This document shows positions 1-64,000 of a stretch of DNA of 64,000 nucleotides, one piece after another. This DNA is from a virus. Each line of letters starts with the position of its first letter. Positions within the stretch are counted from its first letter, which is position 1. Location of the stretch: IMG/VR virus record IMGVR_UViG_3300033508_000214, positions 1 through 64,000 of that record. One strand, given 5' to 3'. The position numbers and the translations under genes were made by a program. Below the pieces are notes generated by a model that was not told the origin of the DNA, did not search any database, and saw only the letters and a program-made list of their open reading frames with translations.

Positions 1-749
1 ACCACGGGTGCAGGGGTTGTTGTTGTGGTAGTCACAGCGTGGTTGTCAACCGTGTCTGTGGTAGCCGCGTTTGTTGACGATGTTGACGTGCTAACTGGGG
101 TGTCATAGCTACCTGAACCGATAGTCCCTGCGCCACTAAGTGACTGATTCGCACTGGTGCTGTATCCGCCATCACCCAAAACACCTGTGCCGTCAAGGCT
201 GGTTGTGGTTGTGGTGTTGTTTGTTGTCGTTGTGACGTTCGCAGCAGGCGCTTGAATCTTGCCAGCCATGATCGTCATTGCCGTTGTCCCCGCGCCCGCA
301 ATGGCAATGTTTGCGCTGTTGCCATTGGCCGCCGTGCTGCCGATGGTGGCCCCCATGCCAGCAAACGTGCTGTTGGTCGATACCGCAACGGCAGCGGCAT
401 TGTTTGACGAGTTGATGGCGACACGGGCGTTTTGCTGGATGCCGTAGATTTGAGTCAGGCCGGGGACTAGCACGCTTGCCCATTGCAAGGCAGTCGTACC
501 AGGCGCTACTGGTGCAGCAATCTGCTGTTGTTGCGCTTGGCCTTGCTGTCCCATGGCAATAGCCATAACCGCAGCGATGCGTGACTGCGGGTCGCCTGTC
601 TCTGCAATCCTTGCAAGTGCGTCATAGCGTGCGGTTTCGGCTGTCGCCCGGCTGGTGGCGATGGCCTCCTGCGCATGAGCGTATTTGTCGTAGTCGGTGG
701 TGCTGCACGCTGACAGAAACAGGGCGATGATCAGGGCAATTATTTTCAT
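1..749 (-). CDS. Predicted lipoprotein, partial (runs off window start)
   Basis: Not in the ORF track. Hand translation from ATG at 749: MKIIALIIALFLSACSTTDYDKYAHAQEAIATSRA..., open to the window edge. Signal peptide with lipobox LSA-C; Thr/Gly-rich C-terminal part. Confidence 0.8.
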   Translation of the reverse strand, partial: MKIIALIIALFLSACSTTDYDKYAHAQEAIATSRATAETARYDALARIAETGDPQSRIAAVMAIAMGQQGQAQQQQIAAPVAPGTTALQWASVLVPGLTQIYGIQQNARVAINSSNNAAAVAVSTNSTFAGMGATIGSTAANGNSANIAIAGAGTTAMTIMAGKIQAPAANVTTTTNNTTTTTSLDGTGVLGDGGYSTSANQSLSGAGTIGSGSYDTPVSTSTSSTNAATTDTVDNHAVTTTTTTPAPV

Positions 750-759
750 GATGATGGCC

Positions 760-1200
760 TTAACGAACAACGCCAGTCAGAATTTCAGCCTTGCGCCCAA
801 CAGCGATCAGACCGAGGTACGTCATGTAGTCCAGCGCATCACTGATGGATTGCAGCGCCAAATCGACATTGGCTGTGCGCGGGTCGTTCATCAGCTCTTG
901 CAAGTCAATAATCACCGGGTCAGCGCTGGCTTTGACTGCGATACGCTCTGTGCTGGTAAACAGCATCTTGTACTCAATGACCGACACTTTTGGCGGGGGT
1001 GTTGGCGCTGCTGGCTCAGGCGGTATGTATTCTGGAATGACGCGCTTTGTCAGCACGCCGTTTGAAAACGTGTCTCCTTGCTCTGCATCATCGGGCACTT
1101 GCACACTGTAAAGCGCGGCGATGTCAGGGTGATAAATCTCGGCAGGGTTGCTGGGAGCGATGTCTCGGATTGCGGCTGCTTCTATCCATGCGTATTTCAT
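760..1200 (-). CDS. Tail-fibre-associated / fibre assembly-like protein
   Basis: Likely start MKYAWIEAAA at 1200, abutting the stop of the Gly-rich gene; Pro-rich linker; lies after the fibre genes. Confidence 0.55.
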   Translation of the reverse strand: MKYAWIEAAAIRDIAPSNPAEIYHPDIAALYSVQVPDDAEQGDTFSNGVLTKRVIPEYIPPEPAAPTPPPKVSVIEYKMLFTSTERIAVKASADPVIIDLQELMNDPRTANVDLALQSISDALDYMTYLGLIAVGRKAEILTGVVR

Positions 1201-1201
1201 A

Positions 1202-2308
1202 TTAGTATCCCTCTGTGTAGTAAAGAATGACCGCGCCATATTTCCCGTAGGAATAGCTGCCGGAGCAACTACCAGCCCCACCACCACCGTAGCTTATGGA
1301 GCCAGCATCGTAATGACCTCCTCCGCTACCTCCGCCAAATACACTCGATGCAGCATAGTTATAAACACCCCCCCCACCACCACCAATGCCTCCTGTGTTG
1401 GCATTGGATGACCCGTTTCCACCCCCACCACCACCAGCCCCAGGGCCGCCGCTTCCGCCGCTTCCGCCTGTGCTGCCGCCAGAACCGCCGCCTCCAGACC
1501 CGCCCAGCGACCTGTTAATTATTTGCAAAAGCTGTTGTTCAGGTGGGTAGCCACTGCCCTGTCCGCCGTTCCCGCTAACACCGGCTAGACCTCCTGCAGC
1601 TAAAAACCCAACTCCACCCATCCCACCGACAGTCGTAGAACTTGTTCCATCAGCACCGCGCCCACCACTTCCCCCACCGCCCCCGCAAGAAGTGGCTACT
1701 GCGGTGTATCCTCCCGGACCTCCAATCCCACCTCCTCCAGCACCGGCATTGACGGCGCTGGATTGACCGCCTACCGCAATCGGTCCCCATCCACCACCAC
1801 CACTGCAAGCACCGGCGATATTGCAGTAACCCCCATTACCTCCAGTGCCGTAGAAAGAGCCAGAACCGCCGCCTCCAGGCGCACCAGAGCCGCCGGTGTC
1901 ACCACCATAGCCGCCATTAGCAGTAAATGCCCCGCGTAACGTGGATGATGCAGTACCCGTACCACCCGCACCTCCAGACGTGTTGGAAGCTGCTACGCCT
2001 CCGGTTGCAGTTAACATGCTGCCAAAAGAAGATGTCCCCGCCGAGCTACCTATCGTGATAGTTGGCAGTTTCTGTCCTGGGACTACATCAACTATCCCAA
2101 AAGCGAAGCCGCCTCCTCCACCTCCGCCACGGCTAGATTGTGAGCCCCCTCCACCACCCCAAACAGCTACACCAATCTGATGGACATTTAGAGGTACAAC
2201 CTCATCTGAAGTGGTAGTAGTAATCAGCTTGGCGCTTTTCCACTCTGGCGGTTTTACCCGTGTGGGGGCATTAGGAGGCAACGGGTAGCCGTATGATCCT
2301 TTGTTCAT
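1202..2308 (-). CDS. Glycine-rich virion/tail fibre protein
   Basis: 368 aa with long GGGGG runs, VAVWGGGGG and C-terminal GAVILYY motifs typical of phage Gly-rich fibre domains. Confidence 0.65.
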   Translation of the reverse strand: MNKGSYGYPLPPNAPTRVKPPEWKSAKLITTTTSDEVVPLNVHQIGVAVWGGGGGSQSSRGGGGGGGFAFGIVDVVPGQKLPTITIGSSAGTSSFGSMLTATGGVAASNTSGGAGGTGTASSTLRGAFTANGGYGGDTGGSGAPGGGGSGSFYGTGGNGGYCNIAGACSGGGGWGPIAVGGQSSAVNAGAGGGGIGGPGGYTAVATSCGGGGGSGGRGADGTSSTTVGGMGGVGFLAAGGLAGVSGNGGQGSGYPPEQQLLQIINRSLGGSGGGGSGGSTGGSGGSGGPGAGGGGGGNGSSNANTGGIGGGGGGVYNYAASSVFGGGSGGGHYDAGSISYGGGGAGSCSGSYSYGKYGAVILYYTEGY

Positions 2309-2686
2309 TTAGAAGTCTCCTGCGCTGATGGCGGTTAATTTGAATGTTTCTGCATTGTTTGTGTTGCAGGTAACGACCACACCTGCAGCCAGAATTAGTC
2401 CGTTCTCAAACACAATGTCAGCAGCCCAGCCTGGCACAGTGCCTGACGGGGTGACAGCCTGCACAGGCAGTTCGTAAACCAACGAGTTGCCTACAAATAG
2501 GCGCACCATACCCGCTGTGGTGGTCGTGGCCGCACAGACTCGAATGCGGTCAATGCGCGACCCGCTGGCACCTGCTGTCATTAAAGTACCGTAGGTGCCG
2601 GTTGAACCATCGCGGTATGTGTTCTCTGTGGAGATAGACACGGTCGGCGATTTTGGTGTGCCGATGTATTGGGGTGACGATGCCAT
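2309..2686 (-). CDS. Small beta-rich tail accessory protein
   Basis: 125 aa, translationally coupled to both neighbours in the fibre cluster. Confidence 0.55.
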   Translation of the reverse strand: MASSPQYIGTPKSPTVSISTENTYRDGSTGTYGTLMTAGASGSRIDRIRVCAATTTTAGMVRLFVGNSLVYELPVQAVTPSGTVPGWAADIVFENGLILAAGVVVTCNTNNAETFKLTAISAGDF

Positions 2687-4872
2687 TAGATAACTCCTAA
2701 CTCAAAAAGTGGTAGAACTGAAATGGTGACTGCACCGGCCATGCTGTTAACACTAGTAACAAAGCCTGTTCCGGTTGGGTTATTGATGACTGGTGCTGTC
2801 AGGGTTTTGTTGGTGAGGGCCTGTGCCGTTGTCAAATCAACAATCCCAGTCAACGCACCGGTCTGGCCGTTTACGCTGGAGACACCCCCAGCAATCACCA
2901 AGTCCGTGCTGCCCAGTAGGCTGTTGCCGTTGACGGTTCGGATGTTGGTGCCAGACACCAGCACATCCTGCACTGTCACCGCCCCGGTTGCGCCGTTGAC
3001 GCTGGTGACACCACTATCAATCACCAAGTCCGTGCTACCCAACAAGCTGTTGCCGTTGACGGTGCGGATGTTGGCACCAGACACCAGCACATCCTGCGCG
3101 CCAACTTCAGCAGCGGTGTAACTTGGCTTGGTGGCGGCTTTGGCCCAGGCGGATACGTCAGACGCAGGGAGCGTGGTAGGGATGATCTGATCGCCGGTGT
3201 TGCTGCCACTCGCTGTTCCTGTTCCGGTGGCGTAAGTGCCAGCGGGCTGTTTTGCATTCCAGAAAGCTTTTTCAGCATCTGTTACAAATCGATTACTAGT
3301 ATCCTGTGCAATAATACTAGCGGGATGGTTTGCTGGATGGGTATAAGCTGTAGCCCCTATCGCAATACCATCAAGTTTAGTTTTATCTCCCCCTGTCATA
3401 AATCCCGCTACAGTAGTAGTAGCACTAGCATGAGAAGTACCACCGGTGCCTATATGTGCAATAGGGGTAGAAGCAGCAGTAGCTGCATTAAGGGTAGCAG
3501 TATCCGCAGTAGCCTGAGCAGTAGAAACCGGCTTATTAACATCACTAGTATTATCTACATTTGCTAATCCTATGTCAGCTTTTACTAATGTAACTACCCC
3601 TACTTTTCCAGCTACTGAAGCTACAGTATCTGAACTATCGATTTTATCCCAAGTACTACCATTGTATATAATAGAATCATTAATATCATAAGAAATACTA
3701 CTAACAGTACCCGCAATACTAACTTTGTAGTAGTCACCAAGTGCTGGAGTACTAGGATATACACCCGTATCTGCAGACCAGCTACCTCTGTATACTAATT
3801 GACCTGTTACTGAGGTAGCAGCTTGTTGTGCCCAATATTTTGCGGAGTATTCACCTGCAGATACTGGGGTAACTAGTTGAGTTGCCCAGTTTTGGGCTAA
3901 GGTAGATGAAGCAGAAGACGTAGCTGCTGAGGTAGCTGCATTAGTAGCACTTGTACTTGCTTCGGCTGCTTTAGTAGTTGCTGTAGCTGCTGAGGTATCT
4001 GCATTAGTAGCACTTATACTTGCTTCAGCTGCTTTAGTAGTTGCTGTAGTTGTTGCGGTAGCTGCATTAGTAGCACTTGTACTTGCTTCAGCTGCTTTAG
4101 TAGTTGCTGTAGATGCTTCGGTAGCTGCATTAGTAGCACTTGTACTTGCTTCAGCCGCTTTATTAGTTGCTGTAGTTGCTGCGGTAGCTGCATTAGTAGC
4201 ATAGGTTGCAGAAGCACTTACTGAATCATTATATAAAAATAAATCCCATGAATCTAATAATGATGGTTCTTTATTATTAGAAGAAGTATTTGCTATATAT
4301 AAATGATTAGTAATAGTAGAAGCTACTACATCATTTGGGTTATAAAATGATGCGTTTGACCAGTTACCCTTAAACATAATACCTGTGTCACCCTTACCTG
4401 CCATAACCATCCAATTAGCAGATGGTGGGGAACTATTTGTACTAGGGGATACTGCTATATATGAGGTATTATTTAATGATACTACATCATTTGAAATATA
4501 TGTAGCTGTGCTACTCCAAGTACCTCTAGGAGTAAACCCTATCTGTGCAGGAGTAGCTGCATTAATATAAATTGAGGCAATAGCTGTTATACTATTAGAC
4601 TCACTAGCAGACAGTATTAATGAATCACCTGCCATAATATTAATAGGTTTTGGCCAGGTAAATAAATTATTAGCAGCTATTGTGTATGCTGTACCAGTTA
4701 TACTAGTAATAGTACCTAATTCCTGTGAAAATACCTTAATATGAATAGTCTTATCTGAATTAGATGTATTAGAGACTACTAGTCCATGTATAGACCCACT
4801 TTGAGTCACAGGACAAGTAAATACTACAGTATCTGTAGTATTTACTAATACTATTTTTTCTAAAAATGCCAT
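2686..4872 (-). CDS. Tail fibre protein
   Basis: 728 aa; W-x4-Y-x2-NDVV repeats, 14-aa ATTKAAEASTSATN repeats, SVAGK/SVNG fibre motifs, duplicated QDVLVSGxNIRTVNGNSLLGSTDLVI segment. Confidence 0.75.
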   Translation of the reverse strand: MAFLEKIVLVNTTDTVVFTCPVTQSGSIHGLVVSNTSNSDKTIHIKVFSQELGTITSITGTAYTIAANNLFTWPKPINIMAGDSLILSASESNSITAIASIYINAATPAQIGFTPRGTWSSTATYISNDVVSLNNTSYIAVSPSTNSSPPSANWMVMAGKGDTGIMFKGNWSNASFYNPNDVVASTITNHLYIANTSSNNKEPSLLDSWDLFLYNDSVSASATYATNAATAATTATNKAAEASTSATNAATEASTATTKAAEASTSATNAATATTTATTKAAEASISATNADTSAATATTKAAEASTSATNAATSAATSSASSTLAQNWATQLVTPVSAGEYSAKYWAQQAATSVTGQLVYRGSWSADTGVYPSTPALGDYYKVSIAGTVSSISYDINDSIIYNGSTWDKIDSSDTVASVAGKVGVVTLVKADIGLANVDNTSDVNKPVSTAQATADTATLNAATAASTPIAHIGTGGTSHASATTTVAGFMTGGDKTKLDGIAIGATAYTHPANHPASIIAQDTSNRFVTDAEKAFWNAKQPAGTYATGTGTASGSNTGDQIIPTTLPASDVSAWAKAATKPSYTAAEVGAQDVLVSGANIRTVNGNSLLGSTDLVIDSGVTSVNGATGAVTVQDVLVSGTNIRTVNGNSLLGSTDLVIAGGVSSVNGQTGALTGIVDLTTAQALTNKTLTAPVINNPTGTGFVTSVNSMAGAVTISVLPLFELGVI

Positions 4873-4875
4873 ATA

Positions 4876-7005
4876 TTATGCCCCAAAAACTAGTGATAAT
4901 GCTACAGGATCTTGATACCCTATAATATCTGATGTATTTAAAGTTACAGTACCTATTTTACCTGCTACAGATAGTATTAAGTTTCCTGCTGACGCCTGTC
5001 TTGCTGATAAATCTGCATCTATGGCAGATTGTAAAGCTTCTGCTGCTTTTGTAGTAGCTATTGAAGCATTACTAATAGTTACGTTCATACTATTAATTGT
5101 AGCTACTTTAGCAGTTACTGCTTCAGTAGATGCTGTAACTGCTGTACCTGCGGCGGTTACCGCTACATCTTTATTACTAGCAGAAGTGACAGCAGAAATT
5201 TCCGCACTTATAGCATATGTAGCAGCATCTGCTGCTTTAGTAGTTGATAAAGCCGCTTGATTAGTAGCAGTAGTAGCAGATATAGCTGCTTCTGCGGCTT
5301 TAGTAGTCGCTAAAGCGGCTTGATCAGTGGCAGTAGTGGCTTGGTCAGTAGCAGTAGCAGCAGATATAGCTGCTTCTGCGGCTTTAGCAGTCGATATACC
5401 TGCCTGGCTAGTAGCAGTAGTAGCAGATGTAGCAGCATCTGCTGCTTTAGTAGTTGATAAAGCCGCTTGATTAGTAGCAGTAGAAGCAGATGTAACTGCT
5501 TCTGCGGCTTTAGTAGTCGATATACCTGCCTGGCTAGTAGCAGTAGCAGCAGATGTAGCTGCTTCTGTGGCTTTAGTAGTTGATACAGTAGCTTGATCAG
5601 TAGCAGTAGTAGCAGATGTAGCTGCTTCTGTAGCTTTAGTAGTTGATAAAGTAGCTTGACTAGTTGATACAGTAGCTTGGTCAGTAGCAGTAGTAGCAGA
5701 TGTAACTGCTTCTGCGGCTTTAGTAGTCGATATACCTGCCTGGTTATTAGCAGTAGTAGCAGATGTAACTGCTTCTGCGGCTTTAGTAGTCGCTAAAGCA
5801 GCTTGATCAGTGGCAGTAGTAGCAGATGTAGCTGCTTCCGTGGATTTAATAGTTGCTAAAGCAGCTTGATCAGTGGCAGTAGTAGCAGATGTAGCAGCAT
5901 CTGCTGCTTTAGTAGTTGATAAAGCCGCTTGATTAGTAGCAGTAGTAGCAGATATAGCTGCTTCTGCGGCTTTAGTAGTCGCTAAAGCGGCTTGATCAGT
6001 GGCAGTAGTGGCTGATGTAGCTGCCTCATCCCTACTTATACTGGCAGATATAGATGCAGATATAGACTGTATTGGAGCCCATATACTACCTGACCACGTA
6101 TTCATTTCATTAGTAGTAGTATTCCAGTACATAGCTCCTAATAATAAAGTATTATTATTATTATCTAGTAATGGGCCTGAAGACTTATTTCCTAAATACT
6201 TACTAATAAAATTATTATACAGCTCTACTGTGTTATTAGCGTTAACTGTAGATATAGTTGCTTTATCTACAGTTACTATCTCAGATGCTTTAGCGCTAAT
6301 CTCTGAAGCTTTCGCGGCTAATTCAGAAACTTTTGAGGCATCTTCAGATACTTTTGAAGCAATTTTTGAACTGTTAGCAGAAACTTCCGAAGCACTACTA
6401 GCTACTTCAGAAGCCTTTGCAGCATTTGCAGATGCTAATGCTGCAGTAGCACTAGCGGTTGCACTAGAAGCAGGAGCATCCCAATTGTTACCATTATAAA
6501 ATTTTACACTGCTTAGAGTAGTATTATAGTAAACGGTTCCTGCTAGTATAGGAAACCCATCATTATCTAGAGTTGGGTCGGATGCTTTTGCCCCTAAAAA
6601 TCTATCATCAAAGGTATCAAATATTTGATTGACAGAACTTAAACTAGCTGAGGCACTAGTGGCTGCTACATTAGCACTAGTTGCAGCACTACTAGCAGTA
6701 GAAGCACTAGTACTGGCCTCATTAGCCTTGGTAGTACTAGTAGTAGCACTTACTAGTGCATTTGCTTCACTAGTAAGTGCCGCTGCAGCTTTATTAGTAG
6801 ATATAGTAGCATACTGACTAGCAGTAGTTGCACTATTTAAAGCGCTAGAAGCAGAACTGGACGCACTAGTAGCACTATTTAAGACTTCGGCTACTTTACT
6901 ATCGATAGTTGCTAAGTTTGTACCTATTCCCGCTATTTGACTAGCAGTAGCCAAAGTATTAAGTATATCTATATAATCAGTTTGACCAGAATAAAAAACT
7001 GTCAT
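4876..7005 (-). CDS. Ala/Thr-rich side tail fibre (coiled-coil shaft)
   Basis: 709 aa; tandem AEAATSATTATDQAALATTKA repeats, two YLGxKxSxPxLDN..YxN motifs, C-terminal SVAGKIG motif. Confidence 0.7.
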   Translation of the reverse strand: MTVFYSGQTDYIDILNTLATASQIAGIGTNLATIDSKVAEVLNSATSASSSASSALNSATTASQYATISTNKAAAALTSEANALVSATTSTTKANEASTSASTASSAATSANVAATSASASLSSVNQIFDTFDDRFLGAKASDPTLDNDGFPILAGTVYYNTTLSSVKFYNGNNWDAPASSATASATAALASANAAKASEVASSASEVSANSSKIASKVSEDASKVSELAAKASEISAKASEIVTVDKATISTVNANNTVELYNNFISKYLGNKSSGPLLDNNNNTLLLGAMYWNTTTNEMNTWSGSIWAPIQSISASISASISRDEAATSATTATDQAALATTKAAEAAISATTATNQAALSTTKAADAATSATTATDQAALATIKSTEAATSATTATDQAALATTKAAEAVTSATTANNQAGISTTKAAEAVTSATTATDQATVSTSQATLSTTKATEAATSATTATDQATVSTTKATEAATSAATATSQAGISTTKAAEAVTSASTATNQAALSTTKAADAATSATTATSQAGISTAKAAEAAISAATATDQATTATDQAALATTKAAEAAISATTATNQAALSTTKAADAATYAISAEISAVTSASNKDVAVTAAGTAVTASTEAVTAKVATINSMNVTISNASIATTKAAEALQSAIDADLSARQASAGNLILSVAGKIGTVTLNTSDIIGYQDPVALSLVFGA

Positions 7006-7841
7006 TAAATCTCCTCTATATCAACACTAGTACTATACATACTAAAGATTGGATGTGTAATATCCCCTAATTGAGATAGTTTACCATATATTTGATGAGA
7101 CTGTTCTTTATTTGAATCTTCGTCATTTGGAAATAAACTAATAAATAAAGGTTTTGGAATCCCACTACCGCGCATAATTTGTGTAATAGATAACCTATCA
7201 GCAGCATTTAAGTATTTTAAGTCAAAGTTCATAGTATTATACCTAATACCTCTATTAGTTTGAAGATCTCCTGACTCTGTACGAGTGTGTTCACTAAGAT
7301 CTTTCATACTTGTTGATAGACCGAATTCAGTATTGTACAGCGGAGACCAATAACTACCTATAACTAATCTTGATAATTCTAAGTAAGAGGAAGCATTATT
7401 CGAATCATTAATAGTAATAACTAACTTATTACAAGAAATTTGACCCTCGGTGAACCATATTCTACCATATGCACCACCACCATAAGAGTAGCTATTAGAA
7501 CCTAGGGGTAATACCCCCCAGTCCCATAAGCCTAGCCCTGAATAGGGACAGGCTGTAGTACTATAGGTTTTTAGTAAAGAAGCTCCAGTATATATCTGAA
7601 CTGTAAGTATAGCTGTACTGCTAAGATTACAAAAAGGTAGTATGATACCACCTATAATAGACTGAGTGAAAGTTACTGTAATAGTCTCACTAGACTTTCC
7701 GTTTGACCTCCATACTAGGGATTTAGTGTCTTTCTTGAGATTAGCTACGTTAGTTGTACCTGCAGTACTGGATGCAGAAAATGTAGTTGAACTAGCGTCA
7801 ACTACATTTTGGTATATAATTCTTAAATTATTTCTTGCCAT
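7005..7841 (-). CDS. Tail tip / distal tail-like protein
   Basis: 278 aa, beta-rich; lies between the central fibre and side fibres; has its own promoter. Confidence 0.5.
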   Translation of the reverse strand: MARNNLRIIYQNVVDASSTTFSASSTAGTTNVANLKKDTKSLVWRSNGKSSETITVTFTQSIIGGIILPFCNLSSTAILTVQIYTGASLLKTYSTTACPYSGLGLWDWGVLPLGSNSYSYGGGAYGRIWFTEGQISCNKLVITINDSNNASSYLELSRLVIGSYWSPLYNTEFGLSTSMKDLSEHTRTESGDLQTNRGIRYNTMNFDLKYLNAADRLSITQIMRGSGIPKPLFISLFPNDEDSNKEQSHQIYGKLSQLGDITHPIFSMYSTSVDIEEI

Positions 7842-7869
7842 TTTTTCCTTCCCAGGTACATTTTTAACT

Positions 7870-7898
7870 ATTATATCACTTTAGCTAATATCGCGCAA
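7870..7898 (-). promoter_or_regulatory. Sigma70-type promoter
   Basis: Minus strand TTGCGC-N17-TATAAT upstream of the ATG at 7841. Confidence 0.65.
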
Positions 7899-7910
7899 GT
7901 ATAAAATTTT

Positions 7911-8252
7911 TTATGCTTGTGCTACTTGAGTAGCATCTCTTTCTTCTGCTGTTTGTAAATATAGACTGTATAAAATTACGTATAACTCTGCATGTGGTAT
8001 GTTTGTACCAGTTAGTTCTCCCGTGTAAGGGTTTCTAAGAGGTATAATACCGTTGGTAGGGTCGAAGTACTTAACACAGTTACCGTAGGGTAATATACTA
8101 CTTGTACCATCAATATTTATAAGTTTTTCTTCTTGAAATACTGCTACAGCCTTATTTGAAGTATTAACTTCTCTACTAGGATTTGTAATATTAATATTAC
8201 AACAGCGTACCCAGCTAGTTCCAGATAAATTTGTTTCTTTATAATTTGCCAT
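7911..8252 (-). CDS. Hypothetical tail-associated protein
   Basis: 113 aa; overlaps the end of the central fibre gene. Confidence 0.6.
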   Translation of the reverse strand: MANYKETNLSGTSWVRCCNINITNPSREVNTSNKAVAVFQEEKLINIDGTSSILPYGNCVKYFDPTNGIIPLRNPYTGELTGTNIPHAELYVILYSLYLQTAEERDATQVAQA

Positions 8253-11200
8253 TCTTTAGCTCCTGTAATTCTACTTCTAAAATACTAACTTTACTAGTTA
8301 ATTCCTGTAAAGCTTTTACTATTGGAGATATTAAAGATACATAGTCTATACCTCTAGTACCATCTTCGTTTGTTATCCTTAGGCTATCATTAGTACTATC
8401 TAAATCTATATCGTCTAAATCTTGCGCAATAAATCCATGAAAATCTATAGGCCCAGTACGTAGTTTATACCTTACAGGCTTTAGTTTAAGTATAAATTCT
8501 ATACCAAGTTTTTCAGGTACTATTGCCTCCTTTAATCTTCTATCTGAAGTAGCCTCATATCTAACTGTAGCACTACCTACTACACTACTAAACCTGTATC
8601 CACTTATAGTGCTACTTGTAAAAGTTAATCCACTAGTTGCATTAACGCCAGTATACCCAGCGTCAGTTAAAGCTCCATTACAATATACTCCAATATGGTT
8701 ATGTGTTGCTGTAGCATATACGCCTGAGTGGTTATGACCAGTTAATGAAAATGCACTCGCTAACTTTCCACCTAAATAATTAGCATTTAAATTAGTACAC
8801 ATTGTAGTAGAATAAGTAACGCTTATAGGCACTACTCCTGCAGCAGCGTCACACCTTATAGTACCGAAATCTGATGGTCCATTTGAAGAAATCCCTGTTC
8901 CACCAGCATTTGGATAAAATTTACCTGCTGTACCAGTACTAGTACAAGTAGCATATACTCCAGTACTACCTAGAGCTGCTCCAGAAGCCCAAACTGCCAT
9001 ACTAGAGGCAGACCCAGATCTAGCGTATATACCCACATTTGCTGTACTATTAGGATTAGCAGAAAGTGCGACAGAGTGTCCGGAAGGTGCATAGCTACCA
9101 GAGTATACTCCACCAAAAATTGCAGAACCAGTAATATCAATACTACTATCGCCTTTGATAGCCCCTTTAATATCTAAGTCAGTACCATTCCAGGTTAGGT
9201 ATTTAGCTGAACTACCTACGGAAAACTTAGGGGTACCACTATCATTACCTAGAAAAAATCCTGCAGTTGTATCAGCAGAACTAGCTTTTCCTGAGTGAAT
9301 ATTTCCACCAGAAGCTATATTAAGCACCCCTACATTTGCACTTACTGCTTGTAAAGAATCTACTTTAAAAGTAGCTAAATAAGGTGAACCCCATACAGTT
9401 TGATTAGAGTAACTTGGGCTACCACTAGGGTAATAATTTCCATCTACTACCCATAAAGTATACGTAGTACTAGCAGTACTTGTAGATACTGTAGGTAACG
9501 TAGTACTCCATATACTTCCAGGTCCCGCATCTCCTCCTATAGTAACTGGCACACCTATTGGTGTTCCAGAAGCAGCAGGTGGAGTAGAAGTTACCACTGT
9601 GTATGCCTTTCTAGCTCCGGCACCTTGTATACCTATACTACCATCCTGTCTATAACCAATACTACCAATACTACCAGTACTCCAGTTAAAAGTAGTACTA
9701 GTAACTGAAGCTAGTGCAGTTACTGTGACTGACCACATATATAGTGTGTACCCGGATCCTGGGGATGTAATTGCTGCTGTATCCCAGCCAGAAGGTATTG
9801 GGGTTGCAGTATTTGTAGACCAGGTAAGCGTACTCTGCACACTAGAAGTTGTTTGTGTAGAGGCAGCCCACTTAAATATAGATAGTGTTACAGCCTTTGT
9901 AGCCTCGTCACCTTTAGCTCCAGTATCCCCTTGCTTAGCCTTAGTAATAGTAAATATGCAAGTAATATCACTATAATTAGCTTTACTAGCTACTATAGTA
10001 ACGGTGCTTACTGCAGCTGTTACTTGGGATACAGTTTGAGTTCTACCAGAATTAGTACTACTGCAAATAACTCCAGTAGAAGTAGTAACTACGTAGTTCC
10101 AGTTAGTTGAATCATCAATACCTGCTACATATACTGTCATAGTAGTATTACATCCAGTATAATCTGCTACACCTGCAGTAGTTACTGGTACTACGTGTGT
10201 ATCGTTACTTAAATTAGCGGTTATACCTCCAGCCTGACCTTTAGTAATAGTAAATATACAGGTTACATCTGAATAAACATACTGTTTATGTTTAGCTACT
10301 ATAGTAACTGTACTTAATGCAGCTGTTACCTGAGATATAGTCTGAGTTCTACCAGAATTAGTACTACTGCAAATAACTCCAGTAGATGTAGTAGGTATAA
10401 AAGTCCAATTATTAGAATCATCCTTTGCCCCCACACTTACAGTCATTGTAGTATTGCATCCTACATAATTAGGGGTACCGCTTACTAGTATTGGTAATAC
10501 ATGACTATCATTACTTAATTGACCTATAGCAGCATCAATACCTGCGGCAATTCTGCTGAATGTCTGGTCTTTAGTTACGCTAAATGCTACACCTTTTAAA
10601 TCTGTTCCTGTAATAGTATACCTAATAGTAGCTACTGCGGCAGTTATATTACTAGGACTAGCAGCAATTGCATATTTTATCAAACTTGTAGAACTAGATA
10701 ACGAACCAGGGCTAATTCCCGTAGTACCACTAGTATTACTAGATATTTTCCATGTACCAGCTATAGTACCTAAGGTATCGTAAACTAGCTCAGTAGCACC
10801 TTGATATACATGAATATCAGTACCAGCATTAGTATATACACCTGCAGTATTACTAGAATTTACAGGTATAGAGCAAGAGTCATTAGTTAGATTAACAACG
10901 ATACTATTAGAGTTTTTAAATAGTATGGGTATTATTTCTGTATCTAGCACTTCAGTACTAGATACAGTTGCATATAATTTATATGTTACATCTAAAATAT
11001 TTTCACTGTCTGAAATGGGTGTATCTAATATATTTGAGGAGTTTATCCTATTTCCAACAGCTTTGCTACCTAATTGTGTGCTAACATACCCATACAGTTG
11101 AGCTAACGAGTTTCCTGTCTTTGAATAACCTCTTACCAGTGTAGTAGAGTGTTTACCTGATTGAGCAGCACTTACAGCATCTTTTACTATTGTATCAGCT

Positions 11201-11964
11201 GTAGCAGATAAGTATGTGATAGTACTCGCAGTACCACTAGCAACTTTACTAATAGTTTGTTTAATTACATCTACCTTCTCATTATTATCTACGTCTCTGC
11301 TGGTAACAGTATAAGTAATTTCAGCAGTAGCGGTTAAAGGAGTACCGTTCATACCGCTAATACTACCAAAAGATCCATCTGTATTTATACCTAATGTAGC
11401 AGTACCCCTACTTACACTAGCAACTACATTAAACGTATTAGGTCCTAATACGTTATTGTAGGTTAAAGATACTTTATCAATAGTTACAGTAATTACTGTT
11501 GCAGTATTACTATAATCGCATACTCCTTCGCCACTAGCTGGTAAGGAAATGCTAGGCCTACTAATAGTAACTACTGGCAAATCATTAGATGTGGATTTAT
11601 ACTCTATAGTAGATTGATCTGATGCTTCCTCCCACCCACTTTTACTAGTAGTGACCTTATATTCTACACCATTAGATTCACCTCTTTGAGTGTTAAATAC
11701 GCTATATGATAAAGCTGCTGCAGTAGCAGCAGGCATAGTAGTCCATGTACTTAATAGCGTAGGTCTATATTTCCATTTATAGTCAGGTGTATTATTATAC
11801 CCAGTAATCGCAGTCTTTAACTCTATAGAAGTAGGTTTAGTGCCTGCTATATTTCTAGACTTAATAAATACAGTAGAGGAGGGCTCTAGAGCTACCGCTA
11901 CTGCGGTTAACCTATTAGTAGATGCCTGTAATATTTTATCATTTTCATTTTGAATAATTGCCAT
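8239..11964 (-). CDS. Central tail fibre/spike with C-terminal intramolecular chaperone (Peptidase S74-like)
   Basis: 1241 aa; C-terminus SDRRLK..KLKPVRY..GFIAQDL..IDYVSLISPIVKALQEL is the autocleaving chaperone signature; tandem Ig-like LSNDxH repeats. Confidence 0.8.
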   Translation of the reverse strand: MAIIQNENDKILQASTNRLTAVAVALEPSSTVFIKSRNIAGTKPTSIELKTAITGYNNTPDYKWKYRPTLLSTWTTMPAATAAALSYSVFNTQRGESNGVEYKVTTSKSGWEEASDQSTIEYKSTSNDLPVVTISRPSISLPASGEGVCDYSNTATVITVTIDKVSLTYNNVLGPNTFNVVASVSRGTATLGINTDGSFGSISGMNGTPLTATAEITYTVTSRDVDNNEKVDVIKQTISKVASGTASTITYLSATADTIVKDAVSAAQSGKHSTTLVRGYSKTGNSLAQLYGYVSTQLGSKAVGNRINSSNILDTPISDSENILDVTYKLYATVSSTEVLDTEIIPILFKNSNSIVVNLTNDSCSIPVNSSNTAGVYTNAGTDIHVYQGATELVYDTLGTIAGTWKISSNTSGTTGISPGSLSSSTSLIKYAIAASPSNITAAVATIRYTITGTDLKGVAFSVTKDQTFSRIAAGIDAAIGQLSNDSHVLPILVSGTPNYVGCNTTMTVSVGAKDDSNNWTFIPTTSTGVICSSTNSGRTQTISQVTAALSTVTIVAKHKQYVYSDVTCIFTITKGQAGGITANLSNDTHVVPVTTAGVADYTGCNTTMTVYVAGIDDSTNWNYVVTTSTGVICSSTNSGRTQTVSQVTAAVSTVTIVASKANYSDITCIFTITKAKQGDTGAKGDEATKAVTLSIFKWAASTQTTSSVQSTLTWSTNTATPIPSGWDTAAITSPGSGYTLYMWSVTVTALASVTSTTFNWSTGSIGSIGYRQDGSIGIQGAGARKAYTVVTSTPPAASGTPIGVPVTIGGDAGPGSIWSTTLPTVSTSTASTTYTLWVVDGNYYPSGSPSYSNQTVWGSPYLATFKVDSLQAVSANVGVLNIASGGNIHSGKASSADTTAGFFLGNDSGTPKFSVGSSAKYLTWNGTDLDIKGAIKGDSSIDITGSAIFGGVYSGSYAPSGHSVALSANPNSTANVGIYARSGSASSMAVWASGAALGSTGVYATCTSTGTAGKFYPNAGGTGISSNGPSDFGTIRCDAAAGVVPISVTYSTTMCTNLNANYLGGKLASAFSLTGHNHSGVYATATHNHIGVYCNGALTDAGYTGVNATSGLTFTSSTISGYRFSSVVGSATVRYEATSDRRLKEAIVPEKLGIEFILKLKPVRYKLRTGPIDFHGFIAQDLDDIDLDSTNDSLRITNEDGTRGIDYVSLISPIVKALQELTSKVSILEVELQELKNGKL

Positions 11965-13553
11965 TAAATAAATACCTCTACTTCTATAGTACTATTAGCC
12001 CAGTCTGGAGCTAAAGATATAACTTGACCTACCTTACCTTCAGATAATCCAAACCTACTATGATATAAATAAACTTCTTGCCCTAGAATTAAAGACATAA
12101 GTTTACTTGTACCTTTAAATTTATATACTGTATGCTGAATTTTAAATAAATTATTTAATCGTAAAGCTTCATTTTCTGCATCGATCTTGCTAATTAATAA
12201 ACTTGGTATAGGCTCGGCTTCTGTTACTAGCCTATAATTTCTAGCTACTATTTCGTCAATATTATCTTCAGATAAGGTTTCTGTTTCAAATATCTTTTTG
12301 TGCTCATCTGGTATACCAGTCTGTAGTCCCTCTTGTACAGTATAATTAGTACAATAAGCTACCTTTTTAATTGCAGCTACTTCAGTTACCCTAGAGATAT
12401 ATAAGGAATGGTGCAGTATATCTGTATCTGTTATATTTATAGGAGGTAAAATACTTGGTACTGATATAATATCTGCAGGAATGATTCTATCACCTAACCT
12501 TATTAACTGCAATTTACCTAGTCTATTCATATATACTTGAGCACCTATGCTGCCAGCTAATTGCTGACATACATCTAGTACGTTCTCTTTACTATTAATA
12601 AATATACCTACGGGCGGTGGATTGGCTATAGCAAAAGCCGCAAAATTAGGTAAATCAATATCTAAGTATGTTAGCTTATCTATAAAAGTAGTACTACTTT
12701 TACCATACTGTGTAACTAATACGGCAATAATATTAGCAATATTATTTACATAGATAGGTTCTAGTTCCCCAGTATCTAAATTAATAGACTTTTTTAATCC
12801 TTGTACAGATACAGTAATAGTACCTACTAGTGGGTGGCCTAATGTTAGTATCCCAGTAGTTAGATCTACTGCATTTGGAGTACTTAAGGCCAGAGGTACT
12901 CCGTTATCTCTAATTTCAATTAGTCGTTCAGAAGTACCATCATTAAACATATATTTAAGTACACTAGGATCGTATATAAGTGGTTCTATATTAAATACTT
13001 CTCCTAGTATTAAAGGTCGAATTTCTTTTTGATTTGTCTGAGTATCACCTGTATTACCGTAGTAAGTATTACCTATTTTATTTTCAGATATAGGACAATT
13101 TAGCTTCTCTAGTTTATCTCTTATCTTAATATTTAAAGTATCTCTAGAAGAACTATCTACTCCTGCTATTACTCCACTAAATACATTTAAAAATATATCA
13201 TCTATTTGTGATATATCTGTAAGAGGCCACCTAGGGTCTCCTACGTATACTTTAATAGATCTATTTGTCCATATATAGCTACTGTCTAACCATATATCTA
13301 AATCACCATTAGGATTAGAGACTGAAATATCTCCGAAAGACATTGATACTCCACCATCTATAGATAGGCTTTCTGATATTGATAGACTTCCAGTAATTAC
13401 TGGATTGAAAGATGTTATAGAGTCTTCTGTAAGATAACCAATATTAGATATATAAATAGGTATATCTACTGCTCCATTTATACTAACCATTAGTTCTACT
13501 AGTATACCACGTATAGCTGCTGGGTCTTCTAACCATGCTTGACTGTATGTCAT
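11964..13553 (-). CDS. Baseplate hub / tail tip protein
   Basis: 529 aa, immediately downstream of the tape measure; RPLILGEVFNIEP motif and beta-rich C-terminus. Confidence 0.6.
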   Translation of the reverse strand: MTYSQAWLEDPAAIRGILVELMVSINGAVDIPIYISNIGYLTEDSITSFNPVITGSLSISESLSIDGGVSMSFGDISVSNPNGDLDIWLDSSYIWTNRSIKVYVGDPRWPLTDISQIDDIFLNVFSGVIAGVDSSSRDTLNIKIRDKLEKLNCPISENKIGNTYYGNTGDTQTNQKEIRPLILGEVFNIEPLIYDPSVLKYMFNDGTSERLIEIRDNGVPLALSTPNAVDLTTGILTLGHPLVGTITVSVQGLKKSINLDTGELEPIYVNNIANIIAVLVTQYGKSSTTFIDKLTYLDIDLPNFAAFAIANPPPVGIFINSKENVLDVCQQLAGSIGAQVYMNRLGKLQLIRLGDRIIPADIISVPSILPPINITDTDILHHSLYISRVTEVAAIKKVAYCTNYTVQEGLQTGIPDEHKKIFETETLSEDNIDEIVARNYRLVTEAEPIPSLLISKIDAENEALRLNNLFKIQHTVYKFKGTSKLMSLILGQEVYLYHSRFGLSEGKVGQVISLAPDWANSTIEVEVFI

Positions 13554-13595
13554 TTATTCTCCTTGTTTATCTTATATACCTAGTTAATATAAGAT

Positions 13596-13621
13596 AAACA
13601 AAGCCCTTTCGGGCTTTGTTT
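13596..13621 (-). terminator. Hairpin / intrinsic terminator after tape measure
   Basis: aaacaaagccc-tttc-gggctttgttt inverted repeat. Confidence 0.55.
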
Positions 13622-16600
13622 ATGCTAATTTTAGCATAGAACGTTGGTTCCATGCTGCTAACTTAGCGGCGTCTTCCGTAGCTTTAGCTACGTTATCCGA
13701 TGCTTTATTGGTTGCATCATAGTTAGATGCAATTAAATGTCCTGTTTGTTCTTGCTGTTCTTTTCTTAATTGTATTACTTCTTTTCTTAGATTTCTGATT
13801 TCTTCTACAAGTTCACGTGTATTTAATAGATCGTTACTAGCTTTGTTGCTGTACACTCGCGAAGGGGTTGCGAAGTCTACCAACTCAGGCCCTCTTTCGC
13901 CGACTACTGCTACTCCACTAGCTAGACCGCCTTTAGCAAATCCAGGTATTTCAGGAACTACTGATAGCGCCCCACTAGCTATATCTTTAGCTAGTTTAGT
14001 TGAGTTAATAGGATCTACTTGTACAGCATAATACGCAAAAGCTTTGATAATATCTGCTTTTGACTTTCCTGAATTAACTTCAGCTATCCAGTAGTCTAGC
14101 CCAGCCCTATCTCCTGGAACGGATTCTCCGGCTAACTTATCATATAGGACTTGAACCCTAGCCTCTGGATGTGCTCTAATAGCTTCTTCAATTTCTGCTA
14201 ATGACATGTCAGAATTAGCTCTATTTACCCAGTAGGCTTTACCCCCTGGGTCAGAAGCTCTATGAAAAACGCTTTGGTATATGTCTTCAATGCTCGAAGC
14301 CATTGTATCTGTAATTACTGCTCCAGTAGTACCAGTATCTGTAATTACTGGAGGCATAGTACCTAAAGTATCTACTGAATGGGGCATTACCGGGGCGCTA
14401 GTACCTGTAGAATCTATTACTCCAGTACCTGAGGTAATATATGCTAATAAGGCGCTAGCAGTACTAGTTTGAGCTACTAGTAGTTGTGCAAGTAATTCAT
14501 TTGAATTAAAAGTGTTTTCTTCTATGGTACTAAGAGCATTTAGCTGTTGTTCTGCATCTGTTAATTGAGCTTCAAGACTGGACCTTGTACTATCTAGTAT
14601 AGCTAGAACAGAATTAAAATCCTGAGTATACTGTTCAGAACTAGCATATAATGTTCTTGATGCGTCTAAGAATGCATCTGTTACACCAGGTAATTTACCG
14701 ATAGCTTCGTCTCGTTTTGCTATATCTTCTTCTGTTATAGCTATAGCAGTAGCGGCAGCTACAACTATATCTTTTTGTAATTTAGCTTCTGCATATTTTT
14801 GTGCAGGTGTTAATATAGATTTATCACCCAATAGTAGTGAATCCTTAGCTTCTTTTAATGATTTAATAAATCCCTTTAAACTATCCACATTAGATTTAAG
14901 ATTGCTTTTTAGCTTATCACGTATAGCAGCTTCGTCCTGTAAGGCGTATAAGTATAATTGACGTGGTCTTAAAGATTCATCCATAGCGTCTAACTCTGCA
15001 ATTCTAGTAATAGCTAAAGCCTCAGCTGATTTTCCTAATAGATTTAATATTTCTACTTGTTGATTATTTGTTTTATCTAGATTGTCCTTTTCATCCTGTA
15101 ACATCCAGATTCTATTTTGAATAGCGGCATCTGTAGCGGATAGGGCCCTTAACTCTTTCTGTCTAGTAAACAGAGTAGCTTCTTTTGCCTTACCTTCTAA
15201 AACTAATAATTGGGATTGTAGTTCTGCGGTTTTATTTAAGTCCTGCTCTGCGTATATTTTGCGTTTTACGAGTTTCTCGGCTTCAGATAGATTAAATAGT
15301 TCTTGTTCCCTACTTATTAGTAAGGCTTGGTACGTAAGGCCTTGTTCCTGCATAAGCTCTACTTCTAGACCTTTAACCTTATTTAAATCTTCATTGATCC
15401 ATATTTGGTTTTGAGTTGCAGCATCCGTAGCAGATAATCCTACTAGTATTTTCTTTCTATTAAGTAAGGTTGCTTCCTGTCCTTTACCTTCTAGTTCCAT
15501 TAAAGATATTTGTAAATCTTGCGTTTTAGCTAAATCTTGCGCATCGTATATTTTTTGTTTTGTAAGTTTTTCAGCTTCAGTAAGTGTTGCAAGTTCTTTT
15601 TCTCTTGTGATTAGTAAAGCTTCATGGGTTCTTCCCTGTACATTTAGTAACTCTAGTTCTAGGTCTTTTATTCTATTATTTTCTTTAATTAACTGTAGCC
15701 TGTCAAATTCGGTTAAATTAGCCTCATCAATATCAGCGCGTTCTTTTTCTAGTAATTGAGCTCTTGTTAGAGTTAAACTATTAATTTCGTCTAGTATCGT
15801 TTGTTTCTGCTGCCCTACTAAGTAATCTTTTTGAGCTTTGCTCCATCTACCTACAGCTGCAGTAGCTTCATCGGTATTTTTACCCGCAAGTACTGCTAAA
15901 GCAGTTGCTTCGGTTAGCTTATCTTCAGTAGCTTTAGTTAATGCATCCATAGTTGCTTGAAACTTACCTTTACCTAATTCTTTGAATTGTTCCTCAAATT
16001 TTTCAGTATCTTTCTTGAGAGCTTCTAATAATTTGTCGTACTCTTCCCCATATTTCTTCTCATCAGCTGCGTCCTTTTTAGTATCGTCTGTATTTGTTGG
16101 TAGCATATCTGTACCACTAAACGTCTCGTATCCTGCAGCTCCCATATCTCCAAATAAATCAGGTATAGTGGAGCCTATAAACTCTATAAATTTAGGATCC
16201 CCTAGTACTCTTTCCCAATTATCAATAATAGCTTCAATTTTAGTAGTAGTAATTACTATAGGGTCTGGTGCTTCTGTAGGAGTAAATTCAGTTCCATTGG
16301 CTGCAGCTATAGCTGCTCCTGCTATATTTGATAAAGTATTAGAAGCTTCGCTAATTGCAGAAGAAGCCGAGTTAGCAGTGCTAGCTACTGCTTCATTAGT
16401 ATTATTTGCTGTAGTTATTATAGTATTTGCGGAAGCTGTTGCCCCTTTAGCTATATCTTTTGCAGCACCTGCCCCACCATTAGTTAAATTAGTGTAGGCG
16501 TTTTCTGCAGCATCTTCTGTAGCATTAGCAGCATCTACTGAAGAATCATAAACATTTTGACCTGCTACAGTACCGCCTAATGCCATAGCTGCTGCACTTC

Positions 16601-19600
16601 CAGTAGCTCCTGTCATTATGTTGGTAGCCCCTACAGTAGCTCCTGTTACTAGGTTAGTACCTGCTACTGTAGACCCAACAGCTAAGTTAGTACCAGCTAT
16701 CATAGATCCAGTAGCAAGATTAGTACCAGCTAGTACACTAGACCCTACTAAATTAGTCATCATTGGGGTTATAATGCCTGTCATTACTACCCCAACTATT
16801 TGGGCTGACATTGCGTCTATTAGTGCATTAGATATAGCATCTTTAGTAGCATCAGAAGCTTTTTTCCTAGCATCCTCAGCAGAGGTGGCATCTTTAATAG
16901 CACTAGAAAGTATACCTGATAAGTTACTAGCAGACATACCTATTGTGTCAATAAAACTAGCCACATCCTCTGCTAGAAATACTAGTTTATGTGAGGTAGC
17001 GTCTAATATTAGGCCTGCGTCTATAGCATCCTGTACTTCCTGCTGTCTAGATGTAGATAGTTCTCTTGCTAAGGCTCCCGCCTCATCCCCTTGAGCTCTC
17101 ATTAATCTAGTTTGTAAGTCGTAAGCACTTTGAGCTGATTCTTTCTGATTTTCCCATATATTATTAAAACCATTTAATAATGCAGGGTCCATAAGTGCAG
17201 TATACGCAGCAACAGCAGCTTCTTGCTGTGCTTTACCTACTTTGTCATTAGCATTTACTGCAACATTAGCAGATGCCTGCGCAGCCTGCACCACAGCGTA
17301 ATATTCATCTTTAGTATTAATTAGTGAGTCGTTACCCTCAGATATAGTTCTAAATAGGTCTTTTACATAATCATTCGAACTACCTATTTCTGCCATTCTA
17401 TCTGTAGACTTTGATCTAGCTATATCAAATCTTTGACCTTCAGTAAGGAATATTTCAGCAAATAGCTGGGCACTTTGCTGAAACTTATCTAGCCCACCAG
17501 CCGCTTTGCTTATAGCTTCGGATACATCGTATCCTTTAGTAGTCATACTAGCGTTAGCTTCGTTTACTACCTCAGTAGCTAGTCTGTATTTTTCAGCAGT
17601 TTCAGCGACTAGCGTATTTGCAGCGTCTATTTCGGCACTATTATCCATAGGCTTATATACACCATTATTTTCGCTAGACATTATATTTTCTACGTTTAAT
17701 GCGAATTTAGGAACTGCGTTCTTTGCAGCAATCATAGCTTGCTCAGCTGTTGCTTGTGCAGAAAGCATTTCGGAAGTAGCTTTACTAGCTATTTCCGTAA
17801 ATCCTATAGTGCTAAGGCCCATGGATTCAAAAGCTAAATTTACTTTATCAAAATCACTTGTTACTCTAATAAACGTTTCTGCCATTCCTTCACCAAATTT
17901 CCTAAATTTCTTAAGGCTAGGGGCTAGCTTAGCGTATGCATCGTCTAAAATACTACTAAACACAGCGTTTAATTCTTCGGTAGATTCTGAACCTGTTAGT
18001 CCTTTAAGAGACGCGGATATATCTATATTTAAAGAGTTTATTCTAGCTAAAGTTTCCCCTGCGGTTAACCCTATAGATTCTCCACTATCTACTAGTAGCT
18101 CACCCATAAAACTAAATGTTTCTCTAATAGCATTAGCAGCTTTTTCCTCTAAAGGTTTTAAATTATTATCTACCCAGGTTTTTGAGCTTGCCCCTATTCC
18201 AAATATACCTGAACTAGTCTTAGTATTTTGAACAGTTTCAAATTGTTGAATTAGGCCGTCCCCGGCAACTCCTAAACTTTCAAACGTACCTACTAACTTA
18301 ATACCCGCATTGATAATAGAAGTAGAACTAGAGCTTGCAAATAACCCTAGAAATCCTGGATTATTTGTACTCTTTTCAGTAGTACCAAAGCCAGATCCCG
18401 TTCTAATACCTTGTACTCCATAGGCAGCTTCTGCTACCCCTTTAATACCATCATTAATTTTTGCTAGTAAGTCTGTTTGTTTATTGGCAAAGCTTAAACC
18501 TTCTATAGAATTAGCTTCTAAAATTGATAATGAATTAGCAATTGATTGGGATTTTGCCTCTGAGTCACCAAATACTCCACCACCGTTGTCTACAAGCTTG
18601 CCATCTTGCCAGCTTTGCCCAGTACCCTGAGATTGTTGCATGTCTTCTGCGGTCATGCCTACTGTAGATACAGTAGAAGACCCTCCAGAGGATCCAAGTA
18701 CTGCAGCTATAGCTACTGCTGCTGCTGCCATGCCCGGAGGCCCTAACCATTCTAAAAAGGTCATGAATACACCGGGGGTTTTGGTCGCGTTTTTAGTAGC
18801 TTCTGTGGAACTTGTTATAGCTATATCTGTTGCTGCTGCTGCAGCACGTTCTGACATAATAAATGTTTGTTGTGCTGTATTAGCTACTGTTTCAGACTCC
18901 ATAAGACCAATACGAACAGCAAATTTTTTCATATCCATTGCTAGTTCTTTTAAGTCCATTGCAGCTTTGTATGCTGCGCTAGCCTTTTCAATACCGTCAA
19001 GTATTTTATATGCAGCAGTTTTTTCTGCAAACATTTTCTTAGCGGCTCCAGCTGTTTTATTTATAGCATTTAGTTCATTTGCTAATACTTTTTTATCTAA
19101 TGTTTCCTTATCTTTAGAGTATTTTTTATCAGCAGCTGCTTTAGCTCTATTAGCTTTCTCTTCCACAGCAGTTAAAGCTTCAGTATTACCATTATCCCCA
19201 CCTGCATTTGCAAATTCTAGTCTAGCAGCCGCTACTGCTTTTTCAGCTTCTATAGTTTCTTGTTTGTATTGTTCAGTAAGTGCAGTTCTACGTACAGCTA
19301 ATTGCTCATCTATAGCATTAAATTTTAGAACCTCTTGCCCCATTGTACCAATCGCTGCACCTACGTCTCCAAAGGCGTTAGCAAGTACTTCTGTTAGAGA
19401 CACCATTTTAGTCATAGCCTCGTTTTGAGCGTCTACTAGTAACTTTTGGGTTTTATCTCTTTCAATAATATTGGTTTTATTAGCGTAAATCAGGTCTAGT
19501 AAAGCTAGTTGTCTTTCGTAGGCTGCGGCAGTGTCATTTATTTGCTGAACCTGTACACTGGTATCCGCGTTTGGATTTGCTTGTACAGTATTAGCTAAAG

Positions 19601-22600
19601 CTATACCTTTGGCTAGCATATCAGAATTATACTTATCTGCGGCTAGCTGTTTATCATTAGCATAAACTAAACTTTGTTGTTCTAGTTCTAGTATAGCTTG
19701 TCTTTGTGTATATTCTTGTGCAGTTATTGCACCTATGTCCATTAAAAACTTTAACTGAGATTGTTTAGTACTTAAGCTTTCTTTATCGGTATTAAATCTA
19801 TCTGCATCTATAGAAGCTTGAATGCCCTTTTCATAGGTTATTTTGGCTAGTTCGTTAGCTTGTATTACTGTTATATCTAATTTACTTTTATCTAATTCCG
19901 CTGTTTCTTTCATAGATTTAGTTTGTTCATCTAGATAGCTAATAGTGCTTTTAATTAATTTATTGTGTTCTAATTCTTTTGCATTTGTTTTGCCACTAGA
20001 ATTAAGTAATCTTTTGGAAGAGTCTTCTAAAGCAACGGAATTAGCATTTTGTTGCTTTCTAATATTTAAGCTATCTAGAGCTAATTTAGTATCTATACTA
20101 TCTGCAGCATTTTTAGCTAATTTACTAGCTAGTTCACTACTTACATATGTAGCATTACCCTTCTGCATATCTAGCAAGGTTTTTTGATTTGTTAGATCTC
20201 TGCTTCTAGCAGATAATATTCTTTCATCAGCTATTACTAACTCATTTTTCTCAGCTACCATCTGTTTAAGGTTTAGTACGTATAGTTCAGACTGTTTTCC
20301 TGCAATCTGACCCCACATACCAAATAGTGCAGTCATATACCCTTCCATATCCTTCATTGCAGCAAGTGTTGCAGGAGAGGCTACACCTTTTGATGCGTCC
20401 ACACTAGCAGATTTTCCACCATCATTTATAATACTAAACTTAGAGGTGTTAGAATCTAGAGCCTTTTGAATAGCCTCTATCTTCTTGTATAGTGCGTCCC
20501 TATTAGTTTCACTACTAATAGGGCTTTTGGCTTGTTCTAGTAGATTTGCTTGTTCTTGCACTAAACTATTTTTTTCTATTGTAGCAGCTAATCTAGCCTG
20601 TTGTTCTACAATACTAAAATTAGACTTTATTAAAGCTATTTGTCCTGAAATCTGTTGTTTTTCTAAACCAATAAGCTCTGACTCTACGTTTGAACCCCCT
20701 TGCTGCATAATACTTAAAAAGCCTTTAGCGCTATTAACAGCAGAGTCATTCATTGCTACGGCTAATCCTTTTGCTAAAAGTTTGAAGGATGACTGAGCAA
20801 ACTGCTCTGGTAAGTTTTCATACTCTTTACGTATTGCAGCGGCTGCATCTTCTTCTTTCTTTAATCTTTGTACGGTTATGTTATATACATCTTGTGCAGC
20901 TTTTAAACCAGTCTCTGCTCCTCTAGTTTTCTCTAATCTATCACTATACCCCATACCAAAACCCTTATTATCAGATATGATAGTTGTATTAGTATCCATA
21001 TTAGCACTGGCTTCTTGTTTGGTTTTTTGTAGAGCACTTATGCTCTCGGCTAATCTTTTTAATTCTTTACTAGCGGAACCTAATTGTTCAGCAGTTCCTT
21101 TAGGTAAGAAAGATAACGCTTGTATATTTCCAGATAACTTTTCTAGTGTTAATAGTGCTTCAATAGGTCCTGCTTTTAAAGACTCTTCCATAAACTTAGA
21201 AGTTTTTGCTATCTCCATACCCATTTTACTAAAGTCATCCCGAGGTATTAGAGCATTAGTCATTACCGTTGACTGTTTACTAATATCCAATAGGGATTGA
21301 GCAAAGGCTGTTAAAGGAGCAGCAGCATTTGCTGATTCTCTAGATAGGTTTTGGAGTACATCTGGAATTGTACGTAAAGCATTAGATACCGATGCCTCAT
21401 CTAAATTGAATAGAGCTTCATCAATTGCTTTAAGATTAGATACGTCTACTTTTTCGCCTAATAAGTTCTTTAAAGTTTTAATTGCCTGGTCTTTTGCAGG
21501 CCCACTTTCAGCAGCTTTTAGAGCAGATACTATAGAATTAGATAAATTCACTCTTAGTTTATCTACAGACCCTTTACCAAACATTCCTGACATAAACCCG
21601 TCTATAGCTTTATCCCATACATTTTGTGTAGCTATAAGATTAGAATAATCTGATACTAATTTTGTTACAGATGCAGATAAATCAGTAAGAGCGTTAGCTT
21701 TAGCTTGTAAAGACTCAATACTCAAAAAGTCTTTTAAGTCTTTCTTATTTATTGCCTCTAAAGTTTTATATACATTAGCTAAAGAAGATTTTACTGTATC
21801 TGAGCTTTCTGAAAATGCAGATAATTCTTTAGCGGAACTAGTAAGCCATGAATCTAGCATCTCGAAAGCTACTACAGCTAAACCAATAATTTGAATCCAT
21901 GGACCAGCAAAGTTTAGAAAGGTACCTATAGCCGTAGTAGCAGCCCCAATACCAACTTTAAGGCTAGTCCACAAAGCTCTAATATTGCCCATTGGAGGAG
22001 TTATAATCTTCTCAAGATTAGTAACTGCTACCCCATTTTCCATAACCTGTTTACCAAAGCTATCTAGTACGGGTATCTTAATCATTTCAGAAGAGCCTAA
22101 TTTAGCTTTAGCTATTTCAGCTTGACCTTCTTTCCATGCTGCAAAGAATCCTTTTGTCGAAGCAGTCTGTGCCGTCTGTGCTAGAATATTATCGGTAGTA
22201 GCTTTTAAAAGAGCACGTTCAGCAATAACACGTGTTTGGTTTCCAGCAATGTACCATTTTTCATTCTGTTTAGCTGTCTTATTAAATTGTTCTTCTGCCT
22301 CAGCTACTTTAGCTAGCGCCTGTAATCTTGCAGCTTCAGAGCTTTTCACTACTTTATCAGAATCTGCTATTGCTCTAGCTTCTTCTTCACGTGCTTGTAG
22401 TATTACTTTTGAGGCTTTGTATGATTCTGCTGCATGAACTGCTGATGCAGCATCTTGGGACTTCATATAGCTTGCATGTGCTTCTCTAGCAGCTATTACT
22501 GCGGCAGCATACTCTCGCTGCATTGTAGAAGACTTTTTGTATGTTTGGTATAAAGCCTCATTACTTGCTGCACTAGCTTTATCCCCTGCTAAAGCTGCCT

Positions 22601-24113
22601 GCTTAGCGGCTAAATTAGCATTAATAGCTTTAGTTTCTAAACCTTTAGCTGTTGCTAGCATCTTATCAATCTGCTCCGGCTTAACATTCTGTACGTTTGG
22701 ATCTTTAAGTATCTTTAATGTACTTGCTTTTTTATTTTTTGAAAGCGCTTCTTCTTTTTTCGCTAGAGCTTCCATCTTTGCCTGAAGAGTGTCTAGTTCA
22801 TTGTTTTTAATTTCTGCTACACGTTCAGCATTATTTTTAGCAATCTGTAAAGCTCTATCTGCATCAGCAATTTTACGTATTTTTTCCTGTTCAGCTAGTT
22901 TTACGCGTTCTGCTGCTGCTGCTTTTGCAGTAGTACTTAATTGTTTAGCTTTTTCCAGTTCTGTATTAGCAATATCTACTGCAGCTTGTTTTGCCGCTAA
23001 GGCCTCAGCCTTATACCCCTTTTTAGCTTCGGAAGCTTTAGTAACTGCTAGTAACTTTGATTGTTCGGCGGCAGCTTTAGCATTTTCCTTCATCATACCT
23101 AATGCAGGAATGGCTTGTTTTAATAGAGTAGCGGCTATTAGGCCTAATACTCCGGCTAAAGCTGTAGGATTTGATGATAGAATTTCTACTAGTGGTCCTA
23201 GAACTTTATTAACTAGTTCTAGCCCGGATTGAGTTAAGTTTTGTATACTAGCAAGTACTTTACTATAAGGGTTTGAGTTAAGTTCAATAGCTTTAAACTT
23301 ACGCTCACCTTCCTCTAGCACTGCATTAGTAAATGCTTGTTGCTTTTCAAACGTAGTTAGGCTTGTAACTGTTTTACCAATTTTTTCTGCGTATGCTTGC
23401 TGAGCTGGTATCATACGGGTCATAATACCTAGTTCGTCTAAAAGTTCCGGCTGGCTTTTAATAATACCTTTAGTTAGACGTTCCATAGAATCAGGCAAAT
23501 CTCTACCTAGTGCTAAGGAAGCTTGTTGTGCTACTTTAGCCATTCTAAGCATTTGAGTATTACTCATACCACCAGCTGCAGCCATAGCCGTAGATGTAGC
23601 TGCCTGTGACATTGACATAGCTCCTTGAGTAACCTTAACCATCTGTTTAGCCATACTACCTAAGTTTCTACCAGTAGCAGCCCCTAGTTGGTCCAACCCA
23701 GCAATCAAATTAGTAGTATCCATTGCCTTACTTAAAGCAGTAAAAGCGGCGCCTACTGCAAATATATTAGCAGCGAATGTAGCGTAGACGTGAACAAGTC
23801 CGCCCAAACCAGATGCTTGTGCGGCAAAATCGCTAGATGCAGAGCCTGTTCCCGCTCCTGCTCCAACACTACGATAACTCTTTGATTCCCCTACTACAGG
23901 ATTTGATGCCGACCCTTTAGGTCTGGCGCTATTAATAGCAGCAGCACCTGGAATTACAGTTGCCTGACTAAGAGCAGAGGCAGGCATTTTTATAGTATTA
24001 ACAGCCTTAGCGCCTTGCTCTAAGTCTGTTCTAAACCCTTTAGCAGCATTAGCCGCTTTATCTAGGTTATCTACTTTAACTACAGCGCGTATATTAGTAA
24101 TTGTATCAGCCAT
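13620..24113 (-). CDS. Tape measure protein (3,497 aa)
   Basis: Follows the tail chaperones; N-terminus resembles T5 pb2 (PELLDELGI motif); helical Ala/Lys-rich body; C-terminal FAKGG..VVGERGPELV motif. Confidence 0.9.
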   Translation of the reverse strand: MADTITNIRAVVKVDNLDKAANAAKGFRTDLEQGAKAVNTIKMPASALSQATVIPGAAAINSARPKGSASNPVVGESKSYRSVGAGAGTGSASSDFAAQASGLGGLVHVYATFAANIFAVGAAFTALSKAMDTTNLIAGLDQLGAATGRNLGSMAKQMVKVTQGAMSMSQAATSTAMAAAGGMSNTQMLRMAKVAQQASLALGRDLPDSMERLTKGIIKSQPELLDELGIMTRMIPAQQAYAEKIGKTVTSLTTFEKQQAFTNAVLEEGERKFKAIELNSNPYSKVLASIQNLTQSGLELVNKVLGPLVEILSSNPTALAGVLGLIAATLLKQAIPALGMMKENAKAAAEQSKLLAVTKASEAKKGYKAEALAAKQAAVDIANTELEKAKQLSTTAKAAAAERVKLAEQEKIRKIADADRALQIAKNNAERVAEIKNNELDTLQAKMEALAKKEEALSKNKKASTLKILKDPNVQNVKPEQIDKMLATAKGLETKAINANLAAKQAALAGDKASAASNEALYQTYKKSSTMQREYAAAVIAAREAHASYMKSQDAASAVHAAESYKASKVILQAREEEARAIADSDKVVKSSEAARLQALAKVAEAEEQFNKTAKQNEKWYIAGNQTRVIAERALLKATTDNILAQTAQTASTKGFFAAWKEGQAEIAKAKLGSSEMIKIPVLDSFGKQVMENGVAVTNLEKIITPPMGNIRALWTSLKVGIGAATTAIGTFLNFAGPWIQIIGLAVVAFEMLDSWLTSSAKELSAFSESSDTVKSSLANVYKTLEAINKKDLKDFLSIESLQAKANALTDLSASVTKLVSDYSNLIATQNVWDKAIDGFMSGMFGKGSVDKLRVNLSNSIVSALKAAESGPAKDQAIKTLKNLLGEKVDVSNLKAIDEALFNLDEASVSNALRTIPDVLQNLSRESANAAAPLTAFAQSLLDISKQSTVMTNALIPRDDFSKMGMEIAKTSKFMEESLKAGPIEALLTLEKLSGNIQALSFLPKGTAEQLGSASKELKRLAESISALQKTKQEASANMDTNTTIISDNKGFGMGYSDRLEKTRGAETGLKAAQDVYNITVQRLKKEEDAAAAIRKEYENLPEQFAQSSFKLLAKGLAVAMNDSAVNSAKGFLSIMQQGGSNVESELIGLEKQQISGQIALIKSNFSIVEQQARLAATIEKNSLVQEQANLLEQAKSPISSETNRDALYKKIEAIQKALDSNTSKFSIINDGGKSASVDASKGVASPATLAAMKDMEGYMTALFGMWGQIAGKQSELYVLNLKQMVAEKNELVIADERILSARSRDLTNQKTLLDMQKGNATYVSSELASKLAKNAADSIDTKLALDSLNIRKQQNANSVALEDSSKRLLNSSGKTNAKELEHNKLIKSTISYLDEQTKSMKETAELDKSKLDITVIQANELAKITYEKGIQASIDADRFNTDKESLSTKQSQLKFLMDIGAITAQEYTQRQAILELEQQSLVYANDKQLAADKYNSDMLAKGIALANTVQANPNADTSVQVQQINDTAAAYERQLALLDLIYANKTNIIERDKTQKLLVDAQNEAMTKMVSLTEVLANAFGDVGAAIGTMGQEVLKFNAIDEQLAVRRTALTEQYKQETIEAEKAVAAARLEFANAGGDNGNTEALTAVEEKANRAKAAADKKYSKDKETLDKKVLANELNAINKTAGAAKKMFAEKTAAYKILDGIEKASAAYKAAMDLKELAMDMKKFAVRIGLMESETVANTAQQTFIMSERAAAAATDIAITSSTEATKNATKTPGVFMTFLEWLGPPGMAAAAVAIAAVLGSSGGSSTVSTVGMTAEDMQQSQGTGQSWQDGKLVDNGGGVFGDSEAKSQSIANSLSILEANSIEGLSFANKQTDLLAKINDGIKGVAEAAYGVQGIRTGSGFGTTEKSTNNPGFLGLFASSSSTSIINAGIKLVGTFESLGVAGDGLIQQFETVQNTKTSSGIFGIGASSKTWVDNNLKPLEEKAANAIRETFSFMGELLVDSGESIGLTAGETLARINSLNIDISASLKGLTGSESTEELNAVFSSILDDAYAKLAPSLKKFRKFGEGMAETFIRVTSDFDKVNLAFESMGLSTIGFTEIASKATSEMLSAQATAEQAMIAAKNAVPKFALNVENIMSSENNGVYKPMDNSAEIDAANTLVAETAEKYRLATEVVNEANASMTTKGYDVSEAISKAAGGLDKFQQSAQLFAEIFLTEGQRFDIARSKSTDRMAEIGSSNDYVKDLFRTISEGNDSLINTKDEYYAVVQAAQASANVAVNANDKVGKAQQEAAVAAYTALMDPALLNGFNNIWENQKESAQSAYDLQTRLMRAQGDEAGALARELSTSRQQEVQDAIDAGLILDATSHKLVFLAEDVASFIDTIGMSASNLSGILSSAIKDATSAEDARKKASDATKDAISNALIDAMSAQIVGVVMTGIITPMMTNLVGSSVLAGTNLATGSMIAGTNLAVGSTVAGTNLVTGATVGATNIMTGATGSAAAMALGGTVAGQNVYDSSVDAANATEDAAENAYTNLTNGGAGAAKDIAKGATASANTIITTANNTNEAVASTANSASSAISEASNTLSNIAGAAIAAANGTEFTPTEAPDPIVITTTKIEAIIDNWERVLGDPKFIEFIGSTIPDLFGDMGAAGYETFSGTDMLPTNTDDTKKDAADEKKYGEEYDKLLEALKKDTEKFEEQFKELGKGKFQATMDALTKATEDKLTEATALAVLAGKNTDEATAAVGRWSKAQKDYLVGQQKQTILDEINSLTLTRAQLLEKERADIDEANLTEFDRLQLIKENNRIKDLELELLNVQGRTHEALLITREKELATLTEAEKLTKQKIYDAQDLAKTQDLQISLMELEGKGQEATLLNRKKILVGLSATDAATQNQIWINEDLNKVKGLEVELMQEQGLTYQALLISREQELFNLSEAEKLVKRKIYAEQDLNKTAELQSQLLVLEGKAKEATLFTRQKELRALSATDAAIQNRIWMLQDEKDNLDKTNNQQVEILNLLGKSAEALAITRIAELDAMDESLRPRQLYLYALQDEAAIRDKLKSNLKSNVDSLKGFIKSLKEAKDSLLLGDKSILTPAQKYAEAKLQKDIVVAAATAIAITEEDIAKRDEAIGKLPGVTDAFLDASRTLYASSEQYTQDFNSVLAILDSTRSSLEAQLTDAEQQLNALSTIEENTFNSNELLAQLLVAQTSTASALLAYITSGTGVIDSTGTSAPVMPHSVDTLGTMPPVITDTGTTGAVITDTMASSIEDIYQSVFHRASDPGGKAYWVNRANSDMSLAEIEEAIRAHPEARVQVLYDKLAGESVPGDRAGLDYWIAEVNSGKSKADIIKAFAYYAVQVDPINSTKLAKDIASGALSVVPEIPGFAKGGLASGVAVVGERGPELVDFATPSRVYSNKASNDLLNTRELVEEIRNLRKEVIQLRKEQQEQTGHLIASNYDATNKASDNVAKATEDAAKLAAWNQRSMLKLA

Positions 24114-24168
24114 GTTTTCTCCTATATGTCAGCACAGAAAAAATGCTGTCATTAATTTTATCTACTCC

Positions 24169-24197
24169 ATTATAGCACTATACGATAGACCTGTCAA
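24169..24197 (-). promoter_or_regulatory. Consensus sigma70 promoter for tape measure
   Basis: Minus strand TTGACA-N17-TATAAT. Confidence 0.8.
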
Positions 24198-24218
24198 GGT
24201 GTAAATTTACAGACCAAT

Positions 24219-24252
24219 AAAAAGCCCCTATTATTTCTAATAGGGGCTTTTA
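24219..24252 (-). terminator. Intrinsic terminator
   Basis: aaaaagcccctatta-tttc-taataggggcttttt. Confidence 0.8.
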
Positions 24253-24567
24253 CTATTTCTTAGTAGGCTTTGGCTTTTTATCGCTAATTACTTTAGACCT
24301 ATGCTTATCTATAATATCAACTAACTCTAGCATAGTCTTGTGATCTTCCGCCGGTACTTCTAGTATTATAAACATATCTAGGATCCCTTCAAAGTGCTTA
24401 CCCATGTAGGTACCGCTCATTCCGTCCCAGTCGTCTCGAAGTTTACTGTATATACTAAAGGCTTGTTGCACTTCGGTATGTAAATCCTCATACTCAACAG
24501 GAATTTCTTCTTCTAGGGGTTCGGATCCTAGTGTATCACACATTTCCAAATAAGCATCTTTGGTCAT
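24253..24567 (-). CDS. Tail assembly chaperone, downstream (T-like) ORF
   Basis: Position before the tape measure; its frame stays open upstream to the slippery site in the G-like gene. Confidence 0.75.
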   Translation of the reverse strand: MTKDAYLEMCDTLGSEPLEEEIPVEYEDLHTEVQQAFSIYSKLRDDWDGMSGTYMGKHFEGILDMFIILEVPAEDHKTMLELVDIIDKHRSKVISDKKPKPTKK

Positions 24568-24608
24568 ACCAAGTTCACTATTTTGAAAATATAGTGATAA
24601 TTGTCTAT

Positions 24609-25040
24609 TTACTTCGACGTACTGGCTTTCGTGAAATTTGAAAGGTCTGTAACCGTGTCACTAATAAAGCCATCAAAATTAGCAGAATTCTGCATTAAGA
24701 ATAGCGCATTGTCTTGGTTGTACTCAAGTTCTGTTGCAAGGTCTTGCCCAGTTAAATCTACGGGGGCTAGCTGGTCTAAGTAGGCTAAAGTAAGCCCTTT
24801 CCACCCCTTAATACAGGCATTTACATACAACTGTAAGAATAACTTATCATCAAGTTCTTCTACAGGCTGTCTATTTTTAAAAGTAGTCTTAGTAGCTTTT
24901 TTACGAATGTTAACTAGAGTTTCCCTTGCAAGAAATACTACGTCAATCATAAATCCTGGCATACCAGGATATTCAATCTCAACTGCTTTACTTGGCACTA
25001 ATAGAGATTTAAGGCTAGATACTTTTGTTGTTTCTGTCAT
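24609..25040 (-). CDS. Tail assembly chaperone (G-like)
   Basis: 143 aa after the major tail protein; IKGWKGL motif; ends SNFTKASTSK. Confidence 0.8.
   Translation of the reverse strand: MTETTKVSSLKSLLVPSKAVEIEYPGMPGFMIDVVFLARETLVNIRKKATKTTFKNRQPVEELDDKLFLQLYVNACIKGWKGLTLAYLDQLAPVDLTGQDLATELEYNQDNALFLMQNSANFDGFISDTVTDLSNFTKASTSK
24633..24639 (-). other. -1 programmed ribosomal frameshift site A AAU UUC
   Basis: X XXY YYZ heptamer in the correct frame; the -1 frame reads FHESQYVEVNRQLSLYFQNSELG-MTKDAY with no stop. Confidence 0.8.
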
Positions 25041-25127
25041 TTTGTGTTCCTTTAATTGTTATAACACTAGATAAAAAGGAGCAGTGGTGATCAGGCCACT
25101 ACTCGGAGGTAATAATTTACCTAAAAA

Positions 25128-26609
25128 TTATGCTGCTGGTGCAAAGTAACGAACACGTAATTCGTTAGTATTCTCAATATCGTACTGTGATGTAGCTGTA
25201 CGAACGTATGCAGAAGCCTGAGCAGTAAAGTTAATGGTAGTAGACATAACTGCTTGAGCGTCAATAGTAGGAATTTGCAACATAGCAGCATCCATTAGTA
25301 GCTCTACACGAGTAGCATTGTTTGAACCGCCTACTTCAATTTGTAGTAGATACTTAGGATCTACAGTAGTAGTAGACGCGGCTAACATATCCTGTAACAG
25401 TTTAGCAGTACTATTTGGAACTAAACTACTACCAGTACGTAGGTAGGCGTTAATTGATCCGGATACCGCACGTGTACCTGTAAAGTATCCGATAGCGTTA
25501 TTAACAATACCTAAGTTAGCAGGTGTAATATATGTAATGTTATTAGCAATGCTAAGGCTACCACCAGTAAGAGCTAAAGTATACGTAGTGCCGTCAACTC
25601 CACCAATATTAGATTTAAGCTTAACAGTAGAAAGCTTGTTAGTAATATAGTTAGCAGCAGTATTTTTTGCAGCTGCAGTACCAGTAGCATTTCCTGCTCC
25701 ACTGAATACTCCGGGATTAGCTGGAGATACTACAGCAGTATTTGGAAGAGCTCTAAGTGTAGTAGCTTTACCAGTCCAAGCAATAGTAGCAATACCATCT
25801 AAACCGAAATCAATAGTAGCACCATCCATAGCACAGTTATCAATAGCATACATAGTTGAATCAACTACGAAATACATACCAAACTTTTGTAGTTGGTTTC
25901 TATCTGAAAGTGCAGAGGTTAACTGACTAAACGCTACTGGGACTGCAGTATCTGTAGCATCTGCTAAATTACTTGTCCAAGCTGAGTTCCAGAACTTAAT
26001 GTCAGTATCAAAACCATCTGGTCCTGCGGCTGATGTTGGTGCAGATAAGTACTGAAAGGTACTAGATGTAGGACTTAGCGTTAGAACTTTAACAGTAGTA
26101 TTAAATTCATTTGCCCCTACACCAATAGCTCCGGTAAGTGCATATGTACCACCTAATACAAGTCCTGAATATGTATGAGCCGTTCCACTTAGTGCTAAGA
26201 TACCTGTTGAAGGTGCATAAGAAGCTGTAATAGTAGTACCAGCATAAGTAGCTACAGGGGTTGCTGAAATTGCTGCACTAGTAAACAATGCATTCCATAG
26301 CACAGACTCTTCTGCAGTAATTACTCCGCCTGTATTAGCTGGGCGTACATATGTAGAGAAAGAGAATTCAACGTTACCTAGACTAGTATTAAAAGAGCGC
26401 TGGCCACGAACAGGGATGTTACCCGCTTCACTTAGGGTAATAGTATCAGCGTTAGTTGCTTGTGAAAAACTAAATCCGTCTAGAACCTGGATTTCAAAAG
26501 TATTACTAGAGGTAATGGTACTACCTGAAGTAGGGATGACACCAGTATTAGCGTCTACGTTGGTTGTAAAGAAAACGCGAGAATTTCTTACCAAATTAAA
26601 AGTTGACAT
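25128..26609 (-). CDS. Major tail tube protein (T5 pb6-like)
   Basis: 493 aa; LVRNSRVFFTT..VLDGFSFSQ..RGQRSFN..FSFSTYVRP motifs as in T5-like tube proteins. Confidence 0.85.
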   Translation of the reverse strand: MSTFNLVRNSRVFFTTNVDANTGVIPTSGSTITSSNTFEIQVLDGFSFSQATNADTITLSEAGNIPVRGQRSFNTSLGNVEFSFSTYVRPANTGGVITAEESVLWNALFTSAAISATPVATYAGTTITASYAPSTGILALSGTAHTYSGLVLGGTYALTGAIGVGANEFNTTVKVLTLSPTSSTFQYLSAPTSAAGPDGFDTDIKFWNSAWTSNLADATDTAVPVAFSQLTSALSDRNQLQKFGMYFVVDSTMYAIDNCAMDGATIDFGLDGIATIAWTGKATTLRALPNTAVVSPANPGVFSGAGNATGTAAAKNTAANYITNKLSTVKLKSNIGGVDGTTYTLALTGGSLSIANNITYITPANLGIVNNAIGYFTGTRAVSGSINAYLRTGSSLVPNSTAKLLQDMLAASTTTVDPKYLLQIEVGGSNNATRVELLMDAAMLQIPTIDAQAVMSTTINFTAQASAYVRTATSQYDIENTNELRVRYFAPAA

Positions 26610-26697
26610 ATTTATTTCCTTAATTTGTGTATCTAAGCATCTAAACTAGATATTTATCTGTATTTAATGCGTTGATACTTGTTATAGACTATATAGT

Positions 26698-27147
26698 CTA
26701 CGCATGATACTGGTATCTTACCTGTACCTGTACCTCTCCTACACCATAGGGTATTAAAAGAGATTCGTCTGTTGTAATACTAGCTACTAGTATTTCCGTA
26801 GTTTCATACCCATTTACTGAGTCATACACTATTTGACGGTTATTATTAATTACTGTTTCTATATCTTCTAACAGTAATTCTAATTCTTCCTGGGGGCTAT
26901 CTGCATTTTTACAGTATACCTTTATTGATATCCCGAGATAGGCCCAGGTAAACGAAGGTAGGTACTCCCTTTGCTCAGATCCAGCTGATATATATATACA
27001 TGGAAAACAGTTAACCTCATCCCAAAATTTTAGAAAGGGAAAAGCCGATCCATAAAGGTTAGACTTATAAGTTCCCGTACCATCAATTTCTTTAAATTTT
27101 TCAGCTAATGCCTTAATTATACTTGTTCTTCTGGACATATTCTCCAA
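26698..27147 (-). CDS. Tail terminator (T5 p142-like)
   Basis: 149 aa; RTSIIKAL..FWDEVNCFP..EQREYLPS..ITTDESLLIPYGVGEV; upstream of the tube gene. Confidence 0.75.
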   Translation of the reverse strand: MENMSRRTSIIKALAEKFKEIDGTGTYKSNLYGSAFPFLKFWDEVNCFPCIYISAGSEQREYLPSFTWAYLGISIKVYCKNADSPQEELELLLEDIETVINNNRQIVYDSVNGYETTEILVASITTDESLLIPYGVGEVQVQVRYQYHA

Positions 27148-28061
27148 CCTTTATGATGCTTTTTACTACCTTTTAATACTTTACACAAAGAACTTGTATC
27201 TAAGCTATACAGTCGAGAAAATTGGCTAGCGTTATCTACCGTATATATCACACCATCTGGGGATATAATACGTGGATATACTATCCCTCTTGATACAGCG
27301 GAATTCGCCTTCGAGTATCTAGTACCTTTTAATAGTACTAATTTAGTATACTTATCTGGGTATGCTTCAGCTAACCATTTATGTGTTTCACCCGAAGAAA
27401 TAGCTCTTACTATATTATAAGATATACCAGTATCTTCTGATATAGTAAGTAAACTTAGGCATCTATCATCTATTAATAAATCTAGTAGTTTAATTACTAA
27501 CTCATTAGAAATTTTTGAAGCGGAACACTTATCACCGTACTTAGGTTTTCTATTACCTTTTAAATTTATTAGTATATTATACTTTTCAGGGTATTCTCTT
27601 GATAACCACATATGGCTAGAGCCTCTTGAAATACCTCCAATTATACCTACTGATACCTTAGTAATATTAGATATTTCGCTAAAGGATAACTCAGTATTGA
27701 TTACTAATAGGTTGAAGCATTCCTCGATTTGAGAATTGGAAAATTTAGCATTACCATTAAGTTCACCATAACTAATAGGTAATTGTTCTGCTTTATAACA
27801 AGTATTAAATCCATTGTCTACTGCGTTATATATCTCAATAGTCTCGTTTTCAAACTCATTTAAATCTGTAGTGCTACATTCTGCCAAGATTGTATACTCT
27901 GGTAATCCGAAAGTTATATACGCTTGATTCATTTTTACACTATGATTATTAGACTTTAATTCTCTAATATGTCTATTGAATCTATTCTCTATATTTTCAG
28001 ACTGACCAATATACACTTTATTAGTACCATTAAAGTTTAGCTTATAAATTCCACATGTCAT
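27117..28061 (-). CDS. GIY-YIG homing endonuclease with repeated HTH/NUMOD-like modules
   Basis: MTCGIY..VYIGQSENIENRF; two HKWL-ending repeats; C-terminal SPDG..HHKGW module. Confidence 0.9.
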   Translation of the reverse strand: MTCGIYKLNFNGTNKVYIGQSENIENRFNRHIRELKSNNHSVKMNQAYITFGLPEYTILAECSTTDLNEFENETIEIYNAVDNGFNTCYKAEQLPISYGELNGNAKFSNSQIEECFNLLVINTELSFSEISNITKVSVGIIGGISRGSSHMWLSREYPEKYNILINLKGNRKPKYGDKCSASKISNELVIKLLDLLIDDRCLSLLTISEDTGISYNIVRAISSGETHKWLAEAYPDKYTKLVLLKGTRYSKANSAVSRGIVYPRIISPDGVIYTVDNASQFSRLYSLDTSSLCKVLKGSKKHHKGWRICPEEQV

Positions 28062-28134
28062 GCTACTTTCTCCTCGTAAAAGAAAGGCTAGACAGCATTA
28101 CGAGTACTGTCAGGGCCGCTAAACCCGTTCACCT
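28062..28134 (-). ncRNA. Conserved structured 5' leader (copy A) of GIY-YIG gene
   Basis: AGGUG..GGG/CCC hairpin, GACAGUA/UGCUGUC stem; loop CUCGUAA complementary to UUACGAG at the SD; matches copies at 31553 and 57777. Confidence 0.7.
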
Positions 28135-28142
28135 GTATTTGA

Positions 28143-30038
28143 TTAAATTAACACAGCCCTTAATCTATTTTTAACTTTAGTAGCTGCTATCTCATGTATA
28201 GATTTTGAAATGAGCAACCTAGGGTCTCTTGATTTTGGAGATCCTTGTGCGTATCCAGGTTGAAACGTCTGGTAAGGGTATTTCATGTACGAGTAAAAAG
28301 CTGTAATAGCTCCTGCTCTTGATTGTGTAATACGCTCAACTGCTACAGTTGAAGCAAACCTACCAGTATCATAGTTAAGTATCTTACGCTGACCGCCCTG
28401 CCATGGCTCGTCTCCCATATTATTTTCAATAACTTCTTCTAACTGAGAATTAATAAGAACCTGAAGACTTGCTAGACTATAAAACTGGCCTTGCCGGTTT
28501 CTAATCTGAGGTGCAGCGGAAGCTATTCTTGCTTCACTAATATTTTCAAATTTACGCTTTAGCTGCAGTTGCGCTAATTGTGCCTGTTTTACAGTACTGT
28601 GTACTTTTTGTAAAGCAGCTTTTAGCTTGTTAGCAGCATCTTTAAGTTTAGCAGCATTCTGCTTACTACCTGGACTCTTATCTTTAGCTTTAGCTTTTAC
28701 ATCTACTACCTGTACAGGTTTTCCAGTAAGATTAGACGCAATTACATGAGATATATGCTCTTTTATACTTCTTGAGCTTTTTGCGTCTAATAACTCTTCT
28801 AGAAAGGTACTATTAGGTCCTGTAAATAGATCGGCTATTAACTTAGCTTCACTACTATTTTCTGGTAAATCTTTTGCTTTATTTTTAATATCTTCTGCAA
28901 TTGCTGCAGTAGTCGAAAGTAGCCGCTTATACGTCTTAGTTATCTGGTTCTCTTTTTCTTCTATAGCTTTAGCTGTAAGTTTTTTACCTTTTTTCTCAAA
29001 AAAAGCTGGATCGCCATAAGGAACGTCACATTTCTCAATAATGTCTAGCAGATCACTTAGTGCTTTGCCTGCATTAGTAGTAGCTATACCTGAACTCGCA
29101 TTAGCACGACTAAGTTGAATCTCTACTAAAGTATGTATCCCTAAACTGCCCATATGTTTATATATAGAGGCTAATAAAGTCTCATCATGCCGCATATACG
29201 AAGAGTATACATCCCCTAGGTGAATCATACTAACCATTGCTTCTAGCTGTCTACTTAGAGTTGCTTTAGCAGCTGTATACTCGGGGGATTCGCCTATCAT
29301 CTGAGCTGTAGCGTCATACTTTACAGTATTAAGTCCTGGTATAACTGCTTCCAAAGTACTAGGTAAGTCTTTTAACGAAAAAGCTCTTTCTAATCTAAGG
29401 CCTAGAATTGCTTTTAAGTGACCACCATCTACTGCGCTAATATTAGCTTTAACTGCTTGTACAATTTCTTTTGATAGCCCGCCAAAGGTACCATTACTGC
29501 TTATTCTAACACTAGCAACTTCGTCTTTCCAGAGTTTGCTAACATCAGATACCCCTATGTTTTCTACAATAAGGTTATCAGGGGACTGAAAAAATTCTAG
29601 TGAGGTTGTGCTACTTTTTGGAACATAGGGGGTAGGCGTATTTACAACTGTAGCACCTTCTAAATTTTGAACCCTTTTAACCATAGATTCGTAACTTATA
29701 CTACCTAGTATATACTTAACTAGTTTATTAACTCTAGCTTCAGACTTTTTGTCAATACTTCCTAATACTTCTGTTCGCACCCCTGATAGTAAGTTGTGCG
29801 TTTCTATATTACGAATATCATTTTTTAAACTATCTATATTACTTCTAGTAATAAGGCCTGCATTACCTAATAAAGATCCTTTCGAATCTGTTTGCGCTCT
29901 AACAGTACCTCTTGCATCTGTAAATCTTGCTACTGTATCAAACTTATTAACGGCATTATTAAGGGTGTTATACTTTACGTACCATACTCTCTCAAAAATT
30001 GCCTGTTTCATGAAAGCGGAAAGTTCTGTGGCACTCAT
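28143..30038 (-). CDS. Tail completion protein (T5 p143-like C-terminus) with long N-terminal extension
   Basis: 631 aa; C-terminal TGRFAS..YSYMKYPYQTF..RDPRLLISKSI; syntenic between head completion and terminator genes. Confidence 0.65.
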   Translation of the reverse strand: MSATELSAFMKQAIFERVWYVKYNTLNNAVNKFDTVARFTDARGTVRAQTDSKGSLLGNAGLITRSNIDSLKNDIRNIETHNLLSGVRTEVLGSIDKKSEARVNKLVKYILGSISYESMVKRVQNLEGATVVNTPTPYVPKSSTTSLEFFQSPDNLIVENIGVSDVSKLWKDEVASVRISSNGTFGGLSKEIVQAVKANISAVDGGHLKAILGLRLERAFSLKDLPSTLEAVIPGLNTVKYDATAQMIGESPEYTAAKATLSRQLEAMVSMIHLGDVYSSYMRHDETLLASIYKHMGSLGIHTLVEIQLSRANASSGIATTNAGKALSDLLDIIEKCDVPYGDPAFFEKKGKKLTAKAIEEKENQITKTYKRLLSTTAAIAEDIKNKAKDLPENSSEAKLIADLFTGPNSTFLEELLDAKSSRSIKEHISHVIASNLTGKPVQVVDVKAKAKDKSPGSKQNAAKLKDAANKLKAALQKVHSTVKQAQLAQLQLKRKFENISEARIASAAPQIRNRQGQFYSLASLQVLINSQLEEVIENNMGDEPWQGGQRKILNYDTGRFASTVAVERITQSRAGAITAFYSYMKYPYQTFQPGYAQGSPKSRDPRLLISKSIHEIAATKVKNRLRAVLI

Positions 30039-30040
30039 AT

Positions 30041-30613
30041 TTAACTATAGTTAGCTGCATACTGATCAAGCACGCGCTTGATATGCGATGGAAGGTTAGT
30101 AGTAGTTACGTACTGAATCTGTATATCGTTAGTACCGGGTGCTTTATTACTATGAATTGCCATATCATTTTTAATGTAGTAGGTAATTAGATCAAGTACT
30201 GCTAATTTTAAATCTTCAGGAACTACTAAAAATCCTGCTTTATACGTTAGTTTGTAACCATTTATTGCTACTGGAAATCCATCGTACCATGTAGACACAA
30301 TATTATTACTAAATTTAGATAAAGCATAATCATCATATTCTACTAAGGTGGTATACGTTTTTCCATAGTCCTCTGAGTATTCTAGTGATACAATAGAAAG
30401 TACTGGGTATTCTTCTGGAACTATAATAGTAGAGCCACCCTCATGAAACTCTATTTTTGCGTCAATTGCATAATCTATAAAAGTTCTACGACAAAATGTT
30501 TTTACTAACTCGCTAACTTTAGGTATAATTAGGTCAATAAGTGAATCTTGAGTTGGACTATTTAACCCTAGATACTGCTTATACTCTGTTTTTGTTACTA
30601 GTGAGAGTCCCAT
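30041..30613 (-). CDS. Head completion/adaptor protein (T5 p144-like)
   Basis: 190 aa; EYKQYLG..YKAGF..PEDLKLAVLDL..LPSHIKRVLDQY. Confidence 0.8.
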   Translation of the reverse strand: MGLSLVTKTEYKQYLGLNSPTQDSLIDLIIPKVSELVKTFCRRTFIDYAIDAKIEFHEGGSTIIVPEEYPVLSIVSLEYSEDYGKTYTTLVEYDDYALSKFSNNIVSTWYDGFPVAINGYKLTYKAGFLVVPEDLKLAVLDLITYYIKNDMAIHSNKAPGTNDIQIQYVTTTNLPSHIKRVLDQYAANYS

Positions 30614-30615
30614 GG

Positions 30616-31552
30616 TTATTCCTTATTAGGTGCTAGGGTCCGGCCCTTATGCGCAGGTGTCTTACCTGCAAATAATCTTCCTAAGCAACTATGGCTTAGG
30701 TTATGCTCTCTGCAAAATGCTCTAACACAGGTAACTGTATAAACTAGGCCTTCAGGAGATATAATACTAGGTAAAACTAGGCCTTTAGTTTCTGCTGTAT
30801 TAGAGTTAAACACTCTGGTACCTTTAATACTAAGCATATGTTGATACTTTTCTTTATCATACTCACTAAGCCATTTATGTGTACTACCTTTAGAGATACT
30901 CTTAACTACCCACCTAATTCACTTTTGTTACTTGAGCCACTTTAGTAAGTGGTACTATAGGGTTACTAATAATATATTCTAATACACTTATTATGCTATC
31001 ATTAGAGAACTTAGAACTACGGTTATTCTCACCTAAATTACGTGAATTTTTCAGGCTAGCTAACTGCAAGTACCTATCTGGGTACTCATCTGCTAACCAC
31101 CTATGCATACTTCCTTCCAGTATTTTAGCTATTACATGCTCAGAAACCACTGTTAGTTCCGATATTTCATTATAGCGTAGTTTAGGGTAGTCTATTAAAT
31201 AGTTGAACGCTTCTAATACTTGTGCATTGCTAAATTTAGATAATCCATTTAATTCCCCACATTGGGGTATATATTCTCCTGCTTTATATGCGCTATTAAA
31301 GCCATTATCTACTGCATCCCATATTTCTATAGTTTCGTTTTCAAAATCATTTAGTTCTTCTATAGAACATTCACATAGTACCTCTAATGTAGGGTTACCA
31401 TACTCTATATAGGCTGCCCGCATTTTTCTAGCATGGGTACGGGATTTAAATAAAGCTAAATGATCATCTAACCGTTTCTCTATTCTGCGGCTCTGCCCTA
31501 TATAAACTTTATCTGTACCAGTAAAGTTTAATTTATAAATTCCTACTGTCAT
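30616..31552 (-). pseudogene. Frameshifted GIY-YIG homing endonuclease
   Basis: 212-aa GIY-YIG ORF stops at 30914; homology to 27117..28061 resumes one frame over (VVKSISKGSTHKWLSEY..ISPEG..HKG). Confidence 0.8.
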
Positions 31553-31626
31553 TTTATTTTCTCCTAGTGAAAGAAAAGGCTAGGTAATATCACTAGTATT
31601 ACCAGGGCAGCTAAACCCATTCGCCT
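31553..31626 (-). ncRNA. Conserved structured 5' leader (copy B) of GIY-YIG gene
   Basis: AGGCG..GGG/CCC, GGUAAUA/UAUUACC stem; loop CUAGUGA complementary to UCACUAG at the SD. Confidence 0.7.
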
Positions 31627-31714
31627 ATATTTATCTTTAGTAAGAACTCATTAAGCTCTTACTAAAGACAGGACTACTTAAAGTCCAGTCTTATTAGTTA
31701 ATTAGCTATGCTAA

Positions 31715-33658
31715 TTATACTAGCCACCTAAACACTGATACGCCATGCCCAAGATTACTTGTTAGTTGCGTCATACCTGTACGTAGGGAAGCAACTAAAA
31801 CCTTACGTTGAGTTTCAACTAGGTCTTGTTGATCAAAACGCAAACCACGTTGGTTACCAACGATAAAGTTACCAGACACTAGAGCAATAGCTCCAACGTT
31901 AGCAGTATTACCACCAGTATTAACACCTGCTGTCTTAGCAGGAAGTTCTGCTGAAACAATTACTGGGCTTCCACCAACCATACCAATTTGACCATTAACG
32001 ATAGTGGCTTTAGGACCAACTTTATCCATAGTTTGGAAAGTGGTATCTTCTAGCAAGTCGTAGTAGAATTCAGTGTTAACGATGAAAGTAACATCGTTAG
32101 GGTCAAGACCCCAAGCACCTAGATCTTTACGCAGTGAACGTAGAAGAGCGATTGTACCGGCATTAGCAACTTGAGCAGTTACAGCAGATACGTCATCATA
32201 CTTAGCAAGACCTTTAACTGGGTCAGCGCCTGAACCAGCACCTAGCAAGTAAGCTTTGTCTACAGACTTAGCAACACGACGAACCATAGCGTCACGAACG
32301 ATAGGCATTAATGCAATCAGAGAATCTTCTTCTTCTTCATACATCATATACTCGTTAGTAGCTAGTTTGTATGAGTTAAGAGTAATTTCACTTAAACGAT
32401 GGGTTTGGCTAGCACCAGCGGATGCAGTAGTACCGAACTGAGCGTTAGTAATCCAAGTACCATAACCAGCTTCTGGGTTCAGAGGCATAGTCATTACGTT
32501 GGTTTGCATAGTAATGTTGCGCATTAAAGGAGCAACAACTAGCTTACGACGTACTTCAGATTCCATGTTTAGAGAAACTTCAAGTTCCCAAGTGGTAGAC
32601 GCTTGGTGAGAAGGATCTTTTCCACCAACGCTAGCTTTAGTAGCTAGTTCTTTACCAAACTTAGTGGCTTCGATAGCCTTGCCCGAAAACTTAGAAAGCA
32701 ATACAGCTTTTTCCTTATCTTCATAGCTAATGTCAGCCTTAGTATCAGCAAAGCTCATTTTAGATTTTTGCATAGCTACGATTTCAGCAGCTTTTTCAGC
32801 TAGAGCTGTTTCCAAACCACTAATAGCGCTCTTGGTGCTTTCGGTTTGTTCAGCCATGCGCTTTTCGATATCAGCGATTAGACGCTCGGCGCCAGTAGTT
32901 GAGGTTGCTAGAGCAGCCTTAACACGTGCATCCATATCAGCAGCAGCTTTTTCAGCAGCTTCTTTCTCGGCCTTCTCAGCGGCTTGAGCAGCTAGAAGAG
33001 ATTTAGTAGCTTGTTCAGCGGCAGACTTAGCAGCATTATCAAGCATAATTTGTAGTTCTTTTGGATCCATATTCCATTCCTTTTTGTGTGTGCTCGTTTT
33101 ATCCGTTAAGGATTCTAGCCCTTTAGCTGAGTCGCCTTTAGGTGTAAATTGAGCTTTGAAACTATTATAATCTTCGGCACTAGAAAATGCTTTAGAAAGG
33201 TTAAACAGTGTATTTTGATTCATAGGTACTGAAACTACAGAAATTTCTACTAGTTCTAGCTTCTTAATCAAAAACACTTCTGCGGCTGCATTATACTCGG
33301 CATCTAGAATTCTAAACCCGATACTGAAGGCTGTTAGGACTTCATCTTTAATTAGATTAAAAATTTCGGCAGCCGCTGAAATTCTTGCTTTTACCCAAAG
33401 TCCTGTAGCGTCTATCTTATGCTCGATCATACGACCTATAGGATCATCGTGATCGTGTTGTGCTAGAATAATAGGGTTTTTAAGATAGTTTTTAATACCA
33501 TCTTCCCATACACTTGCAGGTACTACATCACCACCTCTATCGATGTCTACGGTACTAGCGTATCCTTCAATATATATAGATTTTATAGCATCTTCTACCT
33601 TGGGAAGCTCTTTGGTAAAAGCACTACTTATATAAAGTACTTTATTTTTATCTACCAT
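31715..33658 (-). CDS. Fused HK97-type prohead protease + major capsid protein
   Basis: N-terminal IEGYAS..HDHDDPIG..FSIGF..EISVVSVPMN protease; coiled-coil scaffold; HK97 capsid body; probable internal start at 33070. Confidence 0.9.
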   Translation of the reverse strand: MVDKNKVLYISSAFTKELPKVEDAIKSIYIEGYASTVDIDRGGDVVPASVWEDGIKNYLKNPIILAQHDHDDPIGRMIEHKIDATGLWVKARISAAAEIFNLIKDEVLTAFSIGFRILDAEYNAAAEVFLIKKLELVEISVVSVPMNQNTLFNLSKAFSSAEDYNSFKAQFTPKGDSAKGLESLTDKTSTHKKEWNMDPKELQIMLDNAAKSAAEQATKSLLAAQAAEKAEKEAAEKAAADMDARVKAALATSTTGAERLIADIEKRMAEQTESTKSAISGLETALAEKAAEIVAMQKSKMSFADTKADISYEDKEKAVLLSKFSGKAIEATKFGKELATKASVGGKDPSHQASTTWELEVSLNMESEVRRKLVVAPLMRNITMQTNVMTMPLNPEAGYGTWITNAQFGTTASAGASQTHRLSEITLNSYKLATNEYMMYEEEEDSLIALMPIVRDAMVRRVAKSVDKAYLLGAGSGADPVKGLAKYDDVSAVTAQVANAGTIALLRSLRKDLGAWGLDPNDVTFIVNTEFYYDLLEDTTFQTMDKVGPKATIVNGQIGMVGGSPVIVSAELPAKTAGVNTGGNTANVGAIALVSGNFIVGNQRGLRFDQQDLVETQRKVLVASLRTGMTQLTSNLGHGVSVFRWLV

Positions 33659-33666
33659 GATACTCC

Positions 33667-34857
33667 TTATGGTGGTTTAGGTGCGTCCGGTTTTTTAGGC
33701 GCTCCTCCTACGCTAGAATCTGCTGCTGACCCTGCAATATTAGCAGGAATTCTGATTTCATCAGCTCCAGGTAGCTTAGGATAACGCAGTTCTTCTCTAG
33801 CCTCGTTAGGGGTTAAAATTCCTGCATTAACTAATGTAGAATGATACGAGGCAATATCTTTTAGTTCTGGCTGAAGCGCAGAAACATCAGTAGTTATAGG
33901 ACCTATATCATATCCGAAAAATCTTTCCATTGCTGATACGTACTTCTTAACAATAGGCATTACTGTTTCTAAGTAAAATAGTCTAAGATTAGGGGATATA
34001 TTAGCATTATTACCACCATCTAATAAGATTGGTGGTATTCCAATTGCTTTGAGAATCTTAGTATCATGGGTTTTGATACTAACATCAAAGTCTAACTCTT
34101 GGAATGTTGAACTAGCCATAGGACTTGGTTTAAGCCCGCTATCTAGGATCATTGGGCGTCTAGCCCCGTTTTTTGGGCTGTATTTAACAGACCATTCAGC
34201 AATTGTTTTGTCTTTAGCAACCTTACTAAGAGTATTTTCAGTAGTTAGGATAAGTCCTGCAACGGCTCCATTTTCAAAAAATTGATTTTGAAAGGCTATC
34301 ATTTTGGATAGGGTTCTAATACTATTGTCAGCTGCTGCTAACCTACTAGAACCCCTATAAATTGAGTGACTGCTAATATCTCTAATATGTATTACTTCGT
34401 TAGGCGACATTTCTACTGTGCCGTTATACGTGTAGCTTGATACTAATGTTTTTGTATCAGTTATAATCTGTACATTAGAAGCAGGTAGATGATATAAGAA
34501 TACCCCATCATAGTATATAAAGATATTACCTTCTAAGATAAAATCTGTAAATATACTGGATCTAAAATCTTGGACTGATTGATATGGATTAGGACGATAG
34601 TTTAGCAATTGTTGTAGGTTTCTAACTCTTACACCTGCTACAATTCCGTCAATTACTTTGTCTCTAATATCATAGTCTAAAGAGGAACAAGCATTAACTA
34701 ATAAATTTACGCCTCTATTTACCGATTCTAGCCTATCAAATGCTGTAGTATAGCTAACGTTACTAGTAGACCCTATGTTGGCCCCTTCAGCGTAGCTAAT
34801 ATATTCTTGAGCTGGATTACTTTTAGTAAACCAGTCTTTTGGATTATACCATGCCAT
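33667..34857 (-). CDS. Portal protein (HK97/T5 pb7-like)
   Basis: 396 aa; LLNYRPNPYQ..GNIF..EVIHIR..FFENGA..GILTPNEAREEL. Confidence 0.95.
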   Translation of the reverse strand: MAWYNPKDWFTKSNPAQEYISYAEGANIGSTSNVSYTTAFDRLESVNRGVNLLVNACSSLDYDIRDKVIDGIVAGVRVRNLQQLLNYRPNPYQSVQDFRSSIFTDFILEGNIFIYYDGVFLYHLPASNVQIITDTKTLVSSYTYNGTVEMSPNEVIHIRDISSHSIYRGSSRLAAADNSIRTLSKMIAFQNQFFENGAVAGLILTTENTLSKVAKDKTIAEWSVKYSPKNGARRPMILDSGLKPSPMASSTFQELDFDVSIKTHDTKILKAIGIPPILLDGGNNANISPNLRLFYLETVMPIVKKYVSAMERFFGYDIGPITTDVSALQPELKDIASYHSTLVNAGILTPNEAREELRYPKLPGADEIRIPANIAGSAADSSVGGAPKKPDAPKPP

Positions 34858-34865
34858 AATCTTCC

Positions 34866-35312
34866 TTAATAAAATTTAGCAAAGGCCCCTAATCCAGTAT
34901 TCTTAGTTTCTGCAGTAGGTGCGTCAAAGGTTTTACCTTCTGCTTTAGCTTTCTGTATTTCTATCCACCGCTCTTGCTTTAGTACCGAACTATGTAAAGG
35001 AGACTTTCCAAAGACTGAATGTAACTTCACATGGTGATTATTACATAAAGTATATACTAAGTCGTAGATCTCATGATTATGTTCTTCAATGAATTCATCT
35101 CTAACTGCTAGTATACCCTCATCTGTGGATATATCATACTTCTTTTTTGTAGACCAGTCTTCTAAAAGACGAGTAAGGGAATGTAGGTGATGTAATTCTA
35201 GATCTTCAGTAGTACCACATATGTAGCAGGTTTCTTTCTTTTCATACAACGATTTACAGCGATCACGTATCCACTTGATTGCAATACGGTTGTTATTAGT
35301 ATTTTTTGCCAT
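34866..35312 (-). CDS. HNH nicking endonuclease (T5-like, packaging-linked)
   Basis: CYICG..LELHH..TLCNNHHVKLH; syntenic between TerL and portal as in T5. Confidence 0.8.
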   Translation of the reverse strand: MAKNTNNNRIAIKWIRDRCKSLYEKKETCYICGTTEDLELHHLHSLTRLLEDWSTKKKYDISTDEGILAVRDEFIEEHNHEIYDLVYTLCNNHHVKLHSVFGKSPLHSSVLKQERWIEIQKAKAEGKTFDAPTAETKNTGLGAFAKFY

Positions 35313-35343
35313 AATTTTCTTGGATCTATAATTTACAGCTGTA

Positions 35344-35438
35344 ATTATACTACTTTAGGTAAAAGAAGTCAAGGTATATTTTTTTGATGCGGCTCAGTAA
35401 AAATACATCTTTACATTATGATTATAAAATTGTATAAT
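35344..35438. promoter_or_regulatory. Divergent sigma70 promoters
   Basis: Minus TTGACT-N17-TATAAT (35372-35344) and plus TTTACA-N17-TATAAT (35410-35438). Confidence 0.7.
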
Positions 35439-35465
35439 AATACATACTTTTAAAAAGGAGACCTT

Positions 35466-37085
35466 ATGAACTCGGAAAAAACAAATAAGATTATTGACTT
35501 ATGTGAAGAAGGTACTACGGCAGTTACAGAATATAAAACTTCTAAAGGTAAAATGATTCTTAAATGTAAAAATGGGCATTTAAGAGAGATAACACCAGAA
35601 AAACTAGTCGCTAGGGGTGACAAACGTAAATGTAAAGAATGTGATACCTATAGGGCTGCTAGTAGGAAAACTACTGAAGAATTTGCACAACAATGTTTAG
35701 ACAAAGGTCTAACTTTATTAGAAGATTATGTGGATAATAATACTAGATTATTAATACACAATAATACGTGTGGGCATGAGTATACAATAAATCCTAATAG
35801 CTTAGTAACTAAAGGTAGTGGCTCTATATGTAGAGTATGTAATCCTGTAATAAGTAAAAAGCAAGACGAAGTACTAAATACTCTAAAAACCAAGTATTCC
35901 TTAGTTCCTACTGAAGAATACTTGGGTGTAAGGTATAAGACTATGATTACAAATACTGTATGTAATCATAGTTATTTAGTAGACATATCTAGTATTATTT
36001 ATAAAGATACGGGGTATATTTGCCCTGTATGTGGTATTAGCAAAAACCTACTATCTAAAGAAGAAGTATCAGATAAGCTGGCAGTATTTAATTTAACTCC
36101 CTTAGAAGAGTATAAAGGAGTTAGATATCCTTTATTAGTTAGAAATAATATATGTGGACACGAGTACTACTCTGACCCTAATAACTTATTTTACAAGAGT
36201 TTGCCTCATGTATGCAAGGTTTGTCATCCAAATGTATCTGCGGAAGAACAGTCTCTAAGAGATTTTATTTCTAGTATTTATAAAGATTGGGCTATTTATG
36301 GTGATAGAATTATGCTGGAAGGTAAAGAGTTAGATATTATTCTTCCTGATATAGGGCTAGCTTTTGAGTATAATGGAGATTATTGGCATAGAGAAACTGA
36401 GATTAGGGATAAACATTATCATTTAAATAAACTTATTGCCGTGGAATTATATGAATATCAGCTAATACATATTAAAGGATTACTATGGAATACAAAACCT
36501 AGTATAGTTAAATCTAGGATTAAAAGTATACTAGGTATTTTTGATACAAGAATATACGCTAGAAATACTATAGTAAAACAGCTAGATTATTTTCCTAGAG
36601 AATTCCTAGATAATAATCATTTACAGGGTGCTGGCTCCCCTACTGGAATAAACTTTGGACTATATATTGAGGAGCAGCTAGTTGCCTGTATGACTTTCGC
36701 TAAACCTAGATTTTCTAAAGAATATACATATGAGCTTATACGCTTCTGTTCTTTATTAAATTATTCTATAGTAGGCGGGGCGTCTAAGTTATTAAAAGCA
36801 TTTAGAAAATCCTACTCAGGTAGCATTATCTCTTACGCTGACAGGTCGTGGAGTAAGGGTAAACTATATAGTAATTTAGGATTTACTTTTGTAAAGTACA
36901 CAGAACCAAATTATACGTATGTAAAAGGGCAGAAAGTACTTAGTAGGTACCAGTGTCAGAAACATTTGCTAAGAGAAATGTTTCCTGGTACTTATGAGGA
37001 TGAATTAACTGAAAAGGAAATTATGTCTAAAAATGGGTTTATTTGTTTGTATGATTGCGGTAGTAGTGTATGGGCACTTACATAA
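35466..37085 (+). CDS. Hef-like homing endonuclease (Zn-ribbon repeats, PD-(D/E)xK-like nuclease, GNAT-like C-terminus)
   Basis: Four CxH..CxxC repeats; ELDI..AFEYNGDYWH; C-terminal NHLQG..YELIRFC..GGASKL..SYADRSWS..LGF; antisense to the late operon. Confidence 0.75.
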   Translation: MNSEKTNKIIDLCEEGTTAVTEYKTSKGKMILKCKNGHLREITPEKLVARGDKRKCKECDTYRAASRKTTEEFAQQCLDKGLTLLEDYVDNNTRLLIHNNTCGHEYTINPNSLVTKGSGSICRVCNPVISKKQDEVLNTLKTKYSLVPTEEYLGVRYKTMITNTVCNHSYLVDISSIIYKDTGYICPVCGISKNLLSKEEVSDKLAVFNLTPLEEYKGVRYPLLVRNNICGHEYYSDPNNLFYKSLPHVCKVCHPNVSAEEQSLRDFISSIYKDWAIYGDRIMLEGKELDIILPDIGLAFEYNGDYWHRETEIRDKHYHLNKLIAVELYEYQLIHIKGLLWNTKPSIVKSRIKSILGIFDTRIYARNTIVKQLDYFPREFLDNNHLQGAGSPTGINFGLYIEEQLVACMTFAKPRFSKEYTYELIRFCSLLNYSIVGGASKLLKAFRKSYSGSIISYADRSWSKGKLYSNLGFTFVKYTEPNYTYVKGQKVLSRYQCQKHLLREMFPGTYEDELTEKEIMSKNGFICLYDCGSSVWALT

Positions 37086-38397
37086 CAAAAGAGTAACAAG
37101 CATACCGTAATGCATCTGCTATGTGGGAATGCTCATCGTGTTGTGGTTTTTCTATACCACTAACTGCGTCTGTCTTCCACCTATATTGATCTAGCATAGC
37201 GAGCGTGTTTGTGCAGTTTGGCGACACTAGTAGTCTTCCCTGACCAATTAAGGTCTGCACGTAAGCTATGCCCTCTAGTACTTGTTTGCGTGCTTTTAGG
37301 GTCGAGATATTATAGCTATAAGCCAAATCAGCAGCTGTCTGCGCTGCTGCACTATCAATAAAGATGCTCTCTATTCCGAACTCTTCAACAAAGCTTTTAA
37401 ATGCAGTAGCATGTTGCTCAGTAGTTCTATTTGCTTCTACGTATTCAGCACAAACGTGAAACTTATCATCATAAAACGCTATAACTATAAAAGCAGTTGA
37501 GTCTTTAAAGCCGGGATCTAATCCAGCTATGTACTCTGCTCCAGCAACATGTGTATAAGGATTAACATACTCAGCACTAAAGTCGCTATAAATCTGACCC
37601 TCGAATGTAGTAAATGATGCCATGTACTCCTGTGCAAACTCTGCTTTAGACATCGACCGACGCGCTTCTGCTACGTCAACTTCCTTCATCCGTTTGTTCT
37701 CTGTATAGTCAGCAGTTATTGACGCCCACTGAGGAAATTGAGAGCTGAAGCCGCGTTGAAAGAACTTACTAAACCAGTTATTCTTGCCTCGTGGCGTACT
37801 AATAAATATAGCTTTCGAATTAGGTGTATCAAGCGTAGGTCGTAGAGAAACATTAAACGCTTCTTCTGCGTCTGCCCCTAAAGCAGCTTCATCAAAAATG
37901 ATACAAGAATACGAGCGTCCTACGCACGAATCAACTGTTGATAATGACCCCATTCTAATAGAAGAGCCATTAGACAGTTCAATCACTCTATCTTTAGCAT
38001 TGTCCCTATCAACTTCAAGATCAAATGCCTTAATTAACTTACGTTGTATTTCAAAAGAAATTGACGACAGATTATAGTTAGGCGACATAATTAATATATG
38101 GCAGTTAGGTACTAAAGCTACTAACTGTCCTACAATATTAGATATATACGTCTTACCTAAACGTCGTGCAAGAGCAGCACATACAAACCTATACTTAGGA
38201 TTGTTTATTGCGTTGATAAGAGCAATTTGAGGAGCATTAATTTGTTCCCATGCAGTTGACTTTCTGTCGTCAATAGGATCTCTAGCAGGCAGTAATTTCA
38301 AGTAATTAATAATAGGCAACTTTATGAATCTGCTGTGAGCAGGAAACTCCGTTATAGAAGTGCTAGAAATATCCTCCCTAGAAATATTAAGCATCAA
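37078..38397 (-). CDS. terL: Terminase large subunit
   Basis: 439 aa; Walker A ARRLGKT, Walker B IIFDEAA, motif III ISTPRG, nuclease GLDPG..HIADALRY. Confidence 0.95.
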   Translation of the reverse strand: MMLNISREDISSTSITEFPAHSRFIKLPIINYLKLLPARDPIDDRKSTAWEQINAPQIALINAINNPKYRFVCAALARRLGKTYISNIVGQLVALVPNCHILIMSPNYNLSSISFEIQRKLIKAFDLEVDRDNAKDRVIELSNGSSIRMGSLSTVDSCVGRSYSCIIFDEAALGADAEEAFNVSLRPTLDTPNSKAIFISTPRGKNNWFSKFFQRGFSSQFPQWASITADYTENKRMKEVDVAEARRSMSKAEFAQEYMASFTTFEGQIYSDFSAEYVNPYTHVAGAEYIAGLDPGFKDSTAFIVIAFYDDKFHVCAEYVEANRTTEQHATAFKSFVEEFGIESIFIDSAAAQTAADLAYSYNISTLKARKQVLEGIAYVQTLIGQGRLLVSPNCTNTLAMLDQYRWKTDAVSGIEKPQHDEHSHIADALRYACYSFVM

Positions 38398-38875
38398 TAG
38401 TCCCTTTAATTAACTGCTCTATTAAACTAGAATACTTACTATTACCAGCATTATCATTGATTTGCACGTTAACTTGATTTTTAAGACTATTAGCAGTACG
38501 TATTTTTTCTAGAGCAATTTCCTTATCTAGAAGCTCGATGGTCATCTTATGGGATAAAGCTAGAATCTCTGTAATGTCTTTAGTGGAACCTGTATCCGAT
38601 TCATCCATTTCCTGTAGCTTTTTCTTGATAATAGTATCCATTAGATCTCTCATCTGGAACCTATTATTAAATCCTAGGCTAAAAAATACGTTGTTAATGT
38701 ACGCACGTACTTCTTTTCGGTCTAGAATATCTGATACTAGTTCTTTAGGTATGTCTAGATCTTCGGCTACTTTTGCTAGATCTGGGTTTTGAAGATACGC
38801 ATTGGCTACTTGAAGCGCTTCTGGACTAATAGCAATATATTCTGCTGGAGTATTTACTGGTAAATTATCGCTCAT
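38387..38875 (-). CDS. terS: Terminase small subunit (T5-like)
   Basis: 162 aa upstream of and overlapping TerL; ISPEAL.VANAYL N-terminal HTH. Confidence 0.8.
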   Translation of the reverse strand: MSDNLPVNTPAEYIAISPEALQVANAYLQNPDLAKVAEDLDIPKELVSDILDRKEVRAYINNVFFSLGFNNRFQMRDLMDTIIKKKLQEMDESDTGSTKDITEILALSHKMTIELLDKEIALEKIRTANSLKNQVNVQINDNAGNSKYSSLIEQLIKGTIDA

Positions 38876-38904
38876 GTTATACCTTTATTTTGATTATTTT
38901 CTCT

Positions 38905-38933
38905 ATTATAGCATGGGGGGTTGGGGTTGTCAA
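38905..38933 (-). promoter_or_regulatory. Consensus sigma70 promoter heading the late operon
   Basis: Minus strand TTGACA-N17-TATAAT. Confidence 0.8.
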
Positions 38934-39164
38934 TGACTAAAATTTTTTAGCTTATGGGCGATTTGTGCGTACATTTAGATTTGTGTGCTTATAGCGATTT
39001 GTGTACTTTATTCATTTGCTACACTTAGGGTCTTTTTGCTACGCTTTATTCATTTACTACACTTAGGGCATATAAGGCACCGAAAAAGCTGGTGTAGAAA
39101 TTTTAAAAAGGCCGCGTGAGATTGGGCGGCCGTATGCGAAGCGAAGCGGGGTCTGAAAACCGCC

Positions 39165-39500
39165 CCATTTTGGTGCATAGTTCTACTCAATGCAAGGGTA
39201 TGGTGCGCACAGTCCTGGTGTGTGCCCCGGCCTGGTGCGAATGTGCTAACTTGGTGCGATTATTTTGGTGCATTGCACTGATCTGGTGCATAGCTTTTTT
39301 CAATGCTACACTTCGGTGCGATTATTTTGGTGCATTGCACTGATCTGGTGCATAGCTTTTTTCAATGCTACACTTCGGTGCATAGGTTTTTTCAATGGGC
39401 TAAGATGGTGCAGTACGCACTGACCTGGTGCGCACAGTCCTGGTGCATAAAATATATAAGCACGCACTTAATTGGTGCTTGCACTAAATTGGTGCATAAG
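39165..39500. repeat. TGGTGC-rich repeat field with a 62-bp tandem duplication
   Basis: 62-bp unit at 39253 and 39315; many same-orientation (T)GGTGC words. Confidence 0.85.
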
Positions 39501-39843
39501 TAGCACTGCGCAAACTGTTGCGTCAAAACAACATAGGGCTAGAAGGGCTTAGAATGGCTATTTCAGCGTTTTTTTGGCTTGGGTGTAGGGTAGCCTTGGG
39601 ATGCTTGCGTTTGGCCTGTATAGCCCCTTTTGAAGGGTTTCCCTATGGGCTGACATCGGGTTATTTATAGCATCTAACGCACCGATTAGAAGCGTGAAGC
39701 GTGAAGTGTTGTATTTTTGCAACAGTAAAAAATTTTTGAATTATTTTCGTTTGTGGTGTCCAAACAACACTTTTGCCCATATAATTACCCCAAGGGAAAA
39801 ACAAGATGCTACAAAAATTGTAGCATCATTTTTGGAGTATATT

Positions 39844-40098
39844 ATGGCAGTTTCTTCTAAACTTGAGTTTGTTCAAAGTTTCACCGGGTTTCTGCCTGGT
39901 GAGTTTAAGGGGGCGTTTTTATTTACAGTTATTGACTGCGGAAAGCAGTCAATAACTGTCGCACTGCCTAACGCAAAATGGGCAGACTTGCAGGTAACCC
40001 TGAATGGGTTACTTATTAATCTCACAGGTGAGTATCCCCCTCAGATTAATAGGGCAATTAAGTTTGCCCGGAAACTATTCCCACACTGGCAGGGATAA
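39844..40098 (+). CDS. Hypothetical pre-early protein
   Basis: RBS GGAGT before ATG 39844 (MAVSSKLEF). Confidence 0.65.
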   Translation: MAVSSKLEFVQSFTGFLPGEFKGAFLFTVIDCGKQSITVALPNAKWADLQVTLNGLLINLTGEYPPQINRAIKFARKLFPHWQG

Positions 40099-40184
40099 TA
40101 CTCTGCCAGTCAACCCGGATGTTATCCGGGTTGAAAATATAATATATCTTGCAAGATATATTATATTTTCAACTGGAGTATATT

Positions 40185-40319
40185 ATGTTTTCAATTGTTC
40201 GCGTTGACCAGTTTGGTTTTATTAATTTTGCCGTCCATCTGGATGGCGTGGAGCTGGTTCGATTTGAAAAATACGGCTTGGCTGTGGATTTCATCCGCGC
40301 TATGGATGATATAGGATAA
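40185..40319 (+). CDS. Small hypothetical protein (44 aa)
   Basis: RBS aactggagtatattATG; MFSIVRVDQFGFINF...; flanked by hairpins. Confidence 0.5.
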   Translation: MFSIVRVDQFGFINFAVHLDGVELVRFEKYGLAVDFIRAMDDIG

Positions 40320-40550
40320 TATATAACCCTGCCAGATATTATCTGGCAGGGTTAAAATTTAAAGTAGCGGTCGATGCTTTAAATTTTAACTGGAGTATAT
40401 TATGTTGACTATTATTGCCATCGGGTTTGGTTTACAGATTTTCGGAATGTGCGTTATTTATTTATGCGTTAAAATGCGCTAATAAATAATAATAATAATA
40501 ACCCTTAGAAACCTGATCAGGCAATACCTGATCAGGTTTTCTTTTTTGTA

Positions 40551-40657
40551 TTATATAATACTTATCTCGGGTCTTATATAATACTTATCTCGGGTCTTAT
40601 ATAATACTTATCTCGGGTCTTATATAATACTTATCTCAGGTCTTATATAATACTTAT
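40551..40657. repeat. 23-bp tandem repeat, about 4.6 copies
   Basis: ttatataatacttatctcgggtc at 40551, 40574, 40597, 40620 (one mismatch), partial at 40643. Confidence 0.95.
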
Positions 40658-41057
40658 ATTCGCGAATTTGCGCCAAGTGCTTACCTGAATTTATTTTTAT
40701 TTATGTAGGATACTACTACAAGTATAGCTGCGCCGATTTTTGCTCGCCCTTTCACAACCTCATTATACACCTATTTTTAAACTGTGCGCATAAACTTGAA
40801 AATATATTTTTTCGTTGTTTTTGATGTTTGTCAGCTTCGGGTAAGGAACCCGGTGTAGGAACCCCTTTGCTATGCTTTTCATAGCGCCAAATTTTACCAT
40901 AAAATCAAGGCAAAAAATTAGATGTTGCAGTCTAATTTTTAGCGGCAAACCTGGAGTATAATCCACGCTAGACTATAAAGGATTAATATGGATATTATTG
41001 ATATTATTGCTGTTATTATTACTATTATTAGTTTGCCATTATTTATTTGGAGTTAAT

Positions 41058-41213
41058 ATGAGCATTTATTTGGATATGATTAACGCACAGTATAATGAAA
41101 ATTATACTGACATTAGTTACCTGGGAAATAGTGATTATCTCTTGATTAAGGGTAATCGGTATGGTACGGCTAAAATTATCGATAACGTGATAATCGGATA
41201 TTATAGGGGCTAA
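41058..41213 (+). CDS. Small hypothetical protein
   Basis: RBS GGAG before ATG 41058. Confidence 0.5.
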   Translation: MSIYLDMINAQYNENYTDISYLGNSDYLLIKGNRYGTAKIIDNVIIGYYRG

Positions 41214-41214
41214 T

Positions 41215-41553
41215 ATGGAAATTCAAATATATGCTGAAACCCTTTGGATTTCATATAAAAAGATATTCCCTGAGTTAAGGGGTGAATGTCCTAAAATTAT
41301 ATTATCTAATAGGCTGACTAAAACAGCTGGATATAATATAAGCGAACATAATACTATTACACTAGGTAATAAGTTTTTCAAGCGTAACATGGATAGTATG
41401 CTGAAAATTACATTACCCCACGAATTAGCACATCAAATTGATTATAACCTGCATGGTTGGTCAAAAAATAGAAAACATCACAATAGTAATTGGTGCGCTA
41501 TTATGATGATTATCGGTTTAGACCCTGACCCTTATCATTACATGGAGATATAA
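41215..41553 (+). CDS. SprT-like zinc metalloprotease
   Basis: SNRLTKTAG..HELAH..HHNSNW motif set. Confidence 0.8.
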   Translation: MEIQIYAETLWISYKKIFPELRGECPKIILSNRLTKTAGYNISEHNTITLGNKFFKRNMDSMLKITLPHELAHQIDYNLHGWSKNRKHHNSNWCAIMMIIGLDPDPYHYMEI

Positions 41554-41723
41554 TATGATATACATTGTTTTGCCATATATTGCCCCGATTACTAAATTTG
41601 ATCTGGTCGATGAGATGGAATACGAGGATAATGAAGATTTATTTATTACCCTAGAAGATGCGGGCTTAGAAAATAAACTAGAATACGATACTGTACCTGG
41701 TGCATTAAAAGAGTATTTTGATA

Positions 41724-41939
41724 ATGAATGTTAATTATATTTCCTGGTTTGCCACCGTATTATCTATTATTGGTGCATTTACGGTGGCAAATGGTATTAC
41801 CCTTTTCGGATACTGTGCATTTATATTAGGTTCTATTGGCTGGGGCTATATTGGAATTACTAATAAAGATAACGCACTTATTACAATGCAGGGTGTTTTT
41901 TTAATGGCTAATATAATGGGATTATATAATGCAATATGA
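41724..41939 (+). CDS. Small membrane protein
   Basis: Three hydrophobic segments. Confidence 0.6.
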   Translation: MNVNYISWFATVLSIIGAFTVANGITLFGYCAFILGSIGWGYIGITNKDNALITMQGVFLMANIMGLYNAI

Positions 41940-42093
41940 TATTTATGTGATAATGTTTAGACCACCTTTCTCGGATAAGTATTATTCGACTAAAGCATTT
42001 AATACCTTAGAAGATGCGGATATTTATATATTTGAAAATTCGGAGCTTAACCCGGATGCTTATTATGTTGCAGTAATAACTGTTAATTAAAAT

Positions 42094-42273
42094 AACCCGG
42101 TCAGATATAATATCTGACCGGGTTATTTTTTGGATCTTAACCTTACACCAAACTGACAGGCCTGGATGCTATGATTTTCATAGCGCTAAATTTTACCATA
42201 AAATCAAGGCAAAAAATTAGATGTTGCACCCTAATTTTCGCTAAAAACCTGGAGTATAATTACCGCATGGCAG
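42094..42273 (+). repeat. Composite intergenic unit (hairpin, CTTAC-N6-CTGAC box, palindrome, promoter)
   Basis: Near-identical to 43650-43845; partial or variant copies at 40869-40961, 45449-45775 and 46314-46445. Confidence 0.9.
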
Positions 42274-42401
42274 GGAAACACTGTCAGGGTTAACTGTAGG
42301 TGATAATTTTATATACTATTAACTTTATTTTATGAGATACTACATTATGCTATACATTGATGGGGTTTATTTTTGGTTATATGATAAGGAGGTTAATTAA
42401 T

Positions 42402-42866
42402 ATGAAAAGAATTGCAATATATGATATGGACGGTACTATTGTTTGCAGTTTGCACCGATATAAAACAATAGATGGTAAAATAGACTTGCAATATTGGCGG
42501 GATAATGAATATAGGGCAATGGACGATTCATTATTGCCATTATCTGCACAATATAAAAAGGATTTAGCAGATAATGATTGTTTTGTTATTATAGCAACTG
42601 CTAGAATACTGCGGGAACCTGATTTGTGTTTTATTAATACTATTCTCGGTAAACCAGATTATATTATATCTCGCAAAGAAAATGATTCTCGATCTGGTGC
42701 ATTATTGAAAGTTTTAGGTTTAAATAAGCTATTTAGTCTAAAACAATTTAGTAAAATCAAATCAGATATGATAGTATTTTACGAGGATAATATATCTTAT
42801 CTCAAAGCCGTTTGTGATAAGTTTAATTGTACAGGTATTTATATTCCAAGCAAACAAGGACATTAA
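42402..42866 (+). CDS. HAD-superfamily phosphatase
   Basis: AIYDMDGT motif I, IIATAR motif II, K, FYEDN motif IV; RBS AAGGAGG before ATG 42402. Confidence 0.85.
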   Translation: MKRIAIYDMDGTIVCSLHRYKTIDGKIDLQYWRDNEYRAMDDSLLPLSAQYKKDLADNDCFVIIATARILREPDLCFINTILGKPDYIISRKENDSRSGALLKVLGLNKLFSLKQFSKIKSDMIVFYEDNISYLKAVCDKFNCTGIYIPSKQGH

Positions 42867-42944
42867 TTATATTAGTTTGTAGATTCTAATTAAAAATCTA
42901 CTTGTTTACTCAGACAATACTCTGAATTACTTTTGAAAGTTATT

Positions 42945-43643
42945 ATGGCTAAAAAACAATACTTTGCTATTATTGATACTGAAACAACTATTAATGATAC
43001 TGTTGCTGACTGCGCGATTATTATTTGTGACCGTGAAGGGGTTATCTTTAATCAAATGGCCGTATTAATTAAAGATCATTTTGACACTAAAGAATTATTT
43101 TATGATATTACAGCTAAAGGGTTATGGTCATTAGAATATGCAAAAGAAAAACGTATTAAGTATAATGAGATGCTTAATGCTGGTTTCCGCAGTATGGCAT
43201 CCGTTAATGCTATTAATAAATGGATAAACCAAGCGATTGGTAAATATAATCCAATACTAACAGCATATAATCTGCCATTTGATGCAAATAAATGTGATAA
43301 TACTGGAATTGACTTAACTGGATTTGCAGATAGATTTGATTTGTGGGCGGCTTCAGTTGGCAATATCTGTAATAGAAAATTATATAAGCAGTTTTGTGTT
43401 GAGAATCATTTATTTAATAATCGCACAGATTATGGTAATATGACATTCAAAACGTCGGCTGAAACAGTTACGGGTTATTTAAATAATAATATGACCGACG
43501 AGCCACATACTGCGCTGGAAGATATTATCGGATACGAGTTACCTATTTTGAAACACATTCTAAGGATTAAAAAATGGCGTGATAATATCAAGCCTTATGA
43601 TTGGCGCGTGCATCAGGTTAAGGATAACTATATTGCAAAATAA
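42945..43643 (+). CDS. DEDDh 3'-5' exonuclease
   Basis: IIDTETT, AYNLPFD, HTALED motifs. Confidence 0.85.
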   Translation: MAKKQYFAIIDTETTINDTVADCAIIICDREGVIFNQMAVLIKDHFDTKELFYDITAKGLWSLEYAKEKRIKYNEMLNAGFRSMASVNAINKWINQAIGKYNPILTAYNLPFDANKCDNTGIDLTGFADRFDLWAASVGNICNRKLYKQFCVENHLFNNRTDYGNMTFKTSAETVTGYLNNNMTDEPHTALEDIIGYELPILKHILRIKKWRDNIKPYDWRVHQVKDNYIAK

Positions 43644-43649
43644 TTAGAA

Positions 43650-43845
43650 AACCCTGCCAGATACTATATCTGGCAGGGTTTTCTTTTGGATCTTAACCTT
43701 ACACCAAACTGACAGGCCTGGGTTGGGCCAGGATGCTATGATTTTCATAGCGCCAAATTTTACCATAAAATCAAGGCAAAAAATTAGATGTTGCAGTCTA
43801 ATTTTCACTAAAAACCTGGAGTATAATTACCGCATGGCAGGAAAA
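43650..43845 (+). repeat. Composite intergenic unit, second full copy
   Basis: Same elements and order as 42094-42273. Confidence 0.9.
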
Positions 43846-44085
43846 CAGGGTGCTGGCAGGTGAAAAAGAATTTAAGGCAACAAAAAATAAACTTGCAAAG
43901 ATCGTAAAAACCATGTTATACTGTAGGCTTGAAAGGGAAAAGCGGGAAACAGGCAAAAACGCAAAGCGCGCTGCAAAAATAAATTTTGCAAAATGCGAAA
44001 ATAAGCGCAAAACACTGTTACAATGTAGGCTAGACTGTAGCGAAACAGGACAAAATCGCAAATCTTTAATTTTTTAGGATTATAT

Positions 44086-44430
44086 ATGGCTACCGAAAAA
44101 ACCGTTAATTATACTAATGAGCAAACTGCTATGGTAATTGAACAGTATCTTGAAAATCCAACAACGGATACTGTTGCGAAACTCGCAGAAACTCTTGGAA
44201 AAACAGTTCGTAGCATTACTATGAAACTGGTTCGTGAAAAAGTATATGTTAAAAAAGAATATACTACTAAAACTGGTGGCAAAGTAGTAAAAAAGGATAG
44301 TCTGATTGACAAACTATCCGAGTTTGTCGAATTTACGGAAAATGAGCAAACTAGTTTTGAACACGTTAATAAGACAGCATTAGTTAAACTTATTAATAAG
44401 CTCCAAGGATATTTGCCAGTTACTGAATAA
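44086..44430 (+). CDS. T5 A2-like DNA-binding protein (paralogue 1)
   Basis: YTNEQT..LAETLGKTVRSITMKLVREKVY..KKDSLI..SFEHVNKTAL architecture like T5 A2. Confidence 0.65.
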   Translation: MATEKTVNYTNEQTAMVIEQYLENPTTDTVAKLAETLGKTVRSITMKLVREKVYVKKEYTTKTGGKVVKKDSLIDKLSEFVEFTENEQTSFEHVNKTALVKLINKLQGYLPVTE

Positions 44431-44529
44431 GTAATTAATAACCCTGCGGGGTTATTAATAAAGGGTTTAACCCTTTATTAATAATCGTCGATTATTAACC
44501 TGGTGTAACTTAACTTTTTAGGATATTAT

Positions 44530-44826
44530 ATGGCTTCCAATACCAAACTTTTCCCGGAACAAAAACAATACGTTAAACAATGGTGCAAAGATAATGATAC
44601 AGCTGAATTTTTTGATAATGAAAAAATCACGATTTTGGCAAAGCCTGATTTTAAAGGGTCAAGAATGTTTGTGGTTTCTATTTCCACAATGGCACCTAAT
44701 GAAAAGAAGTTTAGGTCATCGGTGGGTAGGTATTATGCCATTAGTAATATGGAAAATGGGCAGTATGTATTGATGGATTATAATACTATGTGGAGTTTTT
44801 TGGAAGCTAATGATTGTGTTTGTTAA
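44530..44826 (+). CDS. Hypothetical protein
   Basis: 98 aa with RBS. Confidence 0.6.
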   Translation: MASNTKLFPEQKQYVKQWCKDNDTAEFFDNEKITILAKPDFKGSRMFVVSISTMAPNEKKFRSSVGRYYAISNMENGQYVLMDYNTMWSFLEANDCVC

Positions 44827-45198
44827 TACTAATTAGTATTAATAACCCCTTTCGGGGGTTATTAATAAGGGCTGAACCCTTATTAACAATCTTTTTAACT
44901 AGGAGTATATATGAATCTCGCAGAAATTAATGCTTTTCGGGTTTCTCACGGTTTGGCGGCAATTGAAGTTAATAAACCTAAAAAGAAAAACAATAATAAG
45001 GCACTGCGTGCGCAGGAAAACAGGGATATTAAGTCAATGCGTACTGGTGGAAAAAAGGTAAGTAAATGAAAATCTGGCAAGTTTTCTATACTAACGGGTC
45101 TAATATGATTATATTGTCTCCTAATCGGAGACATATATGGAACAAGTATGTTTGTGTCGCTAAAATATATGAGATAGTTATTTATTAAGGAGTTAATT

Positions 45199-45441
45199 AT
45201 GTTGGCTGGTCTGGTTATTTTGGAAGATATTACTATTTGTTATTCTCAAAATGAGGATAATACTATTTCCTATAAGATCACGAATACTTATTCTGGCGAA
45301 TCTGAGGATATTATAGGTATTTCTTCTGTGAAGTTTTTCAAGGCATTATCTATTGCCGTACATAATGACGGCACCCCGGATTATGAGGAGGATTATCCTG
45401 ATGCCGAGGATATAATGCTTGATATTCGCTGGATTCCTTAA
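45199..45441 (+). CDS. Acidic hypothetical protein
   Basis: 80 aa; RBS AAGGAG; D/E-rich C-terminus. Confidence 0.6.
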   Translation: MLAGLVILEDITICYSQNEDNTISYKITNTYSGESEDIIGISSVKFFKALSIAVHNDGTPDYEEDYPDAEDIMLDIRWIP

Positions 45442-45826
45442 TTTAAGAAACCCGGTCAGATATTATCTGACCGGGTTTCTTTTGGATCTCAACCTTACAC
45501 CAAACTGACGGACCTGGTGGCCCTGGCCGTGCTATCATTTTGATAGCATGGTGCGCCGATTTTAGCTTACAATACTTACAACACCCTTACAAAAATAAAT
45601 ATATATTTTCGTTGTTTTTCGGTGTTTGTCAGTCTTATGTAAGTTTTGTTGTGTATCATTAGGTGTGGGCGCCGATTTTTGCTATAGATTTTGTAGCTAA
45701 AAATATATTTCAAATTAGGTTCAAGACTCTAATTTTTGGCTGTAAACCTGGTGTATAATTACCGCATGGCAGGAAGTTAGACTGCTATCATTGACCAGAT
45801 TGTTTCTATTATCTAAGGATTATATT

Positions 45827-46030
45827 ATGCGCACCATTACTATTGAAGTTACTTATTCTGCTGAGTATCTTATTACGGATGCAGAATTTGACTTGGTACA
45901 TTATCTGTATAACCTGTCAGAACCTAAAAAGGTTACCGCAGTTAAGTTTATTAAAAATCAACATAATCTGTCACTGAAAATCGCAAAGGATATTTGCGAT
46001 AAGATCGGACATAATCCGATTCAATACTAA
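45827..46030 (+). CDS. Small protein with ribosomal L7/L12 C-terminal-like motif
   Basis: KKVTAVKFIKNQHNLSLKIAKDICD resembles the bL12 KIxVIKxVR..GLGLKEAKDLVE pattern. Confidence 0.5.
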   Translation: MRTITIEVTYSAEYLITDAEFDLVHYLYNLSEPKKVTAVKFIKNQHNLSLKIAKDICDKIGHNPIQY

Positions 46031-46121
46031 AATAACCTGCCAGATAATATCTGGCAGGTTATAAATATAATAGTATCGAACTAGTTACTATTATATTTAT
46101 TGGTAACTAAGGAGTTATATA

Positions 46122-46310
46122 ATGGCTGGTATGATTTTCACTTATGAATCTCGCAAAAATGGTTGGCTTATTGAAATTGAGGGAAAAACAATTAAACTAT
46201 GGTTATCTGATGGATTTTCTAATTTTACAGGAGATTTTGATGAATTAAATGAGGCTTATCCAGAAGTTATTGCCGAACTAATTGAAAAGAAAATTATTAC
46301 TAAAAAATAA
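46122..46310 (+). CDS. Hypothetical protein
   Basis: 62 aa; RBS AAGGAG. Confidence 0.6.
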   Translation: MAGMIFTYESRKNGWLIEIEGKTIKLWLSDGFSNFTGDFDELNEAYPEVIAELIEKKIITKK

Positions 46311-46850
46311 AAGAAACCCGGTCAGATATTATCTGACCGGGTTTCTTTTGGATCTCAACCTTACACCAAACTGACGGACCTGGTGGCGGCTACCCTGGCT
46401 TACACCAAACTGACAACGCTATGATTTTCATAGCGCCGATTTTTGCTCGCCCTTTCACAACCTCATTATACTCTTTTCTGACCCTAGGAGTAGCAAATCG
46501 CAAAATATATTTTTTTCGTTGTTTTTTCGCACTCACAAATTGATAGCTGTTGTTTTTTCGCACTCACAAATTGATAGCGCTATCATTCTGGTAGCTTGCT
46601 ATGATTTTTGTAGCATTCCCCCTTCGTGGCGCCACAGTGGCCTTGTCAACAGTGAAAAACTGATTGTGTTTCTGCGCCACAGTGGCCGCTCGACTGCGCC
46701 ATTCTACTACAGTGCCCGGTCGATTGTCAAGCCCAGATTTCCGCGCTTCGGGTCAGGAAATCCATAAATTTAAAAAATTTTGTGTTGCAAAAATTTGCAC
46801 TTGTAATTTATTTACAATTATTGTATAATATAGTAAATTAGGAGAAAAAT

Positions 46851-47516
46851 ATGACTTGTGGAATTTACTTACTTACATTTGGGGAAAATTTATACTATGT
46901 TGGTCAGTCTATAGATATAGAAAGAAGATATGAAGAGCATTTATTAAATATTAAAAAAGGCTCTGCTAGTACAAAAATGCAAGATGCGTATAGTGCTTTT
47001 GGACTACCAAAACATTCTATTCTAAAAGTATGTAATAGTTATGAGCTGGATGAATATGAAAAATTTTATATAATTCAATTTAATTCATACTATAAAGGTT
47101 TAAACTATAATAGTGGGGGAGCTGGAGTAAAATATGGTGTATTTGAAGAAAGTATGTTTTATACTTTAAAAGGAATACTTAAAGCTTATTGTATAAATAA
47201 AGTTTCGGTAGATAGACTAGCGTCGTATCTAAATACTAGTCCATCAATAGTAATTGATTTATTAGCTGGTAATAAATATACAATGATTAGAGATGTATTT
47301 CCAGAATTGTATGATATAGCTATTAATAAGTATAAAGATGCTAATAAAATTATTAATACGTACCCTACAATAGTTAATGATAAAGGTGAAGAAGTAACTA
47401 TACCTTACCGTGGGGCATCTAAGTTTGCTAAAGAAAATAACTTAAATCCTGCAAATTTGTCTAAACTGCTGAAGGGTTCCGCCCATCGTTGTGGCACGTG
47501 GAAAAGAGCATATTAG
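46851..47516 (+). CDS. GIY-YIG homing endonuclease
   Basis: MTCGIY..YVGQSIDIERRY; own promoter TTGTAA-N17-TATAAT at 46801-46829. Confidence 0.85.
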   Translation: MTCGIYLLTFGENLYYVGQSIDIERRYEEHLLNIKKGSASTKMQDAYSAFGLPKHSILKVCNSYELDEYEKFYIIQFNSYYKGLNYNSGGAGVKYGVFEESMFYTLKGILKAYCINKVSVDRLASYLNTSPSIVIDLLAGNKYTMIRDVFPELYDIAINKYKDANKIINTYPTIVNDKGEEVTIPYRGASKFAKENNLNPANLSKLLKGSAHRCGTWKRAY

Positions 47517-47683
47517 GATCAGATAAACAGTGTTGAACTCGTTACCTAAATAGCTTATAATTGATATATCAGAAAATAAATGTATACCAACATACATTGA
47601 ACTTTCGCAAATGAAAATTTGATCTTGCGCGTTAGCTAAAAACGCTTTATAATTTATACATAAACCAACGAAAAGGAACTGTT

Positions 47684-47998
47684 ATGACTACTGAAAAATC
47701 TGTTGTGTCTTACACTGCTGAACAAACTGCTACTGCTATTGCGGATTACGCAGCAGGTGATACCATTGAAGCTATTGCGGATACCTTGGGCAAGACTGTC
47801 AAGTCTGTAATTGCTAAGCTGGCTAAGGAGGGTGTGTACAAAACTCCTGTTAAGGCTAAAACGACCCGAGTTACTAAAGCTATGCTGATTTCTGCTATTG
47901 CTGTTAAGTTCCGTGTAGAAGGTGAAGCTCTTGCCTCCCTGGAAAAAGCTGATAAGGCAACTCTGGAAATCTTGGCAGGTACGGAAATTTCGGCTTGA
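47684..47998 (+). CDS. T5 A2-like DNA-binding protein (paralogue 2)
   Basis: YTAEQT..IADTLGKTVKSVIAKLAKEGVY..SLEKADKATL; own promoter at about 47626-47653. Confidence 0.65.
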   Translation: MTTEKSVVSYTAEQTATAIADYAAGDTIEAIADTLGKTVKSVIAKLAKEGVYKTPVKAKTTRVTKAMLISAIAVKFRVEGEALASLEKADKATLEILAGTEISA

Positions 47999-48023
47999 CC
48001 CTAAGTTCAGCGTATGTTATAAT
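47995..48023 (+). promoter_or_regulatory. Sigma70 promoter for the hammerhead-containing ncRNA
   Basis: TTGACC-N17-TATAAT with no downstream ORF. Confidence 0.75.
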
Positions 48024-48027
48024 TATT

Positions 48028-48177
48028 GTATGTTAAGGGAACTCTCTGATGAGTCTGACCCTAGGTTTAGCGAGTGCTATTCCTGAATACAGACGAAACC
48101 CTAGACCATCAATCGTATGTTGCTGAAACATTCTCAGCCTTCACCATACGCTCAACCTAGGGTAAGAGCTTGCATAC
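48028..48177 (+). ncRNA. Type I hammerhead ribozyme
   Basis: CUGAUGA (48046-52), stem II GUCUG/CAGAC, GAAA (48095-98), stem III CCCUAG/CUAGGG, GUA cleavage triplet (after 48164), stem I CUCU/AGAG extended by GUAUGU-UAAG/CUU-GCAUAC. Confidence 0.8.
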
Positions 48178-48507
48178 GTGTAAGACTAGCCATCTAGTAA
48201 GGCTATAAACTAGAAAGTCGTTGCTCCTGACTATAAATTCGGGCCGCCAGATTAGGGCGTTGTACTAGAATCCCTGAGGCTAAACAGGTAGAAACGTAGC
48301 AACCTCTGCTAGAGGGTTTCTAGTGCACAAAGAAGTGTTTAAAATACAGCTATAATTTAATACGAGTGGTAAATTAGTCCACACTAAGAATGCTTTGTTA
48401 AAAGTAAATGAGAGTAATAATTCGTAATCTCTCTAGCGTCTAATAAAAACTTATAGACAATCTTTCTGGTTTGGTCGACTAGAAAGGCTCTCATAGACCA
48501 TAAGTTC

Positions 48508-48546
48508 AAAAGCCCTGTAACATTGCTGTTACAGGGCTTTTGTTTT
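48508..48546. terminator. Bidirectional intrinsic terminator
   Basis: aaaagccctgtaaca-ttgc-tgttacagggcttttgtttt between convergent units. Confidence 0.85.
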
Positions 48547-48928
48547 ACTGCTTATACTCTAATAAGGAATTTGTATAGTCAGTATAATTTTTACTAGCTA
48601 TACTATTATTATTTATTAGTTTCTTAAATTTAAGCCCTGGAATACCTAAAGTATTAATTAATTTGAAGTCTTTAAAGCCCCAGTCTTGTACATCCTTATC
48701 TAATAAGTAACTAGGATCTTGTTTAACAACTAAAGAATTAAAATAAGACTTAAAGGATCCGGTTTTTGGTTTATTAGGAAACCAAGTTTTCAAATCTTTT
48801 TTAAATTGTGCGGAAGATTTTACAAATAGCTCTTCTATATCTTCGATTGGCTCGTTCATTAATAGGTTTAATAAATAATCAGAATTATATAGCTCTGGAA
48901 TATTAAAATTTGTAGGGTCAATTTTCAT
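48545..48928 (-). CDS. Hypothetical protein
   Basis: 127 aa behind a consensus promoter. Confidence 0.6.
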   Translation of the reverse strand: MKIDPTNFNIPELYNSDYLLNLLMNEPIEDIEELFVKSSAQFKKDLKTWFPNKPKTGSFKSYFNSLVVKQDPSYLLDKDVQDWGFKDFKLINTLGIPGLKFKKLINNNSIASKNYTDYTNSLLEYKQ

Positions 48929-48963
48929 AATAAACTTTCTGTTAAAAATTTATTTCACTAAAG

Positions 48964-49357
48964 GCGCCAAATTATACTTCAGTGATAGTGTGACTGTCAA
49001 TACTATTTTTCTGACCCTAAGTGTAGCATATTGTGCAAGTCTGTATTTTAACAAAAAGTTTCGTTAAAAATTTATAGCAAAAAATTTCGTTATAAATTTT
49101 TTGTATTTTAGTGCTAGACGTGTATATTTTCGAAGCTCCACTACATTTGATAAAATTTCATCAATTCTAGAAGGATTTGCTCAAGTGTTATATGTACGCA
49201 GTAGTCTGCTACATAGGCCCTATTTGCTAAAATATACTATAGCTAAAAAGTTTATAGTACTATCACAGTGGCGACTTTTTCGAAGCTTTTGCGCCAAATT
49301 ATACTTCAGTGCTAGTGTGACTGTCAACACTATTTTTCTGACCCTAGGTTGAGCATA
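48964..49357 (-). promoter_or_regulatory. Duplicated ~66-bp promoter unit
   Basis: Copies at 48964-49030 and 49291-49357; each has minus-strand TTGACA-N18-TATAAT with a TGACCCTARG box upstream. Confidence 0.8.
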
Positions 49358-49443
49358 CGTATCGATTTATGTATATTCGATCACTGGACCGCTCACTTGG
49401 TTAGTCAATGTGTCATTCAGTGGGTTAGTCAGTAACCACAAAC

Positions 49444-49482
49444 AAAAAAGCCCCTAAGCTTCAACAGCTTAGGGGCTTTTTT
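49444..49482 (-). terminator. Intrinsic terminator
   Basis: aaaaaagcccctaagct-tcaac-agcttaggggctttttt. Confidence 0.85.
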
Positions 49483-49520
49483 GTTTTCTATTCAACTTAC
49501 CGTCTGTTCGTCTAGCCTGC

Positions 49521-49874
49521 TCAACTTACTGTCTGTTCGTCTAGTCTGCTCAACTTAGGTTCAAGAGCGTCTAGAATCATGATTAATACGTTTTTATTGA
49601 CTTTTTCAAGGCTTTCTAGAAATTCTAGGTCTTTTCCTAGAATTTGTGCGATTTTTTCGATATATTTGGACTTTCTAATAGGGGTGCGGCCCTGTTTAGT
49701 CACATATTCCTTGCGTTTGTAGACTCCTAAGGCTGATAACTTGGATATAATGCTGCGCTCAGGTATTTCTTCTCCGAGTTGGGCACCCAAAGTCGTAGCT
49801 ATGGTTTTTGGATCCATTTTTTGGTCTACGTACATCTGCCGCGCCAATTCGGTAATTTCTTGATTGTATTTCAT
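49521..49874 (-). CDS. T5 A2-like DNA-binding protein (paralogue 3)
   Basis: Likely start MKYNQE; RSIISKLSALGVYKRKEYVTKQG..RKSKYI..SLEKVNKNVL aligns with 44086..44430. Confidence 0.65.
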   Translation of the reverse strand: MKYNQEITELARQMYVDQKMDPKTIATTLGAQLGEEIPERSIISKLSALGVYKRKEYVTKQGRTPIRKSKYIEKIAQILGKDLEFLESLEKVNKNVLIMILDALEPKLSRLDEQTVS

Positions 49875-49884
49875 ATTTTTATAA

Positions 49885-50055
49885 CTGTTTCTGATCCTAG
49901 GTGCAGCGATCATACAAATCGTTGCATGTGGTAATCTTTTTGCCCAATTAATTGGTGAGTCTGTTTCTGATCCTAGGTGCAGCGATCATACAAATCGTTG
50001 CATGTGGTAATCTTTTTGCCCAATTAATTGGTGAGTCTGTTTCTGATCCTAGGTG
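49885..50055. repeat. 76-bp tandem repeat, 2 copies plus partial third
   Basis: Unit beginning ctgtttctgatcctaggtg at 49885, 49961 and 50037. Confidence 0.95.
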
Positions 50056-50128
50056 GGGCGTATGTCTTGATTGTAACAAATTATTACGATTAGTAGACTT
50101 TACTCAGCTTAAGGTCAGAAGTACTAGT

Positions 50129-50323
50129 CTAGTCCCAAGGCTTATCTGCTTCTAACTTCTTAAGTACTTTTATCTTAAAAGCGGAATCAGTTGGAAGAGA
50201 CCTTAGTAATACATCTCGTATAAATCCTAAATGCATATACTGTTTACCACTAGGATACTTCATAGACTCGAGTGCTGAAATAGTTAAGTGTAGTGCAAAT
50301 TCTACGTCTTGTTGATTTACCAT
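50129..50323 (-). CDS. Hypothetical protein
   Basis: 64 aa, coupled to the upstream gene. Confidence 0.5.
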   Translation of the reverse strand: MVNQQDVEFALHLTISALESMKYPSGKQYMHLGFIRDVLLRSLPTDSAFKIKVLKKLEADKPWD

Positions 50324-51096
50324 GTTGGGAACATTGCCTCCCCAACATCAGTAGTTTTACGACTATACTTTTCGCTACTCTTTAGTACTTCTTGTTCAAT
50401 TAGAGGATCTGGCATATTATCCCAATCGTTAGGGTCTAGAATCATATTTGATGTACGCAGACTAGGGTCAGCTACCCAGATTTGTCCTAACATAGTTAGG
50501 GTCAGGCTAGGAAGACCAAACCATTCGGTATTCTGTAGACCTGTTAATGTCCAGCTAGAAATTGGCTTTTTCATACTACCAGCAGCAGGGCCTGATTTTA
50601 CAGTTAGTCCTTGTGCTCTAAGCTCTAGTGCTCTATCTTTAGTTACCTCGGGGATTTCTGCGGTTGCAGCTTCAAACAGATTATCACCAATAATAACTTC
50701 TAGTTTTTCTCTAGACCAGCTAGAATATGGGATACCTTGAGCATCTTTAAGTGCTGCAATTAGGATTGGGACTAAAGATGAATACTTGCTGAACTCTTTA
50801 GTATTCTGGGACTTAACTAGCTTAGACCTACCTAGTCTAGTAATAACTCGCCATAGACCAATATCCCACGGCTTATTATTAATATTTTCCAAGTACAAAG
50901 ACTTGGACTCATACTCACCTCTAGAGTTCTTAGTAGCAGTGTATGCGCCATAATATCCATAGATTTGGGGTAGCATCCACGCATTAAAGGCTGTAAGATT
51001 ATGATCTACAGCCCACTTCTCTAGTTGCGAGTCGGTTAGTCTTTCAGCCTCATGGAACGGAAAGCTTTTAATATCGTTTTTATTTAGAATAAACAT
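50317..51096 (-). CDS. Hypothetical protein
   Basis: 259-aa ORF with RBS; no recognised motif. Confidence 0.7.
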   Translation of the reverse strand: MFILNKNDIKSFPFHEAERLTDSQLEKWAVDHNLTAFNAWMLPQIYGYYGAYTATKNSRGEYESKSLYLENINNKPWDIGLWRVITRLGRSKLVKSQNTKEFSKYSSLVPILIAALKDAQGIPYSSWSREKLEVIIGDNLFEAATAEIPEVTKDRALELRAQGLTVKSGPAAGSMKKPISSWTLTGLQNTEWFGLPSLTLTMLGQIWVADPSLRTSNMILDPNDWDNMPDPLIEQEVLKSSEKYSRKTTDVGEAMFPTW

Positions 51097-51517
51097 AAAT
51101 TACCTACTGTTTTGTTGCTAGTACAGGAGCAACAGTACCTGACCCTAAGTGTAGTATAGGGATTTGCCTAAGATTTCCTAGCAGGTCGGGCGGTAACCTA
51201 TTCGGAACGAACGGACGATTATTACGGTAATCGAAAAAAAGCGGTTGAAACCGCTTTTTCCGATTCAAAAACAAAATTTTTCAATTTCAAACAAAAATAG
51301 TTCTCCAAACCTTCAACCCTCCACCGCGATAATTAAAAAAAACTTTAAAAATTAGCAAAAACCAAGAAAAGCAACGTAACAAGTAACGCTTTTCAGGTTT
51401 TATTTATTTTATAAATTTTTTTTATTATCTTCACCGGGGTCTATCTATATATATGATCTAATTATATCACAAACGCTAGTATAAAATCAAGTTCAATTTT
51501 TAGCAAGGTAGTAAAAT

Positions 51518-52360
51518 TCAGATTTGGATAAGACATTCACTATAGTTAGAATTATTACCGTAGCCGTATGGATTAGCAATTATTCTAGTGCTACCTATCT
51601 TTACATCTACATTATCATGAGTATGTCCGTGCAAAAATAATGTGTTTTCTAGACTGCTAATCCACTCCGACAAATCATTAGCAAAGTAATCGTTAAGCGT
51701 GTTAGGCCCGCTATACTTAGGGTCAATAGAGATTATTGATGGCAGAAAATGAGTAACAATAACTTTCTTTAGCTTTGTAACCTCATACTGATGCTTGATG
51801 TAACCGTAATGCTGATTAAATAGATTACTGCAATCATTAGGCGTGAACCTACGGTCGTCAAACTCGATAAGCTTGAAGTCATTGATACCTATAGCTGCAT
51901 GAGATTTACTAAACTCGTTATTACGAAAGTTAGTCCATAGCGGTGCCCCTATAAAGGCAACCGCATTACTAATAGGCTTCACCCTAAGTTGAGCGACTTT
52001 AGCTAGCTTAGAATCATCAATCTCTAGCTCATACTTAGTAGGCACCGTATCCTGTAGCTGCTTGCTAATAGGATTGTAGTAAGCTGTGCCTGGGTTAAGA
52101 AACTTGATTGATGTATGCTTAGACCAATCTTCTAGCTTTTTATTAAAGTCTTGGTAGTTTTGCTTATAGTACTCATGATTACCTGGAATGTAAACAATAT
52201 TAGGCTGATGCTCCGCAAAATGCTTTAGCGTAGTCCAAACATTATTAGCCCCTACATGTAGATCACCAGCGATTACTAGAACATCTTCGCCTTGAGACTT
52301 ATAGAGTGCTTTGTCGAAGCTGTATTCAGCGTGTAGATCAGATATTAAACGCACAATCAT
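51518..52360 (-). CDS. Calcineurin-like metallophosphoesterase
   Basis: SDLH, AGD, PGNHE, VTH, HGHTH motifs. Confidence 0.9.
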   Translation of the reverse strand: MIVRLISDLHAEYSFDKALYKSQGEDVLVIAGDLHVGANNVWTTLKHFAEHQPNIVYIPGNHEYYKQNYQDFNKKLEDWSKHTSIKFLNPGTAYYNPISKQLQDTVPTKYELEIDDSKLAKVAQLRVKPISNAVAFIGAPLWTNFRNNEFSKSHAAIGINDFKLIEFDDRRFTPNDCSNLFNQHYGYIKHQYEVTKLKKVIVTHFLPSIISIDPKYSGPNTLNDYFANDLSEWISSLENTLFLHGHTHDNVDVKIGSTRIIANPYGYGNNSNYSECLIQI

Positions 52361-52466
52361 ATTAGTAATGTACCCATAACAAAAGCAATCTTAGCTGCTT
52401 GATATAAAAATCCAATTGTAAAGCTAACAACTATAGTAATAGTTGTTATTAGCACAAATTCTTTAA

Positions 52467-52766
52467 TTAATTCCATGCTAATTCCATTGCAAATTGGCAG
52501 CCCGCGCCTCCCAGCTGCATATAACGAATACTAAAATCAAAGTATTCGCTTAGAATAGATAGAAGCTCATTCATAACATACTCATCTAGCGTACACTTTT
52601 GATCGTTAATAATTAGTGTACATTCGTCCTCAACAATATCAAAAGTATGCCTAACTCCTAGTTTGATTAGATTACTAGATAGTTCGTCAAATTCATCTTT
52701 AAAATCTGACTGATCACAGTCCCTTTTATATGATGATACAATTTGTTTAGGTATAATTAGTTTCAT
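52467..52766 (-). CDS. Hypothetical protein
   Basis: 99 aa in the leftward operon. Confidence 0.55.
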   Translation of the reverse strand: MKLIIPKQIVSSYKRDCDQSDFKDEFDELSSNLIKLGVRHTFDIVEDECTLIINDQKCTLDEYVMNELLSILSEYFDFSIRYMQLGGAGCQFAMELAWN

Positions 52767-53108
52767 TTAGATGTCCATCCATTTAATATCATAACCAGCT
52801 GACTCACGATTAACAATCCACTCTTCTAGCTCTTTAATATGCTCTAAAGAGTAGTTATGTTCAACTACTCCAATAGGTTCATTAACTTCCCAAGTATCCC
52901 CTTCTGCATATACAAGTTCTTCTACTTTAGAATCAAGTTTCCTAATCCAGTTAACATAGAACTCTTTAGTATCATTACTTGATAGAGCATTGTAAGTAAC
53001 ATCAGAAGGCGTACTCCAAAGATCAAAACTATATGTTTGCTGATCCTTAGCTCCGGTTCTATCCACAGTAATGTTTCTAGTGGCTAAAATCATTAGATTA
53101 ATACTCAT
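52767..53108 (-). CDS. Hypothetical protein
   Basis: 113 aa with RBS AAGGA. Confidence 0.6.
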   Translation of the reverse strand: MSINLMILATRNITVDRTGAKDQQTYSFDLWSTPSDVTYNALSSNDTKEFYVNWIRKLDSKVEELVYAEGDTWEVNEPIGVVEHNYSLEHIKELEEWIVNRESAGYDIKWMDI

Positions 53109-53193
53109 TACATTTCCTTTTAAAGATTAATTATAACATAAATGCAAAAGGGCTTGCAACGGCATAATTTTTAGCGTTGCAAGCCCTTTAGGG

Positions 53194-53835
53194 TTAAATA
53201 GGAAAAAATGCTTCCATAGTAATAGGAGCAACGACCCTAAGTTGAGAAATTATATCTTCCGCTAACTCTCTATGTTCTTTTTGTGTAGTAGGATGTAATC
53301 GTTGTTTTAGATAGAATACCCATGAACGGATATTACCATTCATGTACATCCTACTCATAGTATTACCCTCAGGTAAGATAGCCCTAGCCTGTTCCTTAGC
53401 AATACCTTTACTAAGCGCTTCCTTATACGCTAGAGTTACTTCCCTAATAACCATATCTTGAGTTTCTTGCCACCAAGTATTAAGCTCTGAGTCTTCTACT
53501 TCAATAGAAGACTGCCTATTAGTTGTATCTTGTAACCTACATTCTCTAGTAAGAAACCCACCAAGTTTTGTTACATCCTGATACCTCTGTGAAAACTCTT
53601 GAAAAGAGAAAGACCTATGCCGTAGTATCTGCCTACCAATATCTCTAGTAGTATTGATCTCCATAGTTACATTAGCCATTTCAAAGGGTGACACGTGCCC
53701 CTCTCGCATCATATACTGTAGTAACCCCAGGATATTTGGGTTACTCTGATTGCTAGGATTAGATACCCTAGCAATATACGAGATAGTATTATCAATATCT
53801 GGTGTAGCCCAGATAACTTTTGCTGCATTAGTCAT
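53194..53835 (-). CDS. thyX: Flavin-dependent thymidylate synthase
   Basis: HVSPFE, RHRSFSFQEFSQRY ThyX motif, EQARAILP, TQKEHR; likely start MTNAAK at 53835. Confidence 0.95.
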   Translation of the reverse strand: MTNAAKVIWATPDIDNTISYIARVSNPSNQSNPNILGLLQYMMREGHVSPFEMANVTMEINTTRDIGRQILRHRSFSFQEFSQRYQDVTKLGGFLTRECRLQDTTNRQSSIEVEDSELNTWWQETQDMVIREVTLAYKEALSKGIAKEQARAILPEGNTMSRMYMNGNIRSWVFYLKQRLHPTTQKEHRELAEDIISQLRVVAPITMEAFFPI

Positions 53836-54085
53836 ATTTACTAGTAATGGTAATAGTTGGATTATCTTCTTCAAACGCTACACCTAGGGTACATTCTTCC
53901 GGTGTAAGTGCGTAACCTATCTCGCTAGCTTGAAACTCATTAAATGCTTCTAGCATTTTAAAAACACTATACTCATATACACCTTTTCCTAGACGGGTGT
54001 GAGATACTAATGCGTGAATAGCTTCTAAATCAGTAAAATTAAGTCCAGTTAACTTAAAAAGCCCATTCTTTGTTTGTTTAATCAT
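53828..54085 (-). CDS. Hypothetical protein
   Basis: Likely start MIKQTK at 54085. Confidence 0.55.
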   Translation of the reverse strand: MIKQTKNGLFKLTGLNFTDLEAIHALVSHTRLGKGVYEYSVFKMLEAFNEFQASEIGYALTPEECTLGVAFEEDNPTITITSKYD

Positions 54086-54169
54086 ATTTAATCCAAATAT
54101 ATGCTGCTGTAGCAGCAATAATAACAGATCCTAAGTGTAGCAAGTATGAAGGACCACATCTAATCTTAG

Positions 54170-54397
54170 TTAGTTTTCTAGGCATGGTGGTTCCAATGGT
54201 TGCCAATGCAATTCTATAGTTATACTATATTGCTGATCATTAATAACCCAAAAGTACTCCCCATAGTTATAGTTAGTATACCCAATAGCAAAAGCCTCAT
54301 TATAATATACTAGCACAGGCCTACTCATCTGCCATATTTCTGATACTTCTAGTAAGAGAGGCAGTTTACTAGAAGATTTAATCCATTTTGTTTTCAT
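54170..54397 (-). CDS. DUF551-like small protein
   Basis: WIKSSSKLP..VLVY..HWQPLEPP pattern. Confidence 0.6.
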   Translation of the reverse strand: MKTKWIKSSSKLPLLLEVSEIWQMSRPVLVYYNEAFAIGYTNYNYGEYFWVINDQQYSITIELHWQPLEPPCLEN

Positions 54398-54819
54398 TTA
54401 TCTAAGTAGAAAGTATGGTTGCCAATTGTAATCCCTTCTTCTAGACGCTTACTCCAAGAAGGTCTAATTGTTTTAACATGGTAGTGGGTGTATTTAACAT
54501 CATCACTAGAGTTATAAGCAATGATAGAAGCATTAATAGCCTCAAAGTTATACACTATGTTTTTATATCTTTTAGTCCAACTAAACTGGTTCTTCTGATA
54601 TACAACACCACATATACTACTAGGATATTTACCACTATATACCCTATTTAATGTTACCTTAGCCACAGTAATTTGTCCTTCCATTGGCTCACCCCTCGCC
54701 TCTCTATATACATTAGTAGCCAAACATTTTAGTTCCTTTTTAGTAGGAATGTTTGGCACATCTAAACTTACTAAATTATTACTAAGCAGCATCAGGCTCA
54801 GCACTAGAACCCTCTTCAA
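54394..54819 (-). CDS. SleB-like cell wall hydrolase (Hydrolase_2)
   Basis: CLATNVYREARGE..VTLNRV..ICGVVYQ..QFSW..IGNHTFY. Confidence 0.9.
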   Translation of the reverse strand: MKRVLVLSLMLLSNNLVSLDVPNIPTKKELKCLATNVYREARGEPMEGQITVAKVTLNRVYSGKYPSSICGVVYQKNQFSWTKRYKNIVYNFEAINASIIAYNSSDDVKYTHYHVKTIRPSWSKRLEEGITIGNHTFYLDK

Positions 54820-55178
54820 CTAGAGCTAGGATTGCAGTCTTTACTTGCATCTCCTCCCTCACTAGCTGAATCGAGTCGTTGATCGAATACCCAACTACTT
54901 CCCACATCGCTAGCTTTTTGTCCACCATTGCGTAAACTTTCAATTTCTTTCCTTAGTTGTTTAATTAGTTCAGTTAACTCTTGGTTCTCTTTAGTTAAGT
55001 TACAGTTCTGATGCTGATTAGCCTGAATATTAAAATTATTAGAAGCATTAACTTCATCCATCTGTTTAATAGCTCGTGCAGCCCTTAGCATTAGAGAGGT
55101 AGGGGATTTACTTACTAACTCACCTTTATCATTAGTCTCTGTTACAGGAGATGTAAGCTCGTTATATAGTTGATTCAC
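54816..55178 (-). CDS. Hypothetical coiled-coil protein
   Basis: 120 aa. Confidence 0.55.
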   Translation of the reverse strand: MNQLYNELTSPVTETNDKGELVSKSPTSLMLRAARAIKQMDEVNASNNFNIQANQHQNCNLTKENQELTELIKQLRKEIESLRNGGQKASDVGSSWVFDQRLDSASEGGDASKDCNPSSS

Positions 55179-55337
55179 AATTATCCTTTATAAAAAATAA
55201 TTATAACATATTACCAAGCAATTAACAAGACAAAATTTCATTAGCTTAGGTTAACTGCGCCAATCACCTGCGTAAAAATGAGCTTGCTAAGGTGTTACGT
55301 AAGTGTTATAATAAAAGCTACTTTAGGGAATACTTAT

Positions 55338-55520
55338 ATGTCAATTTCACATACTTACGTTAAGGAGTTAGAATCTTTAATACTAAACACATTACTACCT
55401 TCGTATATTTCGTATCAGCATAGCATAGGGAATAAAAACCCTTTAGCAAGTATTAACCAAAGTCTTTTATCTCAAATCCGTGCCAAAAGAGAATTACCGG
55501 CACTTCTTAGACCCTATTAA
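55338..55520 (+). CDS. Hypothetical protein
   Basis: Likely start MSISHTY. Confidence 0.5.
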   Translation: MSISHTYVKELESLILNTLLPSYISYQHSIGNKNPLASINQSLLSQIRAKRELPALLRPY

Positions 55521-55835
55521 ATGAAAATTGTACACGTTGAAAATCCTGAGTTTGGTCAGGTGCCTATTATTGAACGAAGAATCACTGATGGTAAATCATT
55601 ATTTATACCAGATGATACTACAGCTTTAAAGAAGCAGATTAGTGGTGATCATTATAAGACCCTAGGTATACAGCCTGTAGAGTATATACGTGCTAATAAC
55701 ATTGGTTATTTTGAAGGTAATGTTATTAAGTATGTTACTCGTTGGAAGAATAAGAACGGTGTAGCAGACTTGGAGAAGGCTAAGCACTACCTAGAAATGC
55801 TTATTGAGTTTGAGAATGAGCCCACTGTACGCTAA
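55521..55835 (+). CDS. DUF3310-like protein
   Basis: GDHYK..IQPVEYI..YFEGNVIKYVTRW..KNGVADLEKAKHYL. Confidence 0.8.
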   Translation: MKIVHVENPEFGQVPIIERRITDGKSLFIPDDTTALKKQISGDHYKTLGIQPVEYIRANNIGYFEGNVIKYVTRWKNKNGVADLEKAKHYLEMLIEFENEPTVR

Positions 55836-56046
55836 ACTAACAGCAGCATTACTACACACTAGAGAAGACTTCGCAAGTGTATGCAAGTTAATGGGCGTAG
55901 ACCCTGAGTTTGCCGACCCTGCTATGCTAGATGCTATAATGTGTGATAACTGCTCATATTGGGAAACACCAGAACTAGCGCATGTAACTGATGATGATAC
56001 TGTACTTTGTAGAGCTTGTCATATGCTAGAAGACTTAAGGTTTTGA
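55804..56046 (+). CDS. Small Zn-finger protein
   Basis: CDNC..CRAC; start uncertain. Confidence 0.55.
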   Translation: MSLRMSPLYAKLTAALLHTREDFASVCKLMGVDPEFADPAMLDAIMCDNCSYWETPELAHVTDDDTVLCRACHMLEDLRF

Positions 56047-56100
56047 AATATTGTCTTGATTATTTGTTAAAATCATTATATAATTAATCTTTAAACACAA

Positions 56101-56175
56101 CGGCCCTTAGTTCAATGGATAGAACAGAAAGCTTCTACCTTTCAAGTGCAGTTTCGATTACTGCAGGGCCGGCCA
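56101..56175 (+). tRNA. tRNA-Arg(TCT)
   Basis: Acceptor cggccct/agggccg, anticodon arm gaaag-ctTCTac-ctttc, TTCGA, CCA. Confidence 0.85.
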
Positions 56176-56181
56176 TTTTAT

Positions 56182-56256
56182 ATGCTTTTAGTTCAATGGA
56201 TAGAATAAATTTATCCTAAAGGTTAGAAATGCGTTCAAATCGCGTAAAGCATACCA
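56182..56256 (+). tRNA. tRNA-Arg(CCT), weakly paired
   Basis: Acceptor atgcttt/aaagcat, loop atCCTaa, TTCAA, CCA; two G-U pairs in the anticodon stem. Confidence 0.6.
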
Positions 56257-56370
56257 TTACACAAAAAGAGTATCACCAAATACTTTTCGAGCTAGGAATA
56301 CTAGATGACGAAGAGGATTGGGAACTATATAAACAGCAAGAAGCTAAATTTAACCAAATACTGGATACAC

Positions 56371-56685
56371 ATGAGCACTTATACACCAGATGCATGGGCA
56401 CTAATAGAAGTCAATTCTAAAGAGTACGGAAAGATCAGAAAGATTCTAGCAGGATGGCGAGGTGGGTATCTTGACGGGGATTCTTGGAAGCTAAGTTCAG
56501 GAATCCTAAAAGAGTATTCAGATGGAGACTTTATTGTATTCCCTCAGGAATCAGGCTCGATCTATCGTTGCCATAAAGACGCACAGAGACTTACAATATA
56601 TACAGGAAGTATCCTACAACAACTAAAAGATAATTTTAAAGATAATCCTGATGTAAGTATTGAGCTTATTGAATATAAATCTTAG
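56371..56685 (+). CDS. Hypothetical phage protein
   Basis: Likely start MSTYTPDAW; KILAGWRGGYLDGDSWKLSSGI. Confidence 0.65.
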   Translation: MSTYTPDAWALIEVNSKEYGKIRKILAGWRGGYLDGDSWKLSSGILKEYSDGDFIVFPQESGSIYRCHKDAQRLTIYTGSILQQLKDNFKDNPDVSIELIEYKS

Positions 56686-56687
56686 CT

Positions 56688-56733
56688 TGATTCGCTTACT
56701 AAAACATTGTATAATTATTGCTTAAACGGAGAA
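56688..56733 (+). promoter_or_regulatory. Repeated promoter/leader TATAAT-N3-TGCTTAAACGGAGAA
   Basis: Also at about 56967, 59650 and 61845, each directly before a short ORF. Confidence 0.75.
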
Positions 56734-56737
56734 TCTA

Positions 56738-56941
56738 ATGCGAACAAGCGGCGAAATGATTTTGAATGTCGATTTACCATATAATGGCTTTTGCGAAATT
56801 ATATGTACTCAGGTTAAGTATTGGGCAGGAGAAGGGCTCCCAACCTTTGAAGGCTCCCTAGCTACAATGAAAGAAGTCTACCCTGTAGAGTTTTCATATC
56901 TTCTTAAACGCAAGACTATACGGGTTGGAAAAGAATTTTGA
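56738..56941 (+). CDS. Hypothetical protein
   Basis: 67 aa behind the repeated promoter. Confidence 0.55.
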   Translation: MRTSGEMILNVDLPYNGFCEIICTQVKYWAGEGLPTFEGSLATMKEVYPVEFSYLLKRKTIRVGKEF

Positions 56942-56996
56942 GCTTGTATGTTCGGTTAAAGTGTTCTATAATAGATGCTTAAACGGAGAAATTAAA

Positions 56997-57221
56997 ATGG
57001 CTTTGGCATATACAAAATCGTTCTTAGTTGATGCTTTCTTGTGGCGTTATGCTGATGTTCTAGTTAAAGATACCGCTGAAGAAATAGCGTCTTATATTAA
57101 AATGGTTAATGACTTCTACGACAAGGTAGGAAAAGATAAGTTTCGTATCTGGTGCTCTTTAGACGCAGACGAAATTAAGAGGTATAAAGCTGCAAAAAAT
57201 GAGCTTGCGCATCCTGTATAA
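56997..57221 (+). CDS. Hypothetical protein
   Basis: Likely start MALAYTKSF with RBS GGAG. Confidence 0.6.
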   Translation: MALAYTKSFLVDAFLWRYADVLVKDTAEEIASYIKMVNDFYDKVGKDKFRIWCSLDADEIKRYKAAKNELAHPV

Positions 57222-57685
57222 ATGATGTATAATTATTACTTCTACAGCACATCGCGTACCACCTTTTAGGACGGAATTTAATTCCCAGACCGCTTATTCA
57301 GGGCGCACCGTGCTGTAGAAACTAATAATTTAAGAATAGATAGGCTCACCATTCTTCCTAGACGAAGCCTCGCTGTATGCTTATATACACGCACCGGGTT
57401 CTAGTTAGTATGCCGCGAGTAACGAATTACATAAGCTCTTTTTCGGTTCTATCTATTCTTAAATTATTAATAAAGTGCCAAGGCTTATTGCCGTAGGCTA
57501 GAAATATTCGAATTGCATGCTTCAGTGCGCTTGCCCAGTAAGCATCAGTAACTACTTAGCTACAAAGTACCTAAGACGGCAAATCTTAGCGAATACGGGT
57601 ATGCAAAGTTAACCCTGGTTAAATCTGGTGGCAATATCTGAAACTAGACTAGTAGATATTTCGTTTGACACTTTATTAATAATTT

Positions 57686-57771
57686 GGATGCTTGGGGGAG
57701 TGGTTGAACCCATCTGACTGTAAATCAGACCTGTAAAAAGCGCGTTCGTTCAAATCGAGCAGTATCCACCA
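57686..57771 (+). tRNA. tRNA-Tyr(GTA)
   Basis: tctga-ctGTAaa-tcaga, long variable region, TTCAA, CCA. Confidence 0.9.
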
Positions 57772-57776
57772 TTTAA

Positions 57777-57850
57777 AGGCGAAAAGGGTTGCTCCATGCC
57801 AGTACCGTAAATACTGGCTAGCCTAGCTTTCTTTTACGGAGAATATTAAA
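57777..57850 (+). ncRNA. Conserved structured 5' leader (copy C) of GIY-YIG gene
   Basis: AGGCG..GCCAGUA/UACUGGC stem..UAGCCU; loop CCGUAAA complementary to UUUACGG at the SD. Confidence 0.7.
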
Positions 57851-58570
57851 ATGACAACAGGAATTTATAAGTTAAACTTTATTGGTACCGATAAAGTTTA
57901 CATAGGTAAAGGTACCAATATAGAAAGCAGACTAGCAAGGCATATTAATTTACTTAAAAATAATTCACATTCTAGGAAGATGAATGCAGCCTACGCAGAG
58001 TTTGGCACTCCTATAATGGAGATTTTATGCGAATGCTCTATTGAAGAGTTAAATTCATTTGAGAATGAGACTATTGAAATATACAGTTCCGTAAATAACG
58101 GGTTTAATACTCTATACTGTGCAGAAGCTATGCCAGATGGTAGTTTATGCCCAGGAGAACTAAATGGTAGAGCAAAGTATTCTAATATCCAGATTACCGA
58201 GGTATTCAATATACTCGTTGATAGTCCTACACTACTATACAAAGGGATATCCAGTATAACTGGTGTCTCTATTAATGTGATTGAGGAAATAGCTAGAGGT
58301 GCAAGACATAAATAGTTAGCTACACTATTTCCAGAAAAGTACACAAAGTTATTTTTATTAAAAAATACCCGTAGATCGAGATCTAGTTCTGCAAAAGCTA
58401 AAGCTAAGGGTACTACGTATAAACAAGTACAGTCTCCGCATGGAGAACTATATACAGTAGATAATATTTATAAGTTTGCTCAAGAACATAGCTTAGACGA
58501 CTGCAACCTTTGTAAATTATTAAATGGCAAGGCAAAATCTGTAAAAGGATGGAAATTAAGTATTATATAG
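57851..58570 (+). pseudogene. GIY-YIG homing endonuclease with in-frame TAG
   Basis: TAG at 58313-15 replaces the Trp of the HKWL motif; the frame continues LATLFPEKY..SPHGE..VKGWKLSII to TAG at 58570. Confidence 0.8.
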
Positions 58571-58576
58571 TATAAT

Positions 58577-58651
58577 GTCGCATTAGACTTCTGGTGATGT
58601 CCTCAGCCTTTCACGCTGATCAGAGGGGATCGTAACCCCTATGCGACTCCA
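58577..58651 (+). tRNA. tRNA-Glu(TTC)
   Basis: gtcgcat/atgcgac, tcagc-ctTTCac-gctga, atypical T-loop ATCGTAA, CCA. Confidence 0.8.
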
Positions 58652-58794
58652 AAATCCCTGGGATGGGATAAGACTCAACCAACAGCTAGACAGCCTCTGG
58701 GCGAATCGCTGCGGTGCCCAACAATGAGCTGAACCTAGCATGGCTTGACTAGGTTCCCATAATTAAACTGATTTTTCTTAGTTAGTTTAATTAT

Positions 58795-58877
58795 GGGCAA
58801 CTGGCATATACAAATAGGTACAGTTTCTCGCCTTAGAAGCGAGGCTTTTCCCGGTTCGAGTCCGGGGTTGCCCACCA
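58795..58877 (+). tRNA. tRNA-Leu(TAG), atypical D and variable arms
   Basis: gggcaac/gttgccc, ctcgc-ctTAGaa-gcgag, TTCGA, CCA. Confidence 0.75.
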
Positions 58878-58903
58878 ATTAAACTGAATAATAAACTACC
58901 AAT

Positions 58904-58988
58904 GCGAGTATGGGGAAATTGGCTAGACCCAGGAGACTTAAAATCTCCCGCTTTAAGCATATCAGTTCGAATCTGATTACTCGCACCA
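58904..58988 (+). tRNA. tRNA-Leu(TAA)
   Basis: gcgagta/tactcgc, ggaga-ctTAAaa-tctcc, long variable arm, CCA. Confidence 0.9.
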
Positions 58989-59004
58989 AATAACTTAAAC
59001 TATC

Positions 59005-59238
59005 ATGCGTAAATTATACAACACAATCACTCAAATAAGCGTAGGCTCTGAAACAGAAAATCCAGTATTTGGCGAATGCATTCGTGTTAAGCTAGATGAC
59101 GAATGTGGAGGTATGTTCATTGTACTAGAACAAGATGGAGAAGATGACAGAACTCATCAAGTTCGTATTTGTTTTGATGAGCTAGTAAACATTAACCATG
59201 CTATATCAACTCTAGTTAATCAGCGTTTGGCAAAATAA
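59005..59238 (+). CDS. Hypothetical protein
   Basis: 77 aa. Confidence 0.55.
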   Translation: MRKLYNTITQISVGSETENPVFGECIRVKLDDECGGMFIVLEQDGEDDRTHQVRICFDELVNINHAISTLVNQRLAK

Positions 59239-59298
59239 ATTTATCGGTTATACTTCTTAGGAGAGCAAGATGCAATTGTAAAACTACAGGAGCATAAT

Positions 59299-59613
59299 AT
59301 GGCTAGAACTTTTAAAGACAGTATTAAGAAATACCACTTTAAAGATTTTTGGGCACAAGATCGTATCCAATTAGAAGGATACGGATGCCGTTTAGCAAAA
59401 ACAACAAAACCTAAGAAACGTAAAGAAGTAGACACTGAGGATCACTGGATGCGCACACCATCTTGGTGGACACATCTAGTAATGATTAGGCCACAGCGTA
59501 GGGCAGGAAAACTTTGGGAATCCAAGTTTGTTAATTCTGATATTGATATGTGGGCATTAGAAGAAGCAGATGCTCCAATTGTTAGTAACAAACCTTATAT
59601 CTACTTCTATTAA
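59299..59613 (+). CDS. Basic hypothetical protein
   Basis: 104 aa with RBS AGGAG. Confidence 0.6.
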   Translation: MARTFKDSIKKYHFKDFWAQDRIQLEGYGCRLAKTTKPKKRKEVDTEDHWMRTPSWWTHLVMIRPQRRAGKLWESKFVNSDIDMWALEEADAPIVSNKPYIYFY

Positions 59614-60110
59614 CGTAAATTCTGTCTTGAATTTCTAACTAAAACATTGTATAATTAATGCTTAAACGGAGAAAACAATGTCTAAAGCACAAGTTATTAA
59701 GCGTGTTAATGCAGCCTGCAACTTTTGGGCTGATACTTTTAATGAAGATTACTGTGAGTGTCTAAGCTGGGAAGAGGTTCAGGAAACGGATAAAGATAAT
59801 AAAGAAGTATTATTTATGTTCAAAAAAGAACTTGGCGCGTGTGGGTATTAAAATTTACACTTGCGCAGCTTTTACCAAAGTGTTATAATTGTTACTTAAC
59901 GCGATAGAAGGGCACACCGAGGGGAACCTGCTATAGTTTGCTACATGATTAACTACCATTAGTATATTCTATACAATAAACCGCACGTCGTGCTTTTGAT
60001 AAAGAGGGTACAGGCTAGAGTAGTTACCTAGGTTAGGGCCACTTTCGCGTAGTATTAACTAGCTTGAGGCTAGTACCAGATTGACAGTTCTGGGTTATCA
60101 AAAGGTCAAT

Positions 60111-60186
60111 CAGATACTAGCTCACTTGGTAGAGCGCTAGCTTTGGGAGCTTGAGGCAGAAGGTTCGATCCCTTCGTATCTGACCA
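60111..60186 (+). tRNA. tRNA-Pro(TGG)
   Basis: cagatac/gtatctg, loop ttTGGga, TTCGA, CCA. Confidence 0.85.
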
Positions 60187-60368
60187 ATTAATTTAATACT
60201 AATTAGCATCCACTTCGGTGGGGGCTTTGCGAACCAGAGAAATAAAGGTATTCCGGCTGGTATATCCTTAAAGCGGTTCATCTCTATTGATAGTAGCGTC
60301 GAAACCTATGAACCTTAGAGTATATAACTAGAGATAGTTATAGGTAGTATATTAGTATTAAATTAAAT

Positions 60369-60440
60369 GGGGTTGTAGTGCTAATGGGAACACACCGGTT
60401 TTGCAAATCGGAATTGAGAGTTCGATCCTCTCCAGCTCCA
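60369..60440 (+). tRNA. tRNA-Ala(TGC)
   Basis: ggggttg/cagctcc with G3-U70, ccggt-ttTGCaa-atcgg; CCA not encoded. Confidence 0.8.
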
Positions 60441-60511
60441 CAAAAATTAACTTGATTTTTCTTTGCTTATGGTGCATAATATACTTATTATGACCAATAG
60501 AGTATCGAAAA

Positions 60512-61138
60512 ATGGAAAATTTTACTAATCAAATAATAAGTAAGCTACAACTAAATCCAGATAAGGTTTCGAGAAAAGCAATTCGTGGATGCAGTGGTTT
60601 TACTATTAAAGAACTAATTTATAGTATTCTAACGCATACATCGTTAGAAACTGCATCAAATAGTTTAGGATATTCCTCTACTATTTCTATGAAAAAAGCC
60701 TTGTCTGAGTATATAACTCCTTATTTTGAACATCGGCGCGTAGAGTTTGGTTTTGGTGGTACTGGAAAAGGTGTACCTAAAACTTGGAAAGGCGAGCTAC
60801 TATATTTTATAGGATATAAGGAATGTACTAGTTGTGCTACAGTTAAACCTATAGATGAGTTTGGTATTAATAATGGTAAAGGTTTACGTTCTGAATGTGG
60901 TAATTGCCATACTTTTGATACCAAATTACAAAAAATTGATATTAAAAACAGAATACCTACATGGGTAGATATGCGTTCTATAAAGATGTTCTACTCAGCT
61001 TGTCCCAAAGGTATGCACGTAGATCATATTATACCTTTGAGAGGTACTTTAGTATCGGGGCTTCATGTACTAGAGAATTTGCAGTACTTATCTGCAAAAG
61101 ATAATCTTGCTAAAAATAATAAGTATGACGTAATATAA
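60512..61138 (+). CDS. HNH homing endonuclease
   Basis: CxxC..Cxx[29 protein letters not shown]; own promoter. Confidence 0.9.
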
Positions 61139-62011
61139 GGGTTTCTATGTTTAATCAAATTTCTAAAAGTAATACATCCACCTAGCATACCCTTATTCCC
61201 TATTGAATAAGGGGCTTCTGCCCCATTTTCTTTTGCCTGCTGATAGCATTAGGTTCAGACTAGGTATAGCTAGATCACTTATACTACCCACATCCATGCA
61301 AGGTCGCTACTTGTATATGTAGATGTTCCGCGACATTTGTACCCGGATAACATATGCTAGTATTCTGCCTAGTCTTATACACTAGGTTCCTACATTGATC
61401 TGTATAAGGGATTAATACGGAGTAGATTGAAGAGAATGCTGGCATATGTTAATTTTAGCACAACATAATCATATACTATGAAACGAAACAAAGCATTAAA
61501 CAAACTAAAGTCTTATAGGTCTTATGTATCTACAATGAAGCGTAAGCGTTCTGACGAACTTTTTGACTGGCTAAAGATAGTGTATTGCCAATCTATGGGG
61601 ATACCTTACCATGCATAGCTTTGCTTGGATAGGTTTTGAAAAAGTTCAATCAGTACCTGTAGTGTTTCCTATGACCCTATGGATTGTACCGGCTAATGAT
61701 GGCGTAATGATTAGTAAATCAAAATTATGATAAACTTTTTAAGTTGGCTAGCAGGAATTGTAACAGGGGTTGTATTATATACATTTCTTGTATGCACATA
61801 TTTAGTAAAATAAATTATGTCTTGAACGTATAACCAAAACATTGTATAATTAATGCTTAAACGGAGAACATAATGAAGTATATTAAAGGTTTGGAAAAAG
61901 AACTAAAAAAGGCATTAGCAGAACAGGATGAACATCCTCTTAGCGGTTCTACTGCTCGTAAGGTAGCTATGTTACAACGTGAAATTGAAGCAGCTTATAG
62001 AAAGAAAAACG

Positions 62012-62236
62012 ATGAAAGCATTTGAAGCGATAGCTATACTGGAAGCACTTGACCCTAGTCACGAAGTTACGCTGACTATTAACACTAATAAGTGTACTAA
62101 GTCATTTGAGCCGATTCCTACTAAATCTACCCAAACAACTATATGGGATGACTATACTCGTGAATGGGTGCTTGGTAAGCAGTTCTGGCCTAATCAGAAC
62201 CACTACGACAGTATTTCCACAAGTACTATTCATTGA
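62012..62236 (+). CDS. Hypothetical protein
   Basis: Likely start MKAFEAIA. Confidence 0.5.
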   Translation: MKAFEAIAILEALDPSHEVTLTINTNKCTKSFEPIPTKSTQTTIWDDYTREWVLGKQFWPNQNHYDSISTSTIH

Positions 62237-62372
62237 AAGATACTTATGAAAGATAGTGACAAACGCAAGCTAGTGAAACGAAATGTATTCGTTCCACTAG
62301 CTATGAATAGAAAAGCAGGCTCACATACTAAACCGTATAAGAGCTTGCGAGGAAAAGAGAACCGTGATATTT

Positions 62373-62446
62373 GGGATTGAAACATTAAGGTGATGTAACG
62401 GCCCTTTAAGCCGTAAAACTCGGATCGTTACCGTGCAGTCCTACCA
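62373..62446 (+). tRNA. tRNA-Lys(TTT), atypical
   Basis: acggc-ccTTTaa-gccgt (C at position 33), T-loop ATCGTTA, CCA. Confidence 0.65.
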
Positions 62447-62990
62447 TATTTAAGAATACTAAGGATCAGTTTAACCTTGTCGGCCGCATCGTGTTAAAAC
62501 TCCTAAATCCCTGGCAGTCCATGCGCGCTTCATGCGTCATTCTTCAGGCAAGTGAGAATAGTAGTATTCTTAAATATGGTGCCAAGCTTAGCTTAAACGC
62601 TCCCTTTGTTTAACTAGCTCAAATTGGCTAAAAATAAAGCTAAACTGGTCGAGTATGCTTTACCCATTATCAGACTTGAGGGCTGTCGTCCAATAGTAAC
62701 AAGACAGTATATTCTAGCCTAGGGAGCTAGGGCATACTTTAGTAGTTTTGTCAGTGTATTCTGGAACGGATTGATAAACCGTGAAACTACTAAACTATGT
62801 CAATTATTAACACTTTAAATTATGAATAACCTTATAGCTATTCCTAAAGAATACTTCAAAGAGAAACCATCCTTAGAAGATTATATTGCAGCCCATGCCC
62901 CTACTAATATGTTTCATATTTCCTTTCTAGAAACTCAGTATTGTAGATTCATGGTATCTAAAAACTATTGGGGTATGTCATTTTAATTAC

Positions 62991-63065
62991 TGGGGTATAT
63001 TGTAGTAGAAAACACCGCAGACTTTGACCCTGTTATCCTACGTTTGAACCGTAGTACCCCTGTCA
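62991..63065 (+). tRNA. Degenerate tRNA-Gln(TTG)
   Basis: ggggta/tacccc acceptor, loop ctTTGac, T-loop TTTGAAC, ends TCA rather than CCA. Confidence 0.55.
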
Positions 63066-64000
63066 TTCTAGTATAGTGCTAGACGTTTAAGCCCATAAGC
63101 GTATGTTCTCCACGTAAGTTGAGAAGCTGGATTACATAACCAGCAAGAATTATTCCAGTAGACCCAAGTATGCACATGGGCGACACTGTTAATGCCTAAT
63201 TAAATAGACTCTATTACCGGATTCAATCTTTATAGCTGAACAAAACCTTAGTAAGACCCATCTATCAGGGTATATACCAGCCAATAGCTATGATTACTAT
63301 AATAGCATAAAGCGCATACTCTGCGTATTGGTGAACATATAAGTTCTTAAAATCACGATAGAAGCTATAAAAATTTGAGCTTGTATCTATTATTAAATTG
63401 TTCTATAATAGATACTTCAGAACAAAAGTTAATTAAAGATTAAACTCTGGCTGTGGCCACAGTAAAATGAACCAGCTATACACAATACTAAGCAGGGGTA
63501 ATTATCCTGTGAAGTAGCGAGACGCTGAACGGTGTATTAAGGTAATTCCTTGTTAAACCTAATAGAGTTTGCACAGAGTCTAATCTTTAATTAATCCTAG
63601 TGATGTAGTGTAGTACCAAATCTTCTGAGTCCTTGTGACTTTCGACAAACCACACAATTTTTATTGTGTGTAAAGCTAAGGGAATGACAGTTACTTCATA
63701 TGAATGATCTAAAGCACGGACTTTATCCTCCGTACCCTTGACCCTAGTAGGGACTTGGGAAATAGATGAAAAACCTCGATTTCTGGCATTACGAGGCTAA
63801 ACATAAGGCCAGAGCACTGACAACGAAAATTCTCACTGCTAGGATTAGTTACCCTTAACCAAAGGAACTTAATGTATTATAAAGATTTAGAAACTGACGC
63901 TAAAGCTAAATGTGATCACGATGCAGCGCAAAACGCTGCTGCTGCTGCCGCTGCTAAGCGTCGTACTAAGAAAACTAACTAAAATTATTACTTAGTAATA

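Follow-up and report, generated by a model that had tools for sequence, protein, structure and literature searches.

Homing endonucleases need sparing expression to persist, and to our knowledge the control described for them so far consists of the idiosyncratic SD-hiding hairpins of T-even phages. The window considered here (the whole stretch of 64,000 nt that was analysed, part of a 96-kb IMG/VR phage record, G000) contains three GIY-YIG homing endonuclease genes that are each preceded by a ~75-nt leader, and direct reading and alignment give these leaders one common layout. What kind of RNA is this leader, does it belong to the nuclease genes that it precedes, and what might it do for them?

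The phage carries T5-like structural genes, including those for a fused prohead protease-capsid protein, a head completion protein and a tail tube terminator; the match to T5 p143 is weak, and the capsid protein is only ~36% identical to those of T5-like Vibrio phages in GenBank. ARAGORN finds eight tRNA genes in the phage. Four of these eight pass the threshold of the Rfam tRNA model, and those that fall short, Arg-CCT, Glu, Leu-TAG and Leu-TAA (window 58577-58988 and 56182-56256), may be atypical. The GIY-YIG genes behind the leaders match Pfam PF01541, and the window has a fourth gene of this type:

27117..28061, minus strand: GIY-YIG homing endonuclease gene 1 (314 aa, intact, with an I-HmuI NUMOD-like C-terminal domain)
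30616..31552, minus strand: GIY-YIG gene 2, behind leader copy 2 (frameshifted; 212-aa ORF at 31552-30914)
57851..58315, plus strand: GIY-YIG gene 3, behind leader copy 3 (154 aa; catalytic domain only, truncated relative to gene 1)
46851..47516, plus strand: fourth GIY-YIG gene (more distant, 34% identity; no leader)

Gene 1 runs at its 3' end past ATG 27138, where the tail tube terminator gene starts. The C-terminal DNA-binding part of gene 2 lies in another frame (30906-30616) and is 41% identical to the C-terminus of gene 1. Genes 2 and 3 look damaged (by the frameshift and by lack of a DNA-binding domain, respectively), yet both of their leaders are intact. The fourth gene serves as an internal contrast; as the original prediction had it, the leader is absent there and the gene has a promoter of its own, a sigma70-type TTGTAA-N17-TATAAT that can be read upstream at 46793-46829.

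The three leaders and their parts are as follows:

28062..28136, minus strand: leader copy 1; P1 28134-28131/28088-28085, P2 28126-28124/28115-28113, P3 28111-28105/28097-28091, P3 loop 28104-28098, pseudoknot partner 28079-28073 and then GAG of the SD, AUG 28061; model score 94 bits
31553..31626, minus strand: leader copy 2; P1 31626-31623/31580-31577, P2 31618-31616/31607-31605, P3 31603-31597/31589-31583, P3 loop 31596-31590, pseudoknot partner 31570-31564, AUG 31552; model score 96 bits
57777..57850, plus strand: leader copy 3; P1 57777-57780/57821-57824, P2 57787-57788/57794-57795, P3 57798-57804/57812-57818, P3 loop 57805-57811, pseudoknot partner 57833-57839, AUG 57851; model score 80 bits

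From 5' to 3', each of the window's three copies consists of the P1 5' strand (AGGY), GAA, the P2 hairpin (GGG..CCC), P3 (7 bp with a 7-nt loop), UAG, the P1 3' strand (GCCU), a pyrimidine linker, a 7-mer complementary to the loop, the SD and the AUG; copy 3 begins 6 nt past tRNA-Tyr (57686-57771). The P3 stems of copies 1, 2 and 3 are GACAGUA/UGCUGUC, GGUAAUA/UAUUACC and GCCAGUA/UACUGGC, and the corresponding loops and partners are CUCGUAA/UUACGAG, CUAGUGA/UCACUAG and CCGUAAA/UUUACGG, each partner being the exact reverse complement of its own loop. These leaders, stems, loops and complementary 7-mers lie base for base where they had been predicted. The leaders fold as a three-way junction of P1, P2 and P3 with a pseudoknot between the P3 loop and the SD flank.

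More than 70 distinct copies of the leader were found in viral and metagenome contigs by pattern scans and covariance models. One covariance model (R1) was built from the window's three copies and a second model (R2) was also used. A scan of metagenomes in which P3 and the tail were left free gave six new distinct copies, all with perfect loop/partner complementarity, and a viral scan with relaxed P1 gave at least 120 stretches. Among the matches listed (80 loci of the latter scan), R2 confirms 82 matches, 66 of them distinct; it also detects a diverged copy in L169 (P1 UGGA/UCCA, loop/partner CUAACU/AGUUAG) before an HNH-type ORF. The consensus runs through a variable P1 (4-6 bp), CGAARR, GGGUAGCUCCCC, UG, P3 (7 bp), CUAG and P1', and the P3 loop has 6-7 nt of the form 5'-C(C/U)NNNN(N). 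Whole-record searches give one to three copies per phage. Among 185,579 prokaryote genomes, the motif was found in no more than two small MAG contigs. In one of these, the Fermentibacteria contig L339 (1-56; 410-3777), the leader lies ~350 nt from a tmRNA 3' end and heads a 211-aa ORF without assignment, and a 68-aa ORF and then a primase-helicase gene follow downstream; these surroundings suggest an integrated element of satellite type rather than a nuclease cassette.

The three-way junction and pseudoknot that had been proposed are borne out by covariation in P1, P3 and the pseudoknot, and this extends to homologs beyond the window's three copies. Across ten distinct copies every pair of P3 and of the pseudoknot is formed (100%), and both sides have changed at five of the seven P3 pairs and six of the seven pseudoknot pairs. 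Overall, 97.6% of cells are paired in this set (versus 82% when shuffled and 30-50% in slid registers), eleven pairs are changed on both sides, and none of 500 shuffles reaches the observed pairing score. In the 66 further distinct copies among the matches listed, three of four P1 pairs and all seven P3 pairs covary, the inner P1 pairs being GC in 37 and AU in 26 copies, and AU in 31, GC in 26 and CG in 6.

The loop and its partner vary together in the same way. Among the matches listed, 64 copies with 34 different loops were parsed, and in 60 of them the full loop can form Watson-Crick pairs with the tail; when loops are dealt to other tails or shuffled, complementarity of at least 6 nt occurs in 1.5-1.8%. 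The position of this duplex relative to the start of the gene is nearly fixed. Again among the matches listed, it reaches as far as the second base of the SD in 62 of 63 copies, the 3' end of the partner being GG in 43 copies and AG in 19 (followed by AG, GG or GA), and the start codon lies 7-8 nt past the partner in 45 of 59. Coverage of the SD is partial, usually two of its 4-5 bases, and is zero in L006/L174, where the partner stops 2 nt short. Energies of the nested folds are unremarkable (MFE z-scores -0.3 to -1.1). A pseudoknot without unpaired loop nucleotides is sterically tight, and probably only 5-6 of its pairs can form alongside a full P3.

Does the leader belong to the gene or to the site? 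In the closest relative, L076 (capsid 86% identical), the insertion sites of copies 1 and 2 are both empty, with neither nuclease gene nor leader. At the copy-2 site of L076, two hairpins after the capsid gene are followed directly by the head completion gene, and at its copy-1 site the upstream gene overlaps the tail terminator gene by ATGA. At both sites the leader and nuclease gene of the window occupy exactly the interval that is empty in L076, and the SD of the downstream gene is provided in the window by the 3' end of the inserted nuclease gene. Since the L076 sites lack both parts, this comparison shows the leader and the nuclease gene as one inserted cassette, the two parts of which arrived together. 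The idea of a mobile RNA-plus-nuclease unit, put forward before any relative had been compared with the window, fits these empty sites well.

Orthologs of the cassette have kept the fold. That of copy 2 in L006/L174 lies at the same site and differs from copy 2 by compensatory double substitutions (P3 pair 5 from A-U to G-C, pseudoknot pair 1 from C-G to G-C), and the L182 ortholog likewise differs from copy 2 by compensatory changes. Relatives L016 and L041 have at the copy-1 site a GIY-YIG gene with an ordinary promoter in place of the leader. In the surroundings of capsid homologs (79 loci, 717 kb), the leader was found only in the known ortholog.

The genes behind the leader are far more diverse than the window suggests. 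By PHROGs, the 59 distinct downstream ORFs among the matches listed include 39 of endonuclease VII type, 9 GIY-YIG and members of several HNH families, and Pfam adds one LAGLIDADG, one PD-(D/E)XK and one DUF559 to the ORFs of this list. The six copies of the metagenome scan precede GIY-YIG genes of another subtype, an HNH gene (L173) and a PD-(D/E)XK gene (L177; PF11645, E=1.5e-18). The same leader thus heads at least five unrelated nuclease superfamilies. The leaders of L175 (before a GIY-YIG gene) and L177 (before the PD-(D/E)XK gene) are almost identical, and the leader must therefore have been exchanged between unrelated nuclease genes. It was said in the original prediction to travel with GIY-YIG genes; this describes the window's three copies correctly but is too narrow, as endonuclease VII/HNH, PD-(D/E)XK, LAGLIDADG and DUF559 genes have it too. 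Autoregulation by the nuclease, which had also been suggested, is unlikely because unrelated nucleases are headed by the same conserved RNA core.

Looked at from the side of the nucleases, the leader is sporadic. It is present in only one other distinct copy at 59 loci of GIY-YIG homologs, and at 7 of 79 loci of endonuclease VII homologs. A loop-SD design as a general trait of homologous nucleases was considered and rejected; it appears at 6 of 48 endonuclease VII loci, 4 of them carriers, with ~2 by chance.

R1 finds a weaker fourth copy at the edge of the window (G000 64000-64079, plus strand, equivalent to L004 1501-1580; its first base is the last of the window), directly before a TROVE/Ro60-vWA gene (L004 1578-2891). 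P1 is kept in this copy and covaries (AGAC/GUCU), and P3 is kept, while P2 and the pseudoknot partner are lost. It looks like a relic of nuclease gene loss, because L169, which holds the nearest relative of the Ro60 gene, has an intact leader and an HNH gene upstream of its Ro60 gene. Such a relic fits selection on the fold only while the leader heads a nuclease. In seven loci of related phages (L157, L160, L161, L162, L167, L168 and L172) tRNA-like modules precede the Ro60-like gene, ~130 nt upstream of 1501, with a T-arm GGTTCGAGTCC, a D-arm GTAGCTCAGTTGGTAGAGC and an CTCTGTTTCGCC element. Modules at this location are as expected for Y RNAs of the YrlA type, and the phage of the window has the leader relic there instead.

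The leader is an uncatalogued RNA, as had been surmised from the window. No family of Rfam 15 matches it at gathering thresholds in the window and 14 further loci, and searches at E<=1-10 with single copies and 13 loci return only tRNAs, tmRNA, DUF2815 RNA and chance matches. The DUF2815 RNA (RF03084) lies in two leader-bearing contigs (L222 2843-2901 and L235 10721-10780). Among GenBank phages, blastn with the leader gives nothing above chance and megablast with the region gives no match, and a full-text literature search found no description of a leader of this kind.

The nearest described parallel is in the T-even phages, whose homing endonucleases are restrained by RNA structures that sequester the RBS; hairpins of this type are known for I-TevI, I-TevII, I-TevIII, segB and Aeh1 mobE (PMC2988022). 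As there, a leader RNA in cis takes in the SD of a phage homing endonuclease (here on computational evidence), and the cassettes lie in late operons and tRNA regions. The structures themselves are different. In place of the simple SD stem of the T-even genes, a loop pairs with a downstream strand, and the resulting pseudoknot is carried by a three-way junction whose core is conserved; promoters, where seen, lie upstream of P1 and none is inside the structure; and a single conserved RNA family extends across the nuclease superfamilies. The leader is thus a real, widespread and uncatalogued structured RNA and, in function, most likely a variation on the known theme of RBS sequestration in homing endonuclease genes. 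The T4 design itself is also present among the GIY-YIG homologs; in L022, L024, L029, L039 and L028/L033/L038 a TTGACA/TATAAT promoter lies inside a long hairpin ~100 nt before the start, with the SD in the 3' arm.

What would such a leader do? Its constant geometry, namely an anti-SD CC or CU at the start of the loop, a partner that runs into the SD, and the spacing to the AUG, argues for control at translation initiation. It seems quite likely (a probability of roughly 0.6), judging from the anatomy of the leaders, that it is a portable translational brake of homing endonucleases in which the SD is masked by a scaffolded pseudoknot. P1 closes the three-way junction that bears the P2 and P3 hairpins, all of the P3 loop pairs with a stretch of 6-7 nt whose last two bases are the first two of the SD, and by tying the 3' tail to the junction P1 holds the SD region beside the loop. 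The pseudoknot would then vie with 16S rRNA for the SD, so that translation of the nuclease would stay low; the cassette could thus be tolerated in late operons or directly after tRNA genes without an excess of DNA-cutting enzyme. Because the pseudoknot duplex and the SD:anti-SD pairing are similar in estimated strength (~-6.5 to -7.6 and ~-6.6 to -8.9 kcal/mol, respectively; ~-14 kcal/mol for the junction), a brake rather than a lock is suggested, that is, damping and not complete shut-off.

The places where the leader begins bear on how it would be used. In many copies a sigma70-like promoter or -10 box lies immediately upstream and puts the predicted transcript start at P1 (the promoters of this lineage may differ); in others a tRNA 3' end or a stop codon comes first, the distance to the start of the leader being 0-12 nt. 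With P1 at the start of the transcript, or after a tRNA or stop codon, the leader should therefore be part of every nuclease message, unlike in T4. No conserved promoter-like sequence was found between P3 and the SD, where P3, P1' and the linker all vary. An internal promoter that can be read in copy 1 (CTGACA-N17-TAGCCT) was rejected, since the family shows free variation in P3 and P1' and the window has no excess of CTAGCCT. The pyrimidine linker as the true anti-SD, which appears in the RNAfold MFE structures of copies 1 and 2, was also rejected, since linkers elsewhere are not pyrimidine-rich. Likewise, pairing in trans with an RNA labelled as a hammerhead through the 9-mer GGTTTAGCG (28117-28125 in P2 of copy 1, and 48064-48072 in the loop of the other RNA) was discarded because the 9-mer occurs at chance-level frequency.

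A passive brake of this kind may not account for everything that is conserved. About 25 nucleotides of the junction and P2 (CGAARR, GGGUAGCUCCCC, UG and CUAG) are near constant while P1, P3 and the pseudoknot vary freely, although this figure is inflated in that the scans demanded GAA, GGGTNGCTCNC, TG and CTAG; conservation of the junction and P2 seems to exceed the needs of a passive brake even though part of it was imposed by the search patterns. The leader could instead be a regulated switch, in which the junction and P2 form a pocket for a small molecule or for a protein of host or phage; binding would make or break the pseudoknot and so time translation of the nuclease, for instance to a late stage of infection, rather than simply damp it. 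This is a possible but rather unlikely reading. In preQ1-II, SAM-II/V and fluoride riboswitches the SD or its flank contributes a strand to a pseudoknot, and variable helices are flanked by conserved nucleotides that stay unpaired. The leader resembles them in its SD-flank pseudoknot, its variable helices and its conserved unpaired nucleotides, and differs in matching no Rfam model of those classes and in heading selfish nucleases, not metabolic genes. Copies found by covariance model alone (L169 and L193:2749) retain the core, and with the leader always in the nuclease message a promoter of the T4 type inside the structure cannot lift repression; both points speak for a switch. On the other hand, the loop has no decoy site or conserved alternative pairing beyond 4-5-nt chance matches, the associated genes give no hint of a ligand, the sequence of P2 differs among subgroups (GGGUUUAGCGGCCC, GGGUUGCUCC and GGGUAGCUCCCC), and the near-constancy of the core reflects in part what the patterns required. 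The prediction that the core (CGAARR-GGGUAGCUCCCC-UG ... CUAG) is the pocket of a new riboswitch or protein-operated switch, or else a new small ribozyme, is a doubtful one; if true, production of nucleases from at least five unrelated families would be confined to one particular stage of infection or co-infection, and the leader would act as an RNA sensor dedicated to selfish genes.

Less probable still is that the leader is a processing or self-cleaving element, which would release the nuclease message from a late-operon transcript or a tRNA precursor, or else give it a more stable 5' end. In pistol and similar small ribozymes, too, all nucleotides of a hairpin loop take part in a pseudoknot, the core of the leader is highly conserved, and the positions of the copies 0-12 nt after tRNA 3' ends, stop codons and transcript starts would suit such a role. 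However, models of the hammerhead, pistol, twister, twister-sister, hatchet and HDV-like ribozymes give no match at E<=10 in copy 1 and L197, and at 13 loci Rfam ribozyme models remain without a match at E<=1; GAA / U / UA, the strands of the junction, do not match a hammerhead core, and a role in translation is suggested by the constant arrangement of partner, SD and AUG.

The leader is very unlikely to be a divergent member of the Rfam family int-alpA (RF02996). This RNA belongs to integrative elements and has an integrase/alpA gene context, whereas the leader lies before nuclease genes of lytic-type phage contigs. The satellite-like surroundings of the L339 copy, with a tmRNA 3' end and a primase-helicase, favor a relationship, but the motif is nearly absent from prokaryote genomes and the RF02996 model matches none of the copies or records searched: searches at E<=10 over the window's own genome and 49 leader-bearing records, at E<=0.1 over 47 other phage records and at E<=1 to 10 on individual copies all come out empty, and the family threshold of 35.8 bits is not reached. 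The same model is also without a match in E. coli CFT073 and phage P4. Judged by these model searches, a remote relationship between the two RNAs is possible but unsupported. Finally, an element that acts as DNA, its interleaved inverted repeats serving as operator, recombination site or homing site, is hardly credible, for although a ~45-bp conserved core present 3-4 times in the genome could promote cassette recombination, tolerance of G-U pairs is confined to one strand (U-G in P1 and P3 of copy 1), the orientation and the distance to SD and AUG are fixed, and the half-sites are gene-specific though the proteins are unrelated.

In many uncultured phages, one conserved and strongly covarying RNA module heads nucleases of at least five superfamilies, its pseudoknot rewritten to match each gene's own SD flank. 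The leader is a well-supported candidate for an Rfam family, and it could be used as a marker for free-standing homing endonuclease cassettes and their insertion borders. As a design principle it combines a compact natural scaffold with a programmable anti-SD loop, and its over-conserved core could yet accommodate a ligand, a protein or a catalytic role.

Follow-up and report, generated by a model that had tools for sequence, protein, structure and literature searches.

Hammerhead ribozymes cut RNA into a 5' fragment that carries a 2',3'-cyclic phosphate and a 3' RNA that begins with a 5'-hydroxyl group. The discontinuous hammerhead in the 3' untranslated region of mouse Clec2 transcripts reportedly has its insert in stem I and regulates the mRNA, while in gut phages the HDV-like 'theta' ribozymes adjoin tRNAs. 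The cutting of phage transcripts by hammerheads has been established since 2011 (Perreault et al. 2011, PMC3088659), and the presumed role of the type I hammerheads of bacteria, prophages and phages (RF00163 and its clan) in this setting is to cut a longer phage transcript into defined pieces (PMC3088659).

The locus described here lies in the viral record IMGVR_UViG_3300033508_000214 of IMG/VR (96 kb), of which positions 1 to 64,000 are referred to below as the window. Its hammerhead shares with the described type I ribozymes the catalytic core, the three-helix junction, the open stem I and the intergenic phage setting, and its presumed role is of the same kind. In some members of its family A9 is followed by an additional U, which is a rare variation of a kind already reported (PMC3088659). 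However, the family is not detected by any Rfam model, and it differs from the Rfam type I hammerheads in that stem III carries a conserved extension (39-54 nt); one subfamily also has a stem II extension of 28-77 nt bearing a motif that is repeated throughout the genome. Unlike the known type I hammerheads, the unit keeps a constant syntenic position next to one gene, and its ribozyme stands ahead of a conserved non-coding RNA instead of flanking protein genes. As with the Clec2 hammerhead, which belongs to the hammerheads with very large loops proposed as control points, the large insertions separating the core strands could allow the timing of the active fold to be set by other pairings or by factors; the inserts of the present non-coding unit are, however, in stems II and III, and the conservation pattern gives no support to a regulatory alternative fold. 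The likeness to the theta ribozymes lies in the position of a small self-cleaving ribozyme directly after phage tRNA genes, where it would define RNA ends, but both the ribozyme class and the phage group are different and the copy in the window has no adjacent tRNA.

We consider it likely that the locus is a real type I hammerhead fronting a dedicated non-coding unit in an uncultured T5-like phage from microbial mats, and that it frees an RNA of about 380 nt. Host RNA polymerase would start near 48030 and the ribozyme would fold during transcription and be cut after A48164, yielding a 5' fragment of about 135 nt and a freed RNA (48165 to about 48546) with a 5'-OH end, whose first bases could afterwards pair with the stretch immediately preceding the terminator. 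This same ribozyme would, in many relatives, part the 3' RNA from a leader or from a tRNA-Glu. Such a unit would give the phage hammerhead a defined and recurrent job, namely making the 5' end of a conserved structured RNA, in a clade with hundreds of contigs, and would add a sizeable family to the ribozyme-processed non-coding RNAs.

Anatomy of the transcription unit

The window contains, at positions 48046-48164, a complete type I hammerhead in which every core base is present (Table 1). Three helices of 4, 5 and 7 bp (stems I, II and III) surround the core, with stem I open. The A15.1-U16.1 pair is formed by A48098 and U48163, and H17 is A48164, not G; the relatives have C or A at this position. 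The ribozyme begins 48 nt past the end of the upstream gene, the promoter is located about 15 nt from stem I in this phage, and the longest ORF between promoter and terminator is 41 aa. The promoter, the intact core and the lack of an ORF before the terminator were thus all found where the original prediction had placed them. The bidirectional terminator also ends a 127-aa gene of the minus strand.

A strict type I hammerhead scan of the 96-kb virus record gave exactly one match, while the same scan detected a hammerhead in none of 200 Markov-shuffled copies of this genome. Judged from its sequence features, the hammerhead is genuine and heads a non-coding unit that extends from promoter to terminator. 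Since none of the public RNA runs holds this sequence, we infer its transcription and cleavage; the runs that hold it are of DNA from microbial mats only. The DNA contigs examined contained only strain variants resembling L031, a relative described below.

Table 1. Features of the hammerhead unit and its surroundings (coordinates of the window)
Feature	Coordinates	Strand	Remarks
Upstream 104-aa gene, PHROG 1725 'DNA binding protein', T5 D5-like	47684-47998	+	syntenic anchor for the whole ribozyme-RNA family
Sigma-70-type promoter: TTGACC, 17-nt spacer, upstream TG, TATAAT	47995-48023	+	11/12 consensus positions
Forward motif copy over the -35 box and spacer of the unit's promoter	47997-48012	+	
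Predicted transcription start	near 48030	+	
5' leader and 5' strand of stem I (CUCU, 48042-45)	48030-48045	+	
Conserved GGG in leader (GGGUAAC in relatives)	48037-39	+	candidate partner of loop II ACCC, putative pairing
Hammerhead core C3 to A9, CUGAUGA	48046-48052	+	
Stem II, GUCUG (48053-57) with CAGAC (48090-94), 32-nt loop	48053-48094	+	
Forward copy of the family-wide motif inside loop II	48055-48072	+	includes the proposed 'inhibitory strand', 48058-72
Core G12, A13, A14 and A15.1 (GAAA)	48095-48098	+	
Stem III, 7 bp, ACCCUAG (48098-104) with CUAGGGU (48157-63), 52-nt insert	48098-48163	+	
Inner helix of the stem III insert, CGUAUG with CAUACG	48114-19 with 48145-50	+	
Hairpin inside the stem III insert	48122-38	+	
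Reverse motif copy forming the 3' strand of stem III	48149-64	inverted	
Predicted cleavage site, GUA then A; A17 is A48164	48164/48165	+	
3' strand of stem I, AGAG	48165-68	+	stem I is 4 bp
3' RNA, conserved, structured, ORF-free	48165-48506	+	
Predicted closing helix of the 3' RNA	48166-72 with 48501-07	+	
Putative pseudoknot, stem 1	48187-91 with 48201-05	+	invariant
Putative pseudoknot, stem 2	48193-98 with 48209-14	+	two compensatory pairs in L031
Family signature: hairpin GCAC, AAAGAA loop, GUGU, then box AAAAUACAGCUAU	48325-48353	+	
Intrinsic terminator, 16-bp stem and U tract, bidirectional	48507-48542 (region to 48550)	+	

Searches of reference databases

A scan with the Rfam hammerhead models, which had been named as a check when the ribozyme was proposed, was negative for the window at the gathering score; in E-value mode the best hammerhead was Hammerhead_3 (RF00008) with a misaligned match of 15.7 bits against a cutoff of 48.5. 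The relatives likewise gave no usable hammerhead match in E-value mode. The models miss this hammerhead because of its 32-nt loop II and the 52-nt insert in stem III, and since the relatives are also invisible to Rfam, the failure reflects the long inserts and not a false motif; the gathering threshold is an operational test rather than a biological one. Large helix inserts can therefore hide real ribozymes from standard scans. For the 3' RNA, Rfam produced no match in the window or in the relatives, the weak hits covering the terminator only.

Comparison with 50,697 GenBank phages revealed no DNA similarity to this sequence and no tblastn match to the 104-aa neighbour protein; the unit is without a cultured carrier among the GenBank phages searched. 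Identity of the portal protein to its counterparts in Vibrio T5-like phages is about 40%. A literature search returned no paper tying hammerheads to T5-like phages. Pattern scans of viral contigs keyed on the stem II of the window, or on the core together with the motif, gave nothing new: one match was true, from a contig already known, and the other 21 were due to chance. The drum RNA motif was considered as a hammerhead-linked relative and rejected, as no link to hammerheads is given in PMC5737381 and no match to it was obtained here.

Relatives of the ribozyme

An alignment of the upstream protein, used to search viral contigs, identified 401 relatives, of which the loci of 80 were fetched. 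Contig L003, reached via the 104-aa protein, carries two tandem tRNA-Glu genes with a hammerhead after each; in these hammerheads the stem III insert is 52 nt long, as in the window, and the 3' strand is almost identical. A metagenome pattern keyed solely on the 3' half of the unit returned four loci, each with a complete core ahead of this half. L031, one of the four, is syntenic with the window at 77-92% identity. Its stem II reads GAUCU/AGAUC instead of GUCUG/CAGAC, four of the five pairs being changed with the pairing kept, and the core bases are all intact in both sequences at 23% divergence.

A covariance model, R1, built only from L003 and L028-30 with the window left out, matched the window at 48032-48180 with 39.5 bits (E 4.3e-9) and gave nothing else below E 0.05. 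The strict hammerhead scan was passed by 35 of the 80 fetched loci and 43 were matched by R1, in every case (43/43) on the strand of the upstream gene; the strict-scan hammerheads are found roughly 330 to 1,300 nt downstream of that gene. Throughout the relatives examined the core is identical. When 38 distinct sequences were aligned to R1, paired cells made up 91% and 16 of the 21 pairs showed changes on both sides (compensatory changes); the covariation score is 0.383, whereas shuffling gives 0.135, with none of 500 shuffles as high as the observed score, and slid partners score at most 0.074. This alignment is fitted to R1, and the same compensations were seen in an independent helix table and in the raw output of the strict scan. 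By this comparative evidence the ribozyme is real, and the ribozyme-RNA family to which it is assigned is large and uncatalogued, occurring in uncultured T5-like phages downstream of a gene for a D5-like DNA-binding protein.

In L003, and in 8 of 28 loci, the gene immediately before the ribozyme is a tRNA-Glu gene, and in several loci a tRNA-Glu(UUC) ends about 5 bases before the ribozyme core, while other relatives have a leader of 130-190 nt before the ribozyme. Since the ribozyme of the relatives is preceded by a leader or a tRNA-Glu, the 'stand-alone' character claimed for this RNA holds for the promoter-to-terminator layout seen here, but not as the ancestral state, and this layout is a derived, trimmed version. 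The shared function suggested by these arrangements is the detaching of the downstream RNA from whatever stands before it.

It is very improbable that the hammerhead in the window is a relic that has lost its activity, or that inverted motif copies produced it by chance, the region then being only a regulatory spacer. Stem I is indeed short and the Rfam models give no score above threshold, and positions 7396-7500 of L003 contain the same three motif copies and cleavage-site sequence with the CUGAUGA core absent, so decay of such units does happen. However, the core is intact both here and in L031 despite their divergence, with stem II fully compensated, all stems covary across the family, none of the 200 shuffled genomes contains a comparable hammerhead, and the downstream RNA is conserved with compensatory changes.

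The 3' RNA predicted to be released

The sequence of about 380 nt that follows the predicted cut is conserved between the window and L031, with indels that are not multiples of three, and RNAalifold analysis of the two sequences yielded 80 pairs, 12 of them compensatory. The core, the covariation and this conserved 3' RNA agree with the original prediction of a hammerhead placed ahead of a structured RNA of this size.

The H-type pseudoknot also proposed for the 3' RNA is plausible and half supported. Its stem 2 shows two double changes in L031, from U-A to C-G and from C-G to U-A, whereas stem 1 shows no change and competes in the predicted structure with a long-range pairing. In both clades, pairing is predicted between the first seven bases of the 3' RNA and the seven that immediately precede the terminator. 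After cleavage the new 5'-OH end would be enclosed in this closing helix; since stem I uses the same bases, cutting would have to occur during transcription.

The hairpin with the AAAGAA loop and the box AAAUACAGCUAU were found in 22 other fetched loci, with the hairpin stem covarying freely. Recurrence of this signature suggests that the 3' RNA is a family of its own, absent from Rfam. Owing to divergence, the alignment of the 3' RNA over both clades gives a trustworthy common structure for one block and the closing helix only. A search of the genome for antisense targets of the conserved box revealed no near-perfect complement. Circularisation or ligation of the cleavage products by a phage RtcB was considered and rejected, since no RtcB was found in the record. 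The decoy or anti-defence role suggested with the original prediction draws no support from these results, nor do they count against it.

Alternative pairing of the stem II loop

Within loop II, positions 48058-72 are complementary to 48149-63 at 14 of 15 positions, and both segments are copies of the dispersed motif, as had been noted when a built-in off-switch was proposed. The duplex energy of this alternative pairing is -22.1 kcal/mol compared with -9.7 kcal/mol for stem III. In the window the constrained folds are isoenergetic (-41.0 kcal/mol for the active and -40.7 kcal/mol for the inactive one), the helix probabilities are 0.51 for the active and 0.45 for the alternative pairing, and it is the alternative helix that is present in the centroid structure of the full RNA. 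For this RNA, an inactive fold that excludes the active one and is of similar stability is thus indeed predicted.

Such a fold could make the ribozyme conditional, with loop II capturing the cleavage strand and the RNA staying uncut until a trigger frees it. This reading gains from the presence of the forward motif at exactly this place, the start of loop II, in all eight long-loop lineages, which keep the full 20-nt motif, and from the fact that the alternative duplex is possible in each of the eight (-14.5 to -26 kcal/mol); in one of them, L111, the alternative helix is dominant with a probability of 0.91. Nevertheless, we regard it as unlikely. No covariation is seen between loop II and the cleavage strand: loop II is canonical in L044, L082 and L097 despite drift of stem III, which is compensated on the 5' strand of stem III, and in L031 the pairs between loop II and the cleavage strand are down to 12 of 15 without compensation. 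The probability of the alternative helix is at most 0.02 in five of the eight subfamily members and 0.21 in L044, and the alternative beats the active fold in L111 only, with a tie in the window; L043 is predicted to stand at the extreme opposite to L111. No such segment occurs in loop II of the short-loop subfamily, to which most members belong. Furthermore, the 3' half of the motif takes part in a local helix that shows compensatory changes in L044 (AAAUUG with CAAUUU) and L089. This results in an extended stem II with an internal loop, and in most of the members with a low probability of the alternative helix this covarying distal helix sequesters the motif. Finally, cleavage is irreversible, and therefore an alternative of equal energy would only slow the cutting unless some factor locked it.

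The off-switch, the exciting part of the original prediction, is thus not favoured by the comparative evidence, the inactive fold being neither conserved nor covarying, and the pairing of loop II is probably not a selected switch. Most likely the complementarity between loop II and the cleavage strand comes from the origin of the latter: the 3' strand of the ribozyme is a reverse copy of the motif in most lineages, and therefore any forward copy in the transcript is complementary to it. Given the equal-energy folds, cleavage in this particular phage may be slow or conditional. A structural role does not fully explain the presence of the full 20-nt motif in loop II of all eight members.

Loop II may instead contribute to activity. 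A pseudoknot between stems I and II, which serves fast cleavage in many bacterial and phage hammerheads, is used by about 40% of natural hammerheads and is required at 0.5 mM Mg2+ (PMC3088659). In the present family, a candidate for the tertiary contact needed by natural hammerheads is the leader GGG with the ACCC of loop II. In all eight long-loop members the sequence GGGUAAC or a close variant precedes the core by 6-10 nt, and ACCC is found in all eight in the internal loop of the extended stem II, just past a proximal stem of 4-5 bp, so that both elements occur at matching distances from the core. It is possible, if rather doubtful, that ACCC pairs with GGG(U) and in this way activates the ribozyme. 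L082 and L097 retain just three possible pairs, and such a contact accounts for the ACCC but not for the keeping of the whole 20-nt motif. Both GGG and ACCC are nearly invariant.

The dispersed motif

The strands of the ribozyme itself are linked to a promoter-associated repeat motif, which needs explaining. There are 14 copies of this motif compared with 0.39 expected, and in the 80 loci it is the most enriched 8-mer, with 411 copies compared with about 13 expected. The family consensus, in reverse orientation, is roughly TTGCTNCAGTTTAGGGTCAG and is not palindromic. Throughout the family the motif occurs in both orientations, within and between genes, and it is equally abundant in phages with a different stem III sequence. 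None of the other motif copies has a core upstream, as shown by a search for split or degenerate hammerheads at these sites. When a link was counted if the -35 box starts 13-21 nt past the end of the motif, a strong sigma-70 promoter was found after 16% of the reverse-orientation copies (64/400); random sites gave 4.5% and the opposite orientation 2.5%. In the window, motif copies precede two duplicated perfect promoters, and three copies are present in 76-bp tandem repeats before the gene of a D5-like paralogue (49524-49874). Both small proteins flanking the unit, of 104 and 117 aa, match PHROG 1725, 'DNA binding protein'.

The simplest reading of these data is that the motif is a site for a regulator acting at the DNA level. 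The three copies around the unit may be binding sites for a phage regulator, perhaps the D5-like proteins, which would time the synthesis of the RNA, the complementarity at the RNA level being a side effect; we hold this to be a fair possibility, although short of an even chance, and it is compatible with a hammerhead that frees a non-coding RNA. It agrees with the family-wide occurrence of the motif in both orientations inside and between genes, with its oriented spacing to strong promoters, with the copy over the -35 box and spacer of this very unit, with the tandem copies before the D5-like paralogue and with the PHROG assignment of the two flanking proteins. On the other hand, it is their neighbourhood that connects protein and motif, 84% of the copies have no adjoining strong promoter, and the consensus lacks the symmetry of a palindrome. 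The DNA-level reading gives no reason for the ribozyme being built on motif copies. The reverse motif resembles CACUAUAGGG, but its interpretation as a T7-like promoter is unsupported, as the 96-kb record gave no match to the single-subunit RNA polymerase family PF00940, in a search whose controls went undetected too.

Another explanation, which we consider quite improbable, is that the motif serves as a shared address tying the processing of the ribozyme to the gene programme, so that a factor recognising it could switch cleavage, or, alternatively, that the 135-nt fragment acts in trans on leaders bearing the motif. The factor proposed in the shared-address reading might be a phage protein, for instance one of the D5-like DNA-binding proteins, or else motif copies of complementary sequence in further transcripts of the phage.

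Dispersed motif and associated promoters

The repeat described in the original prediction as a dispersed 17-bp motif is indeed dispersed, and proved to be a 20-nt element common to the whole phage family, with the forward consensus approximating CTGACCCTAAACTGNAGCAA. The 96-kb record contains 22 copies, 17 of which lie within positions 39018-54141 of the window, and the motif is the top enriched 8-mer among 80 related phage loci (L032-L111). Strong sigma-70 promoters are located 13-21 nt downstream of 16% of the copies, the orientation of the motif being fixed.

Motif-bearing features and neighbouring elements of the window
Feature	Position	Strand or location
Three 76-bp tandem repeats, one motif copy each	49893-50060	minus-strand sense
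Two near-identical modules, motif copy and perfect promoter each	48968-49028 and 49295-49355	promoters on minus strand
GIY-YIG homing-endonuclease gene	46851-47516	one gene upstream of the ribozyme-ncRNA unit
ORF-poor stretch	46310-46850	
Promoter in this stretch	46730-46701	minus
Terminator in this stretch	46349-46309	minus
Motif copy in this stretch	46480-46494	

The second D5-like DNA-binding-protein gene, on the minus strand at 49524-49874, is immediately preceded by the tandem repeats, an arrangement that would suit autoregulation. In both modules, which are spaced by about 327 bp, the promoter consists of TTGACA, 18 nt and TATAAT; the 270 nt separating them contain no notable ORF, and a further small minus-strand transcript may originate here. 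The ORF-poor stretch, which also contains direct repeats, is a candidate second non-coding unit. The homing-endonuclease gene is also present in another related locus, L031, with 92% identity.

Ribozymes in related loci

In some loci, including L054, L073 and L105, the ribozyme is preceded by a tRNA-Glu(UUC) gene, and stem I directly continues the CCA end of the tRNA (…CCAACCCU followed by CUGAUGA). The entire hammerhead would stay after cleavage as a 3' trailer of the tRNA. Positions 7396-7500 of the related locus L003 carry the same motif trio as the window, two forward copies and one inverted, and the sequence spanning the cleavage site of the window is identical (…AACCTAGGGTAAGAGC); this region contains neither the CUGAUGA core nor stem II. 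The region, which adjoins the intact tRNA-linked ribozymes of L003, appears to be a degenerated copy of a ribozyme of the window's type.
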